64,000 nt of DNA from an uncultured delta proteobacterium. Lineage in GTDB: Bacteria > Myxococcota_A > Polyangia > Fen-1088. The position numbers were made by a program, and so were the translations under genes. Location of the stretch: contig CAWCMR010000025.1 of the NCBI GenBank assembly GCA_963796685.1, positions 2,048,001-2,112,000 on the forward strand, given 5' to 3'. The notes under the pieces are model-generated. The model worked only from the letters and a program-made list of their open reading frames with translations, was not told where the DNA came from and made no database searches. Position 1 is the stretch's first letter, and each line of letters begins with the position of its first letter. Shown here in pieces: positions 1 to 64,000 of the stretch.

Positions 1-316
1 CATGCACTTTGGCGACTGCACCTCGGCACAGGGCCGCGCGCTTGGGTTCGCGCTCGATCACCGTGACGTGACTTTGCCGAACCCTTCCCGTCAGAAGGAA
101 TTCCGCTGCCAGCAGCCCGACGTAGGCCTTGCCGGCCGCCGCGTCCACGAGGTGGATGGGGCGGTCGGGTCTCGTGCCTCCCACGACATGCTCGATTTCG
201 GCCAAGAGACCGAGCAACTCGGCGGCCTTCTTTCGATCCTCCTTGCGCAGGGCCGCCCCCGGCGCCGCGATGTACAAGCGGTGAAGGGCTTCCTGCACGG
301 CGGGCAGAGTGACCAT
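1..316 (-). CDS. SAM-dependent methyltransferase, 5' part (runs off window)
   Basis: Manual translation from ATG at 316: MVTLPAVQEALHRLYIAAPGAALRKEDRKKAAELLGLLAEIEHVVGGTRPDRPIHLVDAAAGKAYVGLLAAEFLL...VTVIERE; motif I-like LVDAAAGKAY and acidic residue after strand 2. Not in the ORF track because there is no stop in the window. Confidence 0.65.
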   Translation of the reverse strand, partial: MVTLPAVQEALHRLYIAAPGAALRKEDRKKAAELLGLLAEIEHVVGGTRPDRPIHLVDAAAGKAYVGLLAAEFLLTGRVRQSHVTVIEREPKRAALCRGAVAKVH

Positions 317-329
317 ATCTCGCCCGGCG

Positions 330-1893
330 CTAGGCCCTTGCCGCGCGCGAAAGTCGTTCCGGGTTGGCCCCGGTTCGTGCGCGCAAATCGATGTAGATCC
401 GCGCCAGCACCATGGCCGGGACCGGCAGGACGGCCATCGCGAGCAGATCGCTGGCGATGAAATGCAGGAAAACCACGGCCCGGCTCCCGGAGGTGGGCAG
501 CACCAGCTCGGTCAAGGTGGCCGCGACGAAGCCCAGCAGGGCGAACGACAGGAAGGCAAGCGCCACGCGAACGGCGTCGCTTCGCACCAGCTCGATGCTG
601 CGTGAAAGTGCGGCGCGCCCGCCTCGCTTCTCGAACAGCACCGCGTGCGGAACGAAGACGAAGAGGGCGCTCGACAGCAGGCCGGGCAGGACGAAGAGGG
701 CATTGCCGACGGCCACCAGCAACGCGGCCGGGATCAGAGAGACCAGGAAGAGCTCCCCGCGTGCGAGCAGGATAGGCCATAGATCGCCGATGCTCGGCAG
801 CGCGCCGCCGCCCTGCGTGTCGGCGGTCGCGACGGCCAGTGTTCCGCAAGCCACGGGAAACGCCATACCGAAGAGCAGCAGTCCCTGGATCAGCAGCGCA
901 AGCTTTTCGCGCAACCCGCTGCCTTCGCCGGGCCTCTCCTCGGGTGCGCGCCCTTGTGTCGTCTCGACCGCGGTGAGCGCGGCCAGCTCGGCGGCCGCTT
1001 GCTTGTCGATCTCCCCTTTGGCCTGGCTGGCCTGAATGCGCGCCGCCAAGGCGGCCTTGCGCGCCGAGAAATCGACCGTCGCGCCTGACTTGGCAAACAC
1101 CGAAGCATCGGGCCCACGAGCGACCCCGGCGAGCAGGCAGGACTGCAACACGGAAGCCGGCAGGACGAGCATCGCGACCAGCACGAAAAAGGGGGCGGGC
1201 TTGCGCAGGTAGGTGCCGACTGCCCACTGAAAGAGGTCGAGGACGCCGCGCGCATCCGCGGTCAGGCGCTCGGGGAAACTCCCGCTCTTCGTCCGCCGGG
1301 CCTCTCCCGAGGTGGCACCGTTCGCGGGCTGGGGAAGCGCGAAGGGCCTGCCTTTTCCAGGGGGTGGCAGATCCGTCGGCGTTTCTCCGGTCGGCAACGG
1401 GGCATTGCCGCTGGCGAAGCCGGCTCCAGGCGGGCTGGGCAGGTCCACCGGCGTGTCGATGCCCAGGATGGAGGGTGATGCTTCACGCGTGATGGTGTCG
1501 ATCACGACCTGAGCTCTCGGCGTCGGGGTCAGGTCGAGACTGATGACCAGAATCGGGGTTGTCCCTGGCCTCGGCCTCGGTGGGCAGGCGGAGCGGCGGG
1601 GTCCTTGGCGGTGGCAATTTGGCCGACGGAGTCGCCACCCCGAACATGGTCTTGCCGAGAGCGAGGGCGCTCGACCGATTGCCGGGCCTGCCGGGTGGCA
1701 AGGGGCGTGGGGCAGGCAAGGTGACGCGTGGAACGGCCTTGCTCGTTTCAGGCAGCGGCGGGGCAAGGGCAGCCGGGACACCGAACAGGGTCTTTTCCAT
1801 CGATGGGGCTTGCACCCCAATGACCTTTCCGGTCTTGGGACAAATGCGCTGGCTCGCATCGTGGTTCTGTCCGCAATAGATGCAAATGCTCAC
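330..1893 (-). CDS. Membrane protein with N-terminal zinc ribbon and Pro-rich linker (frameshift near 1585)
   Basis: Frame of ORF 1483..2010 gives (V)SICIYCGQNHDASQRICPKTG (CxxC...CPxxG). Frame of ORF 330..1859 gives the multi-TM C-terminal domain (ALSRSIELVR...LARIYIDLR). The two join in the Pro-rich linker. Confidence 0.65.
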
Positions 1894-1981
1894 GGTGAGG
1901 CCTTTTGCCGAAGATGTTAGCCCAACTGGCGACGCATTGCCCGTTTCCAAATGACCGTAACCCTGACAGAATTGGAGGATC

Positions 1982-3836
1982 TTGGGCCAAGAGACGCAGG
2001 TGCTACACAAGCCGGCAAGCCTGGTCGGGCAGATCGTGGGAGGTTACCGGTTGGTGACTGCGCTTCGTAGCGGTGGCATGGGCACGGTTTACTATGCCGA
2101 GCACACGGTCATCGGCCGCCGCGCCGCCGTGAAGGTCCTGCACCCCGAGGTGTCGCGCAACCCGCAACTGGTCTCGCGTTTTCTCATCGAGGCGCGCGCC
2201 GCCAACGACATCCGGCACCCCAACGTGGTGGAAATCACCGATCTCGGGCAGTCGGGCGACCTGCACTACATCGTCATGAGCTTCCTCGAAGGCGAGACGC
2301 TCGGCGAACGGTTGGAGCGGGAGAAAACTTTCGACGAAGCCTCCACGGTTCGCATCGTGCGCCAGGTCGCCTCCGCGCTGGCCGCCGCCCACGACCGCGG
2401 CATCGTCCACCGGGATCTGAAGCCCGAGAACGTCTTTCTGCTCAACCACCCCGACTACCCCGACTATGTCAAAGTCCTAGACTTCGGCATCGCCAAGCTC
2501 ATCGGCGCGCAGCAGGCCAATGCGCCCCACAACACCATGATGGGCACGGTTCTGGGCACGCCCGCCTATATGTCCCCCGAGCAGTGCCGCGGCGAACCCG
2601 AGCTCGATCACCGCAGCGACATTTACTCTCTCGGCGTCATGCTCTTCGAGATGCTGACCGGCACGCTCCCCTTCCGTCGCGATTCTCCGGCCGACGTGCT
2701 GCTCGCGCACGTGCAGGACAAGCCCGAGTCGCCGCTCGACCTCAACCCCAAGCTGTCGACGCACATGGCCGCCGCCATCCTGCGCGCCATGGAAAAGGAT
2801 CCGGCGCGGCGATTCTCGAGCATGCGCGAGCTGCGCGACGCCGTGGAGAACGTGGCCAGGCCGGCCAAGGCCGCCGCGGCGCCCACCGCGATCGAGGAAG
2901 AAACCTTCGAGAAGCGCGAGAAACGCGAGGCCTCCTTCGTCGTCGGCAAGCTCACCGACATCATTCTCAAGCGCCTCGAGAGCGACAACCTGCTCGTGCC
3001 CGCCATGCCGGCGATCGCGGTGCAGTGCATGCGGCTACTCGAGGATCCGAACCAGAGCTTCAAGCAGGTCGGCGAGCTCGTGGGCAAGGATCCCGTGCTG
3101 GCTTCGCGCGTGCTGCGCCTGGCGAACAGCGCCGCCTTTCCTGGCAAGACGCCGGCCGCCACGCTCGAACAAGCCATCCCGCGCATGGGAACCGAGGGGC
3201 TCAAGCTCGCGCTCGTGCACTATTCGATGTACCAGGCATTTTCGTCGCGGGATGCGCGCATCCAGTCGGCGTTTCGCGGTATCTGGGAACACTCCTTGGC
3301 GGTGGCTCTCCTTGCCAAGGAGATCGCCGGACAGGTGCAGGAACCGAGCATCGTGGACACAGGGGTCGCCTATCTGGCCGGCCTGCTTCACGACGTGGGC
3401 AAGCCCGTGGTCGCGGCCTTGCTACTCGAGGCGGAGAAGCTCGCGTCCCTGCACAAGTCGGCGGTGCCATGGATCAGCCATAGCGTGTGGCGACAGGTGG
3501 TCGATCGTTCGCACCGCAACATCGGCGTCGAGCTTTCCCGTCGCTGGCGAGCTGCCGGTCGAGATCAGCCAAGCGGTCGAAAAGTGCGCCGCCTACGATC
3601 CGGCGGTGCCCTGGGCGTATTCCAATATCGTCCGCCTGGCCAACGCCTTTGCCAAGCAGCAAGGCCTCTACGCGGGGGACGTGGACGCCGTGCACGAGGG
3701 CCAGGTGGTCGCGGAAGGCAAGAGCCTGCTCGGCCTCGGCGACGAGGTGATGACCTTGTTGTGCGCAGGCTTGTATTCCCGCGTCGGCACGCTGTTCGAG
3801 ATCAAAATCGGCAGTGCCCAATCCAAGCCGTCGTAA
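1982..3836 (+). CDS. Ser/Thr protein kinase fused to HDOD domain (frameshift near 3549)
   Basis: GGMGTVY, AVK, HRDLKPEN, DFG, GTPAYMSPEQ; HDOD motifs DPVLASRVLRLANSA, WEHS, GLLHDVGK. C-terminus (LPVEISQAV...) continues in ORF 3252..3836. Confidence 0.9.
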
Positions 3837-3976
3837 GCGCATGGGCCCAGGCCGTGCGCGAGGGCGCGCGCGGTGTGGTCAGATGATTTTTTCGGCGATC
3901 TTCGCCGCCTCCTTGCTTCCTTGCACGCGGCTGTTGCATCTATTGGCGACAGGAAGAAAACCGGAAAGGTGCCACG

Positions 3977-4309
3977 ATGGAACTTGGAAAAAAGAAATGT
4001 CTTCCATGTGAAGGTGGCGCGACCACGCTGCCAGCGGATGAAGTGGAGCGCTTGCTGTCGCAGATCTCGGGATGGCAAGTCGAGCCCGGGTTTCCCGAGC
4101 TGCGCAAGCGCTTCAAGTTCCTCAGCTTCATGGACACGATGGCCTTCGTGAATCGCATGGCCGAGCTGGCCGAGGCCGAAGGCCACCATCCCGATTTCTG
4201 CGTGCGCTACACGAACCTCGATGTGTCGCTGACCACGCACGCCATCGGCGGCCTATCCGAGAACGACTTCATCTTGGCTGCCAAGATCGATCAGCTTCCG
4301 CGCTCCTGA
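3977..4309 (+). CDS. phhB: Pterin-4-alpha-carbinolamine dehydratase
   Basis: KKCLPCEGG N-terminus, AEAEGHHPD, TTHAIGGLSENDFILAAKID signature. Confidence 0.92.
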   Translation: MELGKKKCLPCEGGATTLPADEVERLLSQISGWQVEPGFPELRKRFKFLSFMDTMAFVNRMAELAEAEGHHPDFCVRYTNLDVSLTTHAIGGLSENDFILAAKIDQLPRS

Positions 4310-5482
4310 CTACAGGGGCGGATGGGCGTTGTGGACCAGATCCATGAAGTAGGACTCGAACCACTGACCGGCCTGGGGTGCGCCCTTGGCCGCGTCGGGT
4401 CCGCCGCACATGGGATCGAAGCGCGGTTGCGAGGGATCGGAGACGCCGTCCGACTCTCCCGGCGGCTTGATCCAGAAGTACGCATCGATGCCGGGTCCGG
4501 GCGCGACCTTGGGACGCTCGCCGAGGCCCGCGCCGTGCACGTTGCACCAGCTGCCCCACTTGGCACGAATGTTTCCCTTGCCGTTGCGGGAGGTGTCAAT
4601 GATGAAGGCCGGGTGATTGAAGCCGTACATCTGCAGCGTTTCGCCCAGGATCCTGGCGTAGGTCAGCTCGTTCGGGCACGGGTTGGTGGGCTCGAGCACG
4701 GCACCATCGCGGTTCGACAGGCTGGTGTAGTTCGCGGTGTTGATGGCGAAACCGCGAATCATATCGGGACCGCCCGCCTCGTTGAGAACGGTCTTGAAGA
4801 TCCGCGCGATCTTGGCGCGGTTGTCGTCCCAGCCCAGCCAGCCCGAGTGGGCCGCGTCGAGGTACACGCTGACGTTGGGTAGGGCAAACTGCTTGATGGC
4901 GTACACGATGCCATCCTTGTAGGCGGTTTTCGCTTCTTGGCACATGGGCAGCGCCATGTTGGTGGCCAAGTTGCCGAGCGAGTCGGGTTCGAGGACGACG
5001 GCGATGGGCTGGGTCGGGTGGGCCTTGAACTGCGCGGTAATGGGGTCGATGAATTCTTTCATGTAGCGGGCCTCGCCGTTCTGCGAGACCTTGAGCTCGC
5101 CAGCCGACGATTCGGCCGAGCAGTCGCGGTTCGGCAGGTCGTAGACCACCACCATCGTCAGCGTCGGCTTGCCGGTCGCATCCTGCTGCTTCTTCGCGTC
5201 GTCGAGCCAGCCTTGGAGATTGCCCACGGCTTTGATGGAATCCAGCCACACCGCGGTCGGGTACGTGGCGACCTTGCGAATCGTGTCGGCCTCGTCCGGG
5301 TGCTTCTTCGCGGTGGCTTCGACGTTCGCGGTGTACTCCGGATTGAGGAAGAAGGCGACGTCCTTGAACGGGTTCTTGCTCGACCCCGGGCTGGACGATC
5401 CAGCTTCGCCGAGGGATCCCGCGCAGGACGAGGCGGCAAGAATGACGAACAACGCTGGATTTATGCGGATACGCTGATGCAT
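4310..5482 (-). CDS. Glycoside hydrolase family 6 (cellobiohydrolase/endoglucanase), predicted lipoprotein
   Basis: YDLPNRDC, LEPDSL, IDTSRNG, WCN, WIKPPGESDG, APQAGQWF; lipobox-like LAASSC after start MHQR. Confidence 0.93.
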   Translation of the reverse strand: MHQRIRINPALFVILAASSCAGSLGEAGSSSPGSSKNPFKDVAFFLNPEYTANVEATAKKHPDEADTIRKVATYPTAVWLDSIKAVGNLQGWLDDAKKQQDATGKPTLTMVVVYDLPNRDCSAESSAGELKVSQNGEARYMKEFIDPITAQFKAHPTQPIAVVLEPDSLGNLATNMALPMCQEAKTAYKDGIVYAIKQFALPNVSVYLDAAHSGWLGWDDNRAKIARIFKTVLNEAGGPDMIRGFAINTANYTSLSNRDGAVLEPTNPCPNELTYARILGETLQMYGFNHPAFIIDTSRNGKGNIRAKWGSWCNVHGAGLGERPKVAPGPGIDAYFWIKPPGESDGVSDPSQPRFDPMCGGPDAAKGAPQAGQWFESYFMDLVHNAHPPL

Positions 5483-5647
5483 CGCTGAGCTCTCCTGCCG
5501 ATGCGGCGAGTTCGTTGCGCCAGGCCATCCTGGCAAAGGCTGCCGCTTCGGCGCACGTGATACTACACGATCTCTCCGTGCACAGACCAGGCGCAGTCGC
5601 GAAAAGAAGGCGCGATGCGCTGCATCCTCGTCGGATTCGGCTCTGGG

Positions 5648-6571
5648 CTAGCAGACGCGGTTTCGCCCCGTGTTCTTCGCTTCGTAGAGGCGGGCATCGG
5701 TTCGGGTCAGCAGATCGCTGATGGATTCGCCGGGTCCCGGCTGGTAGACGCCCCCCGAGATGGTGACCTCGAAACCCACCCGCAGGCTTACGCTCGCCAC
5801 CCTCGCGCGGATCTTTTCCGCGCACAGGAGGGCCCCCGCATAGGACGTCTCGGGTAGCATGACGAGAAACTCCTCGCCGCCCCATCGCGCGACCAGATCG
5901 GTGTCGCGCACGCCCGAGGAGATGGCCTTGGCCACCTGGCGCAACACCTCGTCTCCTGTCTCGTGCCCATGCGCATCGTTGATACTCTTGAAGTGGTCGA
6001 TGTCGAACAGGACGAACGACACCGGTGTTTGAAAGCGGCGCAGGCGAAGCATTTCCTGGCTGATTTCGCGCTCGATCCCGCGGCGGTTGGCAATCCCCGT
6101 CAGGCGGTCGGTCAGCGCCATCCGCTCATAAGCATGGGTGAGGTCCACGTCCGCCGTGATGTCGGTGCCGACGGCCACGATGGCGTAGTGCGGACTTTGG
6201 ACTTTGCGGGCCACCCAGCGGACCACGGTTCGCGACGGGCGGGCCAGCTCGAATTCCTCGCATCTGACCGCGCTGCCCATGGGGAACAGGCCCTTGTCGC
6301 ACAGAGGCTTGGAGGGATCGTCCATCAGCGAGAGGGTGAGCGCGCTGAAGTCGGTGGCGGCCATCCCCACGAGGGTCTCGGGGGCTTGGCCGAACAGCAC
6401 GGCCATGGCCAGGCTACAAATCGTGATTCTGCCGTCGTCGCCCACCAGCATGACGCCCGATTCGAGCGAATCGAAGAGCGGCCGCAGGATCTCGACAAGC
6501 GTCGTCTCCGCACTGTCCCTGGGCGCTTTTTCGGCACCTTCTGGAACAAAGGCCTGTGCTGGGTTCCGCAC
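5648..6571 (-). CDS. PAS-GGDEF diguanylate cyclase (SiaD-like position)
   Basis: DRLTGIANRR, FDIDHFKSINDAHGH, RDTD I-site followed by GGEEF. Start uncertain; GTG 6571 chosen just after the upstream stop. Confidence 0.88.
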   Translation of the reverse strand: MRNPAQAFVPEGAEKAPRDSAETTLVEILRPLFDSLESGVMLVGDDGRITICSLAMAVLFGQAPETLVGMAATDFSALTLSLMDDPSKPLCDKGLFPMGSAVRCEEFELARPSRTVVRWVARKVQSPHYAIVAVGTDITADVDLTHAYERMALTDRLTGIANRRGIEREISQEMLRLRRFQTPVSFVLFDIDHFKSINDAHGHETGDEVLRQVAKAISSGVRDTDLVARWGGEEFLVMLPETSYAGALLCAEKIRARVASVSLRVGFEVTISGGVYQPGPGESISDLLTRTDARLYEAKNTGRNRVC

Positions 6572-6576
6572 GGGAG

Positions 6577-6954
6577 CTACGCTTGGATGGTGATGATTTC
6601 GTTGGCCAGACAGGCCAAGGCATTCAGGCTGCGCCGTTGCCAGTACACCGAGGGACTGGACAGGAAGACGATGCGGTATTTCCCCTCGCCAGGCTGTTCC
6701 TGCACCGTGCTGATCCACCACACGAAGCACTTGAGGCACGACGAGTTCATGAATTCGAGCTGGCGCATGTCGACGGTGACTTCCTCGGCCAGGCAGCGTT
6801 GCGCCTCCGAGTGGACGTTGCGCAGGAAGTGATCGAGTTGGTTCTTGACCGTCAGATCGGCGGTCCCGGTCAGGTTGACCTGAATCCTTCGCTCGTCCGT
6901 GCTGGCATGCGCGGTGAAGTCGCTCTCCTTCATGGTCTCCACCCAATCAGTCAT
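6577..6954 (-). CDS. STAS-like/SiaC-like small regulatory protein
   Basis: VTVDMRQLEFMNSSCLK resembles the anti-anti-sigma phospho-Ser motif; GAGGAG RBS before ATG 6954; overlaps the upstream stop. Confidence 0.72.
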   Translation of the reverse strand: MTDWVETMKESDFTAHASTDERRIQVNLTGTADLTVKNQLDHFLRNVHSEAQRCLAEEVTVDMRQLEFMNSSCLKCFVWWISTVQEQPGEGKYRIVFLSSPSVYWQRRSLNALACLANEIITIQA

Positions 6955-7439
6955 GCGATGCACTCCTCGATGGCAAGCAACTCGCCGTGATGGTGACCAT
7001 GCTGCCTTCGATTTCGAGAGATAGGTCGAGCTTCGCCCTCGGCGCGAATGCGCGCCAGGCCCAGGCCCGATTCGTCCTGAACGCCGAACGTCCTGCGCAT
7101 CAGGCTTTGGTAGAGCACGAACGGGTCCGTGCTGGCCTGGATCTCGTCGATGCACGCGCGCAGCCGGGCGATGTGCTCGGGGGTGGTTTGGTTGGTCAGC
7201 TTGATCTTCGCCGCCGAACCGTTCGACTCGAAGTGGACGGTAAGGCCGGTCTTGTCGCCGACGGCGTACTTTGCGGCATTCTCCAGGAGCTCGTGCACGG
7301 CCAAGGAAACCCTGAATACCGCTTCGGGATCTCCCACCAGCTTCTCGAAGCTCTCCTCCACGAACCGGCGTACGATGGACACCATGCGTGATCGAGGCTG
7401 AATCTGGAGTCCAAAGCTAAGGGTGGGTCCTTCGGGCAT
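6947..7439 (-). CDS. HATPase_c anti-sigma-type/SiaB-like kinase (frameshift near 7033)
   Basis: N-box HELLENAAKY, G-box SGLGLARI. Removing one base at 7033 gives the more typical end GELDLSLEIEGSMVTITAS...HD*. Confidence 0.75.
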
Positions 7440-7676
7440 GGGAACCGTCTCTAGGGCATCGGCAGCGCGAAGGAAAGAGTTTAGCCGATAAGGAGCGCGA
7501 CGAGGCACCCTTCCACGACGGATGCACGCACCCGATCGAAGCGATGGAGGGTGGACGCAGACGGCTTACGACCACGACCTCCCGCGGCTACCGCGGGATA
7601 ATGGGAACCTGGCGGTGCTGGACTCGCACGGCAACCCTGGGTCATAGTCGGCCCGACGTGCAGACACGAGGCAAGC

Positions 7677-9344
7677 ATGCGCGGCGTTGGTAACTTGAGG
7701 GTGGGCGGCCCCATTTCGCTCATCCTGGTCCTGGTTTTTCCCGCCATGATCGCCGCCGCCGTCGCCCTGGCGTACTACGGTTTCAAGCACGCCGAGGACG
7801 TGTCCCGACCGGTGGAGCAGCTCTTTCGCCAGGAATGCCAGGACTACGCCGAGGGACTGGCCAAGACCGTCGAAAGCAAGCTCGATCGCGACGCGCTGGC
7901 GCTGTTCGCCAAGATCGCGGTCTTGGAAGACGATCCCGCGTCGACCGACCCCTGCGATCTGGATCCCGGATCGGGCATTGATTCCTTTGCCGTGCTCGGC
8001 GAGACCCGTCGTGTCGAGTGCACGTGGCCACGCGCTCGCGAAACCGATTCCAAACGGCGGCGGTCGGCCGATGCCGGCCAGGCGAGGATCACGTGGCTCG
8101 CGAAAATCAAGAACCTGGCCTGGTCGCAGCTCGATCTGGACAACTTCGCCTACCACCATGACGTGCTCGACAGCGGTGGCTCGGCGCTGCTCGCCTACAC
8201 GGCTCGCAGGGCCAGCGACGGCGAGCTGTACCACGTGGTGGCCAGGCTGACCCTCGATTTCATCGGCAAACAATGGGCTGATGGAGAGCTTGGGCCCGTG
8301 CGCAAGAACCGCCGCGTGGCCATCCTCGACGAGTCGAACGCTCTCATCGCGGGCGTGCGGCCCACCGGGCCCGAGGCGCGTCCGGGGGGCCGTCTCTTCT
8401 ACGAGGGGCCGTTCGGCAAGGCACTCTATCGCTGGCGCATTCAAATGGTTCCGCAAAACGCCGAGGAGTTTCAGGCGCAGTGGGAACGGACCAAGAGCCT
8501 GCGCCGCATTCTCATCTTGCTGGCGACGGTCATCATCGTCGTGGGTCTGGTGCTGGTTTGGCTGGCCATCTTGACCGAGCGCCGCGCCTCGCGCATGAAG
8601 AGCGACTTCATCGCCAACGTGTCGCATGAGCTCAAGACGCCGCTCTCGCTCATCCGCATGTTCGGCGAGATGGTGGCCACCGGTCGTCACAAGGGCGAAG
8701 AGGCGGCGCGCGAATACGGTGGCATCATCACCCGCGAGTCCGAGCGGCTGTCGCACCTCATCGACAACGTGCTCGATTTCTCGCGCCTCGAGCGTGGCAA
8801 GGCCAGCTACCACTTCGCCGAGGGCAATCTGGCCGAGGTGGTGGAGCGCGCGCTCGACGTGTGTCGCTACCGGCTCGAACGCGACAAGATGAAGCTGGTG
8901 GTCGACATCGCGCCGGATTTGCCCGCCGTGCGCATGGACGAGAACGAGATGACCCTGGTCGTGCTCAACCTGATCGACAACGCCATCAAGCACGCCGCCG
9001 ACGGTGGCAAGGTCGTAGTGACGGTGGTGCGCTCGGGAGGCTTCGTGACCCTCGCGGTGCGCGACTTCGGTCCTGGCATCGTACGCGAGGAGCATCCGCG
9101 CGTATTCGAGCGCTTCTACCGATCGCAAAGCACGCGCGAGAGAAATGTCCGCGGCAGTGGTATAGGATTGGCCCTGGTCAAGCACATCGCCGAGGCCCAC
9201 GGTGGTCGCGTGACCGTTCAAAGCCCCGTCTCCGACACGCCCGACGATGCGAAAGGTTGCCTCTTCAAAGTCTTCGTTCCCGCACCGGTTCCCGCCCTCG
9301 TCGAGGGCCTTGCGCAGGGGCCGGCCGTCGAGGGGTCCAGGTAG
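7677..9344 (+). CDS. Membrane sensor histidine kinase
   Basis: Two TM segments, VSHELKTPL H-box, NLIDNAIKH, DFGPGI, FERFYR, GSGIGLALVK. Confidence 0.93.
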   Translation: MRGVGNLRVGGPISLILVLVFPAMIAAAVALAYYGFKHAEDVSRPVEQLFRQECQDYAEGLAKTVESKLDRDALALFAKIAVLEDDPASTDPCDLDPGSGIDSFAVLGETRRVECTWPRARETDSKRRRSADAGQARITWLAKIKNLAWSQLDLDNFAYHHDVLDSGGSALLAYTARRASDGELYHVVARLTLDFIGKQWADGELGPVRKNRRVAILDESNALIAGVRPTGPEARPGGRLFYEGPFGKALYRWRIQMVPQNAEEFQAQWERTKSLRRILILLATVIIVVGLVLVWLAILTERRASRMKSDFIANVSHELKTPLSLIRMFGEMVATGRHKGEEAAREYGGIITRESERLSHLIDNVLDFSRLERGKASYHFAEGNLAEVVERALDVCRYRLERDKMKLVVDIAPDLPAVRMDENEMTLVVLNLIDNAIKHAADGGKVVVTVVRSGGFVTLAVRDFGPGIVREEHPRVFERFYRSQSTRERNVRGSGIGLALVKHIAEAHGGRVTVQSPVSDTPDDAKGCLFKVFVPAPVPALVEGLAQGPAVEGSR

Positions 9345-9347
9345 GCC

Positions 9348-10067
9348 ATGAACGGCTCGACCTCGGTTACCAACGCGGGGGCAAATCGGCGCCGCATTCT
9401 CGTCATCGAAGACGAGCCGGACATCGCGCGCGGTCTGCGCGACGCCCTGGAATTCGAGCAGTTCGAGGTCGCCACCACGGGCCTCGGCCGCGACGGTATC
9501 AAGACCCTGCGCGAGCGCGGCGCCGACCTGGTCATCCTGGATCTCATGCTGCCCGACATCAACGGCTTCACCGTGTGCGAGGAGATCCGGCAAAGCCATC
9601 CCGTGGTGCCCATCATCATGCTCACCGCGCGCTCGCAAGAGACGGACAAGATTCGCGGCCTCGAGGCCGGTGCCGACGACTACGTGACCAAGCCGTTCTC
9701 CGTGGGCGAGCTCATCGCGCGTATCGGCGCGATTTTCCGCAGGCTTCATCGCAGCGGTGGCAGCGACGAAGCCATTCGAATCGGACAGGCGACGATTTAC
9801 CCGCGCCGACACGAGCTGGTTCGCAACCGCAGGACCGTACCCTTGTCGTTCTACGAGGTTGAGATTTTGCGCCTGCTTCACGAACGCGCCGGCGAGCCCG
9901 TGCCGCGCGAGGAGATCCTCGAGAAGATCTGGGGCGTTACGGGGTACGGTAGCAGCCGCTCGGTGGACAATTTCGTGGTCAAGCTGCGCAAGAAGATCGA
10001 AGAGGATGCATCAAGTCCACGTCACATCGTGACGATATACGGAACCGGGTACAAACTTCTACTCTAG
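9348..10067 (+). CDS. OmpR/PhoB-family response regulator
   Basis: [24 protein letters not shown], winged-helix end [15 protein letters not shown]...GTGYK. Confidence 0.95.
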
Positions 10068-10131
10068 CTCCTGGCTTGGCGCGGAGACTGACCATCCTCG
10101 CCGGGCCGGGTCGTTGCATTCAAGGAACCTC

Positions 10132-10527
10132 ATGAACGTCAATTCCTCTTCTCCCGACGGGGGCAGGGTTTCGCTGCAAGTGGACGGTAGCCTCGTCACC
10201 ATCCGCGGGGAAATCGACCAAACGAGCCCCAAGCTTTTTCTGGCGCCATTCTTCGAGGAGATCCATGCGGCGGCCGAGCAAGAGGGCTTGCACGAGGTGA
10301 AGGTGGACATTCGCAGCCTGCACTTCCTCAACTCGGCCGCGGTCAAGGAGCTCATCGCCTGGGTGCTCAAGCGTAACCGCCTGCCGCCGGGGAAGAAGTA
10401 CGTGCTCGATTTCATCTACGATTCGTCCATCCTGTGGCAGCGGGTGACCATGCCGACCCTCAGCCAGCTCGATCCGGACTTCGTGGTGCTCAGCGATCAT
10501 AGCAAGTCGCCATCTCGGCATAGGTAG
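10132..10527 (+). CDS. Second STAS-like/SiaC-like protein
   Basis: VKVDIRSLHFLNSAAVK...WV...KY...F...WQR aligns by eye with 6577..6954; AAGGA RBS. Confidence 0.7.
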   Translation: MNVNSSSPDGGRVSLQVDGSLVTIRGEIDQTSPKLFLAPFFEEIHAAAEQEGLHEVKVDIRSLHFLNSAAVKELIAWVLKRNRLPPGKKYVLDFIYDSSILWQRVTMPTLSQLDPDFVVLSDHSKSPSRHR

Positions 10528-10597
10528 GTGGACCGCAGCCTCGACCCGCAACCGGGTTGCAACGGCATCACCTGGGACGGTCGTTGCATGGATCAGA

Positions 10598-11941
10598 TCA
10601 TTTACTAGCGCCCTCGTCGAACACGACGTGCGAGAAGCCGCTCGCGTTGTCGACGAATGCGGCGCCGAGCCCCGCGGAGGTCGGGCCCCAACCGAAGTAG
10701 TCGCCGAGCCAATCGGGCACGTGCCGTTGCAAGGTTGGGGTCAAACCCGTTGCCAGGACAGCTTCGTTGGCGAACGAGCGGCCGCCATCGGCAGAGACGA
10801 CGTACACCAGATCGGCCGAGCCCGTGCCTTCACCGGCCGCCCGATAGGCCGCCAACTCCGGCGAGCCGTCGGCCCCTCGTGCGAGCTGTGGAAACAGCAA
10901 GAACCCTGGCGCAGCTCCGCCATCGGCCTCGGGAGCACCGCCGTCGGAGATGGTCTGCGCCATGCCCGCCCCATCGAGCGCGACCACGTCGCTGTCGGCT
11001 GTGGATGCGCCCAGGGTGACGTGCGCCACGTGAACGGAAAGCAAGCGTGCTACGGGCACGTCGTAGCCGTCCCGCGTTCGTCCATAGGAGATCCACGCCT
11101 CGTCGCCATTGGCGATGCACGTCGGATCTTGGAAGGCCACGTTTCCGACGGGATCCGACACGGCCACGTCCACCGGCGTCGACCAGGTGACACCACCGTC
11201 CCCTGTGTGCGCGAGGCGAATGGCGTGGTTCGCGACATAGGTGACGAATGCGCCGCCGGGGCGGCCGTCCGGGCACGAGGCCGCAAGATTCGCCATCGCC
11301 GGATCGACGATCGCACGCTGGAAGGTCGCGCCGCCGTCGGACGACGCCGCCGCCAGGATGCCGCCGCGCCGGAGGTCGCTGTAGCTGACCACGAGCACGT
11401 CGTCGGACGTGAGGATCATCCATGGTTTGTCGTACAGCGAATCGGTGATGGGTTCGCTCAATTCGACAGGGGGCTCGAAACCGTTTGCGCCCGCCGACCA
11501 GCGTGCGAATTGGATGTGAATGTCCCTGACCCCCACCTGGGGCTGGGCGGGATTGGGTCCCGGCGTCCACGATGCCCAGGCCGCGAACAGCGTCCCCGCA
11601 CCATCGCGGGCCAGCGTCACGTTGCTGGCCATTTGACCGTTCGGGCTATCGAGGTAGCGCGGCTTTGCGAACCCCGTCGGTCCCTTGCGGGTGTAGCCCA
11701 CACGGGTCACCCCATCGCAGCCATACGCTTCCCAGGCGATGGCGGTATCGTTGGCCCGCTCCACGAAAAACGGCTCGACCTCGAACTGGCTTGCGCCGTC
11801 CAGCGACACGAAGGGCGCGCCGGACCGGTCAGGCCAATCGCTGCAACCACGCGCATCGGATGTCGGCTCTCTTGCCGCCGTCGATGGGCCGCAAGCCCAC
11901 GCCACGAGCGGCAGGGCGCAAAGAGGTGCCCGCCAATCCAT
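10598..11941 (-). CDS. BNR/Asp-box (sialidase-like beta-propeller) lipoprotein
   Basis: Lipobox-like VAWAC; Asp-boxes SSDGGATF, TGDGGVTW, SADGGRSF; DKPW and GDY motifs. Confidence 0.72.
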   Translation of the reverse strand: MDWRAPLCALPLVAWACGPSTAAREPTSDARGCSDWPDRSGAPFVSLDGASQFEVEPFFVERANDTAIAWEAYGCDGVTRVGYTRKGPTGFAKPRYLDSPNGQMASNVTLARDGAGTLFAAWASWTPGPNPAQPQVGVRDIHIQFARWSAGANGFEPPVELSEPITDSLYDKPWMILTSDDVLVVSYSDLRRGGILAAASSDGGATFQRAIVDPAMANLAASCPDGRPGGAFVTYVANHAIRLAHTGDGGVTWSTPVDVAVSDPVGNVAFQDPTCIANGDEAWISYGRTRDGYDVPVARLLSVHVAHVTLGASTADSDVVALDGAGMAQTISDGGAPEADGGAAPGFLLFPQLARGADGSPELAAYRAAGEGTGSADLVYVVSADGGRSFANEAVLATGLTPTLQRHVPDWLGDYFGWGPTSAGLGAAFVDNASGFSHVVFDEGASK

Positions 11942-12117
11942 GCGCGATCGTTTCACCGGATACAACGACTCCCGCTCCGGCGTTGATCGCGCGCGGTCGC
12001 AAATGCCATGGCCGCGCATTGTACGCCGGGCGAGGTTCTGGGCGCCATCATGCGACCCGGCGCGCCTCCCTTTCCCCTTGACTGCCGACGGCCAACTGCG
12101 GACTTATGACAACCATC

Positions 12118-13554
12118 ATGTCGGTTCGTGTTCGCATCGCTCCATCGCCCACCGGCGATCCCCACGTGGGGACCGCCTACATCGCCTTGTTCAACTACGT
12201 GTTCGCCAAGAAGCACGGCGGCCAGTTCATCCTGCGTATCGAGGACACGGATCGCGCGCGTTCGACGCCCGATTCCGAGGCGGCCATCCTGCGTGCTCTG
12301 CGCTGGGTGGGCGTGGGCTGGGACGAAGGGCCCGACGTGGGCGGGCCGTGCGGGCCGTACCGGCAGTCGGAACGCAGTGAGATCTATAAGTCCGAGGTGG
12401 CGAAGCTCGTCGCCACGGGTGCGGCCTACCGGTGCTTTTGCACGGCCCAGCGGCTGGAAGAGATGCGTGCCGCCGCCAAGGGCAAGTCGTTCGTGGGCTA
12501 CGACGGGCACTGCCGCGGCGTCGACAAGGCCGAGTCCGACCGGCGCGCGACTGCGGGCGAGCCCTTCGTCATCCGCCTGGCCATGCCCAAGACCGGCGAG
12601 ACCGTGTTCACCGATCGCCTGCGCGGCGAGGTCCGCTTCGACAACACCCAGATCGACGACCAGATCCTGCTCAAGAGCGACGGCTTCCCCACCTACCACC
12701 TGGCCAACGTGGTCGACGACCGCCTGATGGGCATCACCCACGTCATTCGCGCCGAGGAATGGCTGTCGTCCACGCCCAAGCACGTCGAGCTGTACAAGGC
12801 CTTCGGCTGGCAAGCACCCGAGTGGATCCACATGCCGCTCCTGCGCAACGCCGACAAGTCGAAGATCTCCAAGCGCAAAAATCCCGTCTCGCTCGACTAC
12901 TACCGCGCCGCCGGCTTCCTGCCCGAGGCGCTGCTCAACTACCTCGGCACCATGGGCTGGTCCATCTCGGGCGACCGCGAGAAGTTCACCCTGGCCGAGA
13001 TGATCGAGGTCTTCACCTTCGACCGCATGAGCCTGGGCGGCCCGGTGTTCGACCTGGTCAAGCTGTCGGCCATGAACGCCGACTACCTGCGGGCGCTGGA
13101 CGACGCGGGCATCGTGGCGCGCCTGCGCGGATGGCGCCTGGGCGACGAGTACCTGAAGCAGCTCGTGCCGCTGGTGCGCCAGCGGGTGCAGCGCCTGGAC
13201 GAATTCATTCCCATGACCGAGTTCTTCTACTCGGGCGATCTCGACTACACGCCGGTCGCCAAGGATCTGATTCCCAAGAACCGCACCGCCAAGGACGTGG
13301 CCGATTGCCTGCTCGGCTTCGTCGAGGCCCTGGACGTGCAGCGCGACTTCTCCCACGCTGCCCTGGAAGCCGCCACGCGCGCCTACGCCGAGAAGATCGC
13401 CTGGGACGTGAAAGAGCTGTTCATGGTCGTGCGCATGGCCGCCACGGCTCGCAAGGCCACCCCGCCGCTCTTCGAAACCCTGGCCGTGCTCGGCCGCGAC
13501 CTCGTCCGCCGCCGCCTGCGCCTGTGCGGCGAATTCATGAAGCGGATGAAGTAG
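12118..13554 (+). CDS. gltX: Glutamate--tRNA ligase
   Basis: [13 protein letters not shown] (HIGH), LRIEDTD, KISKR (KMSKS). Confidence 0.97.
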
Positions 13555-13563
13555 GCGCAGGGC

Positions 13564-13579
13564 CATTACCATGGTAATG
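13564..13579. promoter_or_regulatory. Perfect 16-bp palindrome CATTACCATGGTAATG, probable antitoxin operator
   Basis: Self-complementary and 7 bp upstream of the AbrB-type antitoxin ATG. Confidence 0.7.
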
Positions 13580-13586
13580 TGTATCC

Positions 13587-13847
13587 ATGGCGCTGGCACA
13601 ATCGAGGATTACCGCACAGGGGCAGATTTCCGTTCCGCTCGAGGTGCGCAAGAGGCTCGGCATAGGGCCGGGGGCCGTGCTTGAATGGAATGAGGAGAAC
13701 GGGCAGGTCTTCGTTCGCCGGGCCGGCCGCACCTCTTCGGTCGAAATCCATCAGGCCTTGTTCTCGGCTCGACCGCCGCACAAGAGCGCCGCCGAAATGA
13801 AAGAGGGGATCAGACGCCTCGTCAGAAAACGCCATGCGCGCCATTGA
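13587..13847 (+). CDS. vapB: AbrB/MazE-family antitoxin (VapB)
   Basis: SRITAQGQISVPLEVRKRLGIGPG swapped-hairpin motif; overlaps the PIN toxin. Confidence 0.88.
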   Translation: MALAQSRITAQGQISVPLEVRKRLGIGPGAVLEWNEENGQVFVRRAGRTSSVEIHQALFSARPPHKSAAEMKEGIRRLVRKRHARH

Positions 13848-14214
13848 TACCAATGTTCTCGTGCGGCTCCTGGCGCGCGACGACGCCAAGCAAGTCGCGG
13901 CGGCCGAGCGTTTCGTGGAAAACGGCGCCTGGGTTTCTCACCTGGTCCTGATGGAGACCGCGTGGGTGCTGGAGAGCGTCTATGACCTCGCCCCTGATCG
14001 CATCGCGCTCGCGCTGGAGATGCTGATTGGCCATGCCCATCTCACCATCGAAAGGGCGGAGGTCGTCGTGGCGGCGCTCGACGAGCTCCGCAAGCGACCG
14101 AAACTGGGGTTCTCGGACTGCCTCATCGTCGCCACGGCCCGCCACGCCGGCCACATCCCGGTCGCGACCTTCGACCGAGACCTGGCCAAGCTCGAAGACG
14201 TGCAGAGGCTGTGA
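13834..14214 (+). CDS. vapC: PIN-domain toxin (VapC)
   Basis: IDTNVLVR, E, FSDCLI, TFD acidic PIN tetrad. Confidence 0.92.
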   Translation: MRAIDTNVLVRLLARDDAKQVAAAERFVENGAWVSHLVLMETAWVLESVYDLAPDRIALALEMLIGHAHLTIERAEVVVAALDELRKRPKLGFSDCLIVATARHAGHIPVATFDRDLAKLEDVQRL

Positions 14215-14324
14215 GCCAATCCCGCGCCCCGTCTCCGTGTCCTCCTCTGCCTCTGCGCTCCCTCCTTACAAAGAATCACACATGATTACAATTGCGTGAC
14301 AATTGCGGGGGTAGGTTGCCCGTC

Positions 14325-15992
14325 ATGGACGCCTCCAGCGTGCTCACGACGCTCTACCTGATCATTCTTCCCTTGCTCGCGGTCTACGGGTTCCATCGCT
14401 CGTCGCTGGTGTATCTCTACTACCGCCACAAGGACAAGCAGCCCGTCGAGCCGGGCAAGTTCGCCGACCTGCCCGCCGTGACGGTGCAGTTGCCGCTCTT
14501 CAACGAGATGTACGTGGTCGAGCGCCTGCTCGACGCCGTGGCGGCCATCCGCTATCCGCACGACCGCTTCCAGATCCAGGTGCTCGACGATTCCACCGAC
14601 GAGACCTGCGACATCTGCAAGAACAAGATCGAGCAGCTCATCGTGCGCTACCCCGACCTCGACATCGAGTACGTGCACCGTACGGATCGCACGGGCTTCA
14701 AGGCCGGCGCGCTCGACAACGGCCTGCGCACGGCCAAGGGCGAGCTGGTCATGATCTTCGACGCCGACTTCGTTCCCAACCCCGACATCCTCGAAAAGAC
14801 CGTCCACCACTTCCTCGACCCCAAGGTCGCGGTGGTGCAGTGCCGCTGGGAGCACATCAACCGCGATTTCTCGGCCCTGACCGAGGCGCAGGCCCTGATG
14901 CTCAACGGTCACTTCGTGATGGAGCACGCGGGCCGCAACCGCTCGGGCCGCTTCTTCAATTTCAACGGCACCGCCGGTATGTGGCGGCGCGCGGCCATCG
15001 TGGATGCCGGCGGCTGGCACCACGATACGCTGACAGAGGATATGGATCTGTCCTACCGCGCGCAGCTACGCGGCTGGCGCTTCGTGTACCTGCCCGACAT
15101 CGCCGCGCCGGCCGAGCTGCCCGTCGAGATGTCGGCCTTCAAGGCGCAACAGTTTCGCTGGGCCAAGGGCTCGATCCAGGTCGCGCGCAAGCTTCTGCCG
15201 CGCATCCTCAGGTCGAACGCGACCTTCGGCCAGAAGAGCGAGGCCTTCTTTCACCTGACCAACAACTTCGCCTACCCGCTCTTGCTGCTGCTCTCGCTGC
15301 TGCTCCTGCCCAACCTGATGTTTCGCACCACCCACGGCGTGCGCGAGGTGCTGCTCATCGATCTGCCGCTCTTCTTCGGCACCACCCTCAGCATCGCCTC
15401 GTTTTACGTCACCTCCGAACGCGAGGTCGCGCGCATGAGCGGCTCCACGTCGCACTCGACCTGGGGCACCCTGGCCCAGATCCCCTTGGTCCTGTCCCTC
15501 GGCATCGGCCTGTGCGTGAACCAGACCCGCGCGGTGATCGAGGCGGTGTTCGGCCGCGAGACCGAGTTCGTGCGCACGCCCAAGCACGGCATCTGCGGCA
15601 AGCTGGAATCCTGGTCGGGCAAGAAGTACCGCGCCGCCAAGTCGCTGACGCCGTTCTTCGAGATGTTCATGGCCGCGTACTTCGTGGTCGCGGTCCAGAT
15701 CGCGATCGCCAACGGGCACTACGTCTCCGTTCCGTTCTTGCTGCTCTTTCTCTTCGGCTTCTCCTACGTGGGCGCGCTGTCCATGTGGCAAGGCGGCTTC
15801 GGCCAGGCCCTGCGCAGGGTGTGGCAACGCGAGGAGCGCGCCGTGGTGCCCGTGTCCATGATGTCCGCGCCCTTCGTGGCGGCCATGCCCGACGCCACGC
15901 CCGGCCCCATCTTGCTGCCCATGGAGGCGCGCCCGCTGCGCCCGGCGCGCGCCCGCGCAGGCAACGAGCCCCACGGCCGCGCTTCGGTTTGA
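14325..15992 (+). CDS. Processive GT2 glycosyltransferase (cellulose-synthase-like, CslA/CslC type)
   Basis: QVLDDSTD, GFKAGAL, FDADF, TEDMDL, QQFRW (QxxRW); C-terminal TM helices. Confidence 0.9.
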   Translation: MDASSVLTTLYLIILPLLAVYGFHRSSLVYLYYRHKDKQPVEPGKFADLPAVTVQLPLFNEMYVVERLLDAVAAIRYPHDRFQIQVLDDSTDETCDICKNKIEQLIVRYPDLDIEYVHRTDRTGFKAGALDNGLRTAKGELVMIFDADFVPNPDILEKTVHHFLDPKVAVVQCRWEHINRDFSALTEAQALMLNGHFVMEHAGRNRSGRFFNFNGTAGMWRRAAIVDAGGWHHDTLTEDMDLSYRAQLRGWRFVYLPDIAAPAELPVEMSAFKAQQFRWAKGSIQVARKLLPRILRSNATFGQKSEAFFHLTNNFAYPLLLLLSLLLLPNLMFRTTHGVREVLLIDLPLFFGTTLSIASFYVTSEREVARMSGSTSHSTWGTLAQIPLVLSLGIGLCVNQTRAVIEAVFGRETEFVRTPKHGICGKLESWSGKKYRAAKSLTPFFEMFMAAYFVVAVQIAIANGHYVSVPFLLLFLFGFSYVGALSMWQGGFGQALRRVWQREERAVVPVSMMSAPFVAAMPDATPGPILLPMEARPLRPARARAGNEPHGRASV

Positions 15993-16039
15993 TCGCCATC
16001 CGCACTTGGTCGCGGTCGCGAATGAGCGAAGTCCACCGA

Positions 16040-16111
16040 GTAGGGGCGGGTTTGAAACCCGCCCTCAGGTGTCTCGCGATCCAGTGGGGCGGGTTTCAAA
16101 CCCGCCCCTAC
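16040..16111. repeat. Inverted doublet of GTAG-type REPs (REPIN-like) between convergent genes
   Basis: GTAGGGGCGGGTTTGAAACCCGCCC (16040-16064) and GGGGCGGGTTTCAAACCCGCCCCTAC (16086-16111). Confidence 0.85.
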
Positions 16112-16116
16112 CAGCG

Positions 16117-16587
16117 CTAGCCAGGGGTCGGTTTTGATTCCGCCCGGGCGGGCTTTTCGGTGGCCGGCTCGGGCACCAGCGGAAAGCGATCGCCGCGGGC
16201 GCGCCGCTGTTTGATCATCATCCAGCGACCGCCGCGCTGTTCCCAGCGCTGTTGCAGGGTGGCCTGGCGAACCGACGGATCGCTCTTCTTGTACCACTCG
16301 ATCTTCACGTCGACCGTCGCCGCCTCGGCTCCTTGCATGAACCGCACTCCCAGCACCTCGTAGTCCACGATAACCAAATCCGCGTCCACCATGTTTGCGC
16401 GCGCCTGAAAGAGCGCGTTTTCTTCCGGGGTCATGGACTGTCCCACGATTTCCCAACGCCCCCAGCGGAAATCGTCGTTGAACATACGTGCGTCGCGAAT
16501 CAAGTCGTCCTGGCGCCGCTGCGACGGGGTCATACACCCAAGCGCGCTCGCGAAAAGCAACGCCGCTGTCACGGTTCTCCATCTCAT
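16117..16587 (-). CDS. Conserved hypothetical lipoprotein
   Basis: Signal peptide with lipobox ALGC; FNDDFRWGRW. Confidence 0.7.
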   Translation of the reverse strand: MRWRTVTAALLFASALGCMTPSQRRQDDLIRDARMFNDDFRWGRWEIVGQSMTPEENALFQARANMVDADLVIVDYEVLGVRFMQGAEAATVDVKIEWYKKSDPSVRQATLQQRWEQRGGRWMMIKQRRARGDRFPLVPEPATEKPARAESKPTPG

Positions 16588-16647
16588 TGGACGACTCCCC
16601 TCGACTCTTTCAAGATCCGAAAACCCTTCTGGTTGATTTCTTCCACG

Positions 16648-17550
16648 TCACTCGCCTGGCCGGCCGAAGACTACGCGCTCGATGCCGGCGAGATCCCGTC
16701 GCGTGCTCACCGCGCTGTACCCTTCGCCGCGCAAGAGCTCCGTCACCGCGGCGGCCTGACCTGCGCCGATTTCCATGGCCAGCGCGCCATCCGGCGCCAA
16801 GACCTGTCGCGCCTCGCTGGCCAGCCGGCGTATGAGCGCCAGGCCGTCCTCGCCACCGTCGAGGGCCAGGCGCGGCTCTCGAAGCACCTCGGGTGAAAGC
16901 CCGTCGATGTCTCGGGTGGGGATGTACGGCGGGTTGCTGGCCACGAGATCGAAGGGGCCGCGTCCGGTCAGCGGCGCGACGAGGTCGCCCTGCAAGAAGG
17001 CGACTTCGAGGCCGAGGCGCTCGGCATTGCCGCGCGCCACTTCCAGCGCTTCCGGCGACAGATCGACGGCCAAGACCTCGTCGCCGGGGCGTTCTTTCTT
17101 GAGGGCCAGGGCCAGCGCGCCCGAGCCCGTGCCGATGTCCGCCACGCGCAACGCTCTCCCGCGGTCGGGCATCGCCTCGAGCAGCTCCAGCGCTTGCGCG
17201 ACCAGGGTTTCCGTGTCGGGCCGGGGCACCAGCACGCGCGCGTCGACCATCAGATCCAGGCTCCAGAACTCCTTGCGACCGAGGATGTACGCCACCGATT
17301 CGCCGGCCATGCGTCGCTGCACGAGGCCGCGGTACGCGCCGAGCTCGGGGTCGCCGAGGGGCTGATCGAAGTGCGTGTACAGCTCGACCCGCGTCCGGCC
17401 GAAAGCCTGCGTAGCCAGCAGCTCGGCGTCCAGGCGCGCGCTCGCGATGCCCTGGCGCTCGAATCGCCCGATGGTCCAGCGCAAGACCTCGAGGATGGTC
17501 CAGATCGGTTTCTGCGCGGGTGGCGCGGGCGGCAATCGACTGTCGAGCAC
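16648..17550 (-). CDS. prmC: Release factor glutamine methyltransferase
   Basis: ARLDAELL, YILGRKEFW, VLVPRPDTETLV, DIGTGSG, SNPPY, ALDGGEDGL. Confidence 0.95.
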   Translation of the reverse strand: MLDSRLPPAPPAQKPIWTILEVLRWTIGRFERQGIASARLDAELLATQAFGRTRVELYTHFDQPLGDPELGAYRGLVQRRMAGESVAYILGRKEFWSLDLMVDARVLVPRPDTETLVAQALELLEAMPDRGRALRVADIGTGSGALALALKKERPGDEVLAVDLSPEALEVARGNAERLGLEVAFLQGDLVAPLTGRGPFDLVASNPPYIPTRDIDGLSPEVLREPRLALDGGEDGLALIRRLASEARQVLAPDGALAMEIGAGQAAAVTELLRGEGYSAVSTRRDLAGIERVVFGRPGE

Positions 17551-17633
17551 CCGATGATTGTGCCGGATGCATCCCGGGATTGCGAGATTCCTTGGTTTCC
17601 GCCCCCGCGGCCGGGCTGCTACACTCGGCGGCG

Positions 17634-19756
17634 ATGAACCGTCCCAGCTCGGCGATAGTAGCCTGCGCAAGCGCCTTTCTGGTGGCCGCCGCGGCCTCGG
17701 CCACGACGACGCGACTGTTTCGCCAGAGCACGGCCAAGGACTTCGAGGAAGGGGAGGCTACGGCCACCATGGTTGCGCCCCGGGCCAAGTGCTGCCCGGC
17801 CTGAAGAGCACCCGCGTGGCCATCGACGCGGCGTTTGCATGGTGCGGTGTCCTTTCGCGCGACCGGGGCACGGCGTACTTCGGCACCGGCGACCGCGGAC
17901 GCATCTTTGCCGTGGCGGCCGCCGGGACGGGGGGCGCGCGCCTGCTGGCCCAGATCGATGCCCCGTGGGTTACCGCCCTGGCGGTGCGGCCCGACGGAAG
18001 CCTGCTGGCCGGCTCGACCCCGGGTGGACGCATCTTCGCCGTCGACGCCAAGACCGGCAAGAGCAGCGTGTTCGCCAAGCTCGACGCCGAGCACGTGTGG
18101 GCCATCGAATACGATGCCGTGCGCGCCCTGACCTATGCCGCCACCGGCGATGGCGGGAAGATCTTCGCCATCGACGCCAAGGGGCATTCGCACCTGTATT
18201 GGGATGCCGGAGACGCACACGTGATGTCGCTGGCCAGGGATGGCGATGCGCTCTTGGCGGGTACCGCGGGCAAGGCCTTGCTCTACCGCGTGTACGCCAA
18301 CGGCCGCTCCGAGGCCTTGCACGACTTCGATGCCGACGAGGTTCGGGCCATCGTGCGCGGCAAGGGCGCGATCTATCTGGCCGTCAACGATTTCGACAAT
18401 CCGGCGGACACCAAGGATCCAGCGCCCACCGGCGCGCAGCCGGCCAAGGGCACGCGCATCGTGACTGGCCCCGCGCCCGCGTCGGGCGCCATCGCACGCG
18501 CCGACGCGGTCAAGGCCAAGGCCGCCATCTACCGGCTCGACGACGACGGCCGCATCGAGCAGCTCTTTGCCCTGGCCGACGGCTACTTCACCGCTTTGCT
18601 GCTCGACGAGAAGGGCAACCTGTTCGCCTCGGCGGGTAGCCAGGGCAAGATCTACCGCATCGCGCCCGATCGGACCGTGGCCCTGGCGGCCGACATCTCC
18701 GAACGGCAGGCGCTGACCATGGTGCAAACCCGGGATGGTTTTCTGGTGGGCAGCGGCGATGTCGGTGCCATCTACCGGGTGCGTCCGGTCCAGGGCGCCG
18801 AGGCCTCCTATCTCAGCAAGGTGTTCGATGCCGAAACGCCCGCGCGTTGGGGCCACGTGTGGTGGACTGGCTCGCGCGACTTGGTGCTGGAGACGCGTTC
18901 GGGCAACACCGGCAAGCCGGATGCAAGCTGGTCGTCGTTTCTCCGGCTTGCCGACGTCAGCCACGCCGGGGGGGAGGGCACGGGCGGCATCCGCAGCCCG
19001 GGTGGTCGCTACTTGCAGTACCGCGCGACCTTGCCCGGCCGTGATTCGGTTCTGAGCGACATCTCGATCTACTACGCCCCCCACAACCAGCGTGCGCGCA
19101 TCACCGAGGTCTATCTCGCCGATGCATCGACGTCGGCCGGCCAAAGCACGGGCGGAACGTCTGCGGCCGCCGCGCCCTCGGCGGGCAGCGCGCGGGCGCA
19201 CTCTTCGACGTTGAAGCTGCGTTGGAAGGTCGAGAATCCCGACAACGACGAGCTCATCTACAAGCTGTGGTTTCGCCAGGTGGGCGATTCCGTGTGGCGC
19301 CCGCTGGGCGGACCGGATCCCTTGGGCAAAGCCGAATACGACTGGAACACCGACTCGGTTCCCGACGGGCGCTACGCCATCCGGGTGTGGGCCTCGGACG
19401 AAAAGGTCACGCCCGCCGACCGCGCCCTCGACTTCCTGTTCGAGTCGCCCCCCTTCCTGGTCGACAACACCAAGCCGGAGATCCGCGGCCTTGCGACCCT
19501 GGCTGCCACCCCGATGCGCGTCATCGGCCGCGCCCACGACGCGCGCTCCGTGATCTCGGCCATCGAGTTTGCCGTCGACGGCAACGAGTGGTGGCCGGCC
19601 CAGCCCGACGACGGAGTGCTGGACGAACGCGACGAGGCGTTCACCGTGCAACTGTCGAAAGCGCTCGCTCCAGGACCGCACATCGTCAACGTGCGCGCCT
19701 GGGACTCCGCCGACAACGTGGGCTCGGCCCGCATCGAGATTCGCGTCGGGAAATAG
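17634..19756 (+). CDS. Secreted beta-propeller plus FN3/Ig-like protein (frameshift near 17780)
   Basis: Signal peptide MNRPSS...ASATTTRLFRQ lies in ORF 17520..17804; WD/NHL-like repeats (ATGDGGKIF), ETRSGNT..PD..WS and WNTDSVPDGRY lie in ORF 17558..19756. Confidence 0.75.
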
Positions 19757-19793
19757 CGCGAAGTCGCGCTCGGGACGCCGCCGAAAGGCGCGA

Positions 19794-20168
19794 CTACTTC
19801 GCGGCCTTGGCCTTTGCCTTCACCTTGACGGCGGGCTTCTTGGCCTTGCGCTCGGTGGCCTTGGCCAGGTCGACCAGGCGCGCGTCCGAGTAGGCGGCCA
19901 GGCGCTCGACGAAGGGCTTGTCCTTGGTGCGGCCCAGGGCCTTGGCCACTTGCTCGACGAGAGCGTCGCGGTTGCTGTACTTGTCCTTCACCACCATCGC
20001 GACCTGATGCAGGCGCAGCAGCTTGGTGTTGGCGGCACTGCTCAGGCGCTTGCGCAAATCATCCTTCGACTCGTCGCCGCGGTCGAGCAGCCCGACCAGC
20101 TTGTCTACCAGCTTGTCCTTGGCGCCGAAGGTTTCGTTCACGATTGCGAGGGGGGATTTCTGCGACAT
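19794..20168 (-). CDS. Basic hypothetical protein
   Basis: Host-like codon usage, GGAG RBS, Lys/Ala-rich C-terminus. Confidence 0.7.
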   Translation of the reverse strand: MSQKSPLAIVNETFGAKDKLVDKLVGLLDRGDESKDDLRKRLSSAANTKLLRLHQVAMVVKDKYSNRDALVEQVAKALGRTKDKPFVERLAAYSDARLVDLAKATERKAKKPAVKVKAKAKAAK

Positions 20169-20216
20169 GGTCTGTCTCCGTCTTTCCGAAGAGGCTTAGC
20201 GACGAGGGCGCTTCTC

Positions 20217-21516
20217 TTACCTCAAAACGTGCAACGTCGCCAGAGTCTCTTGGGCGGCGGCCACAAAAGAATCGATTTCCGCATCCGTGTGCGCCAGCGA
20301 AATGAAGGCAGCTTCGAGCTGGGCGGGCGGCAAGTAGAAGCCGCGGTCCAGCATGCCGTGGAAGAAGTCCGCATAAACCTTGGTGTTCGCCCTCTTCGCG
20401 TCTGCGAAATCCGCAACCGGGCCTGGGAAAAAGAAGAGGGTGAAGGCTGACCCAACGCGCTGAACACACGCGTCGACGCTGGACTTTGAGATTGCGTCAT
20501 GAATTCCTGCTTCAAGCCTGGCGCCCATGGTTTCGAGGCGCTCGTAGCTCTTGGCATTCAGCTGGCTCAGCATGGCAAGGCCCGCGGCCATGGCCAAGGG
20601 ATTGCCCGAGAGGGTTCCGGCCTGGTACACCGGGCCGTCGGGAGCCACCATCTTCATGATGTCGGCCCGCCCGCCGTATGCGCCGAGAGGCAGGCCGCCA
20701 CCGATGATCTTGCCCAGGCAGGTCAGGTCCGGGCGAACCGAATACAGTCTCTGCGCGCCCCCGGGCCCTGCCCGAAAGCCGGAGATGACTTCGTCGAAGA
20801 TGAGCAGGGCGCCGGCTTCGTCACACAGGCGGCGCAAGGCCTGCAGGTAGCCGGCCTTGGGCGGCACCAGGCCCATGTTGCCCGGAATCGGCTCCACGAT
20901 GAGCGCCGCCACCTGGCCCGGATTGGCGGCAAAGGCCGCGGCCATGGCCCGCTCGTCGTTGAAGGGCACGATGACGGTATCGGCCACCGCCGCCGCCGTC
21001 ACTCCCGCCGAGCCGGGAATGCCCAGGGTCGCGGCACCCGAGCCGGCAGCGGCCAGCAGCATGTCCGCGTGTCCGTGGTAGCCGCCATCGATCTTGATGA
21101 GCTTGTTGCGCCCGGTGAAGCCGCGCGCCACCCGTAGGGCCGACATGGTGGCCTCGGTCCCCGAAGACACGAACCGCATGCGCTCCATCGAAGGGAAGAG
21201 GGCGCGGATGGCCTCGCCGAGCTCGAATCTCGCGCTCCGTCGAGGCCCCGAAGGTCGTGCCTTGCCCGGCGGCCTCGGTGATGGCGGCCACGACCCGCGG
21301 GTTGGCGTGCCCGAGGATGAGCGGCCCCCACGAACCGAGAAAATCGGTGTAGCGATTCCCGTCGGCGTCCCACACGAAGGCGCCCTCGCCGCGCGCGAGG
21401 AACACCGGCGTTCCCCCCACCGCCTTGAACGCCCGCACCGGTGAATTCACGCCGCCCGGGAAGAGCCCGCAGGCGCGTTCGAATAGTTGCCGCGATTTCT
21501 CGTTCTGCCTGCCCAT
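20217..21516 (-). CDS. hemL: Glutamate-1-semialdehyde 2,1-aminomutase (frameshift near 21226)
   Basis: [11 protein letters not shown] in ORF 20821..21516; [42 protein letters not shown] in ORF 20217..21188. Confidence 0.95.
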
Positions 21517-21587
21517 CTAGAACACCTCCGGGTTGCGGAAGGGGCGCTGCGGCAATTCGTGGGGGTGCAAAGAGATCCAACAATGAG

Positions 21588-21633
21588 GTCCCCTCGCCCC
21601 GGCGTCAGCCGGGGAGAGGGACAGGGTGAGGGG
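21588..21633. repeat. CCCTCACCC/CCCTCTCCC-type intergenic palindromic element
   Basis: Hairpin GTCCCCTCGCCCCGGC-GTCA-GCCGGGGAGAGGGAC followed by AGGGTGAGGGG between gyrA and hemL. Confidence 0.6.
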
Positions 21634-21661
21634 CCAACCAGCCCCTAGGTCGTCGATCACG

Positions 21662-24352
21662 CTAGTTCGTCTTTCCATCATCGTCGGCGCCCTCGTCGTC
21701 AACCGCCTCGTCGCTCTCCTCCCCCTCATCCACCTCGTCGTCATCGTCCGCCGTGGCCTCTTCGCCCAAGTCCTCCTCGGCCAGGGTCTGCTCCTCGGCG
21801 CGCGCGGCGGCCACCTCGGGCGAGACCTCGTGCTCGCCTTCTTCCTTGTCGGCCATGCGCTCCATGGCCACCACGACCTCGTCATCCTCCAGCCGGATCA
21901 GGCGCACCCCTTGCGTGTTGCGGCCGATCGTCGGAATGCCGTCGATGGGCATGCGGATGAGCTTGCCGCGGCTGGTGATGAGCATCAGGTCTTCGTCGTC
22001 GGTGACCATGCGCAGGCCGACCACCTTGCCGTTGCGCTCGGTCGTCTTGATGGTGATGACGCCCTTGCCGCCGCGGTTCTTGGTCGGGTAGTCGGTCGAA
22101 ACCGTGCGCTTGCCGAACCCGCGCTCGCACACCGTGAGCAGGGTGGCCGGCGTCTCGCGCGGCACGGCCGCCATGCCGATGACGAAATCGTCCTTGTCGC
22201 GCAGCCGGATCCCGCGCACGCCGGCCGCCGAGCGGCCCATGGGCCGGACGGTCTCTTCGCGGAAGCGGATGGCCCAGCCGTCGCGCGTGCCCAGCATGAG
22301 GTCGGCGCTGCCCTCGGTGATGCGCAGGCCGACCAGATCGTCGTCCTCGCCGATGGACAGCGCGATGATGCCCGAGCTGCGGATGTTCTGAAAGGCTTGC
22401 AGCGAGGTCTTCTTGATCTTGCCGCGCTTGGTGGCCATGACCACGAACGCGCCCTCCGAGAATTCGCGCACCGGCTGCAGCGCCACCACCCGCTCGCCCT
22501 CTTGCAGCGGGATGAGGTTCACGAAGGCCTTGCCCTTGGCGGTGCGGCCGGCCTGGGGGATCTCCCAGATCTTCTTGGCGTAGACCCGGCCCTTGCTGGT
22601 GAACATCAGCATGGTGTCGTGGGTCGACGCCACGAAGAGCTGCGCCACGAAGTCTTCCTCGTGCGTGGACGCGCCCGTGATGCCGCGCCCGCCGCGCCGC
22701 TGCGGCTTGTACAGATCCTTCGGGTTGCGCTTGACGTAGCCGCCGTGGGTGACGGTGACGACCATCTCCTCCTCGGCGATCATGTCTTCGACGTCGATAT
22801 CGCCCACGTCGATGTCCAGGATCTCGGTGCGCCGTTCGTCGCCGTAGAGCTCCTTCTGCTCTTCCAGCTCGGTGACGATGACCCCGACCAGGACCTCGTC
22901 GCTGGCCAGGATCTCCTCCAGGCGGGCGATCAGCGCCGCGGTCTCGGCGATCTCCGCGTCCAGCTTGTCGCGCTCGAGCCCGGTCAGCTTGGACAGGCGC
23001 ATGTTCAGGATTTCCTGGGCCTGGATGGCCGACAGGTCGAAGCTCTCCATCAGGCCGGTCTTGGCCGCCTCGGTGTCTTTTGACGATCGAATCAAATCGA
23101 TGACCGCGTCGATGTGGTCGATCGCGATCTTGAGGCCCTCCAGGATGTGCATGTGGGCCTTGGCCTTGGCCAGGTCGAACTGGGTGCGCCGGGTGACGAC
23201 GTCGCGACGGTGCTGGATGAAGTACTGGAGGGCGTGCTTGAGCGACAGCGTCTGCGGCCGTCCGTCGACGATGGCCAGCATGTTGATGCCGAAGGACTCC
23301 TGCATCGGCGTCATCTTCCACAGGTTGTTCTGCACGACCTCGGGCACGGCGTCCTTCTTGAGGTCGATGACCACGCGCATGCCCTCGCGGTCCGATTCGT
23401 CGCGCACGTCGGAGATGCCGTCGATCTTCTTTTCGCGCACCAGCTCGGCGATCTTCTCGATCAGGCGCGCCTTGTTGACCTGGTACGGGATCTCGCTGGC
23501 CACGATGGACTTGCGCCCGCTCTTGGGATGCTCCTCGATGACGGTGCGGGCCCGCATGAGCAGGCTGCCGCGCCCCGAGCGGTAGGCCGCGCGAATGCCG
23601 CCGCGCCCGCAAATGAAGCCGCCGGTGGGAAAATCCGGGCCGGGAACGATGTCCAGTAGCTCGTCGACCTCGATGTCGGGGTTCTTGATGATGGCGATGG
23701 TGGCGTCGATGATCTCGCTCAGGTTGTGCGGCGGAATATTGGTGGCCATGCCGACCGCGATGCCGGAGGCGCCGTTGACCAAGAGGTTGGGCAGGCGCGT
23801 GGGCAGGACCGTGGGCTCGGTTTCCTTGTCGTCGTAGTTGGGCTGGAAGTCGACCGTGTTCTTGTCGATGTCGGCCAGTAATTCTTGGCCGATCTTCTTC
23901 ATCCGACACTCGGTGTAGCGGTAAGCCGCCGCCGGATCGCCGTCGATGGAGCCGAAGTTTCCCTGCCCGTCGATGAGCGGGTAGCGCATGGAAAAGTCCT
24001 GCGCCAGGCGTACCAGGGCGTCGTAGCAGGCGCTGTCGCCGTGGGGATGGAACTTGCCCAGCACCTCGCCGACCACGCGGGCGCACTTGATGTACGGCCG
24101 GTTCCACACGTTGTTCATCTGGTGCTGGCCGAACAGGATGCGGCGGTGGACCGGCTTGAGCCCGTCGCGCACGTCGGGCAACGCGCGCGAGACGATCACG
24201 CTCATGGCGTAGTCCATGAACGACGACTTCATCTCCTCCTCGATGGACACGGGAATGCGAATGCCGCCCGAAGAGGGCGGCACCGCGGGCGGCACCATGG
24301 GGGGTGTCGGGGGGATCGGGGGTGGAGGCGAGCTGCCGTCAGTAGGTTCCAT
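21662..24352 (-). CDS. gyrA: DNA gyrase subunit A
   Basis: [30 protein letters not shown] active Tyr, GyrA-box QRRGGRG, acidic tail. Confidence 0.98.
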
Positions 24353-24385
24353 GCGGTGGCCGCGAAACCTATCAAGGAGCGCGCT

Positions 24386-24754
24386 TCAAGTCACGAGGCG
24401 CGAGCCCGTTCCGTCGACACCCGCCGTCGCGGCGGTCTTGGTAGGGGCGGGTTTCGAACCCGCCCCGGGACACTTTTCGCGATACACGTCTTTTCGGTCC
24501 CCGATCCGAATCACACAGATGAGGATCTCTTTGTCCACGATGTCGACGATGATCCTGTAGTCCCCGTGGTCGTATCGCCAGAAGTCGCCCAGCTTGGAAC
24601 CCTTCAACGCCTTTCCAATGGCTCGCGGATTTTCCAGCGGCGCGATGCGCTCGTCGAGATACTTCAGGATGCGCCTTGCGATCTGGCGGTCGAAAGACTT
24701 GAGGTTTCGCTCGGCTTCGGGTGAGTAGCGTAACTGCCAGAGGGCCTTACTCAT
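24386..24754 (-). CDS. relE: RelE/ParE-family toxin
   Basis: NPRAIGKALKG...FWRY..GDYRII...IGDRKDVYR. Confidence 0.9.
   Translation of the reverse strand: MSKALWQLRYSPEAERNLKSFDRQIARRILKYLDERIAPLENPRAIGKALKGSKLGDFWRYDHGDYRIIVDIVDKEILICVIRIGDRKDVYREKCPGAGSKPAPTKTAATAGVDGTGSRLVT
24441..24466 (+). repeat. GTAG-type REP
   Basis: GTAGGGGCGGGTTTCGAACCCGCCCC; same family as 16040. Confidence 0.8.
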
Positions 24755-24977
24755 TGGCCGTCTTCAAACCGTACCGCTTCATCATGTCCTCATGCGAAAT
24801 CGTTGGGGCACCGGCACGAACTTCGGCGAGGCTCTTCTCGGCGAGGTACACGTCTTCCATGTCGTCGATTCGCTCTTCGATGGCCAGGCGGGCGTAGAAC
24901 GATTTCGTTCGTCCAGTGGTCTTTGCCAGGGAGGTGAGGCGTTTCTCTAGGGCTTGGGGTAGGCGTATCGCGAGCAC
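24747..24977 (-). CDS. relB: RHH antitoxin (RelB/TraY-like)
   Basis: MLAIRLP..LE.RL..LAK.TGRTKSFY...IDDMEDVYLAE; overlaps the toxin start. Confidence 0.88.
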   Translation of the reverse strand: MLAIRLPQALEKRLTSLAKTTGRTKSFYARLAIEERIDDMEDVYLAEKSLAEVRAGAPTISHEDMMKRYGLKTANE

Positions 24978-25063
24978 GAGTTCGTACCTATGTCATACAC
25001 GTATAACATCCTGGAATTTCCTTGCAAGGCTTGTCGCGGCAAAGAGTCCCAAGGATGGCTTTT

Positions 25064-25088
25064 GTAGGGGCGGGTTTCAAACCCGCCC
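25064..25088 (+). repeat. GTAG-type REP
   Basis: GTAGGGGCGGGTTTCAAACCCGCCC. Confidence 0.82.
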
Positions 25089-25122
25089 ACAGGTGACGCT
25101 TTACGAGAACGGAGCTCAATCG

Positions 25123-25739
25123 TCAGAAAGTAGATCTGATCCTACTCAGCCGCGTTCGGATCTCTGGCGAGTCAAGCTCGGGATGGTCTTCGAGAAGCCG
25201 GACCACGTCAGCTACATCGTGGATCTCTTGCTCGTCCGCCTTTGGGGCCCTTCGGCTGCCGCCAACTTCAACAAAATCAAATCCGGCATCGTCGCGAGTT
25301 GAAATGAAAAGCGTCCCACGCAGGCCTTCTCGGCACGCCCTACCGCTAGAGCCATGAGAGGGTCGCTCGAGAATTGGACCGCCACCCGCTGCCTTCGAGG
25401 TGTTCCTACCGGGGCTGGGCCTCTCCAGTTTTCCGACCATTCGTGGATGCCGTCGGGACTAAATCCGGCTGCCTCGAGTTTTTGTCTTGGCAGATCGTCA
25501 TGAGAGCGAAGGTCAATGTCGAGATCGGCCGTGGTACGTGGCTCCTCCGTGTAGAGCTGCATGGCAACCCCGCCGATCACGGCGTAGGGCGTTCCCGTGG
25601 ATTCGAGCACGTCCACCAAGCCTGCCAACACCTTCTCTTTGTCGTCTACGGGCAACCCCATGGTTTCGCCCCAGAGATGGTCGAGGGTAAGCCCGACCGC
25701 AAAGCGATCTTCGAGCTGCTCTGCGGTGGGCCGGGGCAT
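25123..25739 (-). CDS. Minimal nucleotidyltransferase (AbiEii/DUF6036-like; frameshift near 25225)
   Basis: YAVIGGVA...PRTTADLDI, DLILLKL; C-terminal HDVADVVRLL lies in ORF 25123..25440. TGnTACAAT -10 is 6 nt before the ATG (leaderless). Confidence 0.7.
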
Positions 25740-26162
25740 AGGTAGATTGTAGCATGCGTAGAGAGGACTTCGGCGGCACCTGCCCTTCTCTCCCAGCGCA
25801 GACGCTGCGAAGCGGGGAGGGCGTTGGGCAAGGAGCGGTCCCGCCGGGCCCCATTTTCTCGCCGTCCCCGACACCTTCCCCTCCGTCGAACGCTCGGACA
25901 AGAACGTTTCTTTTCAACTTAGTGTGTTTCCCACTACATTTGCGACACGCGCTTCCGGGATCTGCGACGGTGGTGTGCGCGCGGTCATGTTTTGTCTGCT
26001 GTCAGCTCCTACCTTTACGTCCAAAATGTCGGCCACCGGGGCTAAGAAAGCGCAGTTAATGATTATTTTTCTTGCCTCTTTCGGTACTGGCCCCAAAATG
26101 TTCCGGCTGCTGCGATGCGCTCGCATTGCGGAACAACATTGGGTTTCGACGGAGGCTATTAC

Positions 26163-29100
26163 ATGACGTGTTCTAAGAACTTCGGACGGTTGCTCCAGGC
26201 CAGTTGCCTGGGGCTCATTGGCATGCTGACGGTCGTCGGCTGCGGCGGGAGTGAAAACCCCGCTCACAACGACGCTGCTCCAAGTGATGGCGGGGGCTCG
26301 AAAGTGCCCAACCTCACCGCTAGTACGGGGACCGTAAGCGTCGGTACCGTCGACGTCGGCAAGATCTCGACGGCGGCTACGGTGGTCATCACCAACAACG
26401 GAACCGGTGCGGGCGTGGTGACCGTGACACCATCCGGGGTCACGGCTTCCGGCTGCGCCGGAAACCTGGCAGTCAATGCACCGTGCACGCTCTCGATCAC
26501 CGCGACCCCGTCGGTTGCAGGTCCGATCACGGGCAGCGTATCCGTCGTCATCGCCGGGGGCAACACCCTCACCATCGGCGTCACCGGCAACGCCGTGCCT
26601 CCGGGTAACTTTACCCTCGACAAGACCGCCATCGACCTCGGCCCGCTTGCTGTCGGCCAGGTCGCTCAGGCCACGGTCACGGTCACGGCCGGGTCGGCGT
26701 TGACCGGGCTCACGACGACCGTGCAAGGTGCGGACGTCAAGCCAGACGCCGCCTCTACATGCACTGCGACCCTTGGTGCTGGCCTGACCTGCACCGTGGT
26801 GGTCGACTTCAGCATGGCCACGGCCGGCACCCCGATCGGCGACGCGATCCTCGTTTCTCAGGGCGGCGTCACCAAGACCGTCCCCATCACAGCCACTGTC
26901 CTGGCGTTGGCCAAGCTCAGCGCCTCGCCGCTTTCGGGGGCCCTTGTGGCAGCGCCGGGCGCGACAAGCGCTCCGCTCTCCATCAATGTCGGCAACACGG
27001 GTGGTATGACGACCGGTCAGATCGTCGTGGCGATTTCCGGCGCGAATGCGGCGGATTTCAAGATCGTCTCTGATACCTGCAGCATCGTGAACCTTGCGGG
27101 CGGCGCGACCTGCGCCGTGGCAGTGGTTTACACCCCGGCTGCCACTGCTACCTTGGCCGAAGCGGCTACCCTGACCATCACGGACAAGGGCGCGGCCGGG
27201 TCCGTGGCCACGGTCGCCCTCAGCGGCACGCCCCAGCTCCCCAGCAACCTCAAGATCACCGGCGGGCCGGACCTTGGCCAGGTGGCCCCAGGCGGCTCGG
27301 GCTCCGAGGTGGTCTTCACGGTGACCAATACCTCCACGACGGCTTCGGGCGCAGTCACCGCGACTGTCGGAAGCTCGAGCGTCACCATCTCCAGCAACAC
27401 CTGCGCGACCAAGGCCACGCTGATCCAGAACGATACCTGCACCATCGGCCTGAAGCTGACGCCTCCGAGCACCGCCCTTGCATCTAGCATTTCGACCCTT
27501 TTGACCGTCTCATCGGCCAGCGGCGACACCACGAACGTGATGGTGACCGGCACCATCCTGAGCGGCGTGGTTCTCTCGGCGACGCCCGCCTCGGTAAGCT
27601 TCGGCTCGGTTCCAGCCAATCAACAGTCGGCTGTCAAGACCGTCACCATCACCAATGGCGGCGCTACCGCGACGAGCATCTTGAGCGCCACGCTCTCGGG
27701 AACGGGTGCGGCCCAGGTCGTTATCACCGGGAACACCTGCACCGGCGTTCTGGCTCCGGCCGCGACCTGCACCGTCTCGGTCCAGTACAGCCCCACGGAT
27801 ACGACCGGCGTCAGTGGCCAGATCACCGTCACCGACGGCGCGGCGACTGTCTCCGTCCCCATGGTGGGCACGGGTTTGGCGCCGAGCGTGTTCACGCTGG
27901 TTACTGACACCTCCGCCTTCTCAGCCTTCGGTCCGACTGTGGTCGGATACACCTCCTCGCCTCAAAGCGTGCATCTCCAGTTAGTGTCCAGCGCTACGAC
28001 CGATTCCGGGGCGATCACTCTTACCATCGGCGGCGCCAATGCAGCCGACTATGCTACGGTGCCTGCGAACACCAACTGCACCCTGCTCCAGGCCGGGCAA
28101 AACTGCGACATCACCGTGGCCTTCACGCCCGGTGCTGTCGGAGCTAGCGCGGCGACCCTCACCGTGACGGGTGCCAAGGGTGGCACGTACACGTTCGACC
28201 TCAAGGGCACCGGCCTGGCCCTGGTTCAGCTCGTCCCGCTGGGTCAGACGGCCACCACGATCGCCACGCCCTACACAGGTCTCGATTTCGGCCAGCAGCC
28301 CAATGCCACGCTAGGCAACGTCTTCGCGTATCGTGTCGTGGTCCGCGGCGCAACCAATCCTGCCGCGACCTCTACGGTGCCCAGCATCGCCATGGCACCT
28401 GGCACGCCGCCGGACTTCACCTACGTGACAGGTACAACAGTTGGGGACGCCACTACGTGGGCGCCCGCCCCGACCAATCCGTGCAATCCCGGTCCAACCC
28501 TGACCCTCCCGGCAGACGCATCTTCATCTCCGTGGATTGTCGGTGCCAAGACGTCTACGAATCCCTCGATCGCGCCTAATGCCCCGGTTTCCACGCTGAA
28601 TACCGATGAGCAGTCCACTGTTTTGTACTGGACCTGCGACTTCTACGTCCAGTTCAGCCCGACCAGTGGCAAGAGTGCGACGCCGAAGACGGCGACGCTC
28701 ACCGCCACCGCCTCGGCTGGCGGGACGGCGACCCTGACCCTGACCGGCACCGCGAGCGGCCCGCTCACTATCACGCCCTCGGTGACCTTCGACCCGACTC
28801 CGCTCGGCACGAGCAGCGCCGATGTCCAGGCAGGTAACAGGACCTTGACCGTCGTCAACAAGGCGGTTAACAGCATCAGCCAAGGGCCGCTATCGGTGGC
28901 ACTGGGAGGTGCCAACGCGGCCGATTTCGCGATCGTTTCAGACGGTTGTTCCGGCCAGCCGCCGCTCGTCCCCAGTGGAGGCCACTGCGATATCGTCGTT
29001 GCCTTCACCCCGAGTGTGGCTGCTGTCGAGACAGCGACACTCACCGTGACGGCTTCGAATACGGGAGAAACTGCGCAGGCTACCCTCAAGGGTACCGGCA

Positions 29101-31805
29101 GCGCGTCTTCCGCCATCACCGTGACCCCGACCGCGGTGGCGCCTGCCGCCGTGGACTTCGGCTCGGTGGCTCAGAACAACGTCGGTGTGTGGACCAGCTT
29201 CACCGTTACCAATCCAGCGACGGGTACGGAAACCGGCCCCCTCGCCTACTCGCTTGGTAGCGAAGATCCATTCGAGCTGTACACGCCCGCGGCTGCGGGT
29301 GTCACCGCGTACCCGGCTGGCTTCTGTGGCGATCCCTCCGGCGGTGCTCAATCCACCTCGTTGGTCCCTGGCGCAACCTGCATCATTCAGGTCCGCTTTA
29401 TTCCGACGCTAGTTGGTGCGGCGAGTGGCTCACTGACCGTGGGTAGCCTTGCCGCTATTCCGCTCAAGGGCATGGGGACGGCCCAGCTGGTCCTCTCCGG
29501 AAGCGCCATCACGACGGTCAACAGCGTCCAGACCCTGGCCTTCGGCAATGTTGGCGTGGGTGCGACAGGCACGCAAACCTTCACCGTCACCAACAATGGT
29601 GCAGCCACCTCGGCAGGCAGCGTCGCGTTGACGCTATCCAACAATGCTGCCGACCCGGCGGTCTTTGCCGCAGGTCTCCCGCCCCACTTCAGTCCAGGAA
29701 CCACCGGTTGTGGGTCGACTCTGGCCGGCGGTCAGAGCTGCCAGATGACCCTCATCTACACGGGCGTTGCCCTGGAGACTGTGTCCCAACAGATCGTCAT
29801 CTCGAATTCAACTCCGCTCGGCACTACGAATCCCGTCAACGCGTCGCTGGTTCTCACGGCTAAGACCGTGAATCCGGCACTGCTTGCGCTGTCCGGCTTC
29901 GACTATTACACGCCGCCTACGCCAGCTGATGGATCGGGCCAGGCGATCGACCTAGGGGCAACGCCGATTGGTACGTCCACCGGTGTGCTTACGCTGGTAT
30001 TCGTCAACAACGGAGCCGTCGCTGCTACAGGGCTCCAGGCCTCATGGCCGTTCACCAATCCTCCCGGGAACACCGACTTCTCGATTGCGGCAGAAAACCA
30101 GGGGACCTGCTTCGGGATCGGTGGAACGCTCGCACCGCAGCAGACCTGCACCGTCAACGTTCGTTGCACGCCGTCGGCTCTAGGTGACCGCGTTGCCGAG
30201 CTTCAACTGAACGGCCTGGCTGCGCCCGGCCCCGTCGTCAAGCTTCACGCGACTGGGATTGCGCCCACGAACGTGTACGCCTTCGCGCAAGGCGGAAGCA
30301 ACTCGTTCTACAACTTCGTCGGAGCCACAACCGCTCTGCCCGGTGCGGGGGCCAAGGCCTACTTCACGTTGGTCAATGGCACGACGAGCCCGATTCCCCT
30401 CGGAACCAGCACCACTGACTTCACGGGTGGCTCGGGCACCACCCTCAGTGTCATCGGGGTCGCGCTTCCAACCACCGAGCCTTCTACGGACTTCGCCCTG
30501 TCGAAGCCGACAGGCGTGGCAGGCATCGCAAATCCGTGCGGGACGACGCTCAGTTCAGGCGGTCAATGCACCTTCGCGGTGACCTTCACGCCCACGTGGA
30601 ACGATACCGACCATCTCTACCGATGGGCCAACGTGACCACGTCCGTAGGGAGCGCCACTGATATCGTTGGGGTCTTTGGTCGGGTGCAGATGCCCGCCAT
30701 GCTGCAGCTCAGCGCCGCGCCTTCGGTGGGGCAGGTAACTGTCACTGCGGCGACCACTAGCGTGGCCGGCTCCGTCGACTTCGGTCAAATCCTGACCGGG
30801 CAACTCTCGTCCGAGGTCTTCACCATCACCAACATCGGTGACGTGGCCACGGCCGGAAATGTGGGGTTGAAGATGATCGGCACGGGGTCGTATGCGGTCC
30901 TTGGCACCTCGACGTGCGGAAGCTCTCCGCTCGCTCCGGGCGCAGCCGCAGCCTGCACCGTGACCGTTAACTCCCAGCTCACGTCCAGCACCGGAACTCG
31001 GACGGGTCTGTCGGTCCAAGCGGTCGACCTCGGTGTCCCAACGGCCACCGGCGAGGAGAGCCTGCAGACCTTCGACCTACAGGCCGAGGTCGTGAACCAG
31101 GCAAACCTCACGCTCAATCCCACTGGTACGACGTTTGCGACCAGCACCCCGGCGGGCTCGACGGATGCTGAGAGGGTCACGATTACTGTGGCGAATGGAG
31201 ATCCGGCGAACGATGATGCGTCGAATCGACAGAACACCACGGCGCTCATCGTCACCCTGTCGGACTCGACGAACTTCGCGGTGGACAGCGCCAGCACCTG
31301 TCTGAATCCCTCGACGCAGACGTACAAGGCACTACCGCTCACCGCGAGCGGAGTCGATAGCGAGTCCTGCACGATCATTGTCAAGTTCACTCCGCAGGCC
31401 GCTGGAGCTAAGAGCACGACCGTGTCGGTAAGCGCGACGACGGGAGGCACGCCAACCCCAGTCTCCCTGACGGGAACGGGATTGAGCACGCTGACCTCGG
31501 ATGCGAGTGCCAACCCGGCCGCGCCCACGACCTTCACCATCACCCACGGTGGTAGCGGGACGACGGGTCTTCTCACAGAGTCGCTGACGGGAACCAACGC
31601 CTCCGCCTTCGTCATCAGCGACGATCAATGCTACGGCACTTCGCTCACAGGCAATGGAGACACTTGCCAGGTTACGGTGACCTTCGTCGGCACCTGCAGC
31701 GCGACCACTGCCCAGACCGCCACCCTCAAGGTGACGGATGGAACGGCGAACAGCACCGTGAGCATTCCGATGTCGGTTGGCGGCGCGACCGCTGGCTGCC
31801 CGTAG
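26163..31805 (+). CDS. Giant Thr/Gly-rich lipoprotein of tandem Ig-like ASH/choice-of-anchor-D domains
   Basis: GGAGG RBS at 26151; lipobox VVGC; repeated xFG.V......T.TN.G...F....xC...L..G..C...V.F.P...A.LT..L.GTG units. Confidence 0.85.
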   Translation: MTCSKNFGRLLQASCLGLIGMLTVVGCGGSENPAHNDAAPSDGGGSKVPNLTASTGTVSVGTVDVGKISTAATVVITNNGTGAGVVTVTPSGVTASGCAGNLAVNAPCTLSITATPSVAGPITGSVSVVIAGGNTLTIGVTGNAVPPGNFTLDKTAIDLGPLAVGQVAQATVTVTAGSALTGLTTTVQGADVKPDAASTCTATLGAGLTCTVVVDFSMATAGTPIGDAILVSQGGVTKTVPITATVLALAKLSASPLSGALVAAPGATSAPLSINVGNTGGMTTGQIVVAISGANAADFKIVSDTCSIVNLAGGATCAVAVVYTPAATATLAEAATLTITDKGAAGSVATVALSGTPQLPSNLKITGGPDLGQVAPGGSGSEVVFTVTNTSTTASGAVTATVGSSSVTISSNTCATKATLIQNDTCTIGLKLTPPSTALASSISTLLTVSSASGDTTNVMVTGTILSGVVLSATPASVSFGSVPANQQSAVKTVTITNGGATATSILSATLSGTGAAQVVITGNTCTGVLAPAATCTVSVQYSPTDTTGVSGQITVTDGAATVSVPMVGTGLAPSVFTLVTDTSAFSAFGPTVVGYTSSPQSVHLQLVSSATTDSGAITLTIGGANAADYATVPANTNCTLLQAGQNCDITVAFTPGAVGASAATLTVTGAKGGTYTFDLKGTGLALVQLVPLGQTATTIATPYTGLDFGQQPNATLGNVFAYRVVVRGATNPAATSTVPSIAMAPGTPPDFTYVTGTTVGDATTWAPAPTNPCNPGPTLTLPADASSSPWIVGAKTSTNPSIAPNAPVSTLNTDEQSTVLYWTCDFYVQFSPTSGKSATPKTATLTATASAGGTATLTLTGTASGPLTITPSVTFDPTPLGTSSADVQAGNRTLTVVNKAVNSISQGPLSVALGGANAADFAIVSDGCSGQPPLVPSGGHCDIVVAFTPSVAAVETATLTVTASNTGETAQATLKGTGSASSAITVTPTAVAPAAVDFGSVAQNNVGVWTSFTVTNPATGTETGPLAYSLGSEDPFELYTPAAAGVTAYPAGFCGDPSGGAQSTSLVPGATCIIQVRFIPTLVGAASGSLTVGSLAAIPLKGMGTAQLVLSGSAITTVNSVQTLAFGNVGVGATGTQTFTVTNNGAATSAGSVALTLSNNAADPAVFAAGLPPHFSPGTTGCGSTLAGGQSCQMTLIYTGVALETVSQQIVISNSTPLGTTNPVNASLVLTAKTVNPALLALSGFDYYTPPTPADGSGQAIDLGATPIGTSTGVLTLVFVNNGAVAATGLQASWPFTNPPGNTDFSIAAENQGTCFGIGGTLAPQQTCTVNVRCTPSALGDRVAELQLNGLAAPGPVVKLHATGIAPTNVYAFAQGGSNSFYNFVGATTALPGAGAKAYFTLVNGTTSPIPLGTSTTDFTGGSGTTLSVIGVALPTTEPSTDFALSKPTGVAGIANPCGTTLSSGGQCTFAVTFTPTWNDTDHLYRWANVTTSVGSATDIVGVFGRVQMPAMLQLSAAPSVGQVTVTAATTSVAGSVDFGQILTGQLSSEVFTITNIGDVATAGNVGLKMIGTGSYAVLGTSTCGSSPLAPGAAAACTVTVNSQLTSSTGTRTGLSVQAVDLGVPTATGEESLQTFDLQAEVVNQANLTLNPTGTTFATSTPAGSTDAERVTITVANGDPANDDASNRQNTTALIVTLSDSTNFAVDSASTCLNPSTQTYKALPLTASGVDSESCTIIVKFTPQAAGAKSTTVSVSATTGGTPTPVSLTGTGLSTLTSDASANPAAPTTFTITHGGSGTTGLLTESLTGTNASAFVISDDQCYGTSLTGNGDTCQVTVTFVGTCSATTAQTATLKVTDGTANSTVSIPMSVGGATAGCP

Positions 31806-31836
31806 TCGCTAGTCGCTAGACCTAGCATCCAAAGTG

Positions 31837-31871
31837 AAACCCCGGGGCCTCGGCTCCGGGGTTTTTCTTTT
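31837..31871 (+). terminator. Rho-independent terminator
   Basis: AAACCCCGGGGCC-TC-GGCTCCGGGGTTT then TTCTTTT, 31 nt after the stop. Confidence 0.85.
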
Positions 31872-31951
31872 GGTGCGCCTAGGATGACCGTCGTCTTGGG
31901 GGTGGAAATTCCCCCGGAAGGAGACCATCCCAAACGAAGCCGCCGCGCCGC

Positions 31952-32021
31952 GCGCAGTGGAGGTGCCAGAGACTATTGGTCGCTGGGGAGGTGCGCAGTG
32001 GAGGTGCCAGAGACCTATTGG
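31952..32021 (+). repeat. Two tandem copies of GCGCAGTGGAGGTGCCAGAGAC(C)TATTGG
   Basis: Copies at 31952-31979 and 31993-32021; the core recurs at 35955-36032 and 37274-37295. Confidence 0.85.
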
Positions 32022-32309
32022 CGCGAGGCGTCTACATCTATGGACGGCCTAGACTAGTGCTGAGCGACAATTACATCTCCCCACGTGTGAATGTAGTTGA
32101 CGTCCAGCACGCGGCCAAGGTCTGCAGTCCCACCAGGTGCGCGGTGCAATCGAAGGCGGGAAGCACGAGCCCATCGCGAACCATCGCCAGTACCACCAGG
32201 GCGTTGCGTAAGTGGAAGGCCGCTTCGGCAAGGATAGAATTACATCCAAAAACCCCATCCGAGGGTACTTCTTCGTCCCTAAACCTCGACCGGAAATGCC
32301 ACGGAAATA

Positions 32310-32443
32310 CCCAGGGTACTACCCTTCTCTCGCAACTTTCTGCTTCCGTTTCCGAGAAGCTATGGATGACACTCGCTCGTCGGCTCGGTACACGCCGGCG
32401 CTGGGGCGTGCAGCTATTCGGCAGCGACGGCGAAGCAACCTGA
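32310..32443 (+). pseudogene. Decayed 5' end of a Y1/RAYT-like transposase with its leader
   Basis: ~75-bp imperfect direct repeat of 37312-37385, including ATGACACTC start at 32366; early stop at 32443. Confidence 0.5.
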
Positions 32444-32708
32444 TCTGCTTCCACTCGTTCGAGCGCCTTCTCGCCTGCCGCGCGGTGGGCGGGCTGGTGA
32501 ATGTAACGCGAGGATGCTCGAGGACTTTCGGATGCCGGGCACATCTGGCTGTCGAGCAAACCTAGGAAGGAACCCCCGCGCGGATCGCTGCTTGCAGACG
32601 AGCGCTCGTCGGGGTCTTCGAGGGAGGAGGTGTAGGCGTGGTCGACGCCGTACGTGGCAATTCGACTTTCCGCTGCATGCTAGCAACGACATCATATTTA
32701 CGGTAAAT

Positions 32709-33875
32709 ATGGTGGCTATGTATACACGGACGCTAGGGCTCCCAGAAAGCTCGTTCTTCCTCTTCGGTCCGCGCGGGACCGGGAAGACGACCTGGTTGCG
32801 GCAGCAACTCGGGGCCGCTCGCCGGTACGACCTCTTGCTTGAACGGGAGCATCTGCGACTGTTGCGTGACCAGGAGGTGTTTCACCAGGAGGTCGAGGCG
32901 CTAAAGTCAGGGTCTTGGGTAGTCGTCGACGAGGTCCAGCGTATGCCGGCCCTACTCGACGAGGTCCAGGACATCATCAGTCGGCATGGCAAGCATATAC
33001 GCTTCGCACTGACTGGTTCAAGTGCGCGGAAGCTGAAGCGGGGACAGGCAAATCTACTGGCGGCCCGAGTGATCAATCGGCGCTTCTTCCCCTTGACTGC
33101 GTCGGAAATGGGCGACGAGTTTAGCATCGACGAGGTTCTTCAATTCGGAACCCTGCCCGCGGTAGCAGCCGAAACGGAGGCAAGGGCGAAGGTCGACCTG
33201 CTCGACGCGTACGTGGAAAACTATATCGGGCAGGAGATCCGCGCCGAGGCCGCGGCCAAGCGACTCGATTCCTTCACGCGCTTCATGGTCATCGCCGCAT
33301 TGGCGAATGCTCAGGTCACCAACGTGGCAGCGATTGCGCGCGATGCGGCAGTGGCAAGACCCACGGTCAACGGTTACTTCGACATTCTGGTGGATACGCT
33401 GATCGGCACTTGGCTGCCGGCTTGGCGTCCACGCGCCAAGGTCAAGGAGGTGGCTCACCCGAAGTTCTTCTTCTTCGACAGCGGCGTTGCGCGCGCCATG
33501 GCGAGCCGACTGCGCGAGCCCTTGGAAAGCGCCGAGAAGGGCCACCTCTTCGAAACCTACATCTTGCATGAGCTTCGTGCCCGGATGAACCAAGCCGGTA
33601 CCGGCGGCGAATTCGGCTACTGGCGCACGCCTTCAGGAACGGAGATCGATTTTGTCTGGACCCGTGGTGGTCGCTCGGTCGGTATCGAGGTCAAGAGCAG
33701 CAACCGGTGGAAGTCGGAGTACTCGCGTGCGCTTGCCGAGCTTTTCGGCGAAGGCGCTCTGAGCTCGGCATTCGGCGTCTATCTGGGCGAGCACGAGATC
33801 AAGGATCGCGGTATCCGCGTGCTGCCACTCGCAGCATTTCTGCAAGCGCTAGCGGCGGGCGAGGTGATCGGCTGA
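32709..33875 (+). CDS. AAA_14 ATPase with DUF4143 (PD-(D/E)xK-like) C-terminus
   Basis: GPRGTGKTT, VVDEVQR, LTGSSARKL, HPKFFFFDSG, YWRT..G.EIDF...IEVK. Confidence 0.9.
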   Translation: MVAMYTRTLGLPESSFFLFGPRGTGKTTWLRQQLGAARRYDLLLEREHLRLLRDQEVFHQEVEALKSGSWVVVDEVQRMPALLDEVQDIISRHGKHIRFALTGSSARKLKRGQANLLAARVINRRFFPLTASEMGDEFSIDEVLQFGTLPAVAAETEARAKVDLLDAYVENYIGQEIRAEAAAKRLDSFTRFMVIAALANAQVTNVAAIARDAAVARPTVNGYFDILVDTLIGTWLPAWRPRAKVKEVAHPKFFFFDSGVARAMASRLREPLESAEKGHLFETYILHELRARMNQAGTGGEFGYWRTPSGTEIDFVWTRGGRSVGIEVKSSNRWKSEYSRALAELFGEGALSSAFGVYLGEHEIKDRGIRVLPLAAFLQALAAGEVIG

Positions 33876-34130
33876 CCGGGAGGTAGACTTCCAAGCCCGC
33901 AAGCGGGCATTGGCCGGCTCTTGAATCAACGTGCCGTGGCGCGCTCAGAAAACGAGCCCTTCAGGTGTCACCAGGACCCAGGCCCGTGCAACCCACCCAC
34001 CCACGACTACCCAGTGTGGGGATTTGCGATCACGCTAATAGCCGCGGTTCCAGAGGAGTCCTCGCGTGGGCAAGGATAGAATTATGGCGCTCCTGGCCCC
34101 GAGCTGCCTACTGGATTGCTCGTACCTATA

Positions 34131-34159
34131 TTGCATTAACTTAGCACTAGAGATATCTT
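34131..34159 (+). promoter_or_regulatory. Sigma70 promoter giving a leaderless abiEi transcript
   Basis: TTGCAT-17-TATCTT; GTG start 6 nt downstream; no RBS. Confidence 0.6.
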
Positions 34160-34165
34160 ACTGCC

Positions 34166-34801
34166 GTGAGATTTGATGCGCTTCTGGCGCTGGTTGCTGA
34201 CGAACCTGTGTTCGCTTCCGCCCTTCTGCTGGCCGGGGACGTGTCAGCTGCGCAGGTGCGTCTGCAGCTGTCGCGCTGGGTGAAAGCTGGCCGGTTGCTT
34301 CGACTCCGCCGCGGGCTCTATGCATTGGCGCCGACGTGGCGGAAGGTGGAGCCGCACCCGTTCCTTGTGGCGAACCGGCTCCAGCGAGGATCCTACGTGA
34401 GCCTGCAGTCGGCCCTCGCTTTTTACGGGGTCATTCCCGAGCATGTGCCGGTGGTGACCAGCGTCGGGCAGGGGCGCCCAGAAACGCTACACAATCCTCT
34501 GGGTGGATTTCAGTTCAACCACCTCACCGGGACGCTCTTCCTCGGCTATTCAAGGATGGAGGTTGCCGCCCGACAGTTCGCCTTCGTGGCCTCGCCGGAG
34601 AAGGCCCTGCTTGATCTCGTTTACCTCACCCCAGGCGCAGATTCCCAGGACTACCTCCGAGAGCTTCGCCTGCAGAGCTCGGAGGCGATGGACGTGTCGA
34701 CGCTGGACGAGCTTGCGCGGCGAAGCGGCAAAGCCAAACTGGTCAGGGCAGCCCGACTCGTCGAGAGCCTATTCTCGGTGGCGGAGGGAGACTCACTATG
34801 A
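34166..34801 (+). CDS. abiEi: Type IV TA antitoxin AbiEi
   Basis: QLSRWVKAG.LLRLRRGLY, SYVSLQSALAFYGVIPE, ASPEKALLD. Confidence 0.88.
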   Translation: MRFDALLALVADEPVFASALLLAGDVSAAQVRLQLSRWVKAGRLLRLRRGLYALAPTWRKVEPHPFLVANRLQRGSYVSLQSALAFYGVIPEHVPVVTSVGQGRPETLHNPLGGFQFNHLTGTLFLGYSRMEVAARQFAFVASPEKALLDLVYLTPGADSQDYLRELRLQSSEAMDVSTLDELARRSGKAKLVRAARLVESLFSVAEGDSL

Positions 34802-35604
34802 AGGAGTATCTGCGGCAACTGACCGCACAGGCGGACAACGACCTTGCCCGCGGGTGTTTGGCTCGTGAGTATCTTCAAGCGCGCGTCCTCGAGTCGTTGC
34901 AAGACGAAGGCGTGTTTTTGCGCTGGGCCTTCGTGGGCGGCACCGCGTTGCGATTCCTGTTCGCCATTCCGAGGTTCTCGGAGGATCTGGACTTTTCCGT
35001 ACCCTCGCCGGGGGCCGACCCTGGCTTCAGGCCGATCTTGACCGTGCTCAAGCGGGTCTTCGAACGCGAAGGCTACCGGATCGAGGTCAAGGTCAGCGAA
35101 CACAGGACGGTGGCCACGGCGTGGGTGAAGTTTCCCGGACTGCCGCATGAGCTTGGTCTGTCGCCACGTGCGACCCAGACCCTTTCCATCAAGGTCGAAT
35201 TGGACAAGAACCCACCAGCGGGAGCGGGTATCGAAACCTCGGTCGTTCGCCGGCACGTGACCCTGCACCTCTGCCATCATGACAAGCCTTCGCTCCTGGC
35301 GGGAAAGCTCCACGCCATCCTGAACCGCCCCTGGACCAAGGGCCGCGATCTCTACGACCTCGTTTGGTATTTGGCGGATCGCACCTGGCCAGCGCCCAAC
35401 CTGGACATGCTCAACTCCGCATTGGCGCAGACCGCCTGGAAAGGCGCCGTCATGACGGCAACCAACTGGCGGGAAGAAATCCGCAAGCGGACGAACATGC
35501 TCGACTGGGAACACGCTCGCGCCGACGTGAGGCCATTCCTGGAGCGGGAACGCGACCTCGATCTGGTGACCAGGGAAGTCCTGAGCAAACTGTTGGGCAG
35601 CTAA
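34798..35604 (+). CDS. abiEii: Type IV TA toxin AbiEii nucleotidyltransferase
   Basis: REYLQ, FVGGTALR, RFSEDLDF, AGKLHA, KGRDLYDL; ATGA overlap with abiEi. Confidence 0.92.
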   Translation: MKEYLRQLTAQADNDLARGCLAREYLQARVLESLQDEGVFLRWAFVGGTALRFLFAIPRFSEDLDFSVPSPGADPGFRPILTVLKRVFEREGYRIEVKVSEHRTVATAWVKFPGLPHELGLSPRATQTLSIKVELDKNPPAGAGIETSVVRRHVTLHLCHHDKPSLLAGKLHAILNRPWTKGRDLYDLVWYLADRTWPAPNLDMLNSALAQTAWKGAVMTATNWREEIRKRTNMLDWEHARADVRPFLERERDLDLVTREVLSKLLGS

Positions 35605-35779
35605 GGTCACAGCCGGTGGCGCGCCGGGCGCCCAGGCAGTTGTGCACGCGGGACGCACGGGACACCCACCACGGGACGGCCCTTCCTGGAAGTTTTCCTG
35701 CCCCCACAAGACGACGTTGCAATCGCGCTCATAGAGTCTGCGCGCGCCTGGGCGCCACAGGTTCTCCCTGCCTTGCTTT

Positions 35780-35952
35780 TCAGCCAGTCGGTGGGCAGAT
35801 GAGCGGAATCGCCTCACGCTTGTTCCGCCGGTAGATGCGGAAGTCCTTCCGATCGACGGTGATCACCGGCAGCTTGGGATGGAGCTCGCTCATGCGGATT
35901 AGACAAAGATCCGCAAAGTCGGGGTTGCGATCGGCGTAGCGCGCGGCCAAGG
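35780..35952 (-). pseudogene. C-terminal half of a PIN/VapC toxin, 5'-truncated
   Basis: Manual translation LAARYADRNPDFADLCLIRMSELHPKLPVITVDRKDFRIYRRNK / REAIPLICPPTG*; no start codon; ends at the AGACCTATTGG repeat. Confidence 0.7.
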
Positions 35953-35954
35953 TC

Positions 35955-36075
35955 AGACCTATTGGCTAGCCCGCGGGGGAGGTGCCAGAGACCTGGGAGA
36001 GCGAGCCCTGAGGTGGTGCCAGAGACCGATTGCCCGAGGAGTAGGCGAAGGCCTGCCGGACATCTCTGGACACCT
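35955..36075. repeat. Cluster of GGTGCCAGAGACC repeats
   Basis: Half copy 35955-35965, copies 35978-35994 and 36015-36032, degenerate inverted copy 36063-36075. Confidence 0.75.
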
Positions 36076-36136
36076 ACTGTCCCGACGATTCAGAATGGCC
36101 CACCCCGCGCCTTTCGAACCCACCTCCATGGTCCGT

Positions 36137-36592
36137 CTACTGGAGGAGACGCCGATCAAAGACGAAGTCGGTGGGTGGTCGAAGGTGAATCTCAGAAAAG
36201 TCGGGGTGTTTAGGATTGATCAGAAAATTCACCTCATCAGGAACGATTGCACTCGGCACCGCAAGGATAACTGAATCGCCTGCGTTGACCCAGTCATCGC
36301 CAAGGCGCTGCAGAGACAGCGGCGGTGGTTCGTGTTGCCAGTCCTTCGGGAGCTGCTGGGCAGGAAAGGTTCTCATCAACGCTTCATCGAAGTCGAAGGC
36401 GAACAACTTGTAGGGAGCCGTCGGCGCGATGTGAACGCGAACCTCGAGCACAGCAAGAGATTGGTGTTCGCTGGAATAGATTATCGGTACTCCGACGGAG
36501 TTCCATCGCCCGCCGTACCGCCTCGCCCCTTCACCGTCGAAAGCCGTCTTCTCTTGAGGTGCGGGCACCAGGCGCCAACCGGTACGTATCAA
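36137..36592 (-). CDS. RES-domain toxin (NAD+ phosphorylase)
   Basis: DGEGARRYGGRWNS.G, SLAVLE..VH, VPSAIVP.E.N.LINP.HPDF. Confidence 0.92.
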   Translation of the reverse strand: MIRTGWRLVPAPQEKTAFDGEGARRYGGRWNSVGVPIIYSSEHQSLAVLEVRVHIAPTAPYKLFAFDFDEALMRTFPAQQLPKDWQHEPPPLSLQRLGDDWVNAGDSVILAVPSAIVPDEVNFLINPKHPDFSEIHLRPPTDFVFDRRLLQ

Positions 36593-37200
36593 GTATAGAC
36601 TCCGTACTCGATTCTGCCCAAAAGGTTCTCAACCTCGCGCGCACCAACTTCGCTTTTTGCATAGTCGAGGGGCACGGCACCCGCGAGACCGAGTTGGGGA
36701 GAGTTGAGCCATTTGTTTGCGTCGTCCTTGCTTCCGAGGACCTTGATCGCCTTGCTGAGCAGCAAGGCGAAGCGAACAACACGATCTGAAACCAAGGGGG
36801 TAAGATTGGACCCCGTGGTCTTGCGACGGTGGAACGTCGTCTTGGACAGGCCGACGAGGGGGAGAAGCCTTTCCGATGAGACGTCGAGACTGTCCTGGAG
36901 AACGGTCAATTCGGACTCTGGTAGGCCAGCTTCGGTGGCTTCGACTTGTAGAGAGATGGGGACGTCATGGGTTGGACCGCGTCCCATCGCAGTGTCTAGA
37001 TAGAATTGGACTACGCCTTGGCGAAGCTTGACGTGGACTGAGACCTTGCGACGGCTGGGCGTCGCTGCTTTCTTGGCAAGCCGGTGGGCTTCCCTGGTGG
37101 ACGCACCGAGAAAGCCACACCGGGTGTCCGTCGGAGTTTTCTTGGGAGACGCCCGAAGTGGAGCTTTCTTGGCACGCGCCGCTGTCGAGGTGGTTTTCAT
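36589..37200 (-). CDS. Xre/MbcA/ParS antitoxin
   Basis: TFHRRK, SDRVVR, WL..P..GL.G..PLD....E.GAREVE.LLGRIEYGV. Confidence 0.9.
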   Translation of the reverse strand: MKTTSTAARAKKAPLRASPKKTPTDTRCGFLGASTREAHRLAKKAATPSRRKVSVHVKLRQGVVQFYLDTAMGRGPTHDVPISLQVEATEAGLPESELTVLQDSLDVSSERLLPLVGLSKTTFHRRKTTGSNLTPLVSDRVVRFALLLSKAIKVLGSKDDANKWLNSPQLGLAGAVPLDYAKSEVGAREVENLLGRIEYGVYT

Positions 37201-37209
37201 TTGACACTA

Positions 37210-37238
37210 ATGATAGTTGCATTTGGTACGTCTGGCAA
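37210..37238 (-). promoter_or_regulatory. Sigma70 promoter of the xre-res operon
   Basis: Minus strand TTGCCA-17-TATCAT, 9 nt before ATG 37200. Confidence 0.6.
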
Positions 37239-37273
37239 GCGTCGGATATTCGAGATTGTGGTTCAACTCCGGA

Positions 37274-37295
37274 GGAGGTGCCAGAGACCTATTGG
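37274..37295 (+). repeat. GGAGGTGCCAGAGACCTATTGG repeat copy
   Basis: Identical to 32000-32021; 16 nt upstream of the transposase leader. Confidence 0.85.
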
Positions 37296-37311
37296 TTAGC
37301 TGACGACAAAG

Positions 37312-37470
37312 CCCAGGGTACTTTTCCGCGCAACTTTCTGCTGCCGTTTCCGAAAAGCTATGCATGACACTCCCTCGTCAGGTCGCGTCCGGTCGTGTCT
37401 ACATGGTCATCCGCCGCTGCTCCGAGCCGCGCTCTTTCTTGCGCCCCGATGACTACAACAAAAGCCCCTA
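37312..37470 (+). pseudogene. Truncated N-terminus of a Y1/RAYT-like (IS200-type) transposase
   Basis: ATG 37364: MTLPRQVASGRVYMVIRRCSEPRSFLRPDD resembles the MxxPR...G..Y.ITRRC..R.F.LRP start of these transposases; no HUH or Tyr part follows. Confidence 0.6.
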
Positions 37471-37487
37471 CGGCTGCCCGGATCCCT

Positions 37488-39119
37488 CTACCGCGGAATG
37501 CTCTTTCCCGCGGAGGCTTCGATCTTCCTGAAGTCCTCGATGTGGGCCAGGAAGACGCGCACGATGTCGGGGTCGAATTGGGTGCCGCTACAGCGTTCCA
37601 TCTCGCCGCAGGCGATGACGTGGGGCAGGGCTTTGCGGTAGGCGCGGTCGGTGGTCATGGCGTCGTAGGCGTCGGCCACGGCGACGATGCGACCGATGGT
37701 GGGGATGCGCTCGGCTTGCAGGCCTTGCGGGTACCCCGAGCCGTCCCAGGCCTCGTGGTGGCAGTAGCAGCCTGGCACGATGTCGCGCATGAACGGGATG
37801 GGCTCTAGGATGCGGCGGCCCTTGGCCGGGTGCGAGCGGAACATGGCCAGCTCTTCGGGGGTCAGCTTGCCGGGCTTGTTGAGGCGGTCGTTGCGAATGC
37901 CGATCTTGCCCACGTCGTGCAGCAGACCGGACTTGACCACGGTTTCGATCTCCTCGCTCGGCAATCGCATGCCCACGGCGATGAGGCGCGCGTAGGTGGC
38001 CACGCGCTCGGAATGGCCGCGGGTGTAGCGGTCGGATTCTTCCAAGGCGTGGGCGAAGCCGATGATGGTCTGCTTGAAGTTCTCTTCCAGCGAAATGTTG
38101 GCGTGGACCAGGTCTTCGTTGGCGTCGACCAGGCTTTCGTACAGGCGCGCGTTCTCGATGGAGACCGCGGCGCGGCTGCCGAGCACGTACAGCATCTTGC
38201 GCTGGCCCTCGCTGAATTTGGCACCCTTGGTGTAGCTGTAGGCGTTCAGCATGCCGATGGTGCGGCCCTTGAGCTTGAGCGGAATGGAACAGAAGCTCAC
38301 CAGGCGCTTTTCGGGCGGGCCTGACAGAAAACGAAAGGCGCGCGACCCGTGCACCAGCAGGGGCTTGTCTTCTTGCAGAAGCGGCAGCACCTCGTTGAAG
38401 TTGAGCGGCGGCGCGGGCTCGCTGGCCTCGAGGCGAGGCGAGACCTTGCGCGCGTGCTCGATGAAGGCGCCGGGCAGGTCGCTGGCGTGGCGTGCGTCGC
38501 CCGGACGTTCCAGCATCAGGTTGACGATGTCGGCGTCCACCGCGTCCAGCACGGCGTCGAGCACGAGGTCGAGCACCTTCTCGACGGACAGCGAGGTCGC
38601 GATGGCCTCGCTGATCTTGTAGATGGAAAGCGCGTCCTTGAGGCGGAGGTTCTCGTGTTGCAGGCGCTGGCGGTCGAGCCCGCGCTTGACGATGTGGATG
38701 ACCTCCTCGACTTTGAAGGGCTTGAGGATGTAGTCGTACGCCCCGTGCTTCATGGCCTCGATGGCGGTCTCCACCGTGCCGAAGCCGGTCATGATCACCG
38801 TCAGCACCGGAATCCCGAGCTCGGTGATCTTCTCGATGAGATCGAGCCCGTTCATCTTGGGCATCTTGAGGTCGGAGATGACCAGGTTGTAGCTGCGCTT
38901 TTGCAGCTCCTCCAAGGCCTGCACGCCGTCCTCGACGGTGCGCACCACGTAGCCTTCCAGGCCGAGAAAGTCCGACAGGATCTCGCGGATCACGCGCTCG
39001 TCGTCGACCACCAGGATGCGCGGGCTATCCGGGTTGAAGGTGTACTCGAGTCGCTGGCTTACGGCGCCAAGCTCGTCGGAGCTCTCCTCGGGTGTGCTGC
39101 CTAGAGGGGTCGTGGTCAT
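37488..39119 (-). CDS. REC-GAF-HD-GYP cyclic di-GMP phosphodiesterase
   Basis: ILVVDDE...SDLKMP; YTRGHSERV, LLHDVGK, HHEAWDGSGYP, ADAYDAMTTDRAYR. Confidence 0.93.
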   Translation of the reverse strand: MTTTPLGSTPEESSDELGAVSQRLEYTFNPDSPRILVVDDERVIREILSDFLGLEGYVVRTVEDGVQALEELQKRSYNLVISDLKMPKMNGLDLIEKITELGIPVLTVIMTGFGTVETAIEAMKHGAYDYILKPFKVEEVIHIVKRGLDRQRLQHENLRLKDALSIYKISEAIATSLSVEKVLDLVLDAVLDAVDADIVNLMLERPGDARHASDLPGAFIEHARKVSPRLEASEPAPPLNFNEVLPLLQEDKPLLVHGSRAFRFLSGPPEKRLVSFCSIPLKLKGRTIGMLNAYSYTKGAKFSEGQRKMLYVLGSRAAVSIENARLYESLVDANEDLVHANISLEENFKQTIIGFAHALEESDRYTRGHSERVATYARLIAVGMRLPSEEIETVVKSGLLHDVGKIGIRNDRLNKPGKLTPEELAMFRSHPAKGRRILEPIPFMRDIVPGCYCHHEAWDGSGYPQGLQAERIPTIGRIVAVADAYDAMTTDRAYRKALPHVIACGEMERCSGTQFDPDIVRVFLAHIEDFRKIEASAGKSIPR

Positions 39120-39144
39120 TCGATCAAGCTCGATAGACCTGAGT

Positions 39145-40815
39145 CTACCTCAAAGACACGCGGGCGAAGAACTCGTCCAGCTTTTCCCTGCGAGCCGGGT
39201 CGAGGTAATCGAAATTGACGCCACGGTCCGTAACCTCCCAGAATTGCCTGTCGTTCACGGCAACCAGCTCGGCCCGAATCGAGGCCATACGCTCCGGTTT
39301 CTCGCCGCGCATGTCGGCGCAAATGCGGTCGGCCTGGGGCAGGGCGCCCTTGGACAGGTAGAAGGTCGCCAACCTGATCTGGGCCTTGCGCACGCCGCGC
39401 AGGGTTGATTCCTGGGCATGGGTCTCCGCTTCCTTGTCGACCTCCAGGAAGATGTTCAGCAACGTGTCATGGCAAGCGATATCCTGGGTGTACGTGCGCT
39501 CGCACAGCACCGCCAGGTCGTGGGCCGCGGTTTCGGTGACGAAGCCCAGATCCGCCTTCTGCGCGGTTTGGCCGTAGTAGGCGAGGCAGCGGCCGATCTC
39601 CATCACCAGATCGCCGAAGCCCTGGGGAGGTTTCGCTTCCTTTCCGCCTTCGCCCACGCGATGTCCCTTGCGCAGGATGTGCTCGGCCAGCATTCGGTAC
39701 TGGTGCAGGATGTTGTAGCAGGCGCGCACGTCGCGCTGGTTGAGGGCGCTGCGCAGGTAGGTGTTGAAGTAGCGGATGGCCAGCACCATGACTTCGCGGT
39801 CGCCGTGGCGCAGGGCCTCTTCGGCAATGTAGCGGGTCTCGATGGCCACCACATGGGCGAGCTCGGGCAGGTGGTCGAGGGCTTCGGAAAAAACGCTGCG
39901 GAAGTGGTGCAGCACCTTCCACTCGACCCAAGTCCTGTTGCCTTCGAGCGCGTGTAGCGAGTCCGGCGTGAGCGCGATGAAATCGGGGTTACCGTGGAGG
40001 CGCGACCCGAGGACGAACCACTCCGCCGGCAAGGCGGCCTTCTCCTCGAGGAACCTGACCGCGAACTCGCGCAGGGCCGTGACCGCGCCGGTGGCGATGA
40101 TCTTGTCCTTTTGGGCCGCCGTGTTCACCGCGATGTCCGACAGGTGTTCCAGGCCGGCCACGCAGCTCGCCTGGCGCACGTCCAGGTCGTGACGATCGCG
40201 GCGCGCTACCCCGCGCGCCAACACGGCGTCCAGCACCTGCTGCCCAATGCGCGTGATGACCTTCTCGGGATCGAGGAACGCGAACACGTAGGCGAAATAG
40301 GGGATGAGCAAGAGCAGGCTGGCGGTCACCACCACCGTGGTCATGGCCACCGTGGCCCGCGGCACGAAACCGCTGGTGACCACGATGCTGACCCACACCG
40401 CGTTGATGCAGGCCACGACGAAGAAGCCCATGATGGCCAGGTTCTTCTTGTCGCGGAAAAACATCTCGGCGATACGCGGGGTATACCGGGTTGCGGCGAG
40501 CTGGACGACAATGGACACCACGGTGATGGCGATGCCGAGCACGGCCACCACCACCTGGGCCAAGCTGCCGAGGGCGTTCTGCAGCGTCTCGGCGTCGAGA
40601 TCCACCAGCAATCGCCAGGCCCCGAGGTGCTCGGCCGCGGGTGTGCGCCGGCCGAAAAACGCCACGTCGAGCAGCCAGAAGACGGCGAAAAGGACGAGCG
40701 ACAGCGCCAGCAGGATGCCGATGCCCGAGGGAAAGCGCGGACGCCACCTTGGCGGGGTGGCCGAAATCGCCGGCGCGCCGCCGACCGTGCTGCTGCGTGG
40801 CTGATCGCGTTTCAC
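39145..40815 (-). CDS. DUF2254-like membrane protein
   Basis: TM segments with VVQLAATRYTPRI; helical cytoplasmic domain. Start uncertain. Confidence 0.7.
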   Translation of the reverse strand: MKRDQPRSSTVGGAPAISATPPRWRPRFPSGIGILLALSLVLFAVFWLLDVAFFGRRTPAAEHLGAWRLLVDLDAETLQNALGSLAQVVVAVLGIAITVVSIVVQLAATRYTPRIAEMFFRDKKNLAIMGFFVVACINAVWVSIVVTSGFVPRATVAMTTVVVTASLLLLIPYFAYVFAFLDPEKVITRIGQQVLDAVLARGVARRDRHDLDVRQASCVAGLEHLSDIAVNTAAQKDKIIATGAVTALREFAVRFLEEKAALPAEWFVLGSRLHGNPDFIALTPDSLHALEGNRTWVEWKVLHHFRSVFSEALDHLPELAHVVAIETRYIAEEALRHGDREVMVLAIRYFNTYLRSALNQRDVRACYNILHQYRMLAEHILRKGHRVGEGGKEAKPPQGFGDLVMEIGRCLAYYGQTAQKADLGFVTETAAHDLAVLCERTYTQDIACHDTLLNIFLEVDKEAETHAQESTLRGVRKAQIRLATFYLSKGALPQADRICADMRGEKPERMASIRAELVAVNDRQFWEVTDRGVNFDYLDPARREKLDEFFARVSLR

Positions 40816-40910
40816 ACCCACCTCACCCCTAACGCATACCACGAGGCGTGGATGCGGAAAATGCGGCATTGAGATTCACGATCCCGCGACAACCGCAGAA
40901 GGCCATGTCT

Positions 40911-41175
40911 GCAGTCGCAGTCGCAGTCGCAGTCGCAGTCGCAGTCGTGGTCGTAGCCGTAGCCGTGGCCGTGGTCGTGGCCGTGGCCATGGCCGAGCAA
41001 CTACTCTGTTGGGCCGCCGATATTTGTGCACGTTCGGCTGCCAGAAACTTGATGTGTATCGTTGTGCCGTGATGTTCCTGGGCGTGGCCTCCACCCTCGC
41101 CGAGCGGCCGAGCGAGTCTCCCGCGGGCCCATAGTGTCCGGCCACGGCCACGGTGACGTCTACGGCCACGACTAC
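40911..41175. repeat. Inverted hexamer-microsatellite arms
   Basis: Left arm (GCAGTC)6 then GTGGTC/GTAGCC/GTGGCC units to 40994; complementary arm GGCCAC/GACTAC-type units at 41140-41175. Confidence 0.8.
41030..41136 (+). pseudogene. Four-helix-bundle (23S-IVP/Avd-like) protein N-terminal remnant
   Basis: Manual translation (ACG)FGCQKLDVYRCAVMFLGVASTLAER..; matches the F(Q/E)KLDVY family start; lies between the hexamer arms. Confidence 0.6.
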
Positions 41176-41294
41176 CCTTCGATGCCCTGCCCGGCGAGCT
41201 GCTATTCCCTTTGGACGTGGCTTCATCCAGGCACCCCACGGCCTCGCGGGATTAGGATTGTTCGTCCGTTCCACTGTACTATCCTCGAAGCGCC

Positions 41295-42063
41295 ATGCTC
41301 CTCGCAGTCGACATCGGAAATACCCACACCGCGTTCGGTCTCTTCGACGGCGAAACCTTGCGCTTCGACTGGCGCATCGAAACCCGCAGCGAGCGCACGG
41401 CGGACGAGCAGGCGGCCCTCGTTCGCGGACTCTTCGAGCTGGAGGGTCTGGACATGGGTCGGGTCGACGCGGCCATCGTTTCGTCGGTGGTGCCGCCCGC
41501 GACCCTGCCCATGGAGCGGCTGTTCGCCCGCTACTTCAAGCTCGTGCCGCTGGTGGTGGGACCGGGGATGAAGACCGGCATGCCGGTGCTGTATGAAAAC
41601 CCGCGCGACTTGGGCGCCGATCGCATCGTGAACGCGGTGGCGGCCTACACACGCTTCTCCCAGGGCGCCATCGTGGTCGACTTCGGCACGGCCACGACCC
41701 TGGACGTGGTTACGGCGCGCGGCGAGTACGCGGGCGGCGTCATCACCCCCGGGCTGCTCATTTCGGCGGACGCCCTCTACCGCGCGACCGCCAAGCTGCC
41801 GCGGGTCGAGATCGCGCGGCCCAAGGCCGTGGTGGGTACCAACACCGTGGCCAGCATCCAGTCGGGCCTGGTGTTCGGTTACGCCGGGATGATCGACGCG
41901 CTGGTGAACCGCATTCGCGCCGAGGTCGCGTACGCGCCGAAGGTGGTGGCCACCGGCGGGCTGGGCGCCTTGGTGGCGCGCGAATCCTGCCACCATCGAG
42001 GAATACGACGAGCTTCTGACCTTGCGCGGGCTCAAGATCCTCTACGAGCGGAACCGTGGCTAG
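41295..42063 (+). CDS. coaX: Type III pantothenate kinase (frameshift near 41988)
   Basis: LLAVDIGNT, SSVVP, LGADR, VDFGTATT, VATGG; corrected end TIEEYDELLTLRGLKILYERNRG*. Confidence 0.95.
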
Positions 42064-42078
42064 AAGGAGCATATTGCC

Positions 42079-43209
42079 GTGGAGGGACTGAAGGTCGATC
42101 CCCTCGTCGGGCCGGCCCTGCCGAAGGCGGTGGCCGCGCTGGCAGCGGGTGCGTCGCCGGCCAAGCTGATGGCCGTGCGCGGGATGGCGCCCATGCGTCC
42201 CGCCGAGTTCCTGATGGCGGTGTACCAGCTCTCGTTCGACCGCGATCCGGCGGTGAAGAGCGCCGCCGAGGCCGCGCCGGCAAACCTGCCCGACAAGCTC
42301 GTGCTCGGACCGCTCGGCGATGCGCTGCCCGCGCAGGTCCTGCATTTCTTCGCCGAGCGCCTGCCGCTGTCTCGACGCCAGGCCATCGAAAAGATTCTGC
42401 TCAACCAGTCCACCGCCGATGAAACCTTCGTGCTGCTCGGAGGACGGCTCGACGAGGGCGGCCTGGAAATCATCTTCCAGAACGAAGTGCGCCTGCTGCG
42501 TTGCCCGGCGCTGGTCGAGGCACTCTATTTCAACAAGAAGGCGCGCATGTCTTCCGTTACGCGCGCGCTCGAGCTCTGCGCGCGCAATGGGGTGCGTCTG
42601 GATGGCATTCCGGCCTACGCGGACCTGGCCGAGGCCATCATGGCCGACCCCAACGCCGTCGCGCCGTCGGCTGCGGATGATGCCTTCGCCGCCGTCATGA
42701 CCGAGTCCAGCGTGCCGGTCCCGGCCGAGGCAAGCGGCGAAGGGAATGGGGCCGCCGAGGAATCCGCGCCGGAAAACAAGAAGAAGACCAGCTCCTCGTT
42801 CATCAAGTTCGACGAGCTGAAGATCTTCGAGAAGATCCGCCTCGCCACCATCGGCAACGCCTACTGTCGATCGGTGCTCATCCGCGATTCCAACCGCCTG
42901 GTCGCCATGACGGTGGTTCGATCGCCGGCCATCAGCGACGGCGAGATCGTGGCCGCGGCGGCGAATCGCGCGGTCTGCGACGACGTGATTCGCTTCATCG
43001 CCAACAGTCGCGAGCACACCAAGGACTATGCGGTAAAACAGGCGCTGGTGAACAACCCCAAGTGTCCGCTGGCTTCGTCGCTGCGCCTGCTCAGTTTCCT
43101 TCGTCCCGACGATCTCAGGGCGGTTGCGCGCTCTAGGAACATTCCCGGTGCCCTGGCCACCGCGGCCAAGAAGCTGCTACAAACGCGAGAGAAACCCGGT
43201 GGAGGTTGA
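42079..43209 (+). CDS. Conserved helical-repeat hypothetical protein
   Basis: KIRLATIGN...LIRDSNRLV, ALVNNPKCP (LRV/HEAT-like); AAGGAG RBS. Confidence 0.7.
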   Translation: MEGLKVDPLVGPALPKAVAALAAGASPAKLMAVRGMAPMRPAEFLMAVYQLSFDRDPAVKSAAEAAPANLPDKLVLGPLGDALPAQVLHFFAERLPLSRRQAIEKILLNQSTADETFVLLGGRLDEGGLEIIFQNEVRLLRCPALVEALYFNKKARMSSVTRALELCARNGVRLDGIPAYADLAEAIMADPNAVAPSAADDAFAAVMTESSVPVPAEASGEGNGAAEESAPENKKKTSSSFIKFDELKIFEKIRLATIGNAYCRSVLIRDSNRLVAMTVVRSPAISDGEIVAAAANRAVCDDVIRFIANSREHTKDYAVKQALVNNPKCPLASSLRLLSFLRPDDLRAVARSRNIPGALATAAKKLLQTREKPGGG

Positions 43210-43213
43210 GCCG

Positions 43214-44308
43214 GTGGCGCCCGAGCAGGAAAAGCGGTTCATCGAGCCGGCCTTGTACGACCGGCTCGGGCTCATCCTGCTTGCGCCGAGAGTAGGGCTG
43301 CGCGGTGTCGTGGAGCGCAAACGCGGCGCGCTTCGCGATGCTTTCTATCTGGTGCTCGTGTCCATCGTCGCGTTTCGGCTGCCGGACTTGGTCCGGGCCG
43401 CATTGTCGTTTTCGCGGATTTCGCTGGCCGGGGGCTTGACCCAAACCATGGGCGTGGTGGGCGCCGAGCTGCGCACCGCCGCCTTCGTCACCCTGGTCGC
43501 GGCCCTGATCATCGTCGTCTTCGCCGGCCGCGGTCGAAGGGATCCTTCCCTTGCCCTCGAGCTGGGGGCCGCGTGCTACGTCCCCTACTTCTGCATCTGG
43601 AGCCCGCTCCGCCTCCTCGATATGGAAGCCCTGCTCGGCTATGTGCCGATCGTCGTCAGCCAGGTGGTTCGCGTCCTGGCGTGGGCTTGGGTGGCGGGCC
43701 TCGTCGGGTTGTCGTTGCTCGTTGTGCGCCGGGGAGAAGGCTCGACCTCTCCGGCCATTCCCGTGCGTAGCCGCGTCGCCGGCCTCTCCGTGCTCGCCAT
43801 CCCCGCGCTTGCGCTGGTCCTTGCCACCGTGTGGAGCACGCGGCACTACGAGCTCTTGCGTCCGCTCGGTCGCACGGACCAGGCCCCGGACTTCACGCTC
43901 GCTCGCGTCGACGGGAAGCCCGGCAAGGTCAGGCTCTCGGACCTGCGCGGGCACGTGGTCTTGCTCGATTTTTGGGCCACCTGGTGTCCGCCGTGCCTGG
44001 CCATGCTGCCCACGCTGCACGAGCTCTACCGAGACTGGCAGCCGCGCGGGGTGGAGTTCATCGGCATCGACTCGGACGGACCGACGACCTCGCGCGACGA
44101 CCTGCGCGACTTTCTCGCGCAAAGGCCGTCCCCCTATCCGGTGGTGCGCGACGACCAGGACGTGGGCGGGCTCTATGGCGTGTTTTCGATTCCGCACCTC
44201 GTCGTCATCGGGCGTGACGGAACGATCGCGCGCGTCTTCGTGGGCGGCGTCAGTCGCTCCCAGCTCGACAAGGCCCTCACCGCCGCAAGCGGGGGCGGCA
44301 TTCGGTAA
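43214..44308 (+). CDS. Membrane protein with C-terminal TlpA-like thioredoxin/redoxin domain
   Basis: About 5-6 TM helices, then APDFTL...LLDFWATWCPPC...IP. Confidence 0.85.
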   Translation: MAPEQEKRFIEPALYDRLGLILLAPRVGLRGVVERKRGALRDAFYLVLVSIVAFRLPDLVRAALSFSRISLAGGLTQTMGVVGAELRTAAFVTLVAALIIVVFAGRGRRDPSLALELGAACYVPYFCIWSPLRLLDMEALLGYVPIVVSQVVRVLAWAWVAGLVGLSLLVVRRGEGSTSPAIPVRSRVAGLSVLAIPALALVLATVWSTRHYELLRPLGRTDQAPDFTLARVDGKPGKVRLSDLRGHVVLLDFWATWCPPCLAMLPTLHELYRDWQPRGVEFIGIDSDGPTTSRDDLRDFLAQRPSPYPVVRDDQDVGGLYGVFSIPHLVVIGRDGTIARVFVGGVSRSQLDKALTAASGGGIR

Positions 44309-44345
44309 TTGGTTCCCTGGGCGCGCAGGGAATAGACTTTTCGCC

Positions 44346-45428
44346 ATGCGCATGCGGCGTTACCTCCTTGCCGAGTGCCTGGTCTTGGCCTCGGCCGTGG
44401 CGGGGACGGCGCTGCTCGTTCGCGGCGCGGTTCGCCTCGCCTTCGCCGAAAGAGAGGTGGCGCGTTCCCGGCCGATGCCGGTGCCCGTGCAGGGTGTGCA
44501 AGGATCCTTGGCGGGCGAAAGCGAGCCGCCCTCGCCACCCAGCCCGAACGTCGCCCGGGAATCGGCGGGAACCTTCATGGGCCTGGAGGACGACGTTCTC
44601 ATCGCACGCATGCGCAGCCAGCCCATCGTGCGCATGAAATTCAACAAGGGCGGATCGTCGCTGTCGTTCCGGGTCGATTTCGCCGACGGGTCGCGGGCGG
44701 CCTTCAAGCCGGCGCAGACCAACCTGCAAACCGTCCCGCGCCGGGAAGTCGCGGCCTACCGGATCGATCGCCTGCTCGGGCTCAATGCCGTTCCGCCGGC
44801 CACGCCCAGGATGGTTTCCCGCGAGGACATGTTCGCGCACCTGCACCCGGAAACCATGGCCATGCTCCCGCGCATTCGAGCCGAGACCATCTTCGATCCG
44901 CGCGGTAACACCGCGGGGGTGATGATGTACTGGGTTCCCGTGATCAAGGACTCGGGGCTCGATACACCCGAGGGCATCGCCCGGAGCACGCGCTGGCTGA
45001 CCCAGGGCCAGACCATCCCCGACCGGAAACACGGGTTGGCGGCTCAGCTTGCCGACCTCTTGGTGTTCGATTTTCTCATCTCCAACCCCGACCGCTACAG
45101 CGGCGGCAACATACTGACCAACGAGGACGGGTCGCGCTTGCTCTTCATGGACAACACGATGTCGTTCTTCATCGAGCCCCAGGGCAACGAGAAGACACGA
45201 GCGGCGCTGGCGCGCGCGCAGCGATTCTCGCGCAGGTTGTACCAGGCGCTCGAGCGCATTTCGGAAGAGGCGCTGACGCGCATCCTGGCCCAGGCCTCGG
45301 AGGGCGACTACGAGATCCTGACCAACCCGGAGATCCGGGCGGTGGTGGCCAGGCGCGACTACATCCGGAAATACGTCGACGGCCTGGTGGCAACCTACGG
45401 GGCCAGCGAGGTGTTTTTCTTTCCCTGA
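44346..45428 (+). CDS. Membrane-anchored atypical kinase (Fam20C/PI3-PI4-kinase-like fold)
   Basis: N-terminal TM; AAFKP, REVAAYRIDRLLGLNAVPP, FDFLISNPDR, LLFMDN. Confidence 0.68.
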   Translation: MRMRRYLLAECLVLASAVAGTALLVRGAVRLAFAEREVARSRPMPVPVQGVQGSLAGESEPPSPPSPNVARESAGTFMGLEDDVLIARMRSQPIVRMKFNKGGSSLSFRVDFADGSRAAFKPAQTNLQTVPRREVAAYRIDRLLGLNAVPPATPRMVSREDMFAHLHPETMAMLPRIRAETIFDPRGNTAGVMMYWVPVIKDSGLDTPEGIARSTRWLTQGQTIPDRKHGLAAQLADLLVFDFLISNPDRYSGGNILTNEDGSRLLFMDNTMSFFIEPQGNEKTRAALARAQRFSRRLYQALERISEEALTRILAQASEGDYEILTNPEIRAVVARRDYIRKYVDGLVATYGASEVFFFP

Positions 45429-45439
45429 GGGGATGGGGC

Positions 45440-45465
45440 GGGGCGGGTTTGAAACCCGCCCCTAC
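45440..45465 (-). repeat. GTAG-type REP overlapping the nadA stop
   Basis: Minus strand GTAGGGGCGGGTTTCAAACCCGCCCC. Confidence 0.82.
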
Positions 45466-46547
45466 GACGCAAGGTCGATCATCCTCTGCATGGCGCGGGC
45501 GGCACCGACGCGGACGTCTTCGGGAACGGTCACGCGGCACTCGGCGGGCTCGTCGCGCAAGGTGGTGTAGACGTTCTCGAGATCGATGGCCTTCATGTGC
45601 TCGCATAGGCGGCACGGTTTGTAGAATTGCTTTTCCGGGTGCTCGAGCTCCAGGCGCACGACCAATCCACACTCGGTGAGGATGGCCAGCCTGGTCTTTT
45701 CGGGATGGGTCTCGACGTATTTGGCCATCTGCGAGGTGGACATCACCTCGTCGGCGGCCTTCTGCAGCTCGGGCTTCACCTCGCCGTGGACGATCACCAC
45801 GGCGGCGGGATCGTCGCGGCGGATCTTGGCGATGTCGCCGACGGTCATGTTGTGGTGCACGTGGCAGGCGCCTTCCCAGGCGAACACGCAGCCGGCCAAA
45901 CCTTGCCGCTCTCCCTCGCGCAGCAAGGGCTCGATGCGTTCGAGGTATTCCTTGGGGTGGAAGGCGTGCGGTTCGGGCGGGGGCAGGTACATGCGCCCGG
46001 TCTTGATGGCGACCTGGTAGGCCAGGTTCTGATCGGGGACGAACAGAATGTCCGGTGCGCCCAGCCGCTCGGCGATCCGCACCGCATTCGAGCTGGTGCA
46101 ACAGGCGTCGGACAGCGCCTTCACGTCGGCGTAGGTGTTCACGTAGGTCATGGTGACGAACTTGCGGCCGAGGCCGCGCAAGAAGTCCTGGCGCTCCTCC
46201 AGGTCGTCCACGTCCACCTCGGCCAGCGAGCACAGCGCGCGCTGGCTGGGCAGAAAGACCGGCACGTGGGGGGCGAGGGTGTAGCAGCCTTCGGCCATGA
46301 AGCGGACGCCGCAGAAGACCACCATGCGGGCGTCCACGTCGCGCGCGCGCACCGCCAGCTCGAACGAATCGCCGACGGTATCGGCGATGGCCTGCACCTC
46401 GGGCACCTGGTAGTTGTGCGCCGGCACGAAGGCGCGCTTGTCGGCCTTGAGGCGGCGGATCTCGTCCCACAACCAAGCCGTGCGCGCGGCTCGGCTTTCT
46501 TCGATTTGTCCGCCACGCACCAGGCGTTCGATGGATACATCCAGCAT
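45462..46547 (-). CDS. nadA: Quinolinate synthase
   Basis: AHNYQ, GDS, FCGVRFMAE, YVNT, PDQNL, CHVH, CEHMK; three Fe-S cysteines. Confidence 0.93.
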   Translation of the reverse strand: MLDVSIERLVRGGQIEESRAARTAWLWDEIRRLKADKRAFVPAHNYQVPEVQAIADTVGDSFELAVRARDVDARMVVFCGVRFMAEGCYTLAPHVPVFLPSQRALCSLAEVDVDDLEERQDFLRGLGRKFVTMTYVNTYADVKALSDACCTSSNAVRIAERLGAPDILFVPDQNLAYQVAIKTGRMYLPPPEPHAFHPKEYLERIEPLLREGERQGLAGCVFAWEGACHVHHNMTVGDIAKIRRDDPAAVVIVHGEVKPELQKAADEVMSTSQMAKYVETHPEKTRLAILTECGLVVRLELEHPEKQFYKPCRLCEHMKAIDLENVYTTLRDEPAECRVTVPEDVRVGAARAMQRMIDLAS

Positions 46548-46622
46548 CGCGCTAGATCTACCAGCGGGCCCGCCTGAATGCTATGGCCCGCGTCTGCCCA
46601 TAATTCCCCGATAGCCGCAGAA

Positions 46623-46723
46623 GGTCGTGGTCGTGGCCGTGGTCGTGGCCGTGGCCGGTTGTAATCGCCGTCGGCTGCGGCCACGGCCACGGCCACGGTA
46701 AGCCGTCTACGTCCACGACCACC
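46623..46723. repeat. Short inverted hexamer-microsatellite element without cargo
   Basis: (GGTCGT/GGCCGT)n 46623-46656 and (GGCCAC/GACCAC)n 46679-46723. Confidence 0.78.
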
Positions 46724-46812
46724 GGTCATCGTTCCGACTGGGTGCGTGCGTCCGTCGTGGAAAGGTGTCTCTATCGGGTACCTTCCGCGCTGTCGCTTCT
46801 CTTGTCGCGGGA

Positions 46813-48462
46813 TTAGCGTCTGCCCGAACCGGCGCGCGCACGCGCTCGGGCCGCGTGGCGTAGGGACTTGCCCGTGGGACCCGGACCGAGCGCGTCGCGC
46901 GCGTCCTCGCCGTGGCCGGGGCCGATCACGTCGCGCAGGTAGGCCTGGTATTGGAAGGTGTCCGAGTGCTTCTCGTTGTGACAATGAATGCAGACCGATT
47001 CGGGGGTCTTGAGGTGCACGGCGAAGGGCGTTTCCTTGCCGTGCCGCTCGACGTGAATCGAGCCTGGCCCGTGGCAAACCTCGCACTGAATATTCTGCAG
47101 GCCGCGCGTGTAACCCAGGCTGGAGCCACCCACCTCGCCGTAGCCCGTGACGTGGCAACTCACGCAATCGTCGTGCGCTTCCTTGCCGACTTGGACCAGG
47201 GTTTTCCAGGCCTGGGCATGGACCGTGTGCTTCCAGAAGCGGGCGGCCGGCTTGTGGCACGAGACGCATTTATCCCCGCCCACGTAGGACGCCCGTCCAG
47301 GCTCGGCGGGAACGGGCGGCTCGGCCATGCGCAGATTGGCAGCGCCGATGGCGCGGTCGAGCTTGTGCATGCTGGCCGACAAAGCTGGATCGCGCGGAAG
47401 CGTGCGCTGGATCGGGATGAGCGAATCGGTGAAGTACGACCCCACGGACGGCGCCTTCCACAGGCCGTCGCCAAGTCGCGAGCGCTCGGCGCGCAGCTGG
47501 TCGCGCTCGCGAACCTTGGCCGCCAGGAACGCCGGGTCGGAGCCGGATTCCTTCTGCCAGCGGGCGAGGTCGACCTCGAGTCTTTCGAGGGCGCGGTCGA
47601 GCTCGGTCCGTCGTTCTTTCGCCTGGGCGGCGCCTCCCGCGTCGACCAGCGGCTCGTCGGTCGAGCGCGGTCGCTTGCCACGCAAGACGATGTCCAGGCG
47701 GCCCACCCGTTCCAGCTCCTCGGCGGGCGCGACCACATAGGCCGCGCCGACCGATTCCGCCCTGGCCATACCCTGGCCCACGTGCTTACCCACCACCACG
47801 AAGTCGGCTCCCGAGGTGCGAGCGAGCTGGCGTGCCAGGGACCGTTCGACCGGAGCCAAGAGCACGATCACCTCTGCCCCGGCCGCGCGCAGGCGAGCAA
47901 TCTCCTGCCGCGCCGCCGTAGTCGGGTCTTGGACGGGCAAACCTACCTTGGCCAGAAGGTCCGGATCGGCCGGGTCGGCGATCCCGAGCACACCGATCTT
48001 GATCGACCCCACCGTGGCGAGGTGCGAGGGCTCGACGAATGGCGCTTGCGCCAAATTCACGGCCAGGCGCTTGGGCACGACGTCACCTGGGCCGAAGGCC
48101 AGGTCGCTGTCGCCGAGCGCGCTGCCACCAAAGGGCAACTTCGCGATCTCGTGCGCCAGGAAGTCGGCCCGCAGCTTGGCTGCCGGCCGCTTTCTCTCCG
48201 AGGTTTCACCGGCCGCGTAGGTGAGGTTGCCGGCATCGACGAGCAAGGCCGCCTGGTCGCGGCCCGCCGCGGCCCTGACCATCGCGGTCACGCGGGCGAA
48301 GTCACCCAAGGGGTCGCTGGTGCAGCCACAAGGTTCGAGGGTTCCATGGGTTTCGGCCGTGTAGAAGATGACCGCCCGTCGTTCGCTCGCTGTGGCCGCG
48401 TCCGACCTTGGTGCGATGAGGCTGCCCATGGCAAGGAACGTGACCAGGATGAGCTTGTGCAT
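46813..48462 (-). CDS. Periplasmic metallophosphoesterase-like domain fused to tetraheme cytochrome c (c554/c552-like)
   Basis: Signal peptide; HGTLEPCGC, LVDAGN; four CxxCH motifs (CVSCH, CVSCH, CEVCH, CIHCH). Confidence 0.82.
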   Translation of the reverse strand: MHKLILVTFLAMGSLIAPRSDAATASERRAVIFYTAETHGTLEPCGCTSDPLGDFARVTAMVRAAAGRDQAALLVDAGNLTYAAGETSERKRPAAKLRADFLAHEIAKLPFGGSALGDSDLAFGPGDVVPKRLAVNLAQAPFVEPSHLATVGSIKIGVLGIADPADPDLLAKVGLPVQDPTTAARQEIARLRAAGAEVIVLLAPVERSLARQLARTSGADFVVVGKHVGQGMARAESVGAAYVVAPAEELERVGRLDIVLRGKRPRSTDEPLVDAGGAAQAKERRTELDRALERLEVDLARWQKESGSDPAFLAAKVRERDQLRAERSRLGDGLWKAPSVGSYFTDSLIPIQRTLPRDPALSASMHKLDRAIGAANLRMAEPPVPAEPGRASYVGGDKCVSCHKPAARFWKHTVHAQAWKTLVQVGKEAHDDCVSCHVTGYGEVGGSSLGYTRGLQNIQCEVCHGPGSIHVERHGKETPFAVHLKTPESVCIHCHNEKHSDTFQYQAYLRDVIGPGHGEDARDALGPGPTGKSLRHAARARARAGSGRR

Positions 48463-48676
48463 TGGCGCGCGGGAAAATCCCATATCTTCCGGCCTCTGTC
48501 GAAGGGTTGTGCCAAAGGGTTGTGTGTCGATGCGTCGATAATGCAGGTGGACGTCGTCATCGGACAATCCGAAAGATTCGTAGGAATCAGAAAGAAGCAC
48601 CTTCGCCTTGACAATCAGCTGCGTTATAATCACTCTCACCCGCTGGCTCACATCGAGCTCACAAGGAATCTAGATC

Positions 48677-48943
48677 ATGGCCGTCACTCTCAGACTCACC
48701 CGCTGCGGAGGCAAGAAGTCTCCTCATTATCGTGTTGTTGCCGCCGATGAACGAAGTCCGCGCGACGGCCGACTCATCGAGCAGATCGGAATCTACGATC
48801 CCAGGCAAGACCCGCCCGCCGTCAAGCTCGACTTGGCGAGGTTGGATCACTGGCTCTCGTGCGGCGCCGTGCCCAGCGAGACCGTCGGCCAGCTAATCAA
48901 GAAGGCTCGGCGCGCCGCCGACGCCATTTCTGCCAAGGCGTGA
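48677..48943 (+). CDS. rpsP: 30S ribosomal protein S16
   Basis: LRLTR.G.KK.P.YRVVAAD.RSPRDG...GIYDP. Confidence 0.97.
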   Translation: MAVTLRLTRCGGKKSPHYRVVAADERSPRDGRLIEQIGIYDPRQDPPAVKLDLARLDHWLSCGAVPSETVGQLIKKARRAADAISAKA

Positions 48944-48946
48944 TCC

Positions 48947-49234
48947 GTGACTGAGGGCAATCCCTCCCCCTCCGCAGCACCGTCTGACAAGGCACCGGCC
49001 TTGCGCGAGCTCGTGCTCTACCTTGCGCGGGCGCTGGTCGAGCACCCGGACGAGGTCGTGGTCGAGGAGATCGAAGAGCCCGACGCCACGGTGTTCGAGC
49101 TCAAGGTCGCCGAGTCGGATCTGGGTCGCGTGATCGGCCGCCAGGGGCGGACTGCGAAGGCGCTTCGCACCGTGCTCTCGGCCGCCTCGGCCAAGATGAA
49201 ACGGCGAGCAATCCTCGAAATCCTCGAGGACTAG
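48947..49234 (+). CDS. khpA: KH-domain RNA-binding protein
   Basis: DLGRVIGRQGRTAKALR; conserved position after rpsP. Confidence 0.92.
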   Translation: MTEGNPSPSAAPSDKAPALRELVLYLARALVEHPDEVVVEEIEEPDATVFELKVAESDLGRVIGRQGRTAKALRTVLSAASAKMKRRAILEILED

Positions 49235-49273
49235 GTTCGAGCAGGGCCGGTCGCTGGCCTTGCAGGTGCTCGC

Positions 49274-49783
49274 ATGGAATCGGCGTGGTTGCCCTTCGGA
49301 ATCCTGCGGCGCCCGCACGGAACCTCGGGCGAGATTCCGCTCCGTCCCTTCAATGCTGAGGCTTCCGGGGATTCCTCGCCCAGCCCACCCGTGCAGGTTC
49401 GGCTTGCGCGCGGCGGGAAGATCACCGAAGCCAAGCTCGTCGCCTGCCGAGCCGTGCGCGGGGAGTTTCTGGTTCGCTTCGAAGGCATCGCCACGCGGGA
49501 GTCTGCCGCCGCCCTGGCGGGGCAGGAGCTGCACCTTCCGCGCGGCGTTTTCGCGCCTCTCGACGGTGCCGAGTTCTTCGTGGAGGATCTCGTCGGGTGC
49601 GAGGTCTTCGCGGAAGATGGCCGGCCGGTCGGCTTGGTCGCGGGAGCGTTCTGGAACGGGGCCCACGACGTCGTCGCGATCGTGGGCGAGGACGGCAGCG
49701 AGCGCCTGCTCCCCGTGGTTTCCGAGTTCATCCGCCGATTCGAGAGCGCGCCGCGCCGGTTGATCGTCGACCTTCATGACTGA
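49274..49783 (+). CDS. rimM: Ribosome maturation factor RimM
   Basis: G.L.RPHG..GE, EFFVEDLVGC, GAHDV, LLP.V; synteny. Confidence 0.92.
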   Translation: MESAWLPFGILRRPHGTSGEIPLRPFNAEASGDSSPSPPVQVRLARGGKITEAKLVACRAVRGEFLVRFEGIATRESAAALAGQELHLPRGVFAPLDGAEFFVEDLVGCEVFAEDGRPVGLVAGAFWNGAHDVVAIVGEDGSERLLPVVSEFIRRFESAPRRLIVDLHD

Positions 49784-50570
49784 GCCAGCGTCCACCCCTT
49801 GCCCATCCCCGCTCCTCGACGTGGAGCTGCTTTCGCTGTTTCCGGAGATCTTCGATTCGTTCTTGCGCACCAGCCTGGTCGGCAAGGCTATCCAAGGCGG
49901 CATCGTGCGTGTGGCCTGCACCAACCCGCGCGACTTCGCCCTCGGCCGGCACCGCCAGGTCGACGATGCTTCCTACGGCGGCGGTCCAGGCATGGTCTTG
50001 CGTCCCGAGCCGCTGGCCGCGGCCATCGAATCGGTCGAATCGGCGCGGGGCCGGGCGCATCGCGTGCTGCTCTCACCCGCGGGGCGACTCTTCGATCAAG
50101 CGCTGGCGCAGGAGCTGGCCGGTCGCACGCGCTTGATGCTGATTTGTGGTCGCTATGAAGGCGTGGACGAACGGATCGCGGATCTCTTCGCCGATGAGGT
50201 CGTCAGCATCGGCGACTACGTGCTCGCGGGTGGGGAGGTGGCCGCGACGGTCATCGTCGAGGCCGTGTCGCGTCTCGTCCCTGGTGTTCTCGGGTGCGAG
50301 GCTTCCACCGTCGACGAATCGTTCTCCGCCGGTCGGCTCGAGTATCCACAGTGGACCCGACCGCCGGAGTTCCGTGGCCGCGTCGTGCCAGAGATCCTGC
50401 TTTCCGGCAACCATGCCCAGGTGGCGGCGTGGCGTCGGCTGGAATCCCTGCGCAGGACCCAGGCGCGGAGGCCGGATCTGCTTCTGCGTCACCCGTTGAC
50501 CGACGATGAACAGGCTTTGCTCTCGGGGGGCACCGGCAAAGCGCGCAAGAGGCCCGCCCGGCAAAGATGA
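49776..50570 (+). CDS. trmD: tRNA (guanine37-N1)-methyltransferase
   Basis: VDD..YGGGPGMV, CGRYEGVDER, SIGDYVLAGGE, LEYPQWTRP, LSGNH. Confidence 0.97.
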   Translation: MTEPASTPCPSPLLDVELLSLFPEIFDSFLRTSLVGKAIQGGIVRVACTNPRDFALGRHRQVDDASYGGGPGMVLRPEPLAAAIESVESARGRAHRVLLSPAGRLFDQALAQELAGRTRLMLICGRYEGVDERIADLFADEVVSIGDYVLAGGEVAATVIVEAVSRLVPGVLGCEASTVDESFSAGRLEYPQWTRPPEFRGRVVPEILLSGNHAQVAAWRRLESLRRTQARRPDLLLRHPLTDDEQALLSGGTGKARKRPARQR

Positions 50571-50589
50571 TGGATCTCTCCGGTGGATG

Positions 50590-50618
50590 TTGACTAAGTG
50601 CCGCCTTCCGCGTAGTAA
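50590..50618 (+). promoter_or_regulatory. Putative internal promoter for rplS
   Basis: TTGACT-17-TAGTAA upstream of the AGGAG RBS. Confidence 0.45.
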
Positions 50619-50638
50619 ATACGCCCCTTAGGAGCGTC

Positions 50639-51082
50639 ATGAGCACCCACCCCTTGATCCGAGAAATCGAAAACTCGTTCCGCCGGGACAACATCCCGGA
50701 CTTCCGTCCTGGCGACAGCGTCAGGGTGCACACGCTCATCAAGGAAGGCGACAAAGAGCGTGTCCAGATCTTCGAGGGCGTCGTCATCGATCGCCGCAGT
50801 GGTACCTCGTTGGCGTCGTTCACCGTGCGCAAGATCTCCTACGGTGTCGGCGTGGAGCGTGTCTTCCCCTTGCACTCGACCCGAATCGAGAAGATCGAGG
50901 TGGTGCAGCGAGGTCGGGTCCGCCGCGCACGCCTCAACTACCTGCGCAAGCTGCAAGGCAAGGCTGCTCGAATCAAGGGCGAGCGCATGCAGGTGACGGT
51001 GGGGGATGCGGCGGTCGCGGAGCCGGAAGCGGCACCCGCGGCACCCGCGGCACCCGCGGCACCGACGGCTCCCTCGGCCTAG
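50639..51082 (+). CDS. rplS: 50S ribosomal protein L19
   Basis: [42 protein letters not shown]. Confidence 0.97.
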
Positions 51083-51087
51083 GCCAC

Positions 51088-51472
51088 CTACCCAGTCTGA
51101 AACGCATCCTCGACGTGCATCAGCTCGGGCGGAGCATCGTCGAGCGCAAAGGTTACCCCCACGACGTCGAAGCGAAAGACGGCCGCCTGGGGACGTTCCT
51201 CGTCGATGTACATGCGCGCGGCGCGAAGAACCCGCGCCCTTTTGTGGGCATCGACGGTTTCGAGCGCGTGGCCGCGCTCCGTCCCTGTGCGTGAGCGGAC
51301 CTCGACGAATACGCACAGGCCTTCCGTGCCGGCCACGAGATCGAGCTTCTCCTTCAGGCCTGCGCCAATTTCGCGCCAGAATCTTGTATCCGCGCTGCTC
51401 GAGATAGTCCGCCGCCAGCTGCTCCGCGCGCATCCCGAGGGCCTGTCTCTTGGAGAGCACCCGATCGGCCAT
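51088..51472 (-). CDS. yraN: YraN family endonuclease-like protein (frameshift near 51348)
   Basis: G.RAE.LAADYL...GYKILARNWR...GE / LDLV...FVEVRSR...RFDVV; usual position after rplS. Confidence 0.88.
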
Positions 51473-51518
51473 GAGGGAAATCGCTGCTCGCGAACGGCTG
51501 GTAGCCGAAGCGCTCAGT

Positions 51519-52022
51519 CTATTGGTTGCAAGTCGCGGCGGCTGCGCCCTGGCACGCGATGGGGGTCGGAGCCCCAATCGATGGGTTGAGGAAGTCCTTG
51601 CACAGACAGAGCTTCTGGCAGCAGATGTTGCCCTTTACGAAGGCGATCCCGCAGGAAAAACCCAGCTTGCAACGCGTGTCTAGCGGGTTGTTCGTGTCGC
51701 GTGTCTGCCCGTCGCAGTCGCTGTCCTGAGAGCAGCTGGCGGAACAGTAGGCGCTGGTGGGAGGATCGACCGACGGCGCTCCTTGCTGAACCACAGGCTT
51801 GAGGCAGATTCGACTCGGGCACTCGAGGGCCTCGGAGTTGTAAACGCCCTGAGCCGGGCCGGCATCCGGAACAAGAACATCGCAATGGCGACCGATGGCC
51901 TTGTCTTCGCACCCTGTGCTGCCAACTAAGGCCATAACGGCTAGCGGCAAGGCGCCCAAAAGAGTCAGGCGCAGCAGAGCTGGTCGCAGCTTGTGGGTTT
52001 TGGCACGCGGATTCTGGCTCAT
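51519..52022 (-). CDS. cglC: Cys-rich lipoprotein, CglC/GltK-like gliding protein
   Basis: Lipobox STGC; IGRHC...ECPSRICL...YCSASC..DSDC; divergent from the glt operon. Confidence 0.6.
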   Translation of the reverse strand: MSQNPRAKTHKLRPALLRLTLLGALPLAVMALVGSTGCEDKAIGRHCDVLVPDAGPAQGVYNSEALECPSRICLKPVVQQGAPSVDPPTSAYCSASCSQDSDCDGQTRDTNNPLDTRCKLGFSCGIAFVKGNICCQKLCLCKDFLNPSIGAPTPIACQGAAAATCNQ

Positions 52023-52089
52023 CGAAGGACTCCTTCTGTCCGGTTGGGCCGCGAAGATACTCAAGTACGTCTAGGCGCCAAGGACGGCC

Positions 52090-52117
52090 ATCTTAGCGAG
52101 GCAAGGCATCATGTCAA
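52090..52117 (-). promoter_or_regulatory. Sigma70 promoter for the cglC-like gene
   Basis: Minus strand TTGACA-16-TAAGAT. Confidence 0.6.
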
Positions 52118-52198
52118 CAGGGAATCGCACTTCCGATCATCCCGGTTTTGTTTCGCGGATCCGCGATGTTAGAGCGCGCAGCGGTGAATGGTTCTCGC

Positions 52199-52227
52199 TT
52201 GACACTGCAGATCGCCCTGCCTAGGAT
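52199..52227 (+). promoter_or_regulatory. Sigma70 promoter for the glt operon
   Basis: TTGACA-17-TAGGAT, about 200 nt before the ATG. Confidence 0.65.
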
Positions 52228-52426
52228 GGCTCGGTTTTATAGCCTATCAACGACGATCATGTGCTGCTCTCCCGACGGTAAGTCGGGAATGTGGTGCGTG
52301 AACGCCCACCTCCTTATTGATCTGGATCGTGTGTTGAGGTAGGCAAAACGATTCCGAATTGCAGGCCATTTCATCATTTGCTCGTCCCAATCTTCACGGG
52401 CGGGCACCACCTTGTGAGGTCCATCC

Positions 52427-54242
52427 ATGAGCCGTGAAAAGGGTTGCGCTCTGTTCCTCGTGTTCGCGTTCACCGTGGCAGTCGTTCCAAACGCCATGGC
52501 GAAGAGGAGGTCCAAGTCTTCAGGCGCGGGAGAGCCTTCGTCGGAGTCGGGATCGAGCAGGGGCAAGTCGAAGGGCGACGCCGCAACTCTGACGGGTGGC
52601 GGTGGCGGCGACTCCGTCGCGCGCGGTGACAAGTTCTACGACGGCAAGAACTATTACATGGCCTCCATCGAGTACAACAAGGCGCTCGAGGATCAGGGCG
52701 GCGACGAGCTCAGCAAGCAGGAGGCCGAGTTCAAGATGGGGAAGACCCTCTACAAGCTCCACTTCTACTCCGCCTCCATCAGCTATTTCGACCGCGTCGT
52801 GCAGAAGGGCAACGCGCACCCCCATTACAACGAGACCCTGCAGTGGTTGGCCGCTCTGACGCGAGACGTGCCGGACTCCGCGGGCGTGCTCGAAAAAATC
52901 GGCAAGTACGACCGGAGCGAGCTCGAGAACCCGCAGCTTTCGGCCGTTCGCGACGAGCTCTACTTCCTGCTTGGCAAGTACAACTACACCAAGAACAAGT
53001 TCAAGGACGCGGTCGACCTTTTCAACCAGGTGAACCCGAAGAGTCCCTTCTACGTGCAGGCCAAGCTGTTCGAGGGCGCGACCTTCGTCCGCCAATACGA
53101 GGCCAAGCCCGCGGTGGAGGCTTTCAAGGAGGTTTTGCGCGTGGCCGAGGAGAAGCTCGGATCCCAAGGTCCGTCCGTTCCAGGATCTGGCCAACCTGTC
53201 GCTCGCTCGCGTCTTCTACTCGACGGGTCAGTTCGTGCTGGCGACGAAGTACTTCGACCGCGTGTCGCCCGATTCCTATGACTGGCCAAACAGCTTGTTC
53301 GAGTCGTCCTGGGCGAACTTCATGCTCAAGCAGGCCGGGTACTCGAAGGCGCTCGGTAACATCCACACGCTGCGTGCGCCGTTCTTCGAGTACTTCATCA
53401 AGCCCGAGTCGGCCGCCGAGGCCCTCACCGTCAAGGCGACCATCTACTTCTACAACTGCCTCTTCGATCGCGCGAGCGACGCCATGACGGAATTCGACGA
53501 GAGCGTGCCGGACATCAAGAAAGGTTTGGACGAGCTGCTCAAGAAGTACCAGGGGGACAACGCCCAGTTCTTCGATCAGGCGGTCAAGATCCGAATGGGA
53601 CGTTCCGGCATGAAGGCCGTGGTCGAGCGCGCGGCACGCGCCGTGCTCACCGACCGCAGCTTGGCCAAGCGCTTCGAATACGTGCGCGAGCTGGACAAGG
53701 AGATGGGCCAATACGAAAAGGCCGATGTGGCTTGGAAGTCGACCGCGGTCGCCACCAACGTCTCCTCCGATATCGGCGTCAATCGCGCCCTCATGGTCAA
53801 CGAGGCGGGCGAAATGGCGCGCAAGCGCATCGAGCGCCTGGTGAGCGAGCTCTCCGCACTCATCGTCCGCGTGACCAAGATCAAATACGAAATCCTCGAG
53901 GGTGAGAAGCGGCAAGAGGAAGAGGATCTGCGCGACGAGCAGTTGAAGAACCGCAACCGCAAGGCCAAGGACATCGTCACCATCAACGTCGACGACGAGC
54001 ACCAGTTCTGGCCGTTCACCGGCGAATACTGGCGCGACGAGCTTGGCTACTACCGCTACAAGCTGGCCAACAAGTGCGGCCAGTCGGGAACGCCGGAAGG
54101 TGCGCCTCAGAGCGCGATGCCCGGTACCGAGGGCGGGGGCGAGCCGGGAGAGGGGACTACCGAGCCCGCGACGTCGCCCGCGACGCCGCCCACCGAGGGA
54201 TCGGCACCGGCCAGCGAGCCCGCTGCGCCGGCAGGAGATTAG
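52427..54242 (+). CDS. gltC: TPR gliding-motility protein GltC-like (frameshift near 53153)
   Basis: Signal peptide, TPRs, C-terminal DDEHQFWPFTGEYWRDELGYY; ORFs 52427..53281 and 53235..54242 join by removing one A (EESSDPKVRPFQDLANLSLAR). Confidence 0.75.
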
Positions 54243-54281
54243 GGATATTTGGGACTTCCACCGAGGGACAAGGAAACAACC

Positions 54282-57200
54282 ATGACGTGTAATCGACTCT
54301 TCGTTCGCTATGTCTCGCTCGCCGCCTTTCTCACGGTGGGTGCCTACGGCGCCCAAGTGGCTCGTGCCGAGGCCAAATTCAAGAAGAAGGAAATCGAGGT
54401 CTCGGGCGGCCAGCAGACCCAGCTGACCAAGCCGCAAGAACCCGTCAAGGAACAGCACAAGCAGACGGGGCCGACGCTGACCGTGGACGCGTTCGTGGGG
54501 CAGCAGCGCGACAAGATCAACAAGATCACCGATCGGCAAATCAAGTACATGCTGGACTTGGTTCGCAACTCGACCGATGACGATCCGCAGAAGCCGGACT
54601 ATCTGTTCCGCCTCGGCGAGCTCTTCGCCGACAAGCAGCGCAACTTCTCCTTCGAGGCACGTGGCTTGGATCAGAAGATCTTCGAGGCCCAGCAGGCGAA
54701 GAACAGCGGCCAGGCCGCAAGCCTGAAGCAGAAGCAGCAGCAGTACGACAAGGCGGCGGAGAAGCTGTCTTTGGAGGCGGTCAAGAGCTACGTCGCGGCT
54801 TCCAAGTATCCCAAGTACAACCGCATGGACGAGGTGCTCTTCCGCCTCGCCTACCTTCTTCAGATGATCAAGAAGGAGGATCAGGCCCGCGAGTTCTTCC
54901 ACCGCCTGATCAAGGACTTCCCCCAGTCCAAGTACGTGCCGAACGCGTACCTCTCCTTCGCCGAATACTACTTTGGCAAGGGCGAGATGGAGAACGCCGG
55001 CAAGTTCTACGAGAAGGTCGAGCAGTTCCCCGGTTCGTCGGTGTTCGGCTTCGCCCTCTACAAGCAAGGGTGGGTTCAGATCAACCTGGGCAACTTCAAG
55101 GGCGCGCTGGAGATCTTCGTCAAGGTCATCCAGCTTTGCCAGAACGGCAAGATTCCCAAGAACCAGGCTGGTCCGCTCCAGAAGGAAGCGAAGAAGGACT
55201 TGGTCAAGGCCTACGCCAGGACGCCCGGCGCCAACCCCGACAAGGCCTGGGATTTCTTCCAGAGGATGGGGGGCGACTACGCGCCCAAGATGCTCGAGTC
55301 GCTGGCCGAGCTCTACTGGGAGCAAGGCATGTTCCCCGAGTCGTCGAAGATCTATCGCAAGATCATGGCGCTCAACGAAAAGTCGCCGCGACTGTGCGAG
55401 TGGCAGAACAAGATCCTGCGCAACACGCTCTCGGCCGGCAACAAGCGGGATCAGGTCCAGGAGCTCAAGCGCCTCGGTAACGTGTACGAGGCGATGACCA
55501 AGCGACAGGACGTCAAGAAGGACGTCATGAGCGAGTGCAAGAACTCCTTCCACGACACCAGCAAAGAGCTCGCGCTCATCTGGCACAAGGAAGCGCAGCG
55601 CACGAAGAACGCCGACACCTACCAGCTGGCCGGCATGGTGTACAAGGAGTTCCTCAGCCACTTCAACAACGAGAAGGACACCCCGGAGATCACCTTCTAC
55701 TACGGTGAAATCCTGTGGCAGATGAACGCGTGGAAAGAGGCGGCCGAGACCTACACCCACGTCGTCGAGCTGGATCCCAAGGGCAAGTACGTGAAGGAGT
55801 CGGCGTACGCGGCCGTGCTGGCGTGGAAGAACGCGCTCAACATCAGCGACAGCGGCGATTCGGTCGACAAGGACAAGGGCAAGGAAAAAGACCTGAAGCC
55901 ACGCCCGATCCCCGAGTTCCAGAAGAAGATGATCGACGCCTTCGACACCTACATCAAGTACGTGCCGGATGCGCCGGAGCTGGTGAAGATCAAGTACCGC
56001 AAGGCGCGCGTCTTCTACGACTACAACCACTTCGACGAGGCCATCAAGCTGTTCGCCGACATCGTCGATCATCACCCCACGGACGAGCTGGCCATCTACT
56101 CGGCGAACCTCCTGCTCGACTGCCTCAACATCCTCAAGCACTACAAGGAGCTGCTGGCGACGGTGGAGAAGTACTTGGCGAACCCGGTTCTCATGAAGGA
56201 CGAGGAGTTCCGCAAGCAAATGGTGTCGCTCAAGACCGACAGCCTGGTTGCCGAGGCGAAGCAATACGAGAAGGAAAAGAATTACAAGGAGTGTGGCATC
56301 TCCTTCGTGGCCGCGGCCGAGACCATTCCGGACCACAAGGATCATGCCCAGCGCCTCTACAACGCCGGACTATGCTTCCAGAACGCGCGCCTCATCGGTC
56401 AGGCCATCAAGGCCCGCGAGGAGCTCATCAAGGACCACCCCAAGGACGTCTTGGCGCAACGGGCGCTGTTCCAGATTGCGTCCGGCTACCACCAGCTCGC
56501 CTACTACTCCGAGGCGGCCAAGCGCTACGAGGAATTCGCGGGCAAGTTCCCGGGTGAGAAACAGGCCTTCACCGCTCTCGGTAACGCCTACTCTTTCCGC
56601 ATCGGCCTCGGCGAGTTCGACAAGGCCATCGACGATATGAACAGCTTCGTCAAGTACTACGGCGACAAGAAGCCGGCGGACACGGCGAACGTCGTGTTCC
56701 AGATGAGCGAGGTCTACGAGAAGCAGAACAAGACCGACGAGCTCGCCAAGCACCTCGAGGCCTACCTCAAGAAGTGGGGCGCCAGAGGCGGCATCGACAA
56801 GCAGATTCTCGCGCACTTCAAGCTGGGCGAGATCGCCTGGAAGAAGTCCTGCCCGCAAGAAGGCGTGAACGGCGCATGCCTCAAGGTCGAGCGCGTGGCC
56901 ATGAACGGCCGCAGCAAGGCCCTCTATGCGATCAACAGCAAGATCAAGGACAAGAAGAAGAAGCTCAAGGAGAAGCTGCGCACGCAGTGTGGTCCGCCCA
57001 CCAGCTCGAAGATCACGGTCTACGATCGCTCCTCCAAGCCCGCCTCGGAAGCACAGAAGCACTTCAGCGAGGTGCTCAAGCTGTGGGCCAGGGGTGAGGC
57101 CGAGAAGAAGCTGTCGAGCCAGGTGCCCAATGCCGGCGAAGCCGCCGCGCGCGACGTCTTCATGCGTTTCGCGGTGGCAGGTGCCGCCTTCTACCAGGCC

Positions 57201-57830
57201 GAGCAGGTCTACGAGCAGTTCCTCAAGGTGAAGTTCCCACAGGGACTCGACTTCCAGCAGCCGACCCAGTTCGACAGCAAGCGGGTCGCCGAAGCGAAGA
57301 AGAAGAAGTTCGAGGACTCGCAGAAGAAGTTCCTGGCCTACCTCACCGACAAGAGCAAGCTGGCCGAGCGTTTGGCGGGGCCGAGCAAGGACAAGAAGGG
57401 TATGTACGACTTCGTGCTCGACTATCACGTCGCGCACTGGACCATCGCCGCGTCGGCCCGCATCGGGCAAATCTTCGCCGACTTCGTCAACCAGCTCTAC
57501 ACCGCGGAGATTCCAAAGGATCTGAAGGAGCAGGACGAGTGGGGGAACAGGCCCCGCGAAATCTTCTGCGACGCCTTGGTCGACAAGGCCGAGCCGATCG
57601 AGTCGAAAGCTGTCTTCGGCTACGATCTCTGCCTCAAGGCGGCCACGGAGCAGTCGTGGTTCAACGAGTGGTCGACCTTGTGCGAGGTCGAGCTCAACCA
57701 GCTCAAGCCAAGCGAATATCCCCTCGCAGCTGAGGCCAAGCCAGAGCCGGGCTATGTATCGACGCCCATCACTCCGGCCGCCATCATCTCCGAGTTGCCC
57801 GACGACGTTCAGGTTAATACGAAGGATTAG
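54282..57830 (+). CDS. gltD: Large periplasmic TPR protein GltD/AgmU-like
   Basis: Signal peptide, many TPRs, C-terminal WTIAASARIG...AEPIESKA...WFNEWS..CE..L; order C-D-E-F-G. Confidence 0.8.
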   Translation: MTCNRLFVRYVSLAAFLTVGAYGAQVARAEAKFKKKEIEVSGGQQTQLTKPQEPVKEQHKQTGPTLTVDAFVGQQRDKINKITDRQIKYMLDLVRNSTDDDPQKPDYLFRLGELFADKQRNFSFEARGLDQKIFEAQQAKNSGQAASLKQKQQQYDKAAEKLSLEAVKSYVAASKYPKYNRMDEVLFRLAYLLQMIKKEDQAREFFHRLIKDFPQSKYVPNAYLSFAEYYFGKGEMENAGKFYEKVEQFPGSSVFGFALYKQGWVQINLGNFKGALEIFVKVIQLCQNGKIPKNQAGPLQKEAKKDLVKAYARTPGANPDKAWDFFQRMGGDYAPKMLESLAELYWEQGMFPESSKIYRKIMALNEKSPRLCEWQNKILRNTLSAGNKRDQVQELKRLGNVYEAMTKRQDVKKDVMSECKNSFHDTSKELALIWHKEAQRTKNADTYQLAGMVYKEFLSHFNNEKDTPEITFYYGEILWQMNAWKEAAETYTHVVELDPKGKYVKESAYAAVLAWKNALNISDSGDSVDKDKGKEKDLKPRPIPEFQKKMIDAFDTYIKYVPDAPELVKIKYRKARVFYDYNHFDEAIKLFADIVDHHPTDELAIYSANLLLDCLNILKHYKELLATVEKYLANPVLMKDEEFRKQMVSLKTDSLVAEAKQYEKEKNYKECGISFVAAAETIPDHKDHAQRLYNAGLCFQNARLIGQAIKAREELIKDHPKDVLAQRALFQIASGYHQLAYYSEAAKRYEEFAGKFPGEKQAFTALGNAYSFRIGLGEFDKAIDDMNSFVKYYGDKKPADTANVVFQMSEVYEKQNKTDELAKHLEAYLKKWGARGGIDKQILAHFKLGEIAWKKSCPQEGVNGACLKVERVAMNGRSKALYAINSKIKDKKKKLKEKLRTQCGPPTSSKITVYDRSSKPASEAQKHFSEVLKLWARGEAEKKLSSQVPNAGEAAARDVFMRFAVAGAAFYQAEQVYEQFLKVKFPQGLDFQQPTQFDSKRVAEAKKKKFEDSQKKFLAYLTDKSKLAERLAGPSKDKKGMYDFVLDYHVAHWTIAASARIGQIFADFVNQLYTAEIPKDLKEQDEWGNRPREIFCDALVDKAEPIESKAVFGYDLCLKAATEQSWFNEWSTLCEVELNQLKPSEYPLAAEAKPEPGYVSTPITPAAIISELPDDVQVNTKD

Positions 57831-57839
57831 GAGCCAGGA

Positions 57840-59747
57840 ATGACCATGCACGGACGACTTGGAATGTGGTCACTCAAGACCGTTTTTGCTGCCTCTGCCC
57901 TGGCCCTGCTGGTCGGCGGCTGCGCATCCTCAAACTCCGCCGCCAAGAAGGACAAGCTTCCCGACGAAGAGGAAGGTTGGGCCCCTGGGGCAGCGCCCAA
58001 GGCGGGAAACACCGGCCCGGCAGAAATCCCCTTTGCCAAGCGGAAGACGTCGGGGCGGATGATCACGGAGGATCTGAAAGAGGACTACGAGAAGGCGGTC
58101 ACCAACTACCAGAACGCGAAGAAGAATGGGCCTCTCAGCCCCTCTGATTGCAGTTCTTTGGCCAGCGCCTTCAAGAAGATCGCGGACAAGGATCCGCAGC
58201 TCCTCGAGGCTCGCGACAATGAGGCGACCATCTACCTCGAGTGTGGCGAGAAGGACAAGGCGGTCGGCATCTGGAATTCGCTGACCAGTGGCCCCAAACC
58301 CTACGCTCCAGCACTCGCGAACTTGGGATATCTGGCCTGGCAAGGCGGGAACAAGGCCAATGCGGAGTCACTTTTCAACCGTGCTGTGCAGGCCGATCCG
58401 CTGATCGGATCGATCTATGCCCGCATCAACCTGGCGCAAATCTTGCGCGAGCAGGCGAGAACGGCCACCAGCGCGGAGCAGAAAAAGGCCCTGAACGACC
58501 AGGCGGTTCGCCATCTACGTACCGTCTTGGCGCTCGATGGCAACAACCTCCAGGCGTACGCGGGCTTGACCTACATCTACTTCGATTTGGGGCTTCCCGA
58601 CGCGGCCAAGCTCGTGGGTGCGCAGGCCATCAAGCGGGCCAAGGAAATTGCAACCGGCAAGTTCGAGGATGAGTCCACGGTCGCGGAGGAAGTGGCGAAG
58701 AAGGGCAGGAAGCTGAAGGCCAAGAAGGAGAAGGCGAAGGAGGAGGCCAAGGAGGAGCAAGGGGGCAAGGCCGCCGCTGAAGACGAGGGCACGGGTGGTG
58801 CAGGCTACACGACGGAAATGAAGAAGGCCGTCGCGGTCGTGTACAACACGCTCGGTATGATCTCTCTGTCGAAGAAGAACTACACCGAGGCGATCAAGAA
58901 CTACACCCGTGCGGTCCAGTTCGACCCGACGCTTTACGAAGCTCGCCTGAACCTGGCCGCGCTTTCGCTCAAGTTTCGCAACTACGATACCGCGGAGCAG
59001 AATCTTCGCGAAGTCCTGAAGGCCCAACCCAAGAACTACGAGGCCATCATCGGGCTTGGGGTGGCACTTCGTGGCAACAAGAAGTTCGACGAAGCGGAAG
59101 CCGAGTACAACCGGGCGAGGACCATGGACCCGCAACGCCCCGAAGCCTACTTCAACCTTGGCATCCTCTATCAGGAGTACAAGGGTGGGAGCGACAGGCC
59201 CATGCTGCAAAAGGCGCAGGGGTACTACAAAGACTATCTGTCTCGCTCCCAGTCGCCGAAAATGCGCAAGGACGCGGAGAAGCGCATCAAGGATATCGAC
59301 GAGACCTTCGCGGCCTTGAAAGAGGCCGACCAGATGATGAAGGAAGCCGAAGAGATGCAGCGCAAGGCCGAGGCGCAGCAGAAGGCCATGGAAGAGCAGA
59401 TGAAGAAGCAGGAGGCGGCCGAAAAGGCCCAGGTGGAGGCCGACAAGAAGAAGGCCGAGGACGACAAGCTCAAGGCCGAGGCAGACAAGAAGAAGGCGGA
59501 AGAGGACAAGGCCAAGGCCGCCGAGGACAAGAAGAAGGCTGCTGCGGACAAGAAATTGGCGGACGAGGAGAAGGCCAAGAAGCCCGCGGACCCGAAGGAT
59601 GTCGCGGACCCCAAGACCAAAGCGACCCCCGACAAGGCGACCGGGACGCCAGCCCCTGCGGTGGCTGACGATAAGGGCGACAAGTCCGACAAGGACAATG
59701 CTGACGCGGCGAAAAAGCCAGCGGACAGCAAGAAAAAGAAGAAATAG
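57840..59747 (+). CDS. gltE: TPR lipoprotein GltE/AglT-like with Lys/Ala/Asp-rich tail
   Basis: Lipobox VGGC; TPRs (NLAALSLKFRNY..AE, GLGVALRG, YFNLGILY); synteny. Confidence 0.75.
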   Translation: MTMHGRLGMWSLKTVFAASALALLVGGCASSNSAAKKDKLPDEEEGWAPGAAPKAGNTGPAEIPFAKRKTSGRMITEDLKEDYEKAVTNYQNAKKNGPLSPSDCSSLASAFKKIADKDPQLLEARDNEATIYLECGEKDKAVGIWNSLTSGPKPYAPALANLGYLAWQGGNKANAESLFNRAVQADPLIGSIYARINLAQILREQARTATSAEQKKALNDQAVRHLRTVLALDGNNLQAYAGLTYIYFDLGLPDAAKLVGAQAIKRAKEIATGKFEDESTVAEEVAKKGRKLKAKKEKAKEEAKEEQGGKAAAEDEGTGGAGYTTEMKKAVAVVYNTLGMISLSKKNYTEAIKNYTRAVQFDPTLYEARLNLAALSLKFRNYDTAEQNLREVLKAQPKNYEAIIGLGVALRGNKKFDEAEAEYNRARTMDPQRPEAYFNLGILYQEYKGGSDRPMLQKAQGYYKDYLSRSQSPKMRKDAEKRIKDIDETFAALKEADQMMKEAEEMQRKAEAQQKAMEEQMKKQEAAEKAQVEADKKKAEDDKLKAEADKKKAEEDKAKAAEDKKKAAADKKLADEEKAKKPADPKDVADPKTKATPDKATGTPAPAVADDKGDKSDKDNADAAKKPADSKKKKK

Positions 59748-59863
59748 AGGGTAGACTCCCCTTCGCGGACGGTTTCCAAAGAAATTTTGGAACTTTGTCC
59801 GGTTCCAGTTGTCAGTAGGAGCGGGTCAAAGTACCCGCCCCGAATGAGCAAGGAGAAGGCGCC

Positions 59864-60118
59864 ATGAAGACTCTGGCAATGATAGTGGTTCTGAGCTTGA
59901 CAGCAGGGGTGGGGACCGCGCTCGCACAAGAGGCGGGTGATAACGCAACCTACAAGTCCAAGACGGTGTACGACTTCGAAGACGATAACGTCGAAGGGGA
60001 TCTGCAGCGTCCTGACGGCGAGTTGGTGAACTCGATCAACAAGGCCCAGCACGAGAGCCTCATCGAAATCCGAAAAGACTTCATCCCTGAAATGCTCAAG
60101 TCGCTCGAAGACATCTAG
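59864..60118 (+). CDS. gltF: GltF/CglF-like small secreted gliding protein
   Basis: Signal peptide; YKSKTVYDFEDDNVEGDLQRPDG...SLIEIRKDFIPEMLKS. Confidence 0.85.
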   Translation: MKTLAMIVVLSLTAGVGTALAQEAGDNATYKSKTVYDFEDDNVEGDLQRPDGELVNSINKAQHESLIEIRKDFIPEMLKSLEDI

Positions 60119-60217
60119 GCGCGGGCAGGGCCTTCTTGGCCATTTCCGTGACTGGACGCCTCGGCGCTGGCGGCGGCCTAGGGCCGCCGCTGTTGTAAGG
60201 AAGACAAGGAGAACGCC

Positions 60218-62473
60218 ATGGCCAACGCACCCATCCCCATTCAATTCCAGATTTACAAAGGGGATCAGCTGGTTCGAGAAGAGATCCTGAACGAGCCGGT
60301 GATCAAGATAGGCAAGCTGGCCTCCTCGCACCTTCGGCTCGAAGACGAGACGGTTTCGCGCATGCACGCAGTCGTCGAGGTCACCGGGCCGGGCGAGATC
60401 CAACTCATTGACCTCGGCTCGACGCGCGGCACGACGGTCAACGGCGAGCGAATCAACAAGGCGATCCTGAAATCCGGCGATCAGGTCCAGTTTGGCGACA
60501 CCCGCGTAGTCGTCAACTTCGGCGCCGCCGCGGCGGATGCTGACGCAACTCCCCCGCCAGCGGTCGTTCCGGCGCAGGCTGCGCACCAAGCACAGGCATT
60601 TCCTTCGACGATACAGTTCGCACCGCAGCCGGCTGCGCCTGTACCCCAGTTTGCCCCTCCTGCGCAACCCGCGGCTCCGCAGCAATACGCGCCCCCGCAG
60701 CAGCAGTACGCGCCTCCGCAGCAGCAGTACGCGCCTCCGCAGACCCAGGCTCCCCAGGCTGGCCCAGTGGCGCCGACCTTCGGCGCGCCGGCTGGGCACG
60801 TCGCGGCCGAGGTGGAGCTGCTCGACGGCAGCAAGGCCATGGAGGTTCAATCCGTGTATCGCGGAGTGGTGATCAACACCCGCCACCTGACGGATCCATC
60901 CGGAAAGAGCACGGCGGGCCAGTCCAAGGCCTTCGTGGCTGCTGGTGCGGCGGTCGTGCTCATCGCTCTGATTACCTTCTTCATCACCATCGTCAACGCC
61001 GGACGCGAGAAGGAAAGGTACGAGAGGTACCTTGCCGACGGCGGAGACGCCAAGAACTTCCAGTGGGCGCGCCAGTCCCCGGTGCTCGATGTCACCGTCT
61101 TCGGCGGCCTGGCCCTCGGCATCTCGCTGGTCTACATGGGCCTCAAGCGACGGACGAAGTCGACTCCGAACTACATCATCGGCTCCGATGTTCAGGCCGA
61201 TACGCCGGTCGCCCCGGAGTTCATCGGAAGCAGCTCGTTCTCCTTGGTTTCGCCCTCGGGCGCGGACTATATGGTCAACGTCACGCCCAACATGTCGGGC
61301 GAGGTCTACCTCGACGGCCAAACCGTTCCCTTGCAGCAGTTCGTCCAGCAGCGTGGGCTCAGCTTCTCGCTTGGGGATCGCGGACGGGCCAAGATCGACT
61401 GCGGTGCGACCACCTTCCTGGTCAGCGCCACGCCCAAACCCCGAGCTTTGCCGGTGCCCTTCCTCATTTGGCGCTGGAGCGAGCAGGCTTACACCGTCGG
61501 AACGGCTGCGGCTCTTCTGCTCTTCCTGCTCATGATCTTCTCGGTTCCGCCGGATCCGAAGTCACTGTCTCTCGACCTCTTCAATGCGGATAGCCGCTTC
61601 GTCAACTTCCTCATCAAGCCCCCGGAGGAAAAGGAAGAAGAGATCCCCGAGTGGCTCAAGAAGAAGGGGCCCGACGAGCAGGGTGGCAAGGGCAAGCGCC
61701 ACAAGGGCGAAGAGGGCAAGATGGGCAAGAAGACCTCCAAGAACAAGGAGGGTCTGTACGGCCTCAAGGGTCCGAAGGACAACCCGGATCCGCACCTGGC
61801 GAAGAAGCTCGCCGAAGAGAACGCGAAGAACGCCGGTATCTTGGGCGTGCTCAAGATGAACGAGGGTTCACACCTGGCTTCGATCTTCGGTCGTGACACG
61901 GCGGCGGGCTCCGATGCGGTCAACGTGCTCGGCGGCCTCATCGGCAACGAGATCGGCGAGGCTTACGGCGTTGGCGGTCTTGGTCTGGTCGGAACTGGCA
62001 CCGGTGGCGGTGGTACGGGTGAAGGCACCATCGGCCTCGGCAACTTCGGCACCATCGGCAAGGGCGGCGGCGGCGGCAATGGCTCGGGTTACGGTCGCGG
62101 TGCCGGTGGTCTCGGCGGGCGTCGGGCCAGGGCTCCAGACGTCATCCCCGGTCAAGCCAACGTGCGCGGCTCCCTCGACAAGGAGATCATCCGCCGCATC
62201 ATTCGCCGCCACATCAACGAAGTGAAATACTGCTACGAATCGGAATTGACCAAGAAGGCGGATCTCTCGGGCCGTATCTCGGTTCAGTTCACCATCGCGG
62301 CCACGGGGCAAGTCATTGCCTCCGTGCTGCAAAGCTCGACCATGGGCAACCTCCGCGTTGAAAACTGCGTGGTGCAGTCCGTTCGACGCTGGGAGTTCCC
62401 GAAGCCGATGGGCGGCGGTATCGTCATCGTCTCGTATCCGTTCAACTTCACTGCCGGTGGGGCGGGCGAATAG
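60218..62473 (+). CDS. gltG: GltG/PglI-like FHA-TM-TonB C-terminal protein
   Basis: FHA (IKIGK, VSRMHA, DLGSTRGT.VNG), Gly-rich periplasmic linker, TonB_C/AgmX-type end (IRRHINEVKYCYE...WEFPKP.GG..V.VSYPF). Confidence 0.85.
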   Translation: MANAPIPIQFQIYKGDQLVREEILNEPVIKIGKLASSHLRLEDETVSRMHAVVEVTGPGEIQLIDLGSTRGTTVNGERINKAILKSGDQVQFGDTRVVVNFGAAAADADATPPPAVVPAQAAHQAQAFPSTIQFAPQPAAPVPQFAPPAQPAAPQQYAPPQQQYAPPQQQYAPPQTQAPQAGPVAPTFGAPAGHVAAEVELLDGSKAMEVQSVYRGVVINTRHLTDPSGKSTAGQSKAFVAAGAAVVLIALITFFITIVNAGREKERYERYLADGGDAKNFQWARQSPVLDVTVFGGLALGISLVYMGLKRRTKSTPNYIIGSDVQADTPVAPEFIGSSSFSLVSPSGADYMVNVTPNMSGEVYLDGQTVPLQQFVQQRGLSFSLGDRGRAKIDCGATTFLVSATPKPRALPVPFLIWRWSEQAYTVGTAAALLLFLLMIFSVPPDPKSLSLDLFNADSRFVNFLIKPPEEKEEEIPEWLKKKGPDEQGGKGKRHKGEEGKMGKKTSKNKEGLYGLKGPKDNPDPHLAKKLAEENAKNAGILGVLKMNEGSHLASIFGRDTAAGSDAVNVLGGLIGNEIGEAYGVGGLGLVGTGTGGGGTGEGTIGLGNFGTIGKGGGGGNGSGYGRGAGGLGGRRARAPDVIPGQANVRGSLDKEIIRRIIRRHINEVKYCYESELTKKADLSGRISVQFTIAATGQVIASVLQSSTMGNLRVENCVVQSVRRWEFPKPMGGGIVIVSYPFNFTAGGAGE

Positions 62474-62524
62474 GGCCTTCGGGTCCGCACGATCTGGAAG
62501 GCCAGAGGAACAAGGGAGGTCATC

Positions 62525-63413
62525 ATGAGACGCTATTTCAATGTCGTCGTCGCTCTGGCCGTGCTTCTGCCGGCATGCGACGCGTTCGTGTGCAGCCAGA
62601 GCCGAATCAAGGCCATCGAGATTGCCAACAAGGGCGTCGAGCACTTCACGAATCGCGCCTACGAGGCCGCGGAGCGGGACCTGCGGCTGGCCATCCAGAC
62701 CGATCCGACTTACGAGAAGGCGTATTACAACCTGGGCAAGGTTTACCAGGCCCAGCGTAAGTGGGACAAGGCGGCCGATGCCTTCGAATCGGCGGTACAG
62801 CGCAGCCCGGACAACGCCAACTTCCACTACGATCTTGGCGAGGCCTACCTGGAAGCCAAGATGCTCGACAAGGCCGAGGGCGCGCTCAAGAAAGCCACCG
62901 AGCTCGAATCCGAAGCTCTTCAAGGCATTTTGGCGACTGGGCTTGGTGTACATGTACGAGGAGAAGCCCAAAGAGGCGGACGCGGCGTTGCGCCAGGCCA
63001 TCGAGCTCAATCCGCGCATGGACAAGCCCTTCGTCGCACTCGGGCAGCTCTACTTGAACTGGGACGCGGACAAGGAGGCGGTTCAGGTTTTCGGCGAGTG
63101 CGTGCGTGCCAATGAGAACAGCGCTGAATGTTACAACTTCTATGGCGTTGCCCTGAAGCAGGTCAAGCAATATGACCAAGCCGTGCGGGCCTTCAAGGAG
63201 GCTATCGACCTCGATCCCAATATGTTCGAAGCGATCTACAACTGCGGCATGACCTATGCCGAGTGGTACGAGGAGTCCCACTCGAACGAGCACAAGACGC
63301 TCGCCCATGACTACTTGCAGAAATACGTGGCCACGGGTGGTGGCAAGGATGGCGCAGAAGCCGGCTTCATCCGCGCGGCAAACGACAAGCTGTATGCTCT
63401 GAGCGGACCATAG
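62525..63413 (+). CDS. TPR lipoprotein (frameshift near 62907)
   Basis: Lipobox LPAC; TPRs continue from ORF 62525..63115 into 62541..63413. Confidence 0.8.
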
Positions 63414-63415
63414 TA

Positions 63416-64000
63416 ATGGGAACCCTGGGAGGGTTCCCAAACCCTCCCGCGCTCTGGCTTCGCCGGGCAAAGCCCGGCTACGCCAACGCGAGTTGATGGG
63501 AACCCTGGGAGGGTTCCCAAACCCTCCCGCGCTCTGGCTTCGCCGGGCAAAGCCCGGCTACGCCAACGCGAGTTGATGGGAACCCTGGGAGGGTTCCCAA
63601 ACCCTCCCGCGCTCTGGCTTCGCCGGGCAAAGCCCGGCTACGCCAACGCGAGTTGATGGGAACCCTGGGAGGGTTCCCAAACCCTCCCGCGCTCTGGCTT
63701 CGCCGGGCAAAGCCCGGCTACGCCAACGCGAGTTGATGGGAACCCTGGGAGGGTTCCCAAACCCTCCCGCGCTCTGGCTTCGCCGGGCAAAGCCCGGCTA
63801 CGCCAACGCGAGTTGATGGGAACCCTGGGAGGGTTCCCAAACCCTCCCGCGCTCTGGCTTCGCCGGGCAAAGCCCGGCTACGCCAACGCGAGTTGATGGG
63901 AACCCTGGGAGGGTTCCCAAACCCTCCCGCGCTCTGGCTTCGCCGGGCAAAGCCCGGCTACGCCAACGCGAGTTGATGGGAACCCTGGGAGGGTTCCCAA
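63416..64000. repeat. Perfect 80-bp tandem array (at least 7.3 units, runs off window)
   Basis: Unit AACCCTGGGAGGGTTCCCAAACCCTCCCGCGCTCTGGCTTCGCCGGGCAAAGCCCGGCTACGCCAACGCGAGTTGATGGG starts at 63421, 63501, 63581 ... 63981; no spacers. Confidence 0.95.

Follow-up and report, generated by a model that had tools for sequence, protein, structure and literature searches.

A 5.7-kb patch of toxin-antitoxin and defence genes, situated in the genome of a soil myxobacterium between a pair of core genes (~31.9-37.5 kb of the window, the whole stretch of 64,000 nucleotides analysed), was found to differ in content among relatives, to be rearranged relative to the genome G002, and to contain both terminal repeats and gene stubs from two related, hairpin-type transposon families with RAYT-like fold and motifs. 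The data are best explained, with a probability of roughly 0.6, if this islet is a strain-variable, recombination-prone hotspot in which nested cassettes and the decayed ends of the two RAYT-like families have been shuffled at short repeats. Worn end repeats and gene stubs of both families are interleaved through the islet, which suggests, short of proof, that these elements help to move toxin-antitoxin and defence genes.

Borders and gene content of the islet

The assembly is a 7.3-Mb metagenome-assembled genome, 88.6% complete and with 6.5% contamination. The islet is flanked by the convergent 3' ends of the two core genes, and its GC content is 0.58-0.61, compared with 0.63-0.67 in the flanks. 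The following genes and related features were located.

26115-31805, left flank: giant Ig-repeat gene (Pfam)
31825..31876, + strand: terminator-like hairpin 3' of the giant Ig-repeat gene, the left border of the islet (inverted repeat with 25-nt arms, then a T run)
32106..32242, - strand: N-proximal piece of a split PIN-like pseudogene (blastn to L010 6137-6002, 96% identity)
32709-33875, + strand: AAA_14+DUF4143 ATPase, the PADLOC defence candidate PDC-S01 (Pfam E 2.9e-31 and 1e-17; PADLOC 8.7e-56)
33917..34005, + strand: fragment of a dispersed repeat of ~85 bp with at least 11 copies in G004
34166-34801, + strand: AbiEi antitoxin (Pfam; PADLOC 3.2e-53 and 2.2e-64 for AbiEi/AbiEii)
34798-35604, + strand: AbiEii nucleotidyltransferase toxin (Pfam; PADLOC)
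35736..35954, - strand: C-proximal piece of the PIN-like pseudogene, contiguous with 32106..32242 in G002 and in a soil-run contig
36137-36592, - strand: RES toxin (Pfam; E 8e-28 and 1.2e-15 for the RES-Xre pair)
36589-37200, - strand: Xre/MbcA-ParS antitoxin (Pfam)
37488-39119, - strand, right flank: HD-GYP regulator gene (Pfam)

No intact transposase lies within the islet. The PIN-like pieces, termed a PIN remnant in the initial annotation, had no match in Pfam or NCBIfam, the only pointer to that label being an atlas lead to PIN clusters (score 0.86).

Repeats and gene stubs of two RAYT-like families

Sequences derived from the two families, here called Fam1 and Fam2, occupy the following positions.

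31953..32027, + strand: cluster 1, two Fam2 left-end-type units at 31959-31979 (1-nt deletion) and 32000-32021 (exact) with a stuttered GGGGAGGTGC prefix (repeat search, homology to Fam2 arrays)
32259..32390, + strand: Fam1 left end, with REP-type units CCGAGGGTACTT (32259) and CCCAGGGTACTA (32310), the conserved leader and the first 8 codons of the RAYT-like gene (ATG 32367), a layout shared with 22 full-length Fam1 copies
34003..34023, + strand: possible degenerate Fam1 right-end-type unit (ACTACCCAGTGTGGGGATTTG), judged by eye from its likeness to the right-end units of L045 and L048
35955..36078, + strand: cluster 2, a partial unit at 35955-35970, left-end-type units at 35978-35999 and 36012-36033, and an inverted right-end-type unit at 36060-36078
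37268..37301, + strand: cluster 3, a single exact 22-mer (37274-37295) that precedes the Fam1 unit CCCAGGGTACTT by 16 nt
37303..37465, + strand: Fam1 left end, leader and 5' stub of the RAYT-like gene (ATG 37364, ~34 codons, matching residues 2-34), abutting the 3' end of the HD-GYP gene

The 22-mer occurs only in the three clusters, all of them intergenic and at module borders, as the initial annotation had stated. Besides the two exact copies and a copy with three mismatches (36012-36033), a number of matches reached in 0/100 shuffled sequences, repeat finding added the units at 31959-31979 and 35978-35999; the partial unit of cluster 2 reads AGACCTATTGG, and its inverted unit, which is degenerate, was read by eye. 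All five genome-wide matches to the 12-mer core, GGTGCCAGAGAC, are on the + strand inside the islet, with none elsewhere in the assembly, and the 22-mer is not a dispersed REP family of this genome; the core is the left-end repeat of Fam2, a RAYT-like family of 307 aa. Upstream of Fam2 genes, stuttered GG(A/T)GGTGCCAGAG arrays were present on the gene strand in 4/10 loci (5, 4, 5 and 1 exact 10-mers) and an inverted unit in 0/10, whereas the complement TGGCACC/TGGAACC was found downstream in 10/10; the units hold a 4-5-bp CCAG(A)/(T)CTGG stem. The earlier idea of a transposase acting with its own repeat holds in that the 22-mer core is a RAYT-like end repeat, but the repeat belongs to Fam2 and the stubs to Fam1. 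Only fragments of Fam2 were found in the present assembly, which is 88.6% complete.

The AGGT-N7-ACCT mini-stem previously attributed to the 22-mer was absent from minimum-energy folds, and single units did not fold more stably than shuffled sequences (z +0.50 and +0.37). The only notable fold was formed in cluster 2, where the units at 36012-36033 and 36060-36078 pair as a REPIN-like hairpin (36015-36074, -14.9 kcal/mol, z -2.29, with 4/200 shuffles equally good).

Could the units instead be sites of a dedicated site-specific recombinase (attC-like or Xer/dif-like), or regulatory or terminator REPs with no role in mobility? Their direct repetition in clusters would fit, as would their position at gene borders, which recalls the REPs downstream of genes described in PMC3733652. 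This is hardly probable, since the units match Fam2 transposon-end arrays, neither an IntI-type integrase nor any other integrase or recombinase domain was found in a Pfam scan of 12 ORFs between 26115 and 40869, and the sole Rfam match on the region was His_leader on the terminator (E 0.25). A regulatory REP population would, moreover, need more copies than five in 7.3 Mb, and 20 copies of the Fam2 10-mer were counted where the reversed control word had 63. The integron analogy drawn initially is apt in that small, often toxin-antitoxin modules gather, separated by a recurring short repeat; it fails on the integrase, on attC-like sites (the repeats come from transposon ends, attC likeness being judged by eye only) and on uniform cassette orientation, the islet modules lying on both strands, and homologous modules elsewhere lack the repeat.

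The duplicated starts at the two ends of the islet belong to Fam1, a RAYT-like family of 316 aa. The leader plus ATGACACTC start, reported earlier as duplicated, is indeed so (32331-32387 and 37329-37385, 89% identity over 57 nt, with more matches upstream), and the right copy translates as first given. Both stubs, of 8 and ~34 codons, end before the HUH and tyrosine motifs; in the 20 Fam1 copies compared, S58-N59-H60-x-H62 and Y120-A121-x2-N124-P125 are invariant. A Foldseek search of the PDB with an AF2 model of Fam1 (pLDDT 76.4) gave 17 matches at E <= 0.001, ranked first among which was 4er8_A, a REP-associated tyrosine transposase (E 7.6e-6, TM 0.75 on the target), followed by the TnpA proteins of IS608, ISDra2 and IS200 (IS608 and ISDra2 at E 1.6e-4 to 1e-3). 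These motifs and this top fold match bear out the initial reading of the truncated starts as HUH/Y1 RAYT-like relics. A sequence-profile search of the PDB gave nothing relevant; NCBIfam REP_Tyr_transpos (NF047646, cut-off 80) matched Fam1 with 32 bits (E 1e-7) and Fam2 with 42.7 bits (E 4.9e-11), and Pfam Y1_Tnp (PF01797) gave no match to Fam1 and 18.1 bits, below its cut-off of 23, for Fam2. Relatives are named RayT at JGI.

Fam1 genes have tCCGAGGGTACTT arrays and the conserved leader upstream and GTACCCTCGG arrays downstream, and flanking by the inverted own repeat was read in the 14 loci inspected out of 22. This genome retains a full-length Fam1 gene with conserved catalytic residues on contig C5, which also holds 24 of the 49 CCGAGGGTACT-type units found genome-wide, mostly around that gene.

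Both families resemble the REPtron/REP-RAYT systems (TnpA-REP, TnpA_Y1 class 2, Quentin et al. 2018, PMC6006769; RAYT groups, Bertels et al. 2017, PMC5581495) in the HUH plus single-tyrosine core, with 4er8 the best structural match, and in genes bracketed by inverted arrays of their own short repeat. Long forms with C-terminal domains are described in PMC6006769, with medians of 148-325 aa per subclass. Fam1 and Fam2 differ in falling below the curated NCBIfam and Pfam cut-offs, in lacking a dispersed repeat population in this genome, and in being multi-copy with many fragments (0-20 gene matches per genome, an IS-like pattern), whereas RAYTs are typically single-copy according to PMC5581495. 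The units form short and weak hairpins, and their stuttered prefix differs from copy to copy, in contrast to the 20-40-bp GTAG-tagged palindromes as which PMC3733652 describes REPs. With IS200/IS605 elements they share a related fold, IS-like copy numbers and decay to fragments, a tendency described in PMC6006769 for TnpA-IS200 copies; however, the protein here has double the length and its C-terminal half is unrelated, each end is an array of several units in place of one subterminal hairpin, and carriage of cargo is inferred.

Variation among relatives and co-occurring strains

The flanking HD-GYP gene is present in 13/13 genus genomes, and the content beside it differs among 10 genus loci, from empty to ~10 kb, which answers the initial proposal to compare cassette content across relatives. 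For example, only ~270 bp separate the two flanking genes in G010, representing the empty site; G001 contains only AAA-DUF4143, as an 83.5% aa homologue with neither leader nor repeats; G012 contains an AAA-DUF4143-like gene, DUF222 and HipBA; and G002 contains MazE-PIN, a broken AbiE, a PIN-like gene, RAYT fragments, DUF4160/DUF2442 and HicA. The AbiE block has a 97% nt copy in G002, whose AbiEi carries a 193-bp insertion, and RES-Xre has a 77% nt homologue in G012:C49. This homologue, like that of AAA-DUF4143 in G001, lacks the 22-mer, which does not support the initial interpretation. In its conserved flanks, variable cargo and GC dip, the site resembles known defence and toxin-antitoxin hotspots; between its cargo genes, however, lie relics of two RAYT-like families in place of remnants derived from integrases or phages.

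In comparison with the closest relative, the junctions fall at 16-17-bp direct repeats unrelated to the 22-mer.

32227..32242, + strand, with its right copy at 34069-34084: 16-bp direct repeat GGCAAGGATAGAATTA, flanking a segment absent from G002
35938-35954 and 32106-32122: 17-bp repeat AGCRCGCGGCCAAGGTC, at the ends of the PIN-like pieces

G002 lacks the segment flanked by the 16-bp repeat, 32243-34068, in sequence that is otherwise colinear. Relative to G002, the PIN-like gene also shows a circular permutation around AbiE, with the 17-bp repeat; simple deletion does not predict that a permuted module should have 17 bp repeated at its ends. In soil-run contigs, co-occurring strains differ at module junctions; one variant junction, which falls within the possible right-end-type unit at 34003..34023, joins 34014 to 34099 in two runs. 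In a strain variant the unit 32247-34014 has other flanks on both sides, as would be expected of a discrete mobile unit.

Such alternative joins, found at three places in the islet and in one case at ~2x the depth of the window form, together with the 6.5% contamination, might also mean that the contig joins co-occurring strains at short repeats, the punctuated array being partly mis-joined. We regard such a chimera as improbable: 22-bp repeats are shorter than the words usually used in assembly, contigs of at least 99% likeness cover several junction-free stretches of the window, and the AbiE block, the PIN-like pieces, and a RAYT stub with a related array recur at the same site in G002, which was assembled independently.

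On the reading of a recombination-prone hotspot, an insertion site would have gathered selfish modules (AAA-DUF4143, AbiE, RES-Xre and the PIN-like pseudogene) as well as repeated insertions of the two related IS-like families of RAYT type (HUH, single-tyrosine). The elements would then have decayed to their ends, the 22-mer representing a Fam2 left-end unit and the leader plus gene start a Fam1 left end with its 5' stub, while the short repeats and the 16-17-bp microhomologies would have allowed insertion, deletion, duplication and permutation that shuffled the modules. The sequence of these steps is our inference, as is the view that the junctions arose by recombination and not through the transposase. 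The 17-bp redundancy and the changed flanks of the unit 32247-34014 count against this reading, as do the ordered modules behind Fam1 stubs described below.

Association with toxin-antitoxin genes and possible mobility

An alternative is active capture, in which non-autonomous units with RAYT-like ends would carry toxin-antitoxin or defence genes, be moved in trans by a full-length copy such as the Fam1 gene on contig C5, whose catalytic residues are conserved, and pile up at this site. The segment 32243-34068 has a suitable form, in that a pair of Fam1 REP-type units stands at its start, followed by the leader and 8 codons, AAA-DUF4143 lies within it, and it ends near the right-end-like unit; its absence from G002 and the changed flanks in the strain variant point the same way. 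In addition, among 10 Fam1 left-end-plus-stub relics in relatives, three have a toxin-antitoxin module within 1.3 kb, and two of these modules, Phd-PIN (G003:C180) and HicA-HicB (G004:C11), begin 6-16 nt past the stub on the same strand. Modules so placed, directly behind stubs and co-oriented, look more ordered than passive decay would leave them.

Toxin or antitoxin genes (ParE, HicA, YoeB, PIN_3, ParE/antitoxin) also flank 5/20 intact Fam1 loci. Enrichment was, however, not significant there (1/20 random loci, two-sided p = 0.18; 5/20 versus 2/20, p = 0.41, when AAA-DUF4143 was counted), and at 22-mer-like units in other genomes a toxin-antitoxin neighbour was found by Pfam at 0/7 loci. Other mobile-element genes flanked 6/20 Fam1 loci and 1/20 random loci (p = 0.09), a context of accumulated debris that favours the hotspot reading. 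Further points speak against active capture: none of the cargo units turned up at a second locus, and for the AAA-DUF4143 segment the sole match was in G001, at the same site and without ends; the repeat units are poor hairpins; and a 16-bp repeat flanks the segment, whereas IS200/IS605-type transposition is not known to leave a target duplication. Active capture therefore seems unlikely. Only tentatively, the two RAYT-like families of this genus may be pictured as cassette carriers, in which a left end (repeat array, leader and first codons) and a right-end array bracket toxin-antitoxin or defence cargo that replaces the transposase and full-length copies mobilise it in trans into a few hotspots, as an HUH-based functional analogue of integron traffic.

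The usual picture of RAYTs is that of single-copy genes domesticated as partners of REPs and REPINs, whereas we describe two long, multi-copy, IS-like relatives whose stuttered end arrays are hypervariable. Decayed ends of both run through a toxin-antitoxin and defence islet that varies between strains, and in relatives toxin-antitoxin operons follow left-end stubs directly. Should intact copies still use these ends as substrates, defence and addiction modules would have a new means of movement in single-strand HUH transposition; if they no longer do, the locus would still be a clear case of short transposon-end relics marking and promoting rearrangement in defence hotspots.

Repeats and modules of the islet

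Pfam and PADLOC searches confirmed the modules named in the initial annotation, namely AAA_14 with DUF4143 (candidate PDC-S01), AbiEi/AbiEii, RES and an Xre/MbcA-ParS antitoxin, in an islet with a modest dip in GC content, flanked by the genes for a 1896-aa Ig-repeat protein and a receiver-GAF-HD-GYP regulator. The duplicated leader and gene start were also borne out, with 89% identity across 57 nt and further matches upstream. For the supposed PIN remnant, here called the PIN-like gene, Pfam and NCBIfam gave no family match even when E values as high as 10 or 1 were allowed, and the atlas offered no more than a weak lead. The exact 22-mer and a copy with mismatches were joined by further units from a repeat search and reading of the sequence, as follows.

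Repeat units of the 22-mer type in the islet (window positions)
31959: 22-mer-type copy with 1 base deleted
32000: exact 22-mer, GGAGGTGCCAGAGACCTATTGG
35955: partial 22-mer unit
35978: 22-mer-type copy
36012: copy with 3 mismatches
36060-36078: degenerate unit, inverted
37274: exact 22-mer, GGAGGTGCCAGAGACCTATTGG

No shuffled sequence reached 3 matches to the 22-mer. Its 12-nt core was present in five copies in the 7.3-Mb, 26-contig assembly, all on the + strand and within the islet. A genome-wide REP was rejected as its identity, as the full 22-mer (up to 3 mismatches) had three matches in the whole assembly, all in the islet, and GGTGCCAGAG occurred 20 times vs 63 for a reversed control. 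The AGGT-N7-ACCT stem proposed earlier was unsupported, because single units folded no better than shuffles, and the sole Rfam match in the region was His_leader (E 0.25), at the terminator. A sequence of ~85 bp located 3' of AAA-DUF4143 (33917-34005) is single-copy in the window's own genome and matches 11 dispersed copies in the same-genus genome G004 at 85-87% identity; one of these has inverted termini of ~21 bp, and the repeat therefore looks MITE-like.

Two transposase families and their ends

Contig C5 of the assembly carries the single full-length paralogue of the right stub (MTLPRQVASGRVYMVIRRC...), and the family was named Fam1 (316 aa). The S-N-H-x-H and Y-x3-N-P motifs were invariant in 20 full-length copies from the genus, and a model from their alignment (pLDDT 76) best matched 4er8 (E 7.6e-6), a REP-associated tyrosine transposase in complex with a REP hairpin, followed by the IS608, ISDra2 and IS200 transposases. 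Pfam gave no match to Fam1, and NCBIfam REP_Tyr_transpos aligned with residues 6-139 at 32 bits, below its cut-off of 80 bits. Among 8000 database proteins scored, at least 2182 matched Fam1 at E <= 1e-5, many carrying the JGI name "REP element-mobilizing transposase RayT".

Each of the 22 full-length Fam1 genes inspected has a conserved leader (cgcgcaactttc...ttccgagaaccca.gcATG) upstream, and ahead of this leader stand tCCGAGGGTACTT units, from one to many in number, each with a short, often stuttered, copy-specific prefix; arrays of inverted units, GTACCCTCGG (variants ATTACCCTCGG, ACTACCCTCGG and the like), lie 200-400 bp downstream of the stop (14 loci printed). Between near-identical copies, the likeness extends past the gene by only ~50-145 bp on the upstream side and 130-240 bp on the downstream side; the arrays differ and hence evolve quickly. 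The prefix before the CCGAGGGTACTT unit is 8-12 nt long (e.g. GGAAGCCCC, GGAAATCCCG, TAGACCTCTC), with partial stutter repeats (loci L038-L056); in sister copies with 97% identical genes it is the same or nearly so, but the arrays are different. The window's genome has 49 [CG]AGGGTACT sites, 24 of them on C5, mostly around the intact Fam1 gene, and three in the islet (32261, 32312 and 37314). Two ~590-bp tandem blocks with 17 tCCGAGGGTACTT units and several prefixes precede the intact gene by about 3 kb (L004:3990-4800, corresponding to C5:206990-207800 of the window's assembly, G000), with further units nearer the gene and inverted units downstream of it (L004:5850-5950, 8170-8210), and a ParE-toxin ORF (L004:6071-6472) stands just upstream of the left end. 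In the window, GTGAATGTAGTTGACGTCCAGCA (32085-32110) adjoins the left side of the PIN-like piece; in G004 it is found again shortly before a Fam1 left-end array (L040:~2790-2815).

A 22-mer profile built from ten copies was searched across the genus; its strong matches were its own training copies and single sites in three genomes (G009, G010 and G003), and its weak matches clustered beside a second gene, distantly related to Fam1, which defines Fam2 (307 aa; REP_Tyr_transpos 42.7 bits and Pfam Y1_Tnp 18 bits, both under cut-off). Upstream of Fam2 genes, the arrays have the form ...CTGGGGAGGTGCC TGGGGAGGTGCCAGAGttttctgg... and give way to the leader ...aagcaacttc.... The exact 10-mer GGTGCCAGAG was found upstream on the gene strand in four of ten Fam2 loci (5, 4, 5 and 1 copies) and inverted there in none, and the complement TGGCACC or TGGAACC was found downstream in all ten. 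The 22-mer is thus a Fam2 left-end unit with a diverged 3' half (CCAGAG-ACCTATTGG vs CCAGAG-ttttctgg), and 36060-36078 a right-end-type unit. Since the 22-mer matches Fam2 ends, its assignment to a HUH transposase's own repeat family was right in kind, but the repeat belongs to Fam2 and the gene stubs to Fam1, and neither gene is intact in the islet. Fam2 is present in the window's assembly (88.6% complete) only as fragments, one of which, on contig C11, is closely preceded by AAGGTGCCAGAGatttctgg. The idea that GATAGAATT is an end motif tied to elements was rejected, as it showed no association with other elements. A 19-mer pattern gave three stretches in 185,579 species genomes, two in same-genus MAGs and one in Polynucleobacter that looks like chance, and 15 in metagenomes (a raw count, without a chance estimate); five of these (L023, L025, L029, L033 and L036) had related, stuttered flanks by eye, and many of the other ten lay within predicted ORFs or in DNA that differs greatly in GC content.

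In predicted fold and working, the Fam1 and Fam2 proteins resemble Y1 transposases of the RAYT and IS200 types, and inverted repeats enclose their genes, as in REPtrons (PMC6006769; PMC3733652). Classical RAYTs are described as typically single-copy (PMC5581495); unlike them, Fam1 has 0 to 20 matches per genome in the 13 genus members, with frequent fragments. Compared with RAYT/REP systems, the two families score below the curated cut-offs, are not single-copy, lack a long palindrome with a GTAG tag and have no dispersed population of REPs.

Variation among relatives and strains

The HD-GYP gene was found in all 13 genus genomes, and the site beside it is a hotspot, with the following contents.

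Contents of the site in relatives
G010: ~270 bp beside the HD-GYP gene, then the Ig-protein gene
G001: AAA-DUF4143 only (83.5% aa); no leader, no repeats
G002 (closest relative): MazE-PIN, AbiE with a 193-bp insertion, PIN-like gene, Fam1 fragments, degenerate 22-mer-like stutter, DUF4160/DUF2442, HicA
G012: distant AAA-DUF4143, DUF222, HipBA
G007: MazE-type gene
G009: DUF433 gene

In G010, the empty-site genome, the HD-GYP orthologue matches as three overlapping pieces in different frames (L014:15861-17491, contig C15) and is either frameshifted or mis-assembled.

Relative to G002, the window has an additional segment, 32243-34068, which comprises the Fam1 left end, 8 codons and AAA-DUF4143 with the region 3' of it; a 16-bp repeat, GGCAAGGATAGAATTA, stands on each side of this segment. 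In G002 the PIN-like gene is uninterrupted, whereas in the window AbiE separates two pieces of it, 32106-32242 and 35736-35954, whose outer ends carry a 17-bp repeat, which amounts to a circular permutation. None of these junctions is related to the 22-mer. A third microhomology lies at a module junction, where an imperfect GC-rich repeat of ~16 bp (35619-35634, GCGCGCCGGGCGCCCA; 35741-35757, GCGCGCCTGGGCGCCACA) encloses the 100 bp of unique sequence that separates the AbiE block from the PIN-like piece.

Contigs of four soil runs from one study revealed three other arrangements. One had the contiguous PIN-like form (depth 9.2), whose 13 differences in 288 nt indicate another strain; another, in two runs, lacked 34015-34078; and in the third, on one contig with sides of 33 letters, the 22-mer and TTAGCTGACGA were directly joined to 32247. 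Two of these joints have sides of just 33 letters at 90% likeness. In a co-occurring variant, the unit 32247-34014 is thus bordered left and right by other sequence than in the window. No contig of these runs covered 36020-37274, which has no bearing either way.

Tests of an association with toxin-antitoxin modules

The initial annotation's idea of cassette capture was checked on the flanks of intact Fam1 copies. Toxin-antitoxin domains occurred within 3 kb either side in 5/20 Fam1 loci vs 1/20 random 7-kb loci of the same genomes (p = 0.18), or 2/20 controls when AAA-DUF4143 was counted (p = 0.41), and the enrichment is therefore not significant; ORFs were picked greedily, 150 per set (minimum 67 aa in cases, 79 aa in controls), and every counted case match was at least 88 aa. 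Other mobile-element genes lay beside Fam1 in 6/20 loci vs 1/20 controls (p = 0.09). Around 22-mer-like units in other genus genomes, a Pfam toxin-antitoxin domain was found within 1.5 kb in none of seven loci. Two of the seven (L071, G009:C108; L074, G001:C4) have a single unit between RHS gene pieces in RHS/YD-repeat loci, another kind of cassette-swapping locus. The antitoxin likeness of an ORF beside a 22-mer in G006 is our own reading only, as it had no Pfam match. Cassette-bound repeats were rejected: the RES-Xre homologue of G012 and AAA-DUF4143 of G001 have no 22-mer or REP flanks. The analogy with integrons fails on three counts: the integrase, the attC sites and the orientation of the cassettes.

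Most Fam1 relics are 5' stubs (G004, G003, G001, G007 and G002), with homology ending at about codons 16-17 (3 cases), 30-34 (4, including window 37465) or 39-57 (6). Among ten relics in relatives with a left end and stub (<=57 codons), three are followed by a toxin-antitoxin module no more than 1.3 kb away, and two of these operons (Phd-PIN; HicA-HicB) start 6-16 nt 3' of the stub on the same strand; a further stub has a GNAT gene directly behind it, one has IS21 and one has another Fam1 left end. This result is only suggestive, because the ORF set (all ORFs >=60 aa, E <= 1e-4) was more inclusive than, and not strictly comparable with, that of the controls, and one locus is common to both tests. 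Fourteen loci were fetched (L132 and L040 being one locus) and four left out: L128 (stub then another copy), L134 (internal fragment), L135 (contig end) and L136 (residues 1-175). Nested insertion is seen in L124, where a second left end begins exactly at the end of the first stub, and a tRNA-like sequence (L129:430-495, G003:C180, reverse strand) lies ~110 nt upstream of the Phd-PIN unit's left end.

The ordered succession of left end, stub and operon in relatives and the new neighbours of unit 32247-34014 would fit a bolder reading, namely that intact Fam1- or Fam2-type copies mobilise, in trans, cargo units bounded by element ends; with the flank enrichment not significant, no such domains near the seven 22-mer-like loci and a RES-Xre homologue without repeats, we regard it as unlikely. 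An assembly chimera is improbable, and repeats that serve a dedicated recombinase or have a regulatory role only are slightly more so, each being less likely than either movement in trans or decay. The data are best explained (probability about 0.6) by a recombination-prone islet that would have received repeated insertions of selfish modules and of two IS-like RAYT-type elements, the latter decaying down to their ends, with short repeats mediating further shuffling.
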